A DNA stretch of 64,000 nt from Octopus sinensis (GCF_006345805.1 NC_043021.1:5518001-5582000), one strand, 5' to 3'. Counted from the stretch's first letter, positions 1 to 64,000 are shown. The notes: generated from the letters alone by a model not told the origin. Translations and numbers: made by a program.

Positions 1-2
1 AA

Positions 3-156
3 AGTAGTTGGTGCTAAGAAAGGCATCCAGCTGTAAAAAAATCATGCCAAACCAACTGGTGGAGCTTGGTGCAGTTCTCTATCTATCTAGCTCCTTTCAA
101 GCTGTCCAACCCATGCCAGCATGGAAAACAGATGTTAAACCAGGAGGATAATGATG
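3..156 (+). mobile_element. RTE-tail element (family A), diverged
   Basis: ggcatccagctgta...ccaacccatgccagcatggaaaacagatgttaaa followed by a GAT-type tail. Confidence 0.75.
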
Positions 157-322
157 AGGGACTAAACACAGAGAGGACAAACAAGGACAGACAAACGGAT
201 TAAGTTGATTATATCGACCCCCCAGTGCGTAACCGGTACTTATTTAATTGACCCGGGAAGGATGAAAGGCAAAGTCGACCTTGGCGGAATTTGAACTCAG
301 AACATAGCGGCAGACGAAATAC
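157..322 (-). mobile_element. tRNA-derived SINE family C, headless copy
   Basis: Reverse match to 25549-25779, starting at GTATTTCGTCTGCC. Confidence 0.85.
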
Positions 323-1199
323 ACATAAACTGAGAGAGAAAGGGGGGGAAGGTGTCAAAATGTCTTATGCCAAATAAGTCAGCAATGCCAAATAGGTGGG
401 CACCAGTGTGGCCGTACCAAAACGTCTCATAACCAGTTTTCTTTGTTACTAAAATACTTGATGGCAATCTAAAGATTTCAAGATTAATCTGCATCGTAGA
501 GACATTTTGTGTTCTGTGTTCGACATTTCTGTTCTTGTTGTGTTTAGATTAGTTTTAATGTATGGTAGTTTAGTTGTGTTTCATTAACCAAGCTTATTGT
601 AGCTGAGGTGGCTGATCTGGTCTGGTCCTCCAGACACAGCAAGTAGCCCCTCTTACTGAATGGCTTCAAATCAAGCAAAAGAATGTAGTGTATATGTAGA
701 TGTGTGTGTCTGTATATGAAGAGGGAGAGAGAGAGAGAAGTGAGCACATGTCTGTGTGTGTGTGAATGCACATGTATACATGTATCTGTGTATGTGAACA
801 AATGAATGTAGCACTCAATACATTTTGTTGGTCTTACATGTATTTAATAGCAATTTTACTCAGTTCTACATTACTCAAGGGTGTAGAACACATCCATATC
901 ACCAGATGTATACATGAGTTTATGTGTGTGTATATACATATATATTAAAATAAACTCTGATTTTTCTTTTTTACAGGTTCGCATAAAACCCCAGAGTTTT
1001 GCCTCTGTAAGCCTTTTTCAGACTTGAAAAAAGCCTCCAGTAGCAAAGCCTGATGCCTTTTTAACTATGCATAATAAATCTGACTCTAATACCAGTATTG
1101 AGTCCTTTCATTAGTAAATGTTTGTTGATATTAATAGCATACACCCCCACCCACATATAATGAGAGAGGTATGTGTGTGTGTCTGTGTATGCATATATG

Positions 1200-1246
<47 letters not shown>

Positions 1247-1289
1247 ATAGAAAAGGTAAGACAACAAAAGAATGAAAGAGACCTCGATA

Positions 1290-1480
1290 TTATGTAAATA
1301 TATGGGACAATTATTTGGTAGCCATGATAAAACTCTTGAGTTTTGGATGTCAGAGCGGAAACCTACCTTGTTTTGTTATTTTGATGGATGGATGGATGAA
1401 TGGGTAAGTAGGTAGATAGATATCCGAAACTCAGAGTTTTATCATGGGTACCAAATAATTGTCACATATTATATTTACAT
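1290..1480. mobile_element. Degenerate Penelope-like inverted repeat (~57-bp arms)
   Basis: 1292-1348 and 1422-1480 are reverse complements; the right arm has GAAACTCAGAGTTT, a hammerhead 3' half. Confidence 0.55.
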
Positions 1481-1619
1481 ATATATATATGTATATATAT
1501 AAATAAAATTAGGTGGGTTTCATTCTTGTGAGTGTGCATTATTTGAATCTGTGAGTTATTTGCTTGTGTAAATATATATATATAATATATATATATAAAG
1601 TTATGCATATATATATATA

Positions 1620-1663
<44 letters not shown>

Positions 1664-2164
1664 AGGTGGTGCTATTAAGTTAGACATGGCCGAAACCTAT
1701 CAAAGTATATATATAGATAGATAGATAGATATTTCTCTGTTATTATCTATGTAAACAGTGTACATTTGTATAGGCATTGACATACATCTGTATGTGTGTC
1801 CATTTCTGCAACAATTAACATCACCTTTGTATAGATATACAGCATACACATGTCATAGACATATATAGCATGCGACATCACACCAATGTACACAGAGAGA
1901 GAGAGAGAGTGTGTGTCCAGTTCTAAAAAATTTGTCTCAAGAAATTTGCTCTGAATCCTGAGAGAATGGCTGATATTGATGGTGACTAGCTAGTACTGCA
2001 CTGATGAGATTTAACTGAATGAAACCACCACCACCCATCCACCCTACATGTTACACCTGAATTATCGTCAAAATGGATGTAGATCATTGCCGTAGTAGCA
2101 TTCTGTACCCAAAGTTGAGTGGCATAAATTTGTGTAGCCATTGGTCTTAGCCAGGCTGTAACAC

Positions 2165-2359
2165 AAGATGTAAAAGGCACCCATGCCAGTGACATGTAAA
2201 AGACACCCAATATAGGAGTGGTTGGAAGGGCATCCAGCCATAGAAACCAAGTCAAAACAGACAACTGGAGCCTGGAGCAGCTCTCTGGCTTACCGGCTCT
2301 AGTCAAGCCATCTAACCCATGCCGGCATGAAAAAACAGACGTTAAAATGATGATAATGA
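2165..2359 (+). mobile_element. RTE-tail element (family A)
   Basis: Same motifs and (GAT)n tail. Confidence 0.75.
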
Positions 2360-2704
2360 TTTGTGTTGTTTATGCATCGAGGGAATATGGCTGTTAAATC
2401 TTGCAGGTCAAGTAGCCACATAGAAACCCCCTTGTTGTTTCCATGATGATGATGATGATGTGATGATATCAACAAAGTACCTCAATGATCAAATTAGATT
2501 CGGCCCACGCTTGCTGTTGTGAAAATAATTGTGTTAACGTTCACCACCAGGCTGTATGCCTGTTCTTGTGCATCTATCAATGCTTCTAATATGCTAAAGT
2601 GTAAGATCTCTGTGTGTTTCTATATGTCTTGTGTGTAAATCCGTAAGCTAGTCTGTTTATCTGTGTTTCTGTCTGCCTGGATATATCTATGTGTCTATCC
2701 ATTT

Positions 2705-2769
2705 CTGTCTGTCTCTCTCTCTCTCTCTCTCCCCCATTTCCTCTTCCTCTCTACCTCTCTACCTCTCTC

Positions 2770-2801
<32 letters not shown>

Positions 2802-2888
2802 CCATTTCCTCTTCCTCTCTACTTCTCTCTCTCTCTCTCCCCCATTTCCTCTTCCTCTCTACTTCTCTCTCTCTCTCTCCCTCTCCCC

Positions 2889-2928
<40 letters not shown>

Positions 2929-3050
2929 CCATTTCCTCTACCCCTCTCTCTCTCTCTCTCCCCCGTTTCCTCTTCCTCTCTACTTCTCTCTTTCTCTCTG
3001 TATGTGCCTCTGCATCTCACCATCTCTCTCTGTCTTGTTGTTTCTGTCTG
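2705..3050. repeat. (CT)n compound repeat with a recurring cccatttcctcttcctctctac motif
   Basis: Direct reading. Confidence 0.9.
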
Positions 3051-3231
3051 TCTGTCACTTTAATCTCCCCCATCTGTCTGCCAGCAATAATGTCTAACTT
3101 TTAGTTGAAAACTTTGTGGTTATGTACTACTACTACTACCACTAGTAATAGTTAGTCGTATTACTAGTAGTAATAATAATACTATTACTACAACTCTATT
3201 ATAACTTATAAGCATCAGTTCTGTAGTTACT

Positions 3232-3520
3232 GTTGTTTTTAGCCCCTGGTCAGCCTGGATTTTCCAGCTAGGACCATCCCATTTACATATACATTCAGGT
3301 ACTACACTATATTGCTCAATGTGTCCTTCCTAGGTTTTGGCTGCTATTTTTAGTAAATATTGCAGCTCCCTATCAAAAGTACTCCAGCTGGGACCATCCC
3401 ATATACTTAAATCTACAGGGACTCTATTGGCCATTGTGTAATTTCTTTTTTAAATAGTAGGCTTTGGCTGCTGTTTCTAGTAAATATAGCGGCATATAGA
3501 GACACCCTCATTGGTCTGTA
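3232..3520 (+). mobile_element. Old unclassified repeat family J (two tandem partial units); relatives at about 5222-5440, 9770-9975, 16010-16130(-), 23420-23590 and 32960-33170(-)
   Basis: Recurrent gaccatccca / ttggctgctatttctag motifs. Confidence 0.5.
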
Positions 3521-3566
3521 GGTTGTTATGGTTGACGACATTAGTGTTGATGTTAGTATTTCTTAC

Positions 3567-3690
3567 TGTTCAGCTTTGATGCTGTTTATATCGATTACTG
3601 AGCCTGGAAGAATGAGAGAATGGGGGTGGCCAGGTGTGGCCTTCTCACGACTAATTTGGTATGTAACCAGAGTTGCTGGTGCACCACTTC
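3567..3690 (-). CDS. Candidate internal exon (SGAPATLVTYQISREKATPGHPHSLILPGSVIDINSIKAE)
   Basis: Minus-strand acceptor ctcctcttctgcctcggtAG and donor AACA|GTAAGA with one open frame. A plus-strand exon (3574-3717) is also feasible, so strand is uncertain. Confidence 0.28.
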
Positions 3691-3827
3691 CTACCGAGGC
3701 AGAAGAGGAGGGTGCAGGTAGGGGGGATACACAGAAGGGAAGATAAAGATATACATGTGTGTGTACATGTGTATGTACACCTATATACATATGTGTGTGT
3801 AAGTATTTATGTGTGTATGTATGTATG

Positions 3828-3861
<34 letters not shown>

Positions 3862-3900
3862 ATATATTATATATATATATTATATATATATATATATATA

Positions 3901-3931
<31 letters not shown>

Positions 3932-4103
3932 GAGAGGAGAGAGAGAGAGAGAGAGAGTTGGGAATGGAATGTAAGAGATAAAAGATTTAATATATCTAAA
4001 TGAAATATTACACCAGGTATCTTTTTTTTTTTGTCTTTCAACTTTTTTATTAAAAGATTATGGCAATTATTTTTAATTTCATTTTACATTCTTATCCAAT
4101 CTT

Positions 4104-4148
<45 letters not shown>

Positions 4149-4276
4149 ATATATATATGGAGAGAGAGAGAGCTGCTTAGACAAGGTTCTCTTCTCAAGA
4201 CTTCCCCCACCCAACATGTTTTTCAGGAAGGCCTACCTTGAACTACAAGTATTTTTATGCACACAAATAGGTGCAC

Positions 4277-4310
<34 letters not shown>

Positions 4311-4418
4311 TCATGCATGTACACTTACGCATACCTTTTTTTATAAGCGCCAAGTATTACATGCACACAAACAAGCACCTATACATCTACACGTATACAT
4401 ACTTAAATTTCTATATCC

Positions 4419-4571
4419 ATGAGTGTCGCACAACCTGCAATTATGTCGACATGTGAGCTTTCTATATCATCAACATCACCTGAAATTCCATCTGAATATT
4501 CACCAGTTCTTCATAATCTTCATCATCATCATCGTTTACATCAGCAGCATGAAGTTCGCACGTTGATGTTG
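4419..4571 (+). CDS. Candidate ATG-initiated coding exon (MSVAQPAIMSTCELSISSTSPEIPSEYSPVLHNLHHHHRLHQQHEVRTLML)
   Basis: High-complexity island between microsatellites: 51 open codons from ATG ending at TTG|GTATGA (phase 0). A minus-strand reading (YFNIIPTSTCELHAADVNDDDDEDYEEL, acceptor at 4589-90) is also possible. Confidence 0.33.
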
Positions 4572-4992
4572 GTATGATGTTGAAGTACCTGCAACATGTG
4601 TGATACTAAATATGCATGTGTGTGTGTGTGTGTGTATGTGTGTGTGTGTGTGTGTGTGATAACATATACCTACAATATTGCTGCAGTATATTCCAATATA
4701 CACATAACATAGACACAGGCATGTGTGTGTGTGTAATTATATATACATACAAGACCAAAAGAAAGATAAGATATACATGCATACTTCCTATCAAATACAC
4801 ATGCATTCACCTGCTTGCTCACATATACACACTTTTTTCCTTGCTTATGCACAGATACACACACTCTTTGAGTATATGAAGGGCTTGAAAGTTCCTTTAC
4901 ATTCCATTCTGTTTCGATCAACGCAAGCCCTTAATTCAGAACCTCTCATACATCAAGAGCATTTGTGCCACATATCTCAATGTGTGTGCACA

Positions 4993-5135
4993 CTCTCCTG
5001 TACACACTACCTTGATGTAATCTCCAGGGATACAGGCATCCAGCAACAGGACCTCCGTAATGCTATGATGGACTGTGAAGTCTGGCGTAGCATGGTAAAT
5101 TCCATTGTCTCGACCACGGTCGAACAATGATGATG
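4993..5135 (+). mobile_element. 3' end of a second RTE-like LINE family
   Basis: YLDVISRDTGIQQQDLRNAMMDCEVWRSMV matches the RTE C-terminal pattern (DTG...L...M.DR..WR) and ends in a (TGA)n tail. Confidence 0.7.
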
Positions 5136-5506
5136 TGTGTGTATATACACAGGCACCCTTATACACAGACACCCTTATACACAGGCACACACATACATGA
5201 ACTGTGCTAGTTGTTGATTGTTGTTGTTAACCCCAGGTCAACCCTGATCAAGCAGGCCTTTAATCAAAGGCAATTTACCTCTGAAAAACTGCGTTTTTTG
5301 TTGGCATAATGTATCTTAATACATCATCCAATGTGTTATTCATTTTTTTCTTGTTAAAGATTAGTGATAGGGTTTAGATTGAGGATGGTCTGGCTGCTGT
5401 TACTGGAAAATCGCATGTCCACCTATAGGCTCTATCATTGGTGACTGAGGATATTTCAAGTGTGTCGTTTTCACCTGGATTGGTTTGGGAAATAAAACCT
5501 GAAGAG

Positions 5507-5671
5507 GGTGCAGGAGTGGCTGTGTGGTAAGTAGCTTGCTTACCAACCACATGGTTCCGGGTTCAGTCCCACTGCGTGGCACCTTGGGCAAGTGTCTTCT
5601 ACTATAGCCTCAGGCCAACCAAAACCTTGTGAGTGGATTTGGTAGACGGAAACTGAAAGAAGCCCGCTGTA

Positions 5672-5711
<40 letters not shown>

Positions 5712-5933
5712 GGTGTGTGTGTGTGTTTTGGTGTCTGTGTTTGTCCCCCTAGCATTGCTTGACAACCGAGCTGTGTGGTTTATGTCCCCGTCACTTAGTG
5801 GTTCGGCAAAAGAGACCGATAGAATAATACTGGGCTTACAAGAAAAATCCCGGGGTCGAGTTGCTCGATTAAAGGCGGTACTCCAGCATGGCCGCAGTCA
5901 AATGACTGTGAAACAAGTAAAAGAGTTAAAGAG
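5507..5933 (+). mobile_element. Full-length tRNA-derived SINE, family B (CORE-like centre, internal microsatellite)
   Basis: A-box-like TGGCTGTGTGG, B-box-like GGTTCAGTCCC, ccttgggcaagtg (MIR/CORE-like), internal (TA)/(TG) tract, aaagag tail; seven similar copies in the window. Confidence 0.85.
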
Positions 5934-6968
5934 GAATATTATACTGGAATAATATTGCATCTGGAATTACTGTGTGTGGTGTGTGTGTTCGTGTGTGTGT
6001 GTGTGGACTGTGTTGGAGTGTTTATGAAATCTTTGCTTTTTGTTTTTATTTATTTTTGTTTGAGTAGCAGAATTTTGTTACGAGTTTCGATTGTACAGAT
6101 GCATATATACATAGATATATATGCGTGTGCATGCACGCACACACACACACACACACACACATGTATATACACATACATGCATGCATGCATGCGTGTGTGT
6201 ATGTGTGCTCATAGTTTCAGAGTAAGTTTTCAACTTTGGTGTTTAGTTGGGAAGAATAGTAGATGGCTGGCTGGCTGGCTGGTTAGTTGGCTGGTGAGAG
6301 AAATTGGTGGGGTGGGGGGTGAAATGGGGGTAGAGCAAACAGGTACATACAGGTACATACACATACAGATATACATATACAGTACATAGGTTGATGCAAA
6401 GAGAGATAGGTAGAGAGAGAGAGAGAGAGACAAGAGAGATAGCTCAAGTATAAAGGATGATAGTGAGGGAGGGAGAGAGGGAGTAAGACAGAGAGGGGGG
6501 AAATGATGGAGAGAGAGAGAGAGAGAGAGATAAAGAGACAGTGTGTAGGATGAGCAGACGTGTGCACACACACACTAACACATAAACATACTAGCACTCA
6601 CTCGCTCACTCACATATAGTCACTAGCTCTTGAGCACACACATAGACACGTACATAAGCAATGAGAGTGAGAAGAGAGAGAGAGAGAGAGAGAGACGGAT
6701 ATCCAGAGAAAGAGAGGAAGAGTGAGAGAGGAGGGGGAGGATGCAGAGCAAGAACTGAGACGGGATAGAGGTAGATAGCATCAAAGAGAAGACAGTTGCG
6801 AGTGTGTGTGTGGTGGTAGGAAGAGGGTGGGGGAAATAAGAAGTGGAGAATTAGTGAGGGTGAGAGGAAGAAAATGAGAAGGTATGTCGTAGTGAGAGTG
6901 GTGGAGAGAGACAGACAGAGAGAGAGAGAGAGAGAGTGAGAGAGGTGGAGGTGTGAGGATGTCTGTGA

Positions 6969-7122
6969 ATGGAATGTGCGGGATGTAACGAGGAGCATCG
7001 GTGCCATTCTGCCAGTGCCATGAATCTAAGTGGTAGCTCCACTTTCCTGGGATTCTCTTTGGGAAATAATATGCAAGGTAGAAGCCACATGGACACCGAG
7101 GAAAAAATACAAAGATTTCTTG
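6969..7122 (+). CDS. Candidate ATG-initiated coding exon (MECAGCNEEHRCHSASAMNLSG...EKIQRFL)
   Basis: Unique sequence after a GA-rich leader; open frame from ATG to CTTG|GTCAGT (phase 1), followed by an AC microsatellite. Confidence 0.28.
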
Positions 7123-7144
7123 GTCAGTGCTTTTGTCTTATACA

Positions 7145-7251
7145 CGAATACACACACACACACACACACACACATGCTGCACACACACATACATATATAT
7201 ATACACATAACACACACATGCTGCATACATACATGCTTGTGTGTGTTTGTA

Positions 7252-7287
<36 letters not shown>

Positions 7288-7330
7288 AATGCACACACAC
7301 ACACATATATTATATATATATACACACACT

Positions 7331-7366
<36 letters not shown>

Positions 7367-7690
7367 CACACACACACATATATATTTACATATACACATA
7401 ACACACACACACACACACATGCTGCATACATACATGCTTGTGTGTGTGTATATATATATACACACACACACACATATATATTTATATATACACATAACAC
7501 ACACACACACATGCTGCATACATACATGCTTGTGTGTGTTTGTATGTGTGTGTATGTATATGTATATATATATATATATATAAATGCACACACATACACA
7601 TAATATATACACATAAAAATCTATACACACCTATATGCACATGTGTATAGAAATATACACACACACATGCAAGGATATACATATATGTAT

Positions 7691-7722
<32 letters not shown>

Positions 7723-8270
7723 CTCACACACACACATAATACATGTATGTATATCCTTGCATGTGTGTGTATATTTCTATACACAAGTGCATATAGGTGT
7801 GTGTGTGTATATAGATTTTTATGTGTATATATTATGTGTATGTGTGTATTTCATATTTCATATTTACATATTACATGTGTAAATCTATATTTGTGTATGT
7901 GTGTGCATTTATATTTAGGTATGTGTATATGTATAGATTTTTATGTGTATATATTATGTGTATGTGTGTTCATTTATATTTAGGTGTGTGTATGTCTATA
8001 GACTTTTATGTGTATATATTAGGTGTATGTGTGTATTTCTATATTACATATGTAAATCTATATTTGTGTATGTGTGTTCATTTATATTTAGGTGTGTGTA
8101 TATGTATAGATTTTTATGTGTATATATTAGGTGTATGTGAGTATTTCTATATTCATGTGTAAGTAAATTTATATTTGTGTATGTACATTTATATTTGTGT
8201 ATATTTTTGTGTGTATGTACATTTATGTATGTTCCCATGTATATATATATATGTGTGTGTATGTATTTCT
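7145..8270. repeat. AC/AT/GT compound tract with higher-order units and an internal palindrome
   Basis: catgctgcatacatacatgcttg x3; atagattttatgtgtatatatt x4. Confidence 0.9.
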
Positions 8271-8377
8271 ATGTTGGTCATATTTATTTACAAATTATCT
8301 ACATCTCTGCCTCTATCCCAAAGCTATTAATAACTTAGCCGAAAAGTCTCACTAAAGTCCCTCTCCTCTTCCCTTAG

Positions 8378-8414
<37 letters not shown>

Positions 8415-8494
8415 GTTGATTTAGATTAAAAAGGAATATACTTTACTCTCTCCTAAGGCATCCCTCCACCTTCTCTGTGTATCTGTGTAGGTTT

Positions 8495-8528
<34 letters not shown>

Positions 8529-8848
8529 ATGTTACCAGTCTTTTTTTTTTTTTGTTTTGTTATATACACCCTTTCTTTAAAATTATATATATTTTCCCAA
8601 ACTCTCTGCTGGATTTCTATATCTCCCTCATGTCCCCTTCCTTGTTGTAAACCTTATACTCCATGCACACACACACACATATACCTGTATTTAATTTCCT
8701 AAGGGTTTTACCTTTGTTTTTCCCATTCCTACCTATTCCACCCCTTACATTTGCAGTACAATTTCTTCTATTTCACTAGCACTTTTCCACATGCACACAC
8801 TTCTCCCACCCAACCCCACCCCGTTCTCATTGCTACTAATATTGAAGT

Positions 8849-8882
<34 letters not shown>

Positions 8883-10087
8883 TACCCTACCTTAAGATTC
8901 TTTGGGTCCATAAAATGGCCAGAATTACCCCCCAGTTAATTCTGAAACATTTTTTTTTTCTGTTTTCTCATTCTTCCTTTTATTTTTTCTATTTTTGCAA
9001 TATCTTAAATAAAAGGGTGAGAGAAAGAGAGAGACAGAGAGAGACAGAGATAAAGAGAGATAGACAAAGAGAGACAGACATAGAGAGAGAGAGAGAGAGT
9101 GAAATTGAGATAAGGAGACATGGAGAAAGGGAGAAAGATAAAAGAGTTTTTAATTAGCCGATTTCTTCATTTGACCTTGGTGTCAAGGTTTTTTTTTTTT
9201 TACTTATTTTATTCTCTTCAGTTTCCAGATTTTTCTTTTTCATCCATCATCTCTTCACTTTTCCTTTCTTTTTCCCTTTTCCTACCTTCTTTCTTTCTTT
9301 CTTTCATTTTCTTTTCCACCACTCTTTAATCATCTTTTTCTTTTCTTTCTTTTCACCAAATTCTAACCATATCTCCATGCCAACCTCATCTCCATGTACA
9401 CCCTTCATCTTTTTCATAAACTTTTTCAATATTAAGTAAATATATTGCTACCCATCTTATTCTTCATCTTTTCGCTAGAAATTCTTATTTCTTTCCAAAT
9501 TTTTCTCTCCTAGATTCTTTCACTCTGCTAGCTTGCCATCTTATGATGCCTGAATATTAATGTCACTTAAGTGGAGAGAGAAGTGGGTCAGGAGTGTTTG
9601 CAGGGAAGAAGACCCGGCAGGTCTGAGGAACAGAGGCCATTATAGCAGTGATAGAAAACAGTGTACCTGTGGGCTTTGGTGACCTCAGTGTTTCTGTTGG
9701 TTGTTTAGAGTCAATCAGTTGAGTACACCCCTGCCACTCTAGATGCAGTCCAGCATATCTATGTGCATAGGGGATGCACCATCCTTGATATTACCAGCCA
9801 ATTATTTTTTATCAAAGAGAATCTTCTTCCCTAAGTGATAATATAAACAGCTTCTGTTGTGTATCTAGGACTACGTTATCCTTTTTTTTCTTCAGACAGT
9901 AAGCTGTGTGGCTTGAGAGAAATTTAGCTGCTATTTATAGCAGAGCAAGTAACTACATAAAGACTCACCCATTATTCACAAGAACGATGTTTTTGCTGAT
10001 TCATTGAGGAGCAGTATGATTCCTGTAACATTATATAGCATTGGCTGAATGCCAGGGCCTCATTGGCCTACGGAGGCATCACACAGT

Positions 10088-10145
<58 letters not shown>

Positions 10146-10828
10146 ATGGATGAATGAATGAATGAATGGGACTTTGTTAATTTCAGTGATGAAGATACAC
10201 TCGTTTGATATCATTTGAATTACCTGCTCCTGAATTAATGCATAGGTGGTTGAGCAATTGGTGGTGGTGGACCCCTCATCTGTCAAATCTCTGTTGATCT
10301 AATGCCACAAGCCCTGTAGTTATCAAATGCAGGATCTGTATTTAGTTACCTTCTGCTAGATAAGCAGTTAAAGGCCCAAAAGTCCTCATCTGTCCTAGGT
10401 CCATTGGGGTGTCTGTGTATGATCTTCTCCCTGAGGCAATTTTGCGACATGCTTATGAACCTAGAGCTAGGTCTCTAACATGTTATACTACACTGGGTCA
10501 GGGTAACCCTGGGAACAGCAGTGACTATGAGGTGGATTCATACTTGTCAAAACCCCAGAATTCTTGAACCAGGGTCCTGCAACTGGATGCAGCTTACAAT
10601 TATACCCAGAACATTTAGGCACATGAACCCTTAATGTAATTCTCAGGTAGAATCAGCATTACAGTGTGGTGCGTGACAAAGACTGTACCTCTTGTACAAT
10701 CTAGCCAAAGGGCTTCCTTACAGTTTCCATCTACCCAATTTCACTCACAAGGTATGGGGTGAAGCAAACTTCTTAAACATTTGGCCATATTGTGAATATA
10801 TGAGAGGAAGACAATACATGCATACCTA

Positions 10829-10885
10829 CAGTCACAGCATATCTCAGAGGTCTCGGTCTTCGTCATTTCCTCTGTGAGGCCCTAC
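10829..10885 (-). mobile_element. Second short RTE ORF-end fragment
   Basis: Similar to 11027-11085 (GLTEEMTKDRDL-RYAV). Confidence 0.6.
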
Positions 10886-10886
10886 G

Positions 10887-11218
10887 TGCCACCGGCACGG
10901 GTATCACAACTACAATATTCATATGATTTTTATTTTGATGTTGATGAACTTGACACAATAGGTCTCCTCAAGCACAGCAGGCTGTCCTGCAAGCCATGAA
11001 CTCACTGCATTTGTAGGGTCTTCGAAGTCACAGCATGTCTCCAGAGGTCTTGGTCTTTCGTCATAGCCTCTTTGAGGCTCAACATACGAAGGTCATGCTT
11101 GACCACCTTGTCCCATGTCTTCCTGGGTCTACCTCTACCCCGGATTCCTTCAACAGTTTGGGAGTGGCACTTACATCTCTCCTCATCCATCTGTACTACA
11201 TGACCATACCAACGCACC
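10887..11218 (-). mobile_element. RTE-clade LINE 3' fragment (ORF C-terminus plus 3' UTR)
   Basis: Translates as RWYGHVVQMDEERC...GRGRPRKTWDKVVKHDL...DQDLWR, the typical post-RT C-terminus of RTE-like LINEs. It runs into the GTGCCGGTGGCACG motif that begins the dispersed tail elements. Confidence 0.85.
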
Positions 11219-11294
11219 TATAAATATGTAGTTTAAGTATATGGATCAAGTAGCATTTATCTTCACTTCCCTGATGCCTTACATCTTTTATCAT

Positions 11295-11650
11295 TTACCT
11301 TTTACATGTTTCAATCATTGGGTTGTGCCCATGCTGGAACATTGCCTTGAAGACTTTAGTCAAACAAATTGAACCCAGCTGTTATTTTATCAATTGCTTT
11401 AGCCACACTGCTAAGTTACAGAGATGCAAACAAACCAATATCAATTGTAAAGTGGTGATGGTTGTGGTGGTGGACAAACACACACACACATGACGGGATT
11501 CCTCGCAGTTTCTATTTACCAAATTCATTCACATGCATTAGTTGGCCGACAGCTATAGAAGAAGATACTTGCCCAAGGTGATGCTCACTGAGGCTCAACC
11601 CAAAACTACATGGTTACAAAGCAGGCTTCTCAACAACACAGCTATGTCTG
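11295..11650 (-). mobile_element. SINE family B, old copy
   Basis: Degenerate alignment to 5507-5933. Confidence 0.65.
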
Positions 11651-11899
11651 TGCCTGTCTGTGGAATTCAGTAGACAGAAACGTTGTAGAAGCTATCAGGG
11701 TTGACTAAATTAGTGTCTCACTGGGCTTCCCAGTGATTGAAAGGTGTGTAGTTACTTAGCAGAATTTTAAAAAAGCAACAAAACCTGTTGAAAGTGGATG
11801 AGATCTTTGAGAGTCCAACAACCCCTATATCCTGAGGGGGTGATTGCTGTTGCCAAAATTACCAAAACCCAACGAAATACTTGGATGGGCGGCTTACTG

Positions 11900-12330
11900 C
11901 TTCATACTCTTGCTTGATGGCACTGGGGTCATTCCAAGTTAGTGGTCCCAGAGGTGTCATCATAAGTAGAGTTGACCAGGTCCACCAGTGCTCTCCGTCA
12001 CTGGCAGCCCTTTGCCAGCCCTTTTACATCCTCCAAGATGATGTCAAGACTTGGATGGGAGTTAGAACAATATTTAATTCCATACTGGAATTGGTGGAAC
12101 TTGCCCTCACCTTAGACCAAGAGAGGTGGATATGATTAGTAAAAATATTCAGGTACTCCAATGACAAAAATTTGACTTGTATTCTCTTTCTTGTTCATTG
12201 ACTGTACCCTCTGACATCTCATCACCTCCATCTCACTTTTTTCCATTTGGGGCAGCCATGTATCTCCTCTACAGAAAAACACCTGTTCTTGTCCCTATGT
12301 CATACTTTTTAACCTCTCATCTAGGACCCT
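11900..12330 (-). mobile_element. Heavily decayed LINE (RTE-like) C-terminal fragment
   Basis: Broken frames give KKVRWR**DV, GLR*GQVPPIPVW and EDVKGLAKGCQ*RRALVDLVNST, resembling RLRW.GHV / GRP...W / LA.DR..WR.LV. Confidence 0.45.
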
Positions 12331-13032
12331 ATGGAGGAGGTGGCTGGGGATTGTACCCCTCATAATCTTCCCAGGAATAGTGAGTGGAGAAGATGGGTGA
12401 TCAGAAAATCCACCACGACCTCCACCACCTTCACATATGTATATCTTTTTTCTTGTTTACATCAGAGAAAGATACAGACATCATAAAGAAAAACATTAAA
12501 ATGCTGGTGCTTTTTGAATATAGTCCCTTGAGGTAGTTACTTTGCACCAAGTTACACAGACACTCCTTTGTCAGGCTCAGCACTACAGAATGCAAACTAA
12601 TGAGACTATGGTTGGTTAATTACAATATAAAATATATATAAAATACATAACTGGTCATCTATGTGTCATACTGAAAGTCATGATGCATTAGGTATGATAT
12701 ATAGATGGCTAATTTAATTCAACACTGCTTTGATTCTGTACACCCAGTTTTAGTTCAGCCTGACAGCTAATCATAGTATCTATAAATTCATTATTCACTC
12801 TTTCGTATATCAGAGGTGGGGAAAATGTCATCTAGGCACATGGCTGACTGTAAGTAAACATCATTGATAAGGTGCAGCTAAGTTGAAATGCATCTGGTTT
12901 CCTCTCTGAGAGATGCTGCGATAATTTTTCATCTACTGCTGATTTATATTGTGCTTTTGACTCAGCATGTCCAAATGAGATTTTTATCTCAGATAAAAGC
13001 CCAGCATCTTGCCTGTCAACAGTGTATAAACA

Positions 13033-13632
13033 TTAACCCTTTAGCATTTAAACTGGCCATGTCCAACCAAAATATTTTACCCATTTTAGGCTTAAACCAG
13101 CCAAATCCTGCCTCTCACAATTCCCCTTTATTATGATTCTAAAAGCAACCAACCATGTCATTGGAATCTCAAAGCTGTGAGGTGATGCATGATTGATTCA
13201 AAACAATACTCTTACTCCTTTACTTGTTTCAGTCATTTGACTGTGGCCATGCTGGAGCACCGCCTTTAGTCGAGGAAATCGACCCCCAGGACTTATTCTT
13301 TGTAAGCCTAGTACTTATTCTATCGGTCTCTTTTGCCGAACCGCTAAGTTACGGGGATGTAAACACACCAGCATCAGATGTCAAGCAATACTAGGGGGAC
13401 AAGCACAGACACACAAACACACACGCAAAAATATATATATATATATATACACATATATACAGTGGGCTTCTTTCAGTTTCCATCTACTAAATCTACTCAC
13501 AAGGCTTTGGTCGGCCCGAGGCTATAGTAGAAGACACTTGCCCAAAGCGCCACGCAGTGGGACTGAACCCGGAACCATGTGGTTGGTAAGCAAGCTACTT
13601 ACCACACAGCCTCTCCTGCAATGTGAATAAAT
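13033..13632. mobile_element. piggyBac-type MITE split by a family B SINE
   Basis: ttaaccctttagcattt...aaacaat [SINE] gtgaataaat, continuing the sequence seen at 26640-26670. Confidence 0.65.
13212..13619 (-). mobile_element. SINE family B, young copy inserted into a MITE
   Basis: High similarity to 5507-5933; the MITE sequence resumes on the far side. Confidence 0.88.
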
Positions 13633-13642
13633 CCACACTACA

Positions 13643-13975
13643 TTTGAGAGAGTGAAGGCAAGTGGCTTAGTGGTTAGTTCGTTTGGCTCAAAATTGTTAG
13701 GTCAAGAGTTTGATTCCCATTTGCATGTTCACCTTGAGCAAGACACTTCATCTCATGTTGTCCCAGTCCACTCAGCTGGTAAAAATGAGTTATACCTGTA
13801 ATTGACTGGAGCAGCCCTGTCTCGTTTGATATATCATTTTGGATCTCCCTGAGAACAATGTTAAAGATACATGTGTGTGGAATACTCGGCTACTTGCACT
13901 TTAATTTCATGAGCAAGCTGTTTGGTTGGTCTGATCAACTGGAACACTTGTCCTTGCAACTGACAGAGAGTGCCA
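13643..13975 (+). mobile_element. tRNA-derived SINE family H
   Basis: gaaggcaagtggcttagtggttag head, cttgagcaagacactt core. Confidence 0.7.
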
Positions 13976-13976
13976 A

Positions 13977-14092
13977 CCACATGAAATAAAGTGTCTTGCT
14001 CAAGGTCAACACGCAGCTGGGAATCACTCATGACCTTACAATTGCCAGCCAAATGAACTAACCACTAAGCCACATGCCTTCACTCTCTCAAA
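13977..14092 (-). mobile_element. SINE family H head, inverted relative to 13643
   Basis: Reverse complement aligns to 13643-13760. Confidence 0.7.
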
Positions 14093-14399
14093 TCATCATC
14101 ATCATTGTTTAACGTCCGTTCTCCATGCTAGCATGGGTTGGACGGTTCGACCGGGGTCTGGGAAGCCAGGAGGCTGCACCAGGCTCCAGTCTGATCTGGC
14201 AGTGTTTCTACAGCTGAATGCCCTTCCTAATGCCAACCACTTCGAGAGTGTAGTGGATGCTTTTTACGTGCCACCTGCACAGTTGCCAGTCAAGGCTGGC
14301 AAATGGCCACGGTCGGATGGTGCTTTTTATGTGCCACCGGCACGGGGGCCAGATGAGGCTGGCAACGGCCACGATCAGATGGTGCTTTTTACGTGCCAG
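14092..14399 (-). mobile_element. RTE-tail element (family A)
   Basis: Reverse copy with several GTGCCACCGGCAC hairpin motifs. Confidence 0.85.
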
Positions 14400-14610
14400 T
14401 TTTGAATTAATCATGCAGCATCTCATAGCTTTGAGATTTCAATGGTTGTTTGTTTTTAGAATGCGAATGGGTTAAGTGTGATATACATAGATGCTTATTA
14501 CGAGTTAATGTTACTTCCATAGAGTACCCTAGACACTCCGGTGATAGAGTACCTTGGACACTCCAGCAATAGAGTAGCCTGGATTCTCTATTGATTTATA
14601 AATATGATCA

Positions 14611-14869
14611 CTGTGCCGGTGGCACGTAAAATGCACCATCCGATTGTGGCCGTTTGCCAGCCTCGTCTGGCACGTAAAAAGCACCCACTACACTCACGGA
14701 GTGGTTGGCGTTAGGAAGGGTATCCAGCTGTAGAAACACTGCCAGATCAGACTGGAGCCTGGTGCAGCCTTCTGGCTTCCCAGACCCCAGTTGAACTGTC
14801 CAACCCGTGCTAGCATGGAAAGTGGATGCTAAACGAAGATGATTATGATGATGATGATGATGATGATGA
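14611..14869 (+). mobile_element. RTE-tail element (family A)
   Basis: Near-consensus copy with (GAT)n tail. Confidence 0.85.
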
Positions 14870-14949
14870 GTCCTAGCATAAGTTTAAGGCTGCAAACTGT
14901 TTTGCAGAAAAGCAATGTAGGCATTATATAAATGTCTGTATTTGGCTGC

Positions 14950-15290
14950 TACTTTATTTTATCATCCAGGAAAGATAAACGGTTCAGACGACCTTGGTAG
15001 GGTTTGAACTCAGAATGTAAAGATGCAAAGCATTTTGTTAAATATTCTAACAATTCTGCCAGTGCTATACCCTTAATTTTTTAACAAAGTCGCAAACCAC
15101 AGAGTTGGAGGTGTGTGTGTGGGGGAGGGGAATAGACAATTAAATTGTACTTCATTAGTACTTTATTTTATCAATCCCGGAAGTGTTTAAAGCAAAGTTG
15201 CCATTGAAGGGGCTTGAACTTGGAATATGAAGGACCCCAATTAAATAACTGCATAGTATTTCATCCACCTGCACTCATATCAGCTGTGCC
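14950..15290 (-). mobile_element. Two old family C-related SINE remnants (about 14950-15065 and 15145-15290)
   Basis: tactttattttatc...gtttgaactcagaatg motifs. Confidence 0.5.
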
Positions 15291-16137
15291 ATCTAACGAA
15301 CTTCAAGTTAATTGCAATTACAACTAATTGAAATATCCTAACTTAATTAGCGGGTAGGATAGGGGTGGGGTGTGTCTGGTTTGATGATGGTGGTGGTGTT
15401 AATGAAATGATTGCAAAGTTCTACTTGTCTTTCCCCCCCCACACCTAAACACCACTGCAACACCACCATCTCCTCCACCACTGTCTGCACCTCACTACAC
15501 CACACCGCATTTCATTACGTACACCAAACCACACGTTGGTTGCGGCAGCACCATACCTGACATTCATCCCCCATGCCCCATCCCACCCGCACCCCCGCTC
15601 CACACACCCATCTCATCTCATCTTACCCACCATTGCACTCCACCCACACCCCCACACCTTGATTTATTTTGAGGTAGTATTTCCACATTTCTGAACAGCT
15701 GAAGTCATTTGATGTGGTAATGGTGGTGGTGGTGGTGGTGGTAGAGGGGTGGTGGTGGTGGTGGTGGTAGGGGTGGTGGTGATGGTTGTAGTAGTGGTGG
15801 GGTAGAGTAGAGTGGAGCAGTGATGGTGGTGGTGGTGGTAGTGGTGGAGGAGAATGGCAATGCTGTTTATATTTGCACCAAGCACCCTTACTGCTACCCC
15901 ACCATCGCAGTCACCATCATGAGCAACAACTAGTCCCCTTACATGGCCAACTGACCTGCTAAAAATAGCAGCCAACCTATCATATATAGAGAAAAAAGGG
16001 GAGAAAGACACATTAGATTAAATGATGATATAGTCCCAGACACAGTGTTCTGATAAAAAAAAAAAAAAATGAAGATGGGATGGTCATGGTTGGAATAACT
16101 TTGATCATAGGTTTACTTGATGAATTTTGATCTATGA

Positions 16138-16837
16138 ACAAGCGTGGCTGTGTAGCTAAGTTGCTCACTTTTTGTAACTACATGGTTTTAGGTTCAATCC
16201 CTCTGCAGGGCACTTTGGGCAAATGTTTTGTACTCTGACTCTGGGTTGATCAATGCCTTGTAGGTGATTTTAGTAGATGGGAATTGTGTGTGTGTGTCCT
16301 CTAGCTGTTTTATAACTGATGTTGGTTTGTTTACATTCAGTAGCTTAGTTCAGCCTAAGAGTTCAATGGAATGAGTAACAGACTTAAAAAATATAAATAT
16401 TAGGGTTGGCGTGTTCAACTAAACCCTTCAAGTTAGTGCCCCAGCATGGCCACAGTCCAAAGACTAAAACAAAGATAAAAAGGAACTACAACAATCTAGG
16501 GACAGACATGGCTGTGTGGTAAGAAGCTTGCTTCCCAATTTCATGGTTCCAAGTTCAGTCCCACTGCATGGTACCTTGGGCAAGTGTCTTCTACTATAGC
16601 CCTGGGCTAACCAAGGCCTTGCAAGTGGATTTGGTTGATGGAAACTGAAAGAAGCCTGTCGTGTATGTCTGTCTGTCTGTCTGTGTTTATCCCCCAGCAC
16701 TGCTTGACAACTGGTGTTGGTGTGTTTATGTCCCTTAACTCAGCAGTTTGGCAAAAGAGACAGGTAGAATATGCACCTGGCTTTACAAATAAATAATAAG
16801 TCCTGGGAGTCAATAAGTTCGACTAAACTTCTTCAAG
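16138..16837 (+). mobile_element. Two tandem SINE family B copies (16138-16482 old; 16500-16837)
   Basis: Both show the head, CORE-like block and 3' module. Confidence 0.75.
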
Positions 16838-17060
16838 ATAAAAGTGTTGATGGCTACAACCATCAACACCGTCACTACCACCAGCAATAACACCAACACC
16901 CCAATCCTCCACCTATTCACCCCCTACCATCCCCATTAATATAAACCTTCTCTACCACCACCACCACCACTTTCACCCTCCCACATCCCCTGCTCTACTA
17001 TCAAACCTGTCCTTTTACCTATATTTTCCACCTACACTATATATATATACATACATATAT

Positions 17061-17165
17061 ATCATCATCATCATCATCATCATCGTTTAGCGTCCGTTTT
17101 CCATGCTAGCATGGGTTGGACGGTTCTACTGGGGTCTGTGAAGCCAGAAGGCTTCATCAGGCCCA
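17061..17165 (-). mobile_element. RTE-tail element (family A), truncated at a TA tract
   Basis: (CAT)n-cgtttagcgtccgttttccatgctagcatgggttggacgg. Confidence 0.8.
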
Positions 17166-17284
17166 TACATATATATATGTATGTATATACATACACACAT
17201 ATATATATAATGTGTGTGTATATACATACATATATATATATGTATGTATATACATATATTATATATAATATATATATATATATG

Positions 17285-17315
<31 letters not shown>

Positions 17316-18045
17316 GTTATTATATATAATATATATATATATGTATGTATATACATATATATATATGTATGTATATACATATATATATAGGTATGTATAT
17401 ACATATATATATATGTATGTATATACTATATATATATGTATATACATACATATATATATATGTATGTATATACACATATATATGTATGTATATACATACA
17501 TATATATATATATGTATATACACATATATATGTATGTATATATATATATATAATGTATATACATTATATATATATGTATGTATATACATATATATATATG
17601 TATGTATATACATATATATATATGTATATACATACATATATATATATATGTATGTATATACACATATATATGTATGTATATACATACATATATATATATA
17701 TGTATATACACATATATATGTATGTATATACATATATATATATATGTATATACATATATATATATGTATGTATATACATATATATATATATGTATGTATA
17801 TACATATATATATATATGTATGTATATACATATATATATATATATGTATGTATATACATATATATATATATGTATGTATATACATATATATATATATATG
17901 TATGTATATACATATATATATGTGTGTGTATGTATATACATATATATATGTGTGTGTATGTATATACATATATATATGTGTGTGTATGTATATACATTAT
18001 ATATATGTAAGTATGTATATACGTATATATATATATATATATATA
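17166..18045. repeat. ~880-bp (TA)-rich compound microsatellite
   Basis: Direct reading. Confidence 0.95.
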
Positions 18046-18173
18046 TTTATTATATAGAAGGAGCTTCTACAGGACTAGAACTGTTTCATTCAAGAGAAAT
18101 CTTCAGGGCTTCCTGAAGATTTCTCTTGAATGAAACAGTTCTAGTCCTGTAGAAGCTCCTTCTATATAATAAA
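18046..18173. mobile_element. Perfect 62-bp-arm palindrome, Penelope-like remnant
   Basis: Arms 18046-18107 and 18112-18173 are exact reverse complements; 4-nt loop GCTT. Confidence 0.85.
18108..18156 (+). ncRNA. Minimal type I hammerhead ribozyme motif
   Basis: GCUUC-CUGAAGA-U(UUC ucuu GAA)U-GAA(ACAG uucuaguc CUGU)A^-GAAGC: 5-bp helix I, canonical core, GUA triplet. Confidence 0.65.
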
Positions 18174-18239
18174 TTATTTTACTCTGCTATGTATTGAGTA
18201 CCTTATTTACTGTGGTTAACCCCGAATCAACCCGGGACC

Positions 18240-18278
<39 letters not shown>

Positions 18279-18390
18279 CATCTCCTCTCACTCACTATCT
18301 CTTATTTACTCTCCCTTTTTCTTACATTCTTTCCTTATCCTGGACCACAGTAGCTAGGCTGCTGAGACATCATACACACCAACATCAACC

Positions 18391-18439
<49 letters not shown>

Positions 18440-18659
18440 CCATCACCATCAACAGTGTTTCAAATGCTAAAGTTACTTAACTACTCAGCAGGCTGTCTCC
18501 ACCCAAATGTTGCTTCTTTTTCTCTCTCACTCTCTCCCTCTTCCCTTTCACCTTCTCAATTTTGTTTTCCTGTCTCCCTTTTATCTTCATCTCTGTGTCT
18601 CTATCTCTCCTAATCATCCTCCCTTTCTACTATCCCACCATCTCTCTCTTTCTCTCTGT

Positions 18660-19000
18660 CTGTCTGTCCGTCCATCCGTCCATCTATCCATCTATCTATC
18701 TACCTACCTACCTGTCCATCCATCCTCCATCCATCCATCTATCCATCTATCTACCTACCTACCTCTCCATCCATCCATCCATCTATCTATCTACCTGTCC
18801 ATCCATCCATCCATCCATCTATCTATCCATCCATCCATCCATCTATCTATCTATCTACCTACCTACCTGTCCATCCATCCATCCATCCATCCATCCATCC
18901 ATCTATCTATCTATCCATCTATCTATCTATCTATCTACCTGTCCATCCATCCATCCATCCATCCATCCATCCATCCATCCATCCATCCATCTATCTATCT
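18660..19000. repeat. (TCCA)n/(TCTA)n compound microsatellite
   Basis: Direct reading. Confidence 0.95.
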
Positions 19001-19368
19001 GACATTCATCCCTTTTTCCACCCACCCCTCCTTTCCTCATTCTATCATTCTTCTTCCTGTCTTCTTCATTCTCTCCATCTTTGTTTCTCTCGCCTCCCAT
19101 TTCTTTTCTTTTTTTCTGTTCCAAAATATTTCATTTCCTAGATTTCGTTTGATTTTTTTTTTATTATAACAGAACTAGGATGGTGGTGGTGGTGGTGACG
19201 GATGTTGTATTCCTGTAACCTGTGTATAAATAACTGGCTAGTTTAGCTATCTTTAGGTAGGTAGGGAGGTAGGTAGATCCAAGGTGAGGGATGGGTAAAG
19301 TAGACAGCTAGAACTTATATGATTTGTATGGGTAGCAATGTTGGGCAGTATAGGTAGGTAGAAAGTCT

Positions 19369-19595
19369 TTAACCCTTTAGTGTTCTGATTATTCTATCAA
19401 ACATAATACTTATTGATTCCCATTGATTCGAATTAATCATGCATTTTCTCATATCTTCAAGATCTTGATGGTGTAATTACTTAATGTAGAATAACATTGT
19501 AGGGTAGGTGTGAGAGCCTGGATCTGGTCAGTTTGAACATAAAACAGATTAAATATTTTGGCCGGATATGGCCGGCTTAAATACTAAAGGGTTAA
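19369..19595. mobile_element. piggyBac-type MITE, complete
   Basis: TTAA|CCCTTTAG ... CTAAAGGG|TTAA; TTAA duplication with CCC/GGG ends is the piggyBac signature. Confidence 0.85.
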
Positions 19596-19619
19596 AGGTA
19601 CACAAATAGTAAGATACTT

Positions 19620-20020
19620 AGGTAGTGGAGAGACTCATGGATTCATAGAAAAACAGTTTAGTAGATAAATGCAGAGAAAGACAGATTGCTTAGTAGAGAA
19701 ATAAGCAGAAACTCAAATAGCTTTAGGAGACAAATATAGAGGTAGACAGATAGTTTGAGACAACTATATAGGTAGGTACGTAGTTAAGGAGAAAGATATG
19801 CAGGTTGATAGTTTAAAAGACAAATGCATAGATAGATAAATAGATGGTAAATATGTAGGTAAATAGAGGGTTTTAGTAAGACAAATATACAGGTAAACTG
19901 ATAGTTCAGCAGACAGATATACAGGTAGAGAATCTTGGGAAACAAGTATACAGGTAGACAGTTTTAGGAGATAGATATATGGCTAGACAATTTTGGGAGA
20001 CAAATATACTGGTAGACAGT
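19620..20020. repeat. Degenerate ~30-bp purine-rich minisatellite (gagacaaatatacaggtagacagttt)
   Basis: About a dozen imperfect units. Confidence 0.7.
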
Positions 20021-20277
20021 TTTTTTTCCTGTTGGTGTCATATTATAAAGATTGTAAATGAGAGGTGTCAGGGTTGCTATAGTAATTATTTTTTTAATAT
20101 TTTCTGCTTAAATATGAAGGTATTGCTAGTGAGAGGTTTTACATAATTCAGGTTACCTTAGATGGGTGGACGGATAGTTCAGACAGGCACCCACATGGAT
20201 AGACAAAGATGTGGGTGGCTAGATAGATAGATAGATAGATGATGACTTATGTATATATATATGTGTGTGTGTGTGTC

Positions 20278-20320
<43 letters not shown>

Positions 20321-20747
20321 GCATTCAGACAGACAGATGGATGAATAAATGGATGGATGTATAGGTTAAATACACAAGTTTGTAAATAGCAAGGAATGCT
20401 AAGAGATAAAGATCTTGTGATAAATAGGGAGGTATGTTTGTAGATCTAGAGATACAGCGATTACATATTTGTATCATAAATATCATAAATATCATTACGT
20501 CAAACATGCACCACGTGTGTTTGTGTGTGTATGGAGTCTGCTTGAATAAGCAAAGAATCCTTTGAGTTCGCATGGGAGAGGAAAGGGTCAGGTGGGTGTG
20601 ACATTCATGGTTTTTTTTTCTCAAGGACGTCAAAAGTTAATGTCAGCCAATCTACTCCAGGTAGGAATTGAAACTGGGTTACAGAATTGGCAGCCTGTCT
20701 AGTTCATATCACATTACAGTGCACGTGTTACACACGTACACATGTAT

Positions 20748-20799
<52 letters not shown>

Positions 20800-20937
20800 G
20801 AGCAAACGCCCCCCCCCCAATGGACAGTGCTGAGTTGTCAACATTTAAACCAAATTTTCTCAAAACAACTTGTCCGACCCTCCCATAGGCCTCCCCTTTG
20901 AGAAACACTGATTTAACCTAAATTTGAGACACCAGCA

Positions 20938-21170
20938 AAAGACTGATCTCGACTGATGTACTTGCATGTACAAATGCATGTTCCCACGGCTTTATCGAGC
21001 GCATTCTCACCTGGAATAGATTTTTTGTAATTTTTTTCAAGACTTATACACGCCCTGATACCGTCAGTATCTACATTTCAAATTTGAGCACAATCGGATG
21101 GAGGATGCCCGAGATCCTACAAGACACACACAGTGATAGACAGAACGGATTTTATATAATAGATATATAT
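20938..21170 (+). mobile_element. Possible Helentron-associated (HINE/DINE-like) non-autonomous element end
   Basis: caaatttgagcacaatcggatgg...acacacaca...ttttatataatagat resembles such 3' ends as I recall them. Confidence 0.3.
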
Positions 21171-21184
21171 ATATGATGGATTCT

Positions 21185-21469
21185 CCCATCAAAGGTGACA
21201 TGTGAGTATTCGGCTCTTTTGCCAAATGACTTGCACAAATGATTGTTTATGGTGATGAAATGTATGTGCTGCACATTAGTCCACTCCCTCTATCAAATTG
21301 ATATTACCTGAACAGGTGCATGGTGTACCACGTGTCGGGTGCCGAAGTGATCACAGAGCAACGTGACATGAAGTGTTTTGCCTATGAACACAAGGTATTA
21401 CTCAGTCTAGGAATTGAAATCACGATCGCTTGATCATCAGTTCAACACCCTAACCACTAGGCCATGTGC
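21185..21469 (-). mobile_element. SINE family H-related copy
   Basis: ggcacatggcctagtggttagggtgttg head on the minus strand. Confidence 0.65.
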
Positions 21470-21480
21470 CCCCCTCCCCT

Positions 21481-21536
<56 letters not shown>

Positions 21537-21587
21537 TGTAATAATGAAGTCAAGCCAAATAGCGATATTTTAAAATTGTATAAAATC

Positions 21588-21760
21588 ACCCACTACACTC
21601 TCGGAGTGGTTGGCGTTAGGAAGGGCATCCAGCTGTAGAAACACTGCCAGATCTGACTGGCCTGATGCAGCCTTCGGGCTCCCCAGACCCCAGTTGAACC
21701 GTCCAACCCATGCTAGCATGGAAAACGGACGCTAAATGATGATGATGATGATGATGATGA
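21588..21760 (+). mobile_element. RTE-tail element (family A)
   Basis: Consensus motifs plus tail. Confidence 0.85.
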
Positions 21761-21824
21761 TCATTTTATAAATATAATTTAAACGTTTTCAAAATATCAC
21801 TATTTGGTTTGACTTCATTTTGCT

Positions 21825-22088
21825 GAACTGCTAAGTCATGGGAACATATACAAACAAACTCTGGTTGTCAAGCAATAATGGGGGACAAATGTAAAGTTAC
21901 ACACATAGATATATACATATATATATTCAGGAACCTTCTTTCAGTTTCCATCTACCAAACCCTCTCACAAGGCTTTGGTTGGTCCAGGGCTATAGTAGAC
22001 AACACTTGCCCAAGGTGCCATGCAGTGGAACTGAACCCAGAACCATATAGTTTGGAAGTGAACTTCTTACCACACCACCGTGCCTGTG
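21825..22088 (-). mobile_element. SINE family B, 3'-incomplete
   Basis: cacttgcccaaggtgcc and ttctttcagtttccatctacc motifs. Confidence 0.75.
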
Positions 22089-22197
22089 AGTAACTCATTA
22101 GCAGTGTTAACATATTATGTATTATGTTTACCTCTAGTTTCATTTAACACACAATAGCTACTCACTTGACTGTGTAAAGTATTAACAATATATATAT

Positions 22198-22713
22198 GCC
22201 AGTGGCACTTAAAAGGCCCCATTCGAGCGTGATTGTTACCAGCATCGCCTTACTGGCACCTGTGCCGGTGGCACGTGTATAAAGATTCAAGTGAGATCAT
22301 TGCCAGTATCGCTGGACTGGCACCCATGCCGGTGGCACGTAAAAGCACCCACTACACTCTTGGAGTGGTTGGCGTTAGGAAGGGCATCCAGCTGTAGAAA
22401 CTCTACCAGATCAAGATTGGAGTCTGGTGCAGCCATCTGGTTCGCCAGCCCTCAGTCAAATCGTCCAACCCATGCTAGCATGGAAAGAGGATGTTAAACG
22501 ACGATGATGATGCTACATAAATGCACCTGTGCCAGTGGCATGTAAAAAGCACCCAGTTCAGTCTGTAAAACGGTTGGCATTAGGAAGAGCATCCAGCTGT
22601 AGAAACCATGCCACAACAGACAGTTAGTGTCTGGTCAGCAGGCCAGCTCCTGTCAAACCGTCCAGCCCATGCCAGCATGGAAAGCAGATGTTAAATAATG
22701 ATGATGATGATGA
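22198..22713 (+). mobile_element. Two head-to-tail RTE-tail elements (22198-22512 and 22521-22713)
   Basis: Each ends in ccatgc(t/c)agcatggaaag...gatgatg. Confidence 0.8.
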
Positions 22714-22952
22714 CATGAACATTTTGTGTGTCTATAAAGGTTTCTTTTCTCATCTCACTGCAGTGTCAATTAGATGTGTGTAGGGCAACAAATGGAAGCC
22801 ACATCAAACTGCACTAAAGTGCAACATAAGCCTTATTAGTTGGTCTCTCATTTAACATGTATATGAAATGTGTAGTGTTGCAAGTTACACTGGATAGGTT
22901 TGAAATCCCACCATGACTTTATGGACACTGTGTGTGTGTGTGTACTCTCTCT

Positions 22953-23349
22953 CTTTTACTCTTTTACTTGTTTCAGTCATTTGACTGCGGCCATGCTGGA
23001 GCACCGCCTTTACTCGAGCAAATCGACACCGGGACTTATTATTTGTAAGCCCAGTACTTATTCTATCGGTCTCTTTTGCCGAACCGCTAAGTGACGGGGA
23101 CGTAAACACACTAGCATCGGTTGTCAAGCAATGCTAGGGGGACAAACGTACGCACACACATATATATATATATATATACATATATACGACAAGCTTCTTT
23201 CAGTTTCCGTCTACCAAATCCACTCACAAGGCATTGGTCGGCCTGGGGCTATAGCAGAAGACACTTGCCCAAGATGCCACGCAGTGGGGCTGAACCCGGA
23301 ACCATGTGGTTGGTTAGCAAGTTACTTACCACACAGCCACTCCTGTGCC
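22953..23349 (-). mobile_element. SINE family B, full length
   Basis: Aligns end to end with 5507-5933. Confidence 0.88.
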
Positions 23350-24186
23350 TGTGTGTGTGTGTGTGTGTTTGATATTTTAATAGAAGTTAATATTAAGAAA
23401 AGACATAACTTTGTGTTTGTAAGCTCTTATCCAGAAGATCTCTGATCATAGATATTCCAGCTGTGAAGAATATTCCATCAGTTTAAAGGATGTTGTTTAC
23501 TAACCCATTATATAATATGTCCTCCAATTCTTATTTCTAAGAGAGTAGAATATAATTTGAGGGAGGTTTGGCTGTTGTTTATCTGTCTCACTTCAACGAT
23601 TTATCTACAATCTGTCACTGGCTACTTCCAGGAATTTATGTTTTGGAAATGGGAAGGAAAGCAGAAGAGATATTACCTCTTACTCTCTTTAATTCTCTCT
23701 CTCACTCTCTGTCTTTCTCTTTCTTCCTCACCTTTTCTCTCTTCCTTGTAATTCTGTCTGCACTTAACTCTTTCTTTCTAAACCACCCCCTCACTCAGCC
23801 ATTACCCTTTCTTCCTCCGATACGCCATTTCTCTCTTACATACACCCAGACACGCTTTTCTGGGACCCGTGAGATCAAGTAAATGATTACTGGTATATTT
23901 TGCAAAAGAAAAAAAAACACAAAAAAACCCCCTCTAAAAATGCCTGTTTTAACCAATCATCTGTCTACTCCACCCGGGGTAGAGCCTTCATGTACCCCTC
24001 CTTAGGGTCCTATCAGAAGCAATCATCATTAAGCCTTCCATCTGGATTTCTATGTATAACCAACCTATAGTTTATGTTTTAAAGTTAAAAATTCACCAAA
24101 AAATCAGTACAAAACCATTGCTTATTTCATTTCATTAGTCATAGTTGTGTTAAAACAAATTTAGATACATTTTTTAAAAAGGTTCT

Positions 24187-24537
24187 TAAGGTGTGGTTGT
24201 ATAGTTAAGAAGCTCGCTTTCTCACCACATGGTTTTGGGTTCAGTCCCACTGCACAGCACCTTGGATAAGTGTATAAGTGTTTTCTACTAAACGGAAACT
24301 GAAAGAAGCTTGTGTGTGCGTGTCTATTGTCCCACCACCATCACCACCACATAATGACTGGTGTTGGTTTGTTTATGTCCTTGTAACTTAGTGGTTCAGT
24401 AGAAAAGAACGATACAGTATGTAGCAGACTTCGATAAAAAAGTAAGTACTGGAATTAATTTGTTCAACTAAAACCTTCAGTGCAGTGCCCCAGCATGGTC
24501 CCAATCCGATGACTGCAACAAGTAAAAGATGGAAGAT
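24187..24537 (+). mobile_element. SINE family B, old copy with internal deletion
   Basis: Head, partial core and tail motifs. Confidence 0.65.
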
Positions 24538-25180
24538 ATTAGTTTGACTTTTCTAAAGCCTTAAATAATTCATTTTATAAAAACTTTATAAAAACACGCC
24601 AACAGTTACAGTATCTCTGTTCCAACCACCCTATCTCTCTGATTTGAACTCTTTGTTTGTGTCTCTCTCTGTGCATCTCTATTTGTCCGATCTGTTGTGT
24701 CCTCTGTCTGTTTCTTTCTTTCCGTTTTCTTCTGTCTCCTTGTCTGTGTGTCCCTATTTGTCTGTCTGTCTGTGTGTTTCTGTATGATATATTCTGTTCT
24801 GTTTGTTTGTCTCTGTCTAATCTAGTCTGTCTTCCGTCAGGCTGTGTGTGTGTGTGTGTGTGTGTCCCCTGTCTGTCTGATTCGTCCAGTCTTGTTGATG
24901 GTGTCCCTTATAGTCCTGTCTATCTCTCTCTGTCTCGTTACCCCCCCCCCCCACACCACCACCACCTTACCATCCCCCTTAATATAAACCGATTTCTCCT
25001 CCCCCAAACTCATCGCAATACAATTATATTTATAAACCGATTAGCCATGTCCCCTTTTCTTCCCCATTTACACAGACCTTGACCAACCCGTCCATCCCCA
25101 ATATTTTACTTTCCATTGTTTACGAATTTGTCTTAAATCTTACTGTTTCTTGTATTGTTTTGTGTTGTTTTACATTGTAG

Positions 25181-25260
25181 TTGTATATCACCGAGCTGAG
25201 TTCAAGCCCATGGCCATCGACAGCCTGGATACTTATCTACACAATCGCACACTCCCTCTC
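25181..25260 (+). CDS. Weak candidate exon (VYHRAEFKPMAIDSLDTYLHNRTLPL)
   Basis: Strong T-rich acceptor (tgttttacattgtAG) and an open phase-1 frame, but the donor CTC|GTACAC is weak. Confidence 0.17.
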
Positions 25261-25292
25261 GTACACACACATAAACACATCGTTTATACACT

Positions 25293-25421
25293 CTTTCTTA
25301 TTTCTTTATTGCCCACAAGGGGCTAAACATAGAGTGGACAGACAAAGGGGTTAAGTCGATTACATCGACCCCCAGTGCGTAACTGGTACTTAATTTATTG
25401 ACCCCGAAGGGATTGAAAGGC
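25293..25421 (-). mobile_element. SINE family C, 3' part
   Basis: Reverse match to the adjacent copy. Confidence 0.8.
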
Positions 25422-25548
25422 ATATGGACATACATTCTTGCAATCATATGTAAAAAAAATTATGTGCACTCACTTGCATGTAAATGCAGGCTGGCAGGTA
25501 AGTGCATAAAACCGGTATAGAGATGCACACATATACTAGAGATACAAA

Positions 25549-25779
25549 GGCGGCAAGCTGGCAGAAACGTTAGCGTGCCGGGCGAAATGCTTAGTGGTAA
25601 TTCGTCTGTCGCTATGTTCTGAGTTCAAATTCCGCCGAGGTCGACTTTGCCTTTCATCCTTTCAGTGTCGATAAATAAAGTACCAGTTACGCACTGGGGT
25701 CGATGTAATCGACTTAATCCATTTGTCTGTCCTTGTTTGTCCCCTCTGTGTTTAGCCCCTTGTGGGTAGTAAAGAAATA
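25549..25779 (+). mobile_element. SINE family C, full length with probable target-site duplication
   Basis: TGGCAGAAACG A-box-like, GAGTTCAAATTCC B-box, central gcctttcatcctttc..gtcgataa.taagtacc block (resembles conserved invertebrate SINE central domains; I cannot say which from memory). Flanks atatactagagatacaa / atgtactagagatataa. Confidence 0.88.
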
Positions 25780-25862
25780 TGTACTAGAGATATAAGAGAT
25801 ATATGCACCCCCTATATAGGCATACATACACATTTGTGAATATATTTGTACATTCGTATGTA

Positions 25863-25975
25863 AAGGCATGTGGCATAGTGGTTAGGAGTGTTGCATTCAC
25901 AATTGTAAGGTGAGGGTTTCAATTCCCATTATGTTCTTAAGTAAAGCACTTCATTTCCTGTAGCTCCAGTTTATC
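25863..25975 (+). mobile_element. SINE family H-related 5' fragment
   Basis: aaggcatgtggcatagtggttagg...aagcacttcatttc. Confidence 0.55.
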
Positions 25976-26318
25976 CATCCATCCGTCTTCTTCGTCCATT
26001 GTTCCAGGATGGGTTGTTAGACTAGAGTGTTCAGCTATCTCATCCATGGGCCCCTATTAGAGATCTCTGTCACTTATACACCTTGGAAACCAGTTTGAAC
26101 TCTGGTCTTATGAATCCAAGGGCTCGTGGCAGACTTAAAGTAAGCAAGCATATGTGTAAAAATTTCCATGTACACACATGCACAATGCATGTATATAACC
26201 ATGTGCACATACATTTGCATATGCACATATTTTTACATGTGACATGTGGAGATGTATGCACACAGATTCGCATATGTATTTAGATGTAAGTACCACAGTC
26301 CGCATTCAGTGAACCACA

Positions 26319-26360
<42 letters not shown>

Positions 26361-26481
26361 TATGAGAAGACTTCTATAACTTCTGTAGTCATTTAACTTG
26401 CTAAGTGTAGCAGCTAAACTTCCTTTTATCAACTCTGCCTTACTTATATATCTATAGTGCCACATGTTTTGGTCTACACAT

Positions 26482-26709
26482 TTAGCTCTTTGGCGTTTAA
26501 ACTGATCATATCTAGCCAAAATATTCTGCCTGTTTTATTTTCAAACTAACCAGATCTGGCCTCTTACTCGTACTCTACAATGCCATTCTAGAAATAAATA
26601 ATCACATCATCAAAATCTTGAAACTACAACATAATCCATGATTAATTCAAAACAAAATGAATAAATAAGCATTACGTTTGACAGAGTAATCTGAATGCTA
26701 AAGGGTTAA
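26482..26709. mobile_element. piggyBac-type MITE with degraded left TIR
   Basis: Interior and right end gctaaagggttaa match. Confidence 0.75.
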
Positions 26710-26739
26710 ACATATGATTAGGATCACATTTTGGGTCCA

Positions 26740-27370
26740 TTTGTGTGTCAGGCCAACACATGTGCAACAAATAGGATCACATGTTTGATTATATCTTTAT
26801 TGATAAATGATAGTTCCATGTTTTTAGACACATGTGTATCAGAACAGATAATAAAGAAGAGCACATAATCAATACATGACTGAGACCACATGTCTTAATA
26901 TATAAATGGGACCATGTTTTAGGATGTAAATAGGGCCACATGTTTAGTACATAAAGGAAATTACATGTATGAGACCACGTTTTAAATATAAAGATGGAAC
27001 TATATATTTTACTATTAATGTAAGGTCTCATGTTTTAATATGAATAATACCTGTTTTAATATATTAAATACGGCCACATGTTTGCTACATAACGAGATTA
27101 CATGTTTACATATAAATAGGACTATGTGCTTTAAATATATAAATAGAATTACATAATTTAGTACATAAACAGAGCCACATGTTTTAATTTGAATAAAACC
27201 ACATTTTAATATGTTAATAGAACAACATGTTAAATACATGAATGGGATCACATGTTTGCATATATAAATGGGACCTCATGTTTTACATGTATAATGGGAG
27301 CCATGTTTTATTATGTAAATGAAACAATATGCTTTAAGTATTTGAATGTGGCACACATATGTTTAAGTAC
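26740..27370. repeat. Degenerate ~30-bp minisatellite (gggaccacatgttt...atataaat)
   Basis: Recurring cacatgttt motif between two MITEs. Confidence 0.7.
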
Positions 27371-27478
27371 CTTTGTGCAGGACAATTCCCCACACAAGGA
27401 AGAAAACGCGTGTAAGCTTAGATTTACTGAAAAAAAAACCAGACAAGAATAGACAGGATGGTTATAACTGGAATGCCC

Positions 27479-27706
27479 TTAACCCTTTAGCATTTAAACC
27501 GGCCATATCCGGTCAAAAGTATTCTGCCTGTTTTATGTTCAAACTGACCAGATCTGGTCTCTCACACCAACCCTACAATATCGTTCTAGAAATTAACATC
27601 TACCTCATCAAAATCTCATAGCTACAAGATAATGCCTGATTAGTTCAAAACAATGAGGATGAAAATCATTAATTTTGGCAGAATAATGCGAACACTAAAG
27701 GGTTAA
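27479..27706. mobile_element. piggyBac-type MITE, complete (opposite orientation to 19369)
   Basis: Same TIRs and TTAA flanks; interior matches. Confidence 0.85.
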
Positions 27707-28970
27707 TCATGGGACCACTCTATCAGGGTTTACCCGGTGTTAAATAACAACAACAACTACGGTTTTCCGGTGGCTGAATCTATCTTTGCCTACATCTCCA
27801 TCACCACCAACAAACAGTCCAGATATTTTTCATATTTCTGTAGATGTTTATGGTGTGGTACGAAGGAGAATCAATGATTTTTATGTCTGGGCATTTAATA
27901 ATTGGTTCTGTTAGTTCTGTGCCAAACCATTTTTCGCCCCAGCCCCCAATCAATCTGAGAAAGACATTCTGAACATTCTGGATGGTTAAGAATTTTAAAT
28001 TCGCTCTTCAACACTTGATTCGCTATTTTCTGTGCCAAGCAGAATTGGCCGGTCAGAAGCTATTAAACGGAGTTGGAATGGCCACAACTAAATTGCTGGA
28101 CATGTAGTTACATATGTGGGTGTGTCTCCTCATCTTAGCAGCAAGAATTTTAGTTTACATCTAAGCAATGAATTGGCCATTTCTATGTCAAAGATTTGCT
28201 CTGGCAAAATTGATCAGGGGCACCTCTTATTTTAATTATTATTATTTTTTTTTTATTGTTAGATGGAGATGCAAACACACACACACACACACACACACAA
28301 GTATAGACAAGACTGTTAATGAATGCACATATATGCACATACTTTATACATTGATCCTTCAATTAATATTCAAAGGTGAGTGTATAATTGTGTAGATAAG
28401 ATACCAGTGTGTTGTGGTCTACAGTTTTTGTTTGTTTGTCAACATGTATATATATCTGTGTATATGTATGTATGGATGTAATTTATGTATATGTAAATAT
28501 ACACCTACACACTTCGCATACACGTGTAAATTAAAAGTAATCCTGTTTATTTTTTCTGTTAAGAAAAGATATTTTTGTTTGCAAATATTGACAGTAAATG
28601 CAATGAGTGACTTTTGCCTTAAGCCAGAATTTTTCTCCTAAAGTAAAACATAATTAAGACCAACATCACTGTCATCATCATCATCATTATCATCTTCATT
28701 GTTGTTGTCATCATCATCATTGTATCTATTATCATTACTATTATTTCCCTTGTCATCATCTAATTCTATAATCACAATTATCTTCAGCTCTGTCATCATC
28801 TCCTCAATTGTTCTAATGGCCCTCCACCCTCCATTTTTGCTGAAAAAAACTGGATGTTAAAATTTTGGCATCTAATGACGAAGAGGTTATTTATGGTGAT
28901 GACAATGTGCGTCAGCAATGAATGACAGGGAATGCCATGTCACATCCAGCATCACTATTATCATCATCAT

Positions 28971-29195
28971 CGAGCTGGCAGAATCGTTAGCACGCCGGGC
29001 GAAATGCGTAGCTGTATTTCGTCTGCCGTTACGTTCTGAGTTCAAATTCCGCTGAGGCCGACTTTGCCTTTCATCCTTTCGGGGTCGATAAATTAAGTAC
29101 CAGTTACGCACTGGGGTCGATGTAATCGACTTAATCCGTTTGTCTGTTCCTTGTTTGTTCCCTCTGTGTTTAGCCCCTTGTGGGTAGTAAAGAAA
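28971..29195 (+). mobile_element. SINE family C inserted in a (CAT)n tract
   Basis: Near-full-length match. Confidence 0.88.
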
Positions 29196-29985
29196 CATAT
29201 CATCATGATCACCCTCAACATCATCATCATCATTACCATCATCACAATCATCATCTAATACCATAATCACAATTATCTTCATCACTGTCATCGTATGCAT
29301 AATCATCATCATCAACATCATTACCATGATCGTCATCACCACCACCACTATCATCATCATCATCATCATCACAGATAACCTATTCATCATTAGATACCAA
29401 CATCTTCGCATCCAGTTTTCCATTCTGGCTAAAGTGGGAAGGTAATGCAGGCCCATTAAATACCACAAACAAAATTTCACCATAAATCTCTTACAGTACT
29501 TTGGCCAATTAGATAGAGCAGCAGTCTACTTGCTCGTAAATCACAAGTTCAAATCTGGTACCAGGATCTAGGGTTTCTTTGTATACTCACACATACATAG
29601 ACATTCCACATGCTTCACTTCAAGCTGGTGGGATTATTAATTAATTAGACAGATAATCTGGGAATGTTATCAGTAATAAGACTGCTGTACTAATCTAGGA
29701 AGTAGAGACAAGTTGGCTGAGTTGATATGGTATTGGACTGCCGGGGTCGTAGTTCATAGGTTCAAATTTCAGATAGAAGTTTCGTTGTTGCTATTTTTGT
29801 TTTTCTTTTTTCTTCTTGCTTTGAGTTTTCTTTTGTCTCTTATGAAATATAGGTTTTCTTTCCTTCCAAGTTTTTGTTTTATATATATATATTTAATTTC
29901 TTATATACAACTCACCACATGGGGATAATTGAAATTCCTCTTTTCTGTTCTGTTACTATATATATATATATTTATTTATTTATTT

Positions 29986-30119
29986 ATTATGGAGATGTAC
30001 TTGCATAGCAAATGACCTGATTTGAGATCATGTGCTGAAGCAAAAACAATTGCAGCGTGGAAGGTGTTTATAAACCATTTAAAACACACACAAAAACCAT
30101 TAGATACACTTCAACATGT

Positions 30120-30125
<6 letters not shown>
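29986..30125 (+). mobile_element. Partial copy of the 56861-57213 family, ending at (TA)n
   Basis: attatggagatgtacttgcatagc...caattgcagcgtggaaggtgtttata. Confidence 0.8.
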
Positions 30126-30171
<46 letters not shown>

Positions 30172-30446
30172 GTGTGTGTGTTTAGTATTGACTGTCAGAA
30201 GAAAGAATATTCAATACCATAGTAGAAATTAATATTATTTTGACCAACTCAGTCCCTTGCTATTCTGAGTTTCACTTGTGAGTCCACAGTGTCTTCAGGC
30301 AAGCTACAACTTGTATCTAGCCTAAGACTTTGTCCACCCACAGGTGAAACTAAGTTTAATGAGAGACTGACTCCACACACACACACACATTGTCCATAAA
30401 TCATCTTTACAATTTGAAAAAAAAAAAAAATTGGAACCAGTTTAGT

Positions 30447-30592
30447 TGAGTAGAATTTATTGGAAAACAAATCAAGTTTTATCAGAAATATCCGAGCACT
30501 TCCACACGGGCTCCATTAGTTGCACGCAACACATTGACACAATAATTTGTGGACATAGTAAAGATAATTTATGAACACCCTTTCAATGTTCC
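30447..30592 (+). repeat. Unclassified dispersed repeat (family E), copy 1
   Basis: Very similar to 31836-31965. Confidence 0.8.
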
Positions 30593-30718
30593 TTTTTTCC
30601 ACGCTGACCTGGGTTGATCAGTTCAATATGAACAGACTTGCCTGAGGGCAAGCTCCGATGTCTGCTTTGGCATGGTTTCTACAGCTAGATACCCTTCCTA
30701 GCATCAACTACTTCATAA
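30586..30718 (-). mobile_element. Old RTE-tail element
   Basis: Degenerate gtttctacagctagatacccttcc motif. Confidence 0.55.
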
Positions 30719-30969
30719 TGTATGGGTTGGGGTTATTATTATATCAAGATCTGACAGTTTACTCATTATTTCACCCATGGCTGTTCAAGACAACTCTGAA
30801 CAGCCGAGGGCAAAACTCAAGAATAGATTCTGTCATATCTTGATATAATAATCATGTCTATCCACTCTAGCCAATATACTGAGTTCTATATCAGATAATA
30901 TTTACACTTTGTAATGTGTGTGTGTGTGCCAAAGATACACACACATATGTATATATTTATACTTATATG

Positions 30970-31006
<37 letters not shown>

Positions 31007-31638
31007 GCATACACACAAACATCCATATACTCACACATGTGCATGTATTTATACACCTACGCATGTATGTGTAAAGATGTACGTGTATATATAAGTGTAT
31101 GTTTGTATATTGCTCCAAAAGAATTTCTGGTTATATTTCTGGCAAAATTCCAAGAAAACATTATTTATCCCCACACTGGTTGGTTAGTTGGTATTCCACT
31201 CTTGGAATTTCATAAGTGTTCTAAGATGTGCAACTGATAAAGTGAGACGTTTATTATGATAACAAGTGTGTGTGTGTGTGTGTGAGGGAGAGAGAGAGAA
31301 AGTCAGTGTGGGATGTGCTTAGAAAGTAGTATGTGCTTTGTGTGAGAAAGGTGTACAAATGTGTGTGTGTGTATTTATATACTTTTAATTATGTTTAATA
31401 TATATATATGTATTTATGTGAGATAGTGTGTGTGTGTAATTAAGTATTTGGTTATCTTTATACATGTATACACACACATGCATACTTATGTGTGTGTACA
31501 TGCAAATGTACTAAATGTTCGTACACATGCACGCGTGTATGTGTTTGTATGTGTGTATATATATATTATATTTTGTGAAATTTGATTTAGTATTTCTAAA
31601 TTGAATTTTTCCCTGTAAGTCAGGAATAATATTCCCTC

Positions 31639-31691
<53 letters not shown>

Positions 31692-31761
31692 TGCATACAT
31701 ACACAATTTCATGAGTGTATCCCAGTATATACAGATTTCTATGTATATTTCTGCACTTAGT

Positions 31762-31827
<66 letters not shown>

Positions 31828-31835
31828 ATATAATT

Positions 31836-32113
31836 GAGTAGAATTTATTGGAAAACAAATCAAGTTTTATTAGAAATATCCGAACACTTCTACACGGGCT
31901 CCATTAGTTGCACAATAATTTGTGGACATAGTAAAGATAATTTATGAACACCCTTTCAATGTTCCCCACAAGGAACTCAGTTTGATTTGAAAACCCCACT
32001 AGAATGGAAGAAAGCGCTAATGATCTAAGTGATATGATGTATATATAAAAAATGTAATATATAAATAAATATCTGTAAATATAAACCATCCAATCTTCTG
32101 ATTACCTCATTTC

Positions 32114-32120
<7 letters not shown>
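31836..32120 (+). repeat. Unclassified dispersed repeat (family E), copy 2, between (TA)n tracts
   Basis: Starts gagtagaatttattggaaaacaaatcaag as copy 1 does. Confidence 0.8.
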
Positions 32121-32171
<51 letters not shown>

Positions 32172-32642
32172 GATGTTTGCATATATGTATGTTTATAACT
32201 GTATGTGTATAATTATAGGTTGAGATAATTGTGTATGTGATTACTTAATTGCACCATGTGGGTTTATGTTATTACATCATGGTGTATGATTGCGTGTGTA
32301 AGTGTGTACATGTGTGTGTATTTAATTACACACACATGTAATTAAGGTGCATAATTGTGTGTGTATTTATACAATAACTGCACATGTATGTATATAATTT
32401 ATATATATTGTACATGTACAAGTGTGTGAGTGTGTGTGTGTGTGTATATATATATATGTATATATGGTTCAAATGTACAGAAAACAAGAGACAGGCTTGT
32501 GAGGGAATAACAAGCAGGTGTTTTAGTTTGACACGCAAGGAATTGGCCAAGCCTTTGCCGTTTCGAGCCTATGCTATACCCTATCTTTATGCCCTTCCAG
32601 AACCTTACGATATGTGTGTGTGTGTGTGTGTGTGTATATTTA

Positions 32643-32941
32643 TATGGAACCTTGGTTTACAAATTTAATTCATTCTTGAAAGGGTGTTCATTACCCGAAA
32701 TGTTTGTAAATCAAAACTATTTTTTCTCATAGGAAATTCTAGGTATGGTAAATTTAAGCTGGGATGTGAAAGTTAGCTAGCAACTGACACTTTCCTGTTG
32801 ATTCTCCCAGCTTGTCACTGAATATTGTTGCCAGTTTGTTTGTGTGTTTGTTACTCGGCACACTGCTTGTCACCCGAGATGATTTTTGTTTGAAACTGAT
32901 TTGTTTGTAATGAGAGGCATTTATAAACTAAGCTTCCAATG
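32643..32941. mobile_element. Probable Tigger/pogo-like MITE
   Basis: Imperfect TIRs tggaaccttggtttacaaat / atttataaactaagcttcca. Confidence 0.45.
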
Positions 32942-33572
32942 ACAAAGGAACCATGGTTCCAAACAGGAGTTTCAACGCATTCGTTCAATCTGCTAGAAAT
33001 GGCAGCCAAATTTCACTTATAACCCACTTGTCTTTAAAAAATGGAAGGACCTATTGGATAATGTAGTCACAGACACACTATGTAGCAGGGTAAATTAAAA
33101 ACAAAACAGGATGGTCATTAATGGTACAGCTTTAATCAAAGAATTCTTGACTGGAATTGACCTGTGATGCATTAAAATTGTGTCTGAATAGATACTGAAA
33201 TTCTACCAAGACTCTCTATCCTCCACCATCACCATTCCTTGCAGCTGCAGACTGCCACTTATTTTACCTAATTTCTGTGGCACTGAGGTCATTTGTTTCT
33301 TGGTGGTGATGGTAATGGATCTGAGCCCCCACCTCCACCAATATCAGTGTGTTATTAATTAAAACATGACAGCCTCATCCTTAAGCATTTTCTTTGGCAG
33401 ACATCCATCATGTCTTCAGTACACACGTCCTGCCTATCCTGCAATCCCACAAAAATCTATTGCTATAATAGTGAAACAAAGTGTATATGTGTATTCACAC
33501 ACGAACATTTGAAGATTATATATACATGTTTACAGTGTATTATAAAAAATTATATATATATACACACACATA

Positions 33573-33878
33573 CAGGGTGTGATGGGTAAATTGTCACCAT
33601 TTTATACTTCTAATTTTGCGTGTGCTCTTTGTTTGTTTTTGATGTTGTCAACTACACAGTATAGTAGGGTTAGTTGGGCACCAGCTGTGAGGAAAAACAG
33701 CACCATGACGCAATTCACTCTGCCAGAAATTTGGAAACATGCCGTACTGTTTGGCATTCATGCTGGAAGCTCCAATGCAAACATGTTATGCCTCCATTCA
33801 TCTTCCCACTCAACACGGAGGCCTACATCAAGTGCCTGGAGGTGGTAGTGCTGCCCTGGGTCAAAAGGGTGGTTGCTG
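33573..33878 (+). mobile_element. Internally deleted Tc1/mariner transposon
   Basis: TA|CAGGGTGTG terminus, an N-terminal start (MTQFTLPEIWKHAVLFGIHAG), then VMPPFIFP-LNTEAYIKCLEVVVLPWVKRV, typical of a Tc1-like DDE region. Confidence 0.7.
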
Positions 33879-34113
33879 TTTCTTTTAGCTTTTTCTATTT
33901 TGTGTTCGACCTTTAAAAACAAATTATTTCACTTTCTCTCAAAGTTTCTAAATTCTTGTGGAAGTAAATAATTCATATATATATAATTAATAATTTTATA
34001 TTCTGGTAGGCATCTTGTAGTTTGCCATTGAAAGCCCATTCACAGCATTTGGCTACCTGATGGAAGTATATTCAATGAATTTACTTCAGGAATTCCTTTG
34101 TGTCTGTAGAATT

Positions 34114-34276
34114 AGGGAAAGAAAATGGAATTCATGAGATTCTTTATTATTCATTAGAATAATTTTGACCCACCATGCACCAGTATAGCATCTTACCTAC
34201 GAAGCACCGGTGCACAGTGGGTCAAAACAATTGTAGTGAATAATAAAACATCTCAGGGATTCCATTTTCTTTCTCT
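34114..34276. repeat. Palindromic fold-back element, ~71-bp arms
   Basis: The arms are reverse complements with scattered mismatches around a ~21-nt spacer. Confidence 0.75.
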
Positions 34277-34497
34277 TATATATATATTTGATTCCACTTA
34301 ATTTTACATTTCTTTGTTCAGAGTTTGGCATTTCGAAATAACCAAATGGAACAGTCAACCAAAAAAAAAAGAGGAAAAAAAAGGGAAAAGGAAAAAATAT
34401 TTTTCTTTTCTTTTCCCCAAATTAAGAATTGTTGTCAGTCATTGAAATCTTTGCGATGCTCTATATTCATTCAAAGAATTTTCTTGTTTCCATCCAG

Positions 34498-34650
34498 CTC
34501 TTCTAAGACATCATGTCATCGCCCATCTCCACTGTTACCACACTCCCCCATTGTGTCAGATGGAGCTCCGCATCCTCCTCTCGGCCCAGAGGAGGTTGTG
34601 CCACTGAGTTCTCGAACTATTGACACATATGCAGCGGCCATGTTCCAGAG
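34498..34650 (+). CDS. Candidate symmetric exon (SSKTSCHRPSPLLPHSPIVSDGAPHPPLGPEEVVPLSSRTIDTYAAAMFQ)
   Basis: GC-richer island; acceptor ttttcttgtttccatccAG, donor AG|GTCAGA; 153 nt, open in phase 2-2. Confidence 0.33.
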
Positions 34651-35234
34651 GTCAGACATCTTAAATAAATTATATTGCATGATGGGTATTGTACTGGTCC
34701 TACTGTCAATTATTTCTATATTTATTTTATTCGTTTAGTTTCAGTAAATTTTTTATTATTTTGCTTGATAAATGTCATGAGGGTTTTGTTGCATATCATT
34801 GGCTGTTGTCACTTCCTGTTGTCACTCGCTGTTGTCACTTCTCTTTTTCTGTTGTGAAATTCTTACATTTCTTTAGCTTTTACTTTCCTTTTGTTTCTGG
34901 TTTTCTTTTCCTCTTCAGTGCTTATGCGTTTAGTAATGTGTCAGTAACGTATTTGGATTACAAATCGAAAAACATACATTTCACAAGTAGCTGGTAATTT
35001 AACTGCTGCTCAACAGCTGTTTCAACAACAGCAGATATCATTATATAAATTACATAGTGATTCTGTTTAAAAGTGATGTTTACTGCATTATAGCAATGTA
35101 TGGGATTTTATCATGTTGTGCTCTTAATTTCCCCGGATATTCATCAATTCTTTATATTTAGATTAATGTATCAATAATGTGACTGATTCATGTGTCTGTT
35201 TGTCTGTATGTCTGAGTATCTATTTATCTATCTA

Positions 35235-35280
<46 letters not shown>

Positions 35281-35422
35281 ATCAGGGAGTAAATCCAAAC
35301 TTACAGGGAAAAATTAGATTTATATATTATATATTATATATTTTATATATATATTAAATTAGAGATAAAACCACTATTATTCACTGTTTGATTTGCCTAA
35401 TAGGGGTTTTGTCTCTAATTTA
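35281..35422. repeat. TA-flanked repeat with a 24-bp-arm hairpin (35355-35378 / 35399-35422)
   Basis: Shares cttacagggaaaaatt with a reverse copy at about 31570-31645. Confidence 0.5.
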
Positions 35423-35679
35423 ATATCTATCTATCTATCTATATATATATATATATAATGTATGTATCTATGCGATGTATATGTGTTCATATACGTTTTA
35501 AAGCTGGCAATGGACTGGAAAATACTTGTGGAAGTATTCCATGGCCAGATGCTCTTCCTGTTGCAAACCATTACTTGTTTTCAAATAAACCACTGTATAT
35601 CACTGGTCTTACCATGTTGAACTGATGAACATATTCTTGATGCTGCACATAAATGTCATTGCTGCACGTATGTATATAT

Positions 35680-35875
35680 CATCAACAACATTTAATGTCC
35701 ATATTTAATGCTGGCATGGGTAAGATAGTTTAAGGGACTCTAAACCAGAGGACTGCATCGTGCTCCAATATCTGCTTTGGCATGGTTTTCTACAGCTGGA
35801 TGCCCTTCCTTACACCTACCACTTCACAGCCTCTACTGGGTGCTTTTTTTTGTCGGCACCAGCATTAGTGAGGTT
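35680..35875 (-). mobile_element. RTE-tail element, diverged
   Basis: ttttctacagctggatgcccttcc and tail motifs. Confidence 0.7.
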
Positions 35876-36239
35876 ACCATGCATCTTTCAAATCTACGAT
35901 CCCTTTCAACTAAGTTGGGCTACCACCACGGGGTCAGGGGCCATCTTTATGCTAGATGTGAGATTAAAATATGACAGAAGAGGCCAGGCATGCATATTTT
36001 ATCTGAATGTTTATTTCCATAATAATAATAATAAAAAATTATAAGCGGCAGTTTGCACAGAAATCTTCTCTTTCTCAGCACTTTCCATTTTCATTTCACT
36101 GTCTTGAGATTGGTAGTCGGTAGAGGTGGGGAAGGCATTTGATCTCTTTTAAATTTTTATTTACTTTTTGGCTATTTCAGATTTTTATGTTGTGGAGTTT
36201 CTTCATTTCTTGCCTCTCATCCGTCTTTTCCCAAACAGT

Positions 36240-36600
36240 AGTGATTACTGTTATCGTCATTGACATCATCTTGGTGAGGTACATCACTGTCATCATCATA
36301 ATCATTAACATGAGTATCATATCATCATTTTCATCATGACCATGAACATCATCATCACTTCATCAAGTCATCATTTCATCATCATCATTAACATGAATAT
36401 TATATCATATTGTTATCATCATCATCATCTTCAATATCATCATCACTACCATGACCATGAACATCATCATCATCATCATTTCATTAAGTCATCATCATCA
36501 TTAACATGAGTATCATATCATCATTATCATCATCATCCTCAATATCATCATCCTCAATATCATCATCACTACCATGAACATCATCATCATCATCTTTGAT
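36240..36600. repeat. Degenerate (CAT)n tract with higher-order repeats
   Basis: ttaacatga(g/a)ta(t/c)catatcat recurs three times. Confidence 0.85.
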
Positions 36601-36819
36601 GTTCTTCAACATTATCCGAAATTTAACTCATTATTAAGCAAGAGAAATATCCAAGAGAATTACTTACTAAGTATACTTTGCAGGAAGGTAATTAAGTTTG
36701 GGTTCAAATCCTTAATTTCATCGCTCCACCCTAACAACAACTACAATCAGAGTCAGTAAAATAAAATAAGCTACCAGGGTACACTGAGGCCGATTTTTTT
36801 TTTTTCAACTATACATATC

Positions 36820-37007
36820 CTGTGCCGGTGACACATAAAAGCACCCACTACACTCATGGAGTGGTTGGCGTTAGGAAGGGCATCCAGCCGTAGAAACACT
36901 GCCAGATCAGACTGGAGCCTGGTGCAGCCTTCTGGCTTCCCAGACCCCAGTTGAACCGTCCAACCCATGCTAGCATGGAAAGCGGATGCTACACGATGAT
37001 GATGATA
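36820..37007 (+). mobile_element. RTE-tail element (family A)
   Basis: Near-consensus copy. Confidence 0.85.
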
Positions 37008-37470
37008 TCACTCCCCTTATTAGCTTGTACTTGGGTGTAGATGTTAAAAATGGATTGGTTAGTGTATGGGGGCTTGTAGATGTCAATGTCCCTAGAGTAC
37101 CATACAGCACAAAATACCTTGTGGTGTTTCATTGGGTGATTTACTTTCATAGTTCTGTGCCCCACCTTTTCTTCAGTTTGTTGCTCTGCACTGGTATTAG
37201 AAATAGCAGTCATGTACGTTCCTTTAGCTTCTGAGTTCAAAGTCCAGCCAGGTAGTGTGTGGGTCGGCAAAGGTCATCTTCTGGCAAAAACCTTCCAAGC
37301 ATGGGTCAATATAAGTGCTTGTCCAAGTACTGGGTACAGGGCTTAATTAACTACACCCTTCTACTAAAACTTGTGACTAGCATCCACCACTTCCACAACC
37401 ACCAGTACCATCTTCATCATCATCATCATTAGTAAGAGCACACATCTTTTTTTTTTCATGCCACACCAAA

Positions 37471-37522
37471 TCATCATCATCATCGTTTAACGTCTGCTTT
37501 CCATGCTAGCATGGGTTGGACT
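37471..37522 (-). mobile_element. Very short RTE-tail insertion
   Basis: (CAT)n-cgtttaacgtctgctttccatgctagcatgggttggac. Confidence 0.75.
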
Positions 37523-37813
37523 AAATCATTGTCATAGCAGAATGTATTAATTAGACACCATACCATAATTAGGACAGATAGTATCAACTTACTATCGTTA
37601 GGACAGACAATATTTTGCAGGGGATACACCATATTTTGGTTAGAACAGACAGTTTTTTCCAGGGGACACACCATACTTTGGTTAAGGACACAATGGTCAC
37701 AAAATGCATTTTCTGTCATCCTGTGGACAAAAATATTGAAAAATTCACTCAAGTTTTTTTTTAAATATGGCATTGTTTTATTTATTTGTTCAGTTTTTTT
37801 TTGTTGGTATCTA

Positions 37814-37848
<35 letters not shown>

Positions 37849-37939
37849 AGATGTTTAGTGCTGGTGTAGGCTGTGTGTGTTTGTCAGTATAACTCATGAT
37901 TATACTGTTTGCATATGTTGTGGCTTAGGTTTCTGTCTG

Positions 37940-38200
37940 GTCTCTCTTCTCATCTGTTTCTCTATTTTCTCTCTCCTCTTGCCTTCTCTCTATCTCCTCG
38001 TCTCTCTCGGCTCTCTCTCCTCTCTCCTCTCTCTCTCTCTCTCTTCTCTCTCTCTACTCTCCTCTCTCGCTCTCGTCTTCTCTCTCTGTCCCTCTCGCTC
38101 TCGCTCTCTCTCTCTTTCTCTCTCTCTCCTCATCTCTCTCCTCTCTTCTCTCTCTATTTGCTCTCTCTCTCTCCCGTCTCTCTCTCTCTCTCTCTCTGTA
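37940..38200. repeat. Imperfect (CT)n tract
   Basis: Direct reading. Confidence 0.95.
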
Positions 38201-38761
38201 TGTGTGTGTTTAGTTATGTGTGTGTTCGTATAATGCCCAAATAAGTGTGTACATATCAGTTCACATATGTGTATTCAGAATTTATACATGTTAATGTATG
38301 TATGTATGTGTGTGTGTATGTGTGTGAATCTATGTATACACACATTCACACACACATGAGTGTATGTGTGTTTATTTGTAAAACTTGTGCACTTTTGTGC
38401 ATGTATGCACATATGTAATGTCATTGTTTTTGTTTGTGCATATATATCAGTTTTTATAAATACTCCAACACTCTATTTTGTATATGTGTGTGTATGTGTA
38501 TGTGATAGGTATAAAAGATGTATATTTTGACAAAAAAAAGTTCCAATATCTTTTGACTGTTTTTTTTTTGTTTTTCTTTATATTATCAGAATTGATGGGG
38601 AGGTAACAACGGTGACCTCTGACCTTATCCGCCTGAGGTTGTTTGACCCAAACTGCGACTGGTCTTATAACAGTTTCATCTACGTCCCCCAAAAAAACAC
38701 CAAAACAAAAAGCAAAACAAAACAAAAAAAAATCCCTCCCTGTCATCTAAAATTCTTCTTT

Positions 38762-38795
38762 GCACCAAATTCTTCTATTTTGTTGGTTTAGCCAG
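38762..38795 (+). other. Splice acceptor region upstream of the giant ORF (tandem AGs at 38790-91 and 38794-95)
   Basis: Pyrimidine tract ttcttctattttgttggtttAG|ccAG|cggtcATG. The in-frame TAG at 38789-91 overlaps the first AG, so any N-terminal extension must come by splicing. A further acceptor-like site lies at 38588-89. Confidence 0.5.
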
Positions 38796-38800
38796 CGGTC

Positions 38801-41800
38801 ATGTATTCTATGTCGCAAACCACTTTAGCCGAGCGAGAGGGCCGAGAGAATCAAACACACAGCCGCAATAGCTCGGCGCCGTTTGTTCGGACACATACAT
38901 TGACCTCTGGCAGGATGGCCAGTTTCTCAGAAAATGGAAAGTTTTCGCATTTAGAGCACCGGTTGAATAACACTTCACAGACCTCAACCGGGGTCGAGAA
39001 TGATCAGAGTTGCTGCACTGACAGAAAGAGGGGGACTAAGACAACTGTGAGACATTCCAATTTCCAGTCTGAACTGGATTCTGTACTTAAAGCTAGATCA
39101 ACTCCGATCAAGAAAGCACCACAAATTCCGGCCCTTAGAGGTAACCCTAACAATCCGAACTCTTCTTCCACTTTTGAAACCATTCCTAACTCATCTGCAG
39201 GTAGCATTAGTAGTGTAAATAGGAAACAGTCACCAGCCCATAGCCTTTCAGATCAACCCGTATCATTTAGAGTAGCAGCCGCACCTGTACAAACGCATGC
39301 TCCTCCTTCACCCCTACCTCCTCCGCTTGACCTTCCCCCACCGCCGAATCTCCCCCGCCTCTCAGGGCCCCACCCACCAACTCGTAGTGCTTCATTGAAT
39401 GTCAAAACAGGTCAAATGTCAAATAATTTGAACAGCTCCCCATTTCGGCAGTCTGGCCGTGCGAGGTCTTCAACGAAAGGGAGCCACACGAGTAGCATCT
39501 TGAGGTCTGGCTTTTTGGATACGTCAGATCTGGAAGACTGTCGGACACCCGAGATCAGTGAACTGAATTTCTCTATAGGACACGGTACACCCGTTGCATC
39601 AGAAAGCGGATCAAGAAGCATCCAACAGCCTGCCCCCTCAGTGGATTCAAGCAGGTTTGCCTTGACTTCAAAACCAACAAGCAAAATCGATGAGCCCATC
39701 CCAGTGTATCTGAAATGCCAGACTTGGTGCAACAAAATACCTGATGCTGGAGGCAAAAAGGCACCCGTCCCTCAACCAAAAATGAGTGAAGAATTGCGAA
39801 ACATTGAATCATTTGAGTCAGCAATGTTGGACTGGTTTCAGACTATTACACAGGCAAATGACACAGATGACTTAAGATCAGAAACGTCAGTGAGTTCTGT
39901 TGGTTCGCGCAAGTCCGAATGTCGGCTCCGGTCAATCATATCCAACCGTTTCCAAACATCAGACCAAATTGAGAATGTTCTCACTGATTTACTGGCTGTC
40001 TCTGATCAATATGCACAGCTGACTGATTCAGAGTCTATAGGCCCAGCAGCTTTGGATCCTCTGGAATCAAGATATCGAACTTTTGGTCGCAAGCCTGGTT
40101 CAGCTCCCCGGTCCCGAATGTTCCGAAGAACTTCTGGATATCGAAGCGGGGATATGTCTGAAACAGAGTCCGATTCGGAGAGACCTGCACATCCAAGTAG
40201 TTACAAGACCGTCTTATCCGAACTTCAGGCAGTTTTGAGGAAAAGAAAAGTCACACCGAAAACGCCGTCTGTGGAATCTGGTTTGGGTTCCTCTGAAAAT
40301 TCTATGAAAGCTACCTCTGAGACCATGTCACCACCTATTTCCAGGCAGAGCAAAGCTTCAACCCCTCCTGCTCCACCTCCTAAACCTCAGATGGCAAAGG
40401 TACATGAAGCTAACCCAGATTCAGTCCAAACAGCCAGTAAAACCCAACGACGGCCATTAGTGAATCCAGGTGATTTTCAAGTTCTGCTGGGTGAATTAAG
40501 CACAGCATGGTCTAAGCGTCTCAGAAGAATACGGAAAGCTCAGGTAGTCTCACAGAGAGGAGGGGAAAGTTCACTGTATGCCAACTTCCAAGGGTTCCGT
40601 GTCCCTGAAACTCTGGCCAGCGATACATCATCAAAATATAAGAACTTTGAAGGTGTTCGGACTCCAGCTGAATCAATAGCTGAAGAAGATGCTGAAGATC
40701 TAAAAAATTATGAGAGTTTCGAAGCAAGAAAATCTAAATTTATGGCTAACAGCTCATCACGTCAATACGAAAGTGATCAAGAATATACAAGACCTTCGTT
40801 TGGCAGAATTCGGGGTCCTGGCATGAATAATGACATGGTGCGGCCCTCGAGGGTGTCTGTCAGAAAGCAAGCATTCCAGTCTCCAAATGAAAACCAGTCA
40901 AGGAGGAAACCTGATCTGGAGACGTGTTCACTCCAATCTTTTAGTGTCCGGCCTATTTCCAAAATGCAGAACAATGTTGGAAGTGCTGTTGTCAGTGATA
41001 ATGAATTTGATGATCGAAATGAGGGTTTTCGGAGGCATCGGTCACGGCATAACCCTGAACAACGTCGTATATGGCAAAACATTGAGTATATTCAGGTTAA
41101 TTCACGACAGACTCCTTCAAGACATGGTTCTGAGCAAAGTCTTCCACAGCTAATGACAGAATCACAGGGTCGGCCACGACGGCGTGAACGTACTCCCCAA
41201 ATTGTTGAAAACCAGTCTTCCCAGCAGCCTCTTCAACATTCTCAGTCAAGAGATGATGTCAGTTGCTCTTCCCTTCACCTTTCTAGGGATGTTTCATCCA
41301 AACCAAAAGTGGATGAACAGATCCCCTCTCCAGAAGATAGCAAGGAACAACCAAAGCATGAATCTTCTACAGTATTAACATTGTCCAATAGCAACCAAGG
41401 TCCAAAAGTGAAAGCAGTCAGTCAAAAGACAGACACTAAATCTGAATTTCATAAAAGAATTGAGCAAATTTCAGCTGATGATTCCAATAGATCTGCTGAC
41501 CCAGAAGCAAGGAAATTCTTGGTAGCTGGTGTAACAGATGTATCAAAGCAGCTACAGTCTGCAATTTCTGAAGCAACAGAGAAACCAGCACCACCAAGTA
41601 TGAAGTTATCTCCACCAGTTAATCAGAACATTGAACCCACCAAGGCACCAAACACTGATCATATGAATGTTGGGGAGGAAAAGGAGATTATTTTAGAAAG
41701 GCTACAGAAAATTGGAGATGCTAAATTTGTCAGCAAAGAAGAACTCCCAGATTTGCCAATGGATATTGTTAAAGCCAGTGCCATGATAGTAAAACCGTTA

Positions 41801-44800
41801 GTTACATCCAATCTGAAAAAATTAATTGGTGGTGGAAAGGAAGAAGAGAAACCCAAAAGCTTGGGAAAGTCTGAAGTAGTTCTTAATTTCTCTGAGACAG
41901 CTGTGCAAGAGCAGACAGTTCTGTCAGAATACGAAGACAATGTCATTTTGGGTGGCATTGAAGACAAATTAGTACTAGAAAAGAAACCAGATACTTCTGA
42001 TGGATTTGATATGGATAACAGCAGAATCTTGTCTGAAATGAATGTTGACCAAAAGATATCCCTGGAAGAGCCTAGTGAAAGTGAGCCTGTTATCAGTGAG
42101 GCCAAAGTTGAAATTACATCTACAAAAACTACAGCCATCACGGTACTTCAAAGTTCAGTCTCTGAAGAAACCAAAGCAAGTGATACTGTATTAAAGAGTG
42201 AAGGTATTACTGAAGATCAACAAGCAACAGATGGTTTGGTGGAAGATGCTGAAGATCAAGTGACTTCATCAAATATTTCTATCAGTTTAGATCATCCTGT
42301 CATAGGAATGGAAAATGTTGAAGAAAGTGACCAAGAAACAAAACACAAATCTGAGACTGTTCTCTTCCTTCCTTATACAAAAGAACCACAACAGAATGAA
42401 GTCAGTGAACCTCAACCTGTCACTGTAGACAGTTTGAAGTCATCAACTGTTGTCTTGTCTTCAATAAACACAGAACATTCCTTACCTTCTGAAAATCTCC
42501 TCATTGATTCCTTAACATACGAGAACAGTAAAGAACAAACTGAGAACTTAGAGGTAACACCTGAAGAAGCGAGTAGTATAGAAGTTGTACCAATGTCACA
42601 AGACCTGCCAGTGATACAAGATGCCAAGGTTTCTTCAGCACAAATTGAATTAGGCCAATCAGAAGACAACATCGAAGAAATAACTAATGTGTCTGTGACA
42701 TTATCTCTGGGTGGAAATTCTGATTTAAAGAAGCCAGAAGAGTCAGTGCTTAAACCAGAAGAATCACTGGTTATACCAGAAGAATCACTGGTTATACCTG
42801 AAGAATCACTGGTTATACCTGAAGAATCACTGGTTAAACCAGAAGAGTCACTGGTTAAGCCAGTAGAATCACTGGTTAAGCCAGAAGAATCACTGGTTAA
42901 ACCAGAAGAGTCACTGGTTATACCTGAAGAATCACTGGTTATACCTGAAGAATCACTGGTTATACCTGAAGAGTCACTGACTAAGCCGGAAGAGTCACTG
43001 ACTAAGCCGGAAGAGTCACTGGTTAAACCAGAAGAATTACTGGTTAAACCAGAAGAATCACTGGTTATACCTGAAGAATCACTGGTTAAACCAGAAGAGT
43101 CACTGACTAAGCCGGAAGAGTCACTGGTTAAACCAGAAGAATCACTAGTTATACCAGAAGAGTCACTGACTAAGCCTGAAGAGTCACTGGTTAAACCGTA
43201 TGAAAAAGATGAAGAAAAGGAATCTTTGGATGTGAAACAAATTTCTTGTGAGCAAGAAGACAATCAGATTGAACATGACCAACTTGTTGAAGAGAACGGT
43301 TTGAAGAAGAGTGAGGCAGAAGGAAGCAAACAAGAAACATCTGATATCTCTGAGATAATGGATACGTTTGATGACTTGCAGAAGGAATTGAGATTAATGG
43401 AATCTTCTTTGGAAGAAAACTCTGCAAAAGGTCCAACGATAGAGAGTATGCTTCAGGAGGCGTTGGTAAAGACGTATTCAATTGATGTTCTGTCACAGTT
43501 GAATCAATCTGATGAGGATAGCTTTGAACCAGGGATAATCTGTGGTCAGTGGATTAAGAAGGGGACAACAGTTAGATCTGAAAGTTCAGTGGTGAAAGAG
43601 GAATTCAGGCATGAAACTCAAGTCATAGATTTTGGGGAAGAATTGGTAAATGCTGGAGACCTGGCAGATTCTGTTTCAGAGCAATTAGACAGTGGTGAAG
43701 GTGAGTTGAAAACTGAAAATCTTGGTTTTGTAGAGCACGAGGAATTTGATTATGTTCAGAAGATCCCTAGTGATTTCATAGAAGATGAAATCTATGACAA
43801 TGTTCCAAGTGTAACAGAGGGTTCCATCCCATTTGTATCTGCTGAATCAAAGTCACCTGATGCATTGCTAACGAAGGAGGAAGAAGAACATGCAGAAAAA
43901 ATGATTCCCAGTAACATAATGTCTATGGAGACTGTAACATCTTCGAGAACATCATTTGTCTTGGAGGAAACATCTGTTCCAGCTGTATTAGAGTTTGAGG
44001 CATCCATTTCAGGGCCAACCAATTTGGAAACCTCCGCTCAGGCAACAGCAGGACTTGAACCAACGTATACCTTGACACCATTAGAGCAAGACAGTTGTAT
44101 TGTGGAACCAGCTCCAATGGTAACTCATAGAGGGATGGAGCCACCTACAGAGGTGTCAACAAGGCTGGAATCATACATGGAGTCATCAGCAGACCTGGAG
44201 TCGCATATACAAACATCAATAGACCTGGAGTCATGTACAGAAACATCAGTAGAATTTGATTCACCTTCAGTAGAATTATCAGAAAAACAGCAAGCACCCA
44301 TCGATGCATCTGCAGAGCTGGAGAGGCTTAGAATGGCACTGGCACAGATGGAGCCATCAAGTGTGATACCTCCACAGATGGAGCCATCGTCTGAGGCACA
44401 ATCACAACTGGAGGCTCTTAGAATGGCACTGGCGCAAATGGAGCCATCAAGCGCAACACCTCCACAACTGGAGTCCCCAAGCGCAGTACCTCCACAACTG
44501 GAGCCGTCGTCTGAGGCACAATCACAACTGGAGGCTCTAAGAATGGCACTGGCACAAATGGAGCCAGTAAATGCAACGCCTCAGCAACCAGAGCCATCAA
44601 ACGTCACGCTTCCACAGTTGGTGCCATCAGCCACGGCACAGTCACAACTGGAGAAACTTAGTATGGCACTGTCACAAATGGAATCATCACCTGCAGCTCT
44701 CCCACGGCTGGAGCCATCGGCTGTGGCACAGTCACAGTTGGATAAACTTAGTTTGGCACTGTCACAAATGGGGTCATCATCAGTGGCATCTTCACAGCTG

Positions 44801-47800
44801 GAGCCAAGAACAGTGGCATTATCTGAATTGGAATCATCCATTGAGGCTGTACCAACGGAGTTGCAGCTGTGTACCATGCAGGTAACAGAGGTGGAGTCGT
44901 CTACCACAGGAACAGTGGGGGTGTTCACTTTAAAAGAGCAACAGCAGATTCCTGAAATGGAAAAATCTCTTCCATTAACTGATGAGGTTGTTACTGAAGC
45001 TGCACTTTTGGTTGATGCCTCAAACAGTGAACCGCTTGAGATTCCTGTTGAAATCCATGCTGAGGTGTCTGTTGCTGATGAGCAGTTAGTACCAGATTTG
45101 GAACTGACCGAGACACAACCCGTCTCAGCAACTCCCCTTCATAAACTGCCCCAGGAATCCACTGACAATGATCCCTTGTGCAGCTCTGAAGTAACAGTAA
45201 CAAATCAAGCTGTTCTGGATGAACGTCTGACCCCTTGTTATCCTGAAACACGTGATGTGCAGAATGTTGCAGAACAGTTGGTGCCAGAAGTGGCAACGCA
45301 TCAGGCAGAGAAGTTTCCATTGTTTACAATAGAAACTGCACAGCCATCATATGAACCCGCAGACTTTGTGGCACCCTCTGAAATATTAATAGGTGAAGCC
45401 GAGTCTGAGACACAGGAAGTGTCAAAGGCACTTGAGGAGCCTGAAATATCTAACTTGGCAGCAAATGCACAGGAAGGGGTTGCAAATGATTTTAGCTTTG
45501 AGACTAAACATGTAACAGATGAAAGTAATTATTTAGAAAGAATTGATATAATCAGTCGAGATCTTCACAATTTAATGCCAGTTACCAAAGTTGACATTGC
45601 TGAAGAATTAACTGGCAATCTCTCTGATAGTTCTGATGAGATATTTCAAGACACACTTTGCGACAATTCTCCTATGTTTCGCCGAAAATACACGGAAATT
45701 GTTCGTGCAGAAATTGGAACCAGAATGGAAACACTTCACACTTATCAGAGAGACTTATTGTTGGAAATTGAGGAAGATGATGATGAAGAATTTGTTGAAG
45801 CTGAAGGAGAGGCTATGTGCTGGGAGTCTCTGAAAGAGTCTTGGAATATCCAGGGAACTTTGGAAACTCAAACAACTGTAGAGAAGTGTGATGATGATGA
45901 TGATCGATCTCTTCCGACCATTTATGAAGCAACTGAAGACCGAACGGAAGCTGTTGTTAGCAAGACTGTTGATGTCTTTGAGGGATTGGAATCAGCTGCA
46001 AATCAGTGTGTTGAGAACCTTGAGAAAACCTCCACAGAATTGGCTCTGGCAGAAGCTGATGAAATATCCATCTATTATGGGGCTGAAGTGACTGATTCTG
46101 CTGAGTGTAAGGAAGAACACGATGTCCTTGACAATGCTGTCATGGTAGAAGGAGATAAAGAACTTGTTGAAGCACTTCCTAGCTGTGAAGAACACGATGT
46201 CCTTGACAATGCTGTCGTGGTAGGAGACGATAAAGAACTTGTTGAAGCACTTCCTAGCTGTGAAGAAATAGAAGATGAATCAAAGACGGTTCAGCTAAAT
46301 GAAATGAAACGATCTGAAGCAATTACTGACTTTGGTAAAATATCTGAGAAAGAAACAGTCACAGTGAAAGAGTTTGAAGAATTTTCTGGTGAGCTATCAT
46401 CTGAAACTCCTCTCATGAAATCTGATGAGAGTTTTGGAAATCTAGTGCAATACTTGGAGTCAGATAGCATCAATGATCTTGAGGAATTTGAGCGTATTGA
46501 ATTGGCATGTGAGGAACTTTCTAAGAACAAGCTTGTAGATCTCCAAGACATGTCAAACAAAGATGAATGTGTTGAAAAGACTGAAAAGCCTCACAAAGCT
46601 AACGGTTTAGAGGAATCTTCAGACTCAGACACTATGAAGAGCCAGCAGATAATTTTAACCAAGGAATTAGAAGTAGATGAGGGTGATGAATCTGCTGATT
46701 TAATGGTTGATGCCAGTGATGCAATTAACAGAGTGAAGACCAAAGTCAGTGAACAAATATCTGTGTCTCTTCTGCAGAATAACGAGGAAATTGAAGTGGA
46801 AGATCAGATTGATTATTATGATTATATGAGATTAAGGAGCTGTGAAGAAGAACAAGTTCATGCTGCTCTCCACAGTGAGGGTGGATTATCTGAAAATGGT
46901 GAGATTAATAACAAGGATGGAAAAGTGGAACATGGAAGAGAAGTTGCTCAGAAAATATCTGTTGTTACTTCTGAACAAAATGTAGAAATAGCTGCATCTG
47001 CTGCACCGGGTGATGCATCGTTTGCAGATTATTGCAGTGAAGATGTCTCTGAGAATATTACCAGAAGTGTTTGTATTGACAATGTTACCAGAAGTGTTTG
47101 TGTTGACAATGTTGATGTGGTGAAGGACATCAGAATGGAGTCTTATTCCAAAGATAGTGAAAATGGTGAGGTACTGAAAATCGATGCCTTGAACTCCACC
47201 AATCTTTCTATTAATGCTAATGAGATATCTATCACTACAACTACAGAAGCAAATTCTATTGAAGAATCCATCAGAGCAGAAAATGGCTTGTCTGAAAAGA
47301 CAGGTTTTGTTACATCAGAAGAAAATTCCACAGAGATGGAACTGCTGGAAATCTCTGCCAAACAAGAAACATCTTTGTTGGATGACAGCAGCAATTTAAG
47401 TGGTGAAACTGTGAAAGATAACCAATGTGATATGGTGGTTGACATCAGTGTCATTAACAGTGAAGTTAAAGAAGAACAGAAGGTCCCATGTCCAGTTGAT
47501 TTGTCTGGTGTTGAAACACAAACCCTGGTGATCAATGAAAATATGGTTTTGGAATTGCCAGAAATTGATGCTGACTTGAATGTCAGTTCTGAACAGTCTT
47601 CACCAGAAAGCAGTTCTTCCGTTTCAATTTCCCAAACTGCTGACAAAGAATTCCAACAAGACCAGCTTGAAGATTTGAAAGACAACACTTCAGAATTGTC
47701 TCAAATCCAAGAGAATAGTGAGACAACAGCCGTTGCCACCACAAAGAAGAAAAGGAGAAGGAAGGCAAAGAAAAACAAAAACAACAAAGATAAACATGAA

Positions 47801-64000: not shown

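What the first reader, a model, noticed from the sequence alone, without database searches (positions are those of the whole stretch)
38801..50518. 11.7-kb single-exon ORF encoding a 3905-aa charge-segregated protein with no recognisable domain
Seen: a basic Ser/Pro/Arg-rich N-terminal ~900 aa, a ~2300-aa Glu/Asp-rich middle built partly from at least five independent tandem-repeat expansions, and a Ser-rich, basic C-terminus. It is free of the microsatellites and TEs that saturate the flanks, which implies purifying selection. Inference: a giant disordered spacer/scaffold with binding motifs at both ends, possibly lineage-specific.
Basis: partly seen in the sequence, partly recalled or inferred. 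Interest (0 to 1): 0.78.

Follow-up and report, generated by a model that had tools for sequence, protein, structure and literature searches.

The report
Giant disordered orphan octopus protein gene
This is a real gene, kept intact by selection, that encodes a 432-kDa mostly unstructured octopus protein with a hugely acidic repeat-filled middle and a conserved C-terminal anchoring module; a near-identical copy is already annotated as an uncharacterised "titin-like" protein in Octopus bimaculoides, and no function is known.

Summary
Window 38801-50518 (+) is one uninterrupted 3,905-codon ORF (chance about 1e-85). It has no micro-satellites (14.8 expected) and no SINE-like repeats, both of which fill the flanks. 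It contains six in-frame tandem arrays. The charge is blocked: aa 1-1010 pI 9.5, aa 1011-3330 pI 4.07 with net charge -363, and a basic C-terminal tail. Pfam and PDB sequence searches find no domain. It is not unknown to databases: Octopus bimaculoides A0A0L8GVT1 / XP_014777632.1 ("PREDICTED: titin-like", 3,635 aa) is its ortholog, 90.5% identical over 3,581 aa, with the same charge architecture. Neutral drift to that identity would add about 21 stop codons, so the frame is under selection. A profile search of 1.84 billion proteins found only one further relative, a 3' fragment from an unidentified species. That fragment shares the last ~440 aa (34-40% identity), including a predicted three-helix block and a polybasic tail ending KFWK. 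The repeats turn over fast; the ends are somewhat better conserved. My best reading is a lineage-restricted, intrinsically disordered block-polyampholyte tether or spacer, anchored by its C-terminal module. The gene's reality is shown. The mechanism is inferred and untested. Interest is modest.

The parts
38770..38791 (+). Candidate 3' splice site (TTCTTCTATTTTGTTGGTTTAG) ending 9 nt before the ATG. Its AG is part of the in-frame TAG that closes the frame upstream.
   Evidence: Read directly from the sequence. Not verified with transcripts.
38801..50518 (+). Complete coding sequence: 3,905 aa plus stop, 432 kDa, pI 4.49.
   Evidence: Ortholog P0002 in O. bimaculoides is 90.5% identical over 3,581 aa.
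38801..39415 (+). Residues 1-205, absent from the O. bimaculoides gene model, which starts at the equivalent of M206. Probably coding.
   Evidence: Codon log-odds are +0.19 in frame, against -0.49 and -0.74 off frame and -0.66 to -0.85 for upstream DNA. P(205 codons open by chance) = 3.5e-5.
38801..41830 (+). N-terminal Ser/Pro/Arg-rich, mildly basic block (aa 1-1010, pI 9.5, net +24). Predicted disordered, with isolated helices.
   Evidence: 92.4% identical to the ortholog. No homolog found outside Octopus.
39287..39388 (+). Proline-rich cluster (PPSPLPPPLDLPPPPNLPRLSGPHPPTR) with PxxP and LPPPP motifs.
   Evidence: It matches only the Pro-rich linker of Cordon-bleu (E = 0.007), which is compositional.
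39056..39100 (+). Copy 1 of a recurring helix-plus-basic motif (SNFQSELDSVLKARS).
   Evidence: Read from the sequence. Not statistically tested as a repeat.
40196..40255 (+). Copy 2 of the motif (SSYKTVLSELQAVLRKRKVT). Lies within a 46-aa run that is perfectly conserved in the ortholog.
   Evidence: AF2 predicts a helix at aa 469-480.
40469..40543 (+). Copy 3 of the motif (GDFQVLLGELSTAWSKRLRRIRKAQ).
   Evidence: AF2 predicts a helix at aa 556-586.
41831..48790 (+). Acidic block (aa 1011-3330, pI 4.07, net charge -363).
   Evidence: The ortholog has net -335 over the same block, and identity is 89.3%.
42734..43197 (+). 22 x 21-nt array encoding PEESLV[KI], PEVK-like in composition. Present in both octopus species.
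   Evidence: pN/pS between copies is 0.33-0.36.
44184..44253 (+). 2.3 x 30-nt array (SSADLESHIQ / TSIDLESCTE).
44327..44832 (+). Compound 90/120-nt array: about five copies of a unit containing AQSQLEALRMALAQME plus a Pro/Ser linker.
   Evidence: pN/pS between copies is 0.33-0.59.
46112..46267 (+). 2 x 75-nt duplication. The second copy is absent from O. bimaculoides.
47050..47113 (+). 2.4 x 27-nt duplication (NITRSVC). One copy is absent from O. bimaculoides.
47744..47794 (+). Polybasic island KKKRRRKAKKNKNNKDK inside the acidic block, NLS-like. Conserved in the ortholog.
48310..48588 (+). 9.3 x 30-nt array encoding QDETSQQLT[IN]. A young, species-specific expansion: there is an 80-aa gap in O. 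bimaculoides.
   Evidence: pN/pS is about 0.75.
49190..50515 (+). Conserved C-terminal region (aa 3464-3905), shared with the distant homolog.
   Evidence: BLASTP to L001: 34% identity over 466 aa, E = 1e-49. Profile search. The last 342 aa are 95.0% identical to the ortholog, against 89.3% for the middle, P = 6e-4.
49619..49789 (+). Predicted three-helix block (aa 3607-3663) containing the invariant KRFRDLKHFSRISN-TYNEV. It overlaps the longest perfectly conserved run (aa 3611-3702).
   Evidence: pLDDT reaches about 73, from a two-sequence alignment.
50384..50404 (+). Invariant ESIYEDV motif, a candidate phosphotyrosine, YxxPhi or LIR-type short linear motif.
   Evidence: Its function was not tested.
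50444..50515 (+). Polybasic-aromatic C-terminal tail KREKKSKKLSSRLKKFGSKLKFWK (net +9 over the last 36 aa). LKKFGSKLK and the terminal KFWK are shared with the distant homolog.
   Evidence: Amphipathic-helix moment is not significant here (p = 0.23) and marginal in the homolog (p = 0.036).
50651..51284 (+). Candidate polyadenylation hexamers: ATTAAA at 50651 and 50998, AATAAA at 51065 and 51279.
   Evidence: Pattern match only.

Best explanation
The locus is a genuine protein-coding gene restricted to octopuses and at least one more distant, probably cephalopod, species. It is the ortholog of O. bimaculoides XP_014777632.1.

The whole coding sequence appears to lie in one 11.7-kb exon, probably preceded by a non-coding 5' exon.

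The product is a 432-kDa cytoplasmic protein without signal peptide, transmembrane segment or known domain, and it is largely intrinsically disordered.

It is a block polyampholyte with three parts:
- a Ser/Pro/Arg-rich, mildly basic N-terminal ~1,000 aa studded with PxxP/LPPPP motifs and short helices;
- a ~2,300-aa polyanionic middle (net about -360) that grows and shrinks by in-frame tandem-repeat expansion;
- a conserved C-terminal ~440 aa holding a short three-helix block, Ser-rich linear motifs and a polybasic-aromatic tail.

Inferred mechanism: the C-terminal module, and probably the N-terminal motifs, dock the protein to partners or to an acidic surface such as the inner-leaflet membrane or cytoskeletal filaments. 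The acidic middle acts as a long, highly charged, self-repelling spacer or bristle. Its bulk properties (length, charge, flexibility) are what selection preserves, not its exact sequence.

Shown: the ORF, its selective maintenance, the conserved charge architecture, repeat turnover, the better-conserved C-terminal module, and the lack of known domains.

Inferred: disorder, cytoplasmic location, docking, and the spacer role.
For: Reality and selection:
- A 3,905-codon ORF has log10 P = -84.9 by chance.
- The ortholog P0002 is 90.5% identical over 3,581 aa, and the alignment has 17 internal gaps. Both sides are intact ORFs, so every length difference is a whole number of codons.
- A neutral simulation at equal amino-acid divergence gives about 21 stops, and 0 of 200 runs stay open.
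- No micro-satellites or SINE-like repeats lie inside the ORF, against 14.8 micro-satellites expected.
- All six arrays have periods divisible by 3.
- pN/pS between copies of the older repeats is 0.33-0.59.
- In the distant homolog, polymorphism is 6 synonymous to 3 non-synonymous over 1,510 nt.

Architecture:
- Charge blocks, z = 5.2, reproduced in O. bimaculoides as N +15, middle -335, C -6.

Selection on bulk properties of the middle:
- Array copy numbers differ between species: the QDETSQQLT array has 9 copies here and about 1 there, and the 25-aa and 9-aa duplications are specific to this window.
- The net charge of the middle block is nevertheless maintained.

Ends better conserved: N 92.4%, middle 89.3%, last 342 aa 95.0% (P = 0.013 and 6e-4).

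C-terminal module conserved at long range:
-.
- The stop codon is in the same place, and the homolog's frame is open upstream through its own different repeats in all 11 contigs.

Disorder and no domains:
- Pfam; PDB.
- AF2 mean pLDDT is 44 and 38, with only isolated helices.
- The maximum 19-aa hydropathy is 1.04, so there is no transmembrane segment.

No other exon-like sequence exists in the 38.8 kb upstream or 13.5 kb downstream.
Against: - No expression data could be consulted, and no binding or localisation evidence exists.
- The disorder call rests on composition and on AF2 runs with one or two sequences. Such runs give low confidence even for folded proteins.
- By the charge-hydropathy criterion, several stretches of the middle sit on the order/disorder boundary.
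- The N-terminal block is only weakly basic, and its motifs (PxxP, LPPPP, RVxF-like) occur at roughly chance frequency for a protein of this length.
- The tail is not a significant amphipathic helix in this species.
- Identity differs only modestly between the ends and the middle (92-95% against 89%).
- True dN/dS against O. bimaculoides could not be computed, because its DNA was not retrievable.
- An upstream coding exon cannot be excluded, because an acceptor-like site sits 9 nt before the ATG.
Confidence: 0.45

Rival explanations
1. The ORF is the giant terminal exon of a larger multi-exon gene. Its upstream exons, beyond the 38.8 kb of 5' flank in this window, would encode recognisable domains, as with the giant exons of ankyrins, MAP1B or AHNAK-type genes. 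In that case the real identity of the protein is set by those exons.
For: - A polypyrimidine tract plus AG lies 9 nt upstream of the ATG.
- The 9 nt after the AG read in frame as PAV-M, so a phase-0 junction would extend the frame.
- The exact 3,905-aa product, and six alternative-start versions of it, are not on record in a collection of 15 billion proteins. This is compatible with a different annotated gene model in the source species.
Against: - The O. bimaculoides protein carried under both the UniProt and the RefSeq names starts inside this ORF, at the equivalent of M206, and has no extra N-terminal sequence.
- No exon-like open segment exists in 38.8 kb upstream.
- The ATG has a purine at -3.
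- An acceptor just before the start codon is the usual layout for a non-coding first exon.
Confidence: 0.15
2. It is a nuclear or chromatin-associated polyanionic protein. The KKKRRRKAKKNKNNKDK island would act as a nuclear localisation signal. The acidic block would bind histones or other basic proteins, in the manner of the acidic tracts of nucleolin or nucleoplasmin, or of other histone-chaperone-like disordered proteins.
For: - A strong classical NLS-like cluster at aa 2982-2998 is conserved in the ortholog.
- There is an RKRK at aa 480.
- The protein has an extreme net negative charge.
- There are 88 CK2-type sites in the middle.
Against: - No nucleic-acid-binding or chromatin-binding domain is present.
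- The most conserved part is instead the C-terminal module with a polybasic-aromatic tail. That tail is typical of peripheral membrane or cytoskeletal association, not of nuclear proteins.
- A single basic island in 3,905 aa is weak evidence.
Confidence: 0.12
3. It is a secreted or extracellular acidic repeat protein, for example a matrix, adhesive, egg-case or biomineral-associated protein. Its signal peptide would be encoded by an upstream exon outside the window.
For: - Asp/Glu/Ser-rich, repeat-expanded, rapidly evolving and lineage-restricted proteins are characteristic of molluscan matrix proteins. This is established knowledge and was not tested here.
- The acceptor-like site upstream of the ATG leaves room for a leader exon.
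Against: - The N-terminus as read has no hydrophobic leader. The most hydrophobic 19-mer in the whole protein averages only 1.04 on the Kyte-Doolittle scale.
- Cysteine content is 1.0%.
- The O. bimaculoides model has no leader either.
- The conserved features (PxxP, LPPPP, a Ser-interspersed polybasic tail, YEDV) are of cytoplasmic type.
Confidence: 0.06
4. It is a non-functional accidental ORF, or an annotation or assembly artefact, for example a recently expanded satellite that happens to be open.
For: No expression evidence was available here, and about 13% of the ORF is tandem repeat.
Against: - Log10 P of chance openness is -84.9.
- It is intact in a second species at 90.5% identity, where about 21 stops are expected under neutrality.
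- The C-terminal module is conserved at 34-40% in a third, distant species, with an excess of synonymous polymorphism there.
- Its codon composition differs from the flanks.
Confidence: 0.01

Closest known systems
Octopus bimaculoides uncharacterised protein A0A0L8GVT1 / XP_014777632.1 ('PREDICTED: titin-like')
   Same: It is the ortholog: 90.5% identity over 3,581 aligned residues. It has the same order of blocks, the same charge architecture, the same PEESLVK and LE arrays, and the same C-terminal module and tail.
   Different: The model is 3,635 aa and starts at the equivalent of M206. It lacks most of the QDETSQQLT array and the 25-aa and 9-aa duplications, and it has several small insertions. 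It carries no functional information. The name is an automatic one.
Titin / connectin (PEVK spring region)
   Same: The 22 x PEESLV[KI] array is rich in Pro, Glu, Val and Lys and cannot form a helix. This resembles the PEVK entropic spring and is probably the source of the automatic 'titin-like' name. It may likewise act as an extensible unstructured segment.
   Different: There are no immunoglobulin I-set or fibronectin-III domains and no kinase domain. The array covers only 155 of 3,905 residues. There is no detectable sequence homology.
Giant-exon neuronal and cytoskeletal spacers (MAP1B/Futsch, giant ankyrin inserts such as Drosophila Ank2-XL, AHNAK)
   Same: All are very large, mostly disordered, repeat-expanded polypeptides encoded by a single huge exon. 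Their conserved ends dock, and their variable middle sets spacing. This is the best analogy for how the protein might work.
   Different: None of the defining domains of these proteins is present. The resemblance is architectural only, and is recalled from general knowledge, not tested by homology.
MARCKS effector domain, adducin tail and AKAP12 polybasic regions
   Same: The C-terminal 24 residues (KREKKSKKLSSRLKKFGSKLKFWK) are a Lys/Arg cluster interspersed with Phe/Trp/Leu and with serines. That is the composition of unstructured segments that bind acidic phospholipids or calmodulin and are released by phosphorylation. AKAP12 is also very acidic and largely single-exon.
   Different: There is no Pfam match to the MARCKS, WSK-motif or RII-binding families. 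There is no N-terminal myristoylation signal (the sequence starts MYSM). Lipid or calmodulin binding was not tested.
WH2-domain actin regulators (Cordon-bleu)
   Same: There is a weak PDB hit to Cordon-bleu (E = 0.007-0.05). Three short motifs combine a helix with a basic LRKRK-like end, loosely like WH2.
   Different: The hit aligns only the proline-rich linker of Cordon-bleu, not a WH2 domain. Pfam WH2 does not match. In motif 2, read directly from the sequence, the basic segment follows the helical part 2-3 residues sooner than in canonical WH2 as I recall it.

Membership tests
Titin / connectin | Arrays of immunoglobulin I-set and fibronectin type III domains | tested here: not met
   Pfam scan of the whole protein in overlapping pieces at E <= 1 gave no Ig or FN3 hit.
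Titin / connectin | C-terminal Ser/Thr kinase domain | tested here: not met
   No Pkinase hit.
Titin / connectin | PEVK-type Pro/Glu/Val/Lys-rich unstructured repeats | tested here: inconclusive
   The 22 x PEESLV[KI] array resembles PEVK in composition. The repeat unit is 7 aa, not ~28, and there is no sequence homology.
Ortholog group of O. bimaculoides XP_014777632.1 | Full-length collinear similarity | tested here: met
   90.5% identity over 3,581 aa, with 17 internal gaps in the alignment.
Ortholog group of O. bimaculoides XP_014777632.1 | Conserved C-terminal module (KRFRDLKHFSRISN-TYNEV ... ESIYEDV ... LKKFGSKLK ... KFWK-stop) | tested here: met
Ortholog group of O. bimaculoides XP_014777632.1 | Conserved synteny | not testable with these tools
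   The window has no neighbouring gene, and the O. bimaculoides DNA was not retrievable.
MARCKS / MARCKS-like | Pfam MARCKS family match with N-terminal myristoylation (MG...) and a central effector domain | tested here: not met
   No Pfam hit. The N-terminus is MYSMSQ. Only the composition of the C-terminal tail is similar.
AKAP12 (gravin/SSeCKS) | WSK motifs and an RII-binding amphipathic helix | tested here: not met
   No Pfam hit at E <= 1.
WH2-domain proteins | WH2 motif: amphipathic helix, linker, then LKKV | tested here: not met
   Pfam WH2 is absent. The Cordon-bleu hit lies on a Pro-rich linker only.
MAP1 family (MAP1B/Futsch) | Conserved N-terminal and C-terminal MAP1 homology regions and MAP1B repeats | tested here: not met
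   No Pfam hit and no hit among 1.84 billion representatives to the C-terminal profile other than P0001 and P0002.
Intrinsically disordered block polyampholyte (a physical class, not a homology family) | High fraction of charged residues with opposite charges segregated into blocks | tested here: met
   Fraction of charged residues 0.28. Blocks of +24, -363 and +6. z = 5.2 against shuffles. Conserved in the ortholog.
Intrinsically disordered block polyampholyte (a physical class, not a homology family) | Lack of stable tertiary structure | tested here: inconclusive
   AF2 mean pLDDT is 44 (two-sequence alignment) and 38 (single sequence), with pTM 0.17-0.25. The charge-hydropathy value is mostly on the disordered side but near the boundary in parts of the middle. 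Shallow alignments limit the inference.

The most novel reading that the evidence does not exclude
This gene and the fragment from the unidentified species define a previously undescribed, cephalopod-restricted family of giant tethering proteins. A small conserved C-terminal unit (three-helix block, phospho-regulated Ser-rich motifs and a polybasic-aromatic tail) would anchor a freely evolving, repeat-built polyelectrolyte chain of hundreds of nanometres contour length to membrane or cytoskeleton. This would be a lineage-specific solution to filament or membrane spacing in cephalopod neurons, muscle or skin.
Probability: 0.2. Interest if true: 0.55.

Novelty: new member of a known kind. Interest (0 to 1): 0.35.

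Why it matters
Cephalopod genomes are known for lineage-specific genes expressed in their novel tissues, and most of these have no assigned mechanism. This locus is a clean example. It is a very large orphan protein demonstrably kept intact by selection, with a fast-evolving repeat-built polyanionic core and a small, well-conserved C-terminal module that offers a concrete experimental handle. If the spacer/tether model holds, it would add an independent case to the short list of giant disordered cytoskeletal or membrane spacers (titin PEVK, MAP1B/Futsch, giant ankyrins). It would also show how such proteins are built quickly by in-exon repeat expansion. In practical terms, the automatic name 'titin-like' on the O. 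bimaculoides ortholog is misleading, and its N-terminus is probably truncated by about 205 residues. That said, giant lineage-specific disordered proteins are common in animal genomes, and nothing here overturns an expectation.

Tried and rejected
1. Pfam on the whole protein, in four pieces plus four pieces overlapping the boundaries, and on the homolog. Nothing reached a gathering score. The only sub-threshold hit (Phage_depo_C, 22-22.7 bits against a cut-off of 25) lies on the QDETSQQLT repeat and is spurious.

2. PDB sequence searches of all parts and of the C-terminal profile. These returned only the Cordon-bleu Pro-rich linker (compositional) and a nanobody at E = 0.64.

3. Word-indexed homology search with aa 1-950, and with an aa 296-700 two-species alignment. 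No hits. This tool also never returned the O. bimaculoides ortholog, so it appears blind to it, and its negatives are weaker than they look.

4. Retrieving O. bimaculoides DNA for dN/dS. Not on record.

5. Looking up the exact window protein and six alternative starts. Not in the collection.

6. Identifying the species behind the distant homolog (runs SRR29271467-87 and ERR12921341) from the literature. No paper lists those accessions. Neighbouring ERR numbers belong to Wellcome Tree-of-Life genome notes of many taxa.

7. Literature search for the ortholog's accession numbers and for 'titin-like' plus octopus. Nothing relevant.

8. The idea that the C-terminal tail is an amphipathic helix. The hydrophobic moment is not significant in this species (p = 0.23) and marginal in the homolog (p = 0.036). 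I describe it only as a polybasic-aromatic cluster.

9. The RVxF-type PP1 docking site (KTVTF, aa 3352). It occurs once, where by my own rough estimate from residue frequencies about two chance matches are expected. Not used as evidence.

10. Rfam and tRNA scans of the window. Nothing found.

11. Protein self-BLAST for internal repeats. It returned no off-diagonal pairs, probably for technical reasons. I relied on the DNA-level arrays instead.

12. Fold search was not run, because both models have pLDDT below 45 and would give meaningless matches.
Full report
**1. The observation**

The window holds a single uninterrupted reading frame at 38801-50518 on the + strand: 3,905 codons plus a stop, starting with ATG. 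Over the same span the other five frames hold 112-426 stops. With the stop frequency of the flanks (0.0488 per codon), the chance of such an open frame is about 10^-85.

Outside the gene, the longest ORF is 236 aa. Every ORF of 110 aa or more is a translation of a micro-satellite or of a dispersed repeat.

A codon model trained on the giant ORF finds no exon-like open segment in the 38.8 kb upstream or the 13.5 kb downstream. The top scorers are (GA)n/(TC)n translations and SINE-like copies.

The window holds 66 perfect micro-satellites and none is inside the ORF, against 14.8 expected (P = 4e-7). Several dispersed repeat families of 170-190 nt occur on both flanks and never inside.

Tandem Repeats Finder reports six arrays in the ORF, all with periods divisible by three:
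- 21 nt x 22
- 30 nt x 2.3
- a compound 90/120-nt array
- 75 nt x 2.1
- 27 nt x 2.4
- 30 nt x 9.3

**2. Composition and architecture**

The product is 432 kDa with pI 4.49. Its most common residues are Ser 13.6%, Glu 12.3% and Leu 8.0%.

| Block | Residues | pI | Net charge |
|---|---|---|---|
| N-terminal | 1-1010 | 9.5 | +24 |
| Middle | 1011-3330 | 4.07 | -363 |
| C-terminal | last 306 | 8.9 | +6 |
| Tail | last 36 | 10.25 | +9 |

A charge-segregation statistic lies 5.2 standard deviations above shuffles. 'Basic' ends is right but mild: both ends are polyampholytes with a small positive surplus.

There is no hydrophobic leader and no transmembrane-like segment. The highest 19-residue Kyte-Doolittle mean is 1.04.

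Pfam gives nothing above its thresholds for the whole protein, including pieces that overlap my cutting points. The one sub-threshold hit sits on the Gln/Thr-rich decamer repeat. PDB sequence searches give only the proline-rich linker of Cordon-bleu, a compositional match.

AlphaFold2 on the last 406 residues, with a two-sequence alignment, gives mean pLDDT 44. It predicts only three helices, at aa 3607-3663. On the first 1,010 residues, as a single sequence, it gives mean pLDDT 38, no residue above 70, and a scatter of isolated helices. These shallow-alignment runs cannot prove disorder, but they agree with the composition.

**3. Relatives**

I built a profile from the C-terminal 406 residues plus the one hit of the word-indexed search, and scored it against 1.84 billion representative proteins. 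It found exactly two proteins.

The first is P0002: *Octopus bimaculoides* A0A0L8GVT1 / XP_014777632.1, 3,635 aa, labelled 'uncharacterized' or 'PREDICTED: titin-like'.
- It aligns collinearly with residues 206-3905 of the window protein at 90.5% identity over 3,581 positions.
- The alignment has 17 internal gaps.
- The window therefore comes from a different, closely related octopus, and the gene is already present in public annotation without any function.

The second is P0001: a 366-aa gene call on short Logan contigs from about 20 runs of one SRA series plus ERR12921341.
- In all 11 contigs the frame stays open to the 5' end, through a different KQPAPVAP/Ser-rich tandem repeat. The contigs are the 3' end of another long repeat-containing gene.
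- BLASTP gives 34% identity over 466 residues (E = 1e-49), from window aa 3464 to the end.
- Invariant shared blocks are KRFRDLKHFSRISN-TYNEV, SSDSGI, SDSAV, YGRI, SLDY, VSFL, ESIYEDV and LKKFGSKLK, plus KFWK followed by the stop.
- I could not identify the species. No paper lists those run numbers.

No relative of the N-terminal block was found outside Octopus. That tool also failed to return the *O. bimaculoides* ortholog, so its negatives are weak.

**4. Selection**

- To bring an 11.1-kb coding sequence to 90.5% amino-acid identity by unconstrained substitution takes about 4.4% nucleotide change. That creates about 21 stop codons, and none of 200 simulations stayed open. The frame is intact in both species.
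- Both proteins are read from intact ORFs, so each of the 17 length differences must be a whole number of codons. This follows from the data; it was not a separate test.
- Between copies of the older arrays, pN/pS is 0.33-0.36 (PEESLVK) and 0.33-0.59 (the LE array). The young arrays are near neutral on very few changes: 0.75 and 1.9. These copies are not independent, so the figures are indicative only.
- In the distant homolog, polymorphism among the 11 contigs is 6 synonymous to 3 non-synonymous in 1,510 nt. That gives pN/pS of roughly 0.2 by my own estimate from typical site proportions.
- Identity to *O. bimaculoides* is 92.4% in the N-terminal block, 89.3% in the middle and 95.0% in the last 342 residues (P = 0.013 and 6e-4 against the middle).
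- The longest perfectly conserved run, 92 aa, covers the three-helix block.
- The charge blocks are reproduced in *O. bimaculoides*: +15, -335, -6. Repeat copy numbers differ. The QDETSQQLT array has about nine copies here and about one there, and two duplications are private to this species.

Overall, selection clearly maintains the frame and the overall charge architecture. It is somewhat stronger on the C-terminal module. It tolerates rapid repeat turnover in the middle. A proper dN/dS was not possible, because the *O. bimaculoides* DNA could not be retrieved.

**5. Gene structure**

The in-frame stop three codons upstream of the ATG is the TAG of TTCTTCTATTTTGTTGGTTTAG. This is a good polypyrimidine-AG acceptor ending 9 nt before the ATG. 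The simplest reading is a non-coding first exon further upstream. An in-frame coding exon cannot be excluded.

The *O. bimaculoides* model begins at the equivalent of M206. Here the 205 codons before it are open (P = 3.5e-5 by chance). They score as coding in frame: +0.19 per codon, against -0.49 and -0.74 off frame and -0.66 to -0.85 for upstream DNA. They contain a proline-rich cluster and a first copy of a motif that recurs twice downstream. I therefore think the *O. bimaculoides* model is N-terminally truncated.

Candidate polyadenylation hexamers lie 133-761 nt after the stop.

**6. How it probably works**

What is shown:
- a giant protein without known domains or membrane-insertion signals;
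- a conserved block-charge layout;
- a fast-evolving, repeat-built polyanionic middle;
- a better-conserved C-terminal module made of a short helical unit, Ser-rich short motifs and a polybasic-aromatic tail.

What I infer:
- The protein is cytoplasmic and largely disordered.
- The C-terminal module is the docking end. Polybasic clusters interspersed with Phe/Trp and serines are the signature of segments that bind acidic phospholipids or calmodulin and are released by phosphorylation, as in MARCKS, adducin and AKAP12. This is general knowledge and was not tested here.
- The N-terminal PxxP/LPPPP and helix-plus-basic motifs provide further contacts.
- The middle is a long, self-repelling polyelectrolyte spacer or bristle. 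Its length and charge, not its sequence, are under selection, as in titin's PEVK region, the MAP1B/Futsch and giant-ankyrin inserts, or neurofilament side-arms.

I give this composite about 0.45. The existence and selective maintenance of the gene alone I put above 0.95.

Alternatives:
- the terminal exon of a larger gene with upstream domain exons (0.15);
- a nuclear polyanion using the KKKRRRKAKKNKNNKDK island as an NLS (0.12);
- a secreted matrix protein with an unseen leader exon (0.06);
- an artefact (0.01).

**7. Comparison with known families**

Membership in titin, MARCKS, AKAP12, WH2 proteins and MAP1 was tested through their defining domains, and none is met. The 'titin-like' label most likely comes from the PEVK-like composition of the 22 x PEESLV[KI] array. 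The only family it belongs to is the unnamed ortholog group defined by XP_014777632.1 and the Logan fragment.

**8. Novelty and verdict**

The locus is a correctly observed, real and selectively maintained gene, but not a new discovery as an object. Its ortholog is already in the public databases as an uncharacterised prediction, and I found no paper on it.

Giant lineage-restricted disordered proteins encoded by huge exons are a known kind. This is a new and uncharacterised member.

What this analysis adds:
- a conserved C-terminal module that defines the family;
- evidence of selection;
- rapid repeat turnover;
- a probable correction of the ortholog's N-terminus and of its misleading name.

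Interest: 0.35.

Noticed in passing
window 58347-59627 and 59630-60910: A perfect (100% identical) 1,281-nt tandem duplication separated by 2 nt. It is either a very recent duplication or an assembly artefact. It contains no convincing ORF.
   Followed up: partly
window 61414-62315; related copies at 25556-25895 and 28973-29147: A 184-nt unit repeated 4.9 times in tandem (94% matches), with dispersed relatives elsewhere in the window (75-91% over 175 nt; 68% over the longer 300-nt copy). It looks like a SINE-type element that has formed a local tandem array. ARAGORN and Rfam do not recognise a tRNA in it.
   Followed up: partly
window 5509-5698, 13423-13620, 16509-16690, 21891-22086, 23150-23345; and 14060-14281, 14668-14852, 17038-17162, 36837-37006, 57804-58025: Two further dispersed repeat families of about 170-190 nt, in both orientations and 76-95% identical. 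They are confined to the flanks of the giant ORF.
   Followed up: no
window 17165-18056 and 63114-64000: Very long micro-satellites: (AT)n of about 450 units, and (ATT)n of about 298 units that runs off the end of the window.
   Followed up: no
window 38693-38733 and 50563-50606: Similar (CAAAA)n-like A-rich tracts lie about 70 nt upstream of the ATG and 45 nt downstream of the stop. This could be coincidence (SINE tails), or a faint trace of a retroposed origin for the intron-less coding sequence. No target-site duplication was looked for.
   Followed up: no
window 42412-43263 (- strand): A 283-aa antisense ORF (SDSSGLT repeats) is simply the stop-free reverse complement of the PEESLVK array. 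It is not a gene.
   Followed up: yes
L001-L011 (Logan contigs, 5' ends): The distant homolog carries a different repeat (KQPAPVAPPSPSSSS, Pro/Ser/Lys-rich, not acidic) immediately upstream of the shared C-terminal module. So the repeat region differs in composition as well as in sequence between lineages. All assemblies break inside this array.
   Followed up: partly
tool behaviour: The word-indexed protein search never returned the 90%-identical O. bimaculoides ortholog, which the exhaustive search found at once. 'No hit' results from the word-indexed tool for this window should be read with caution.
   Followed up: no
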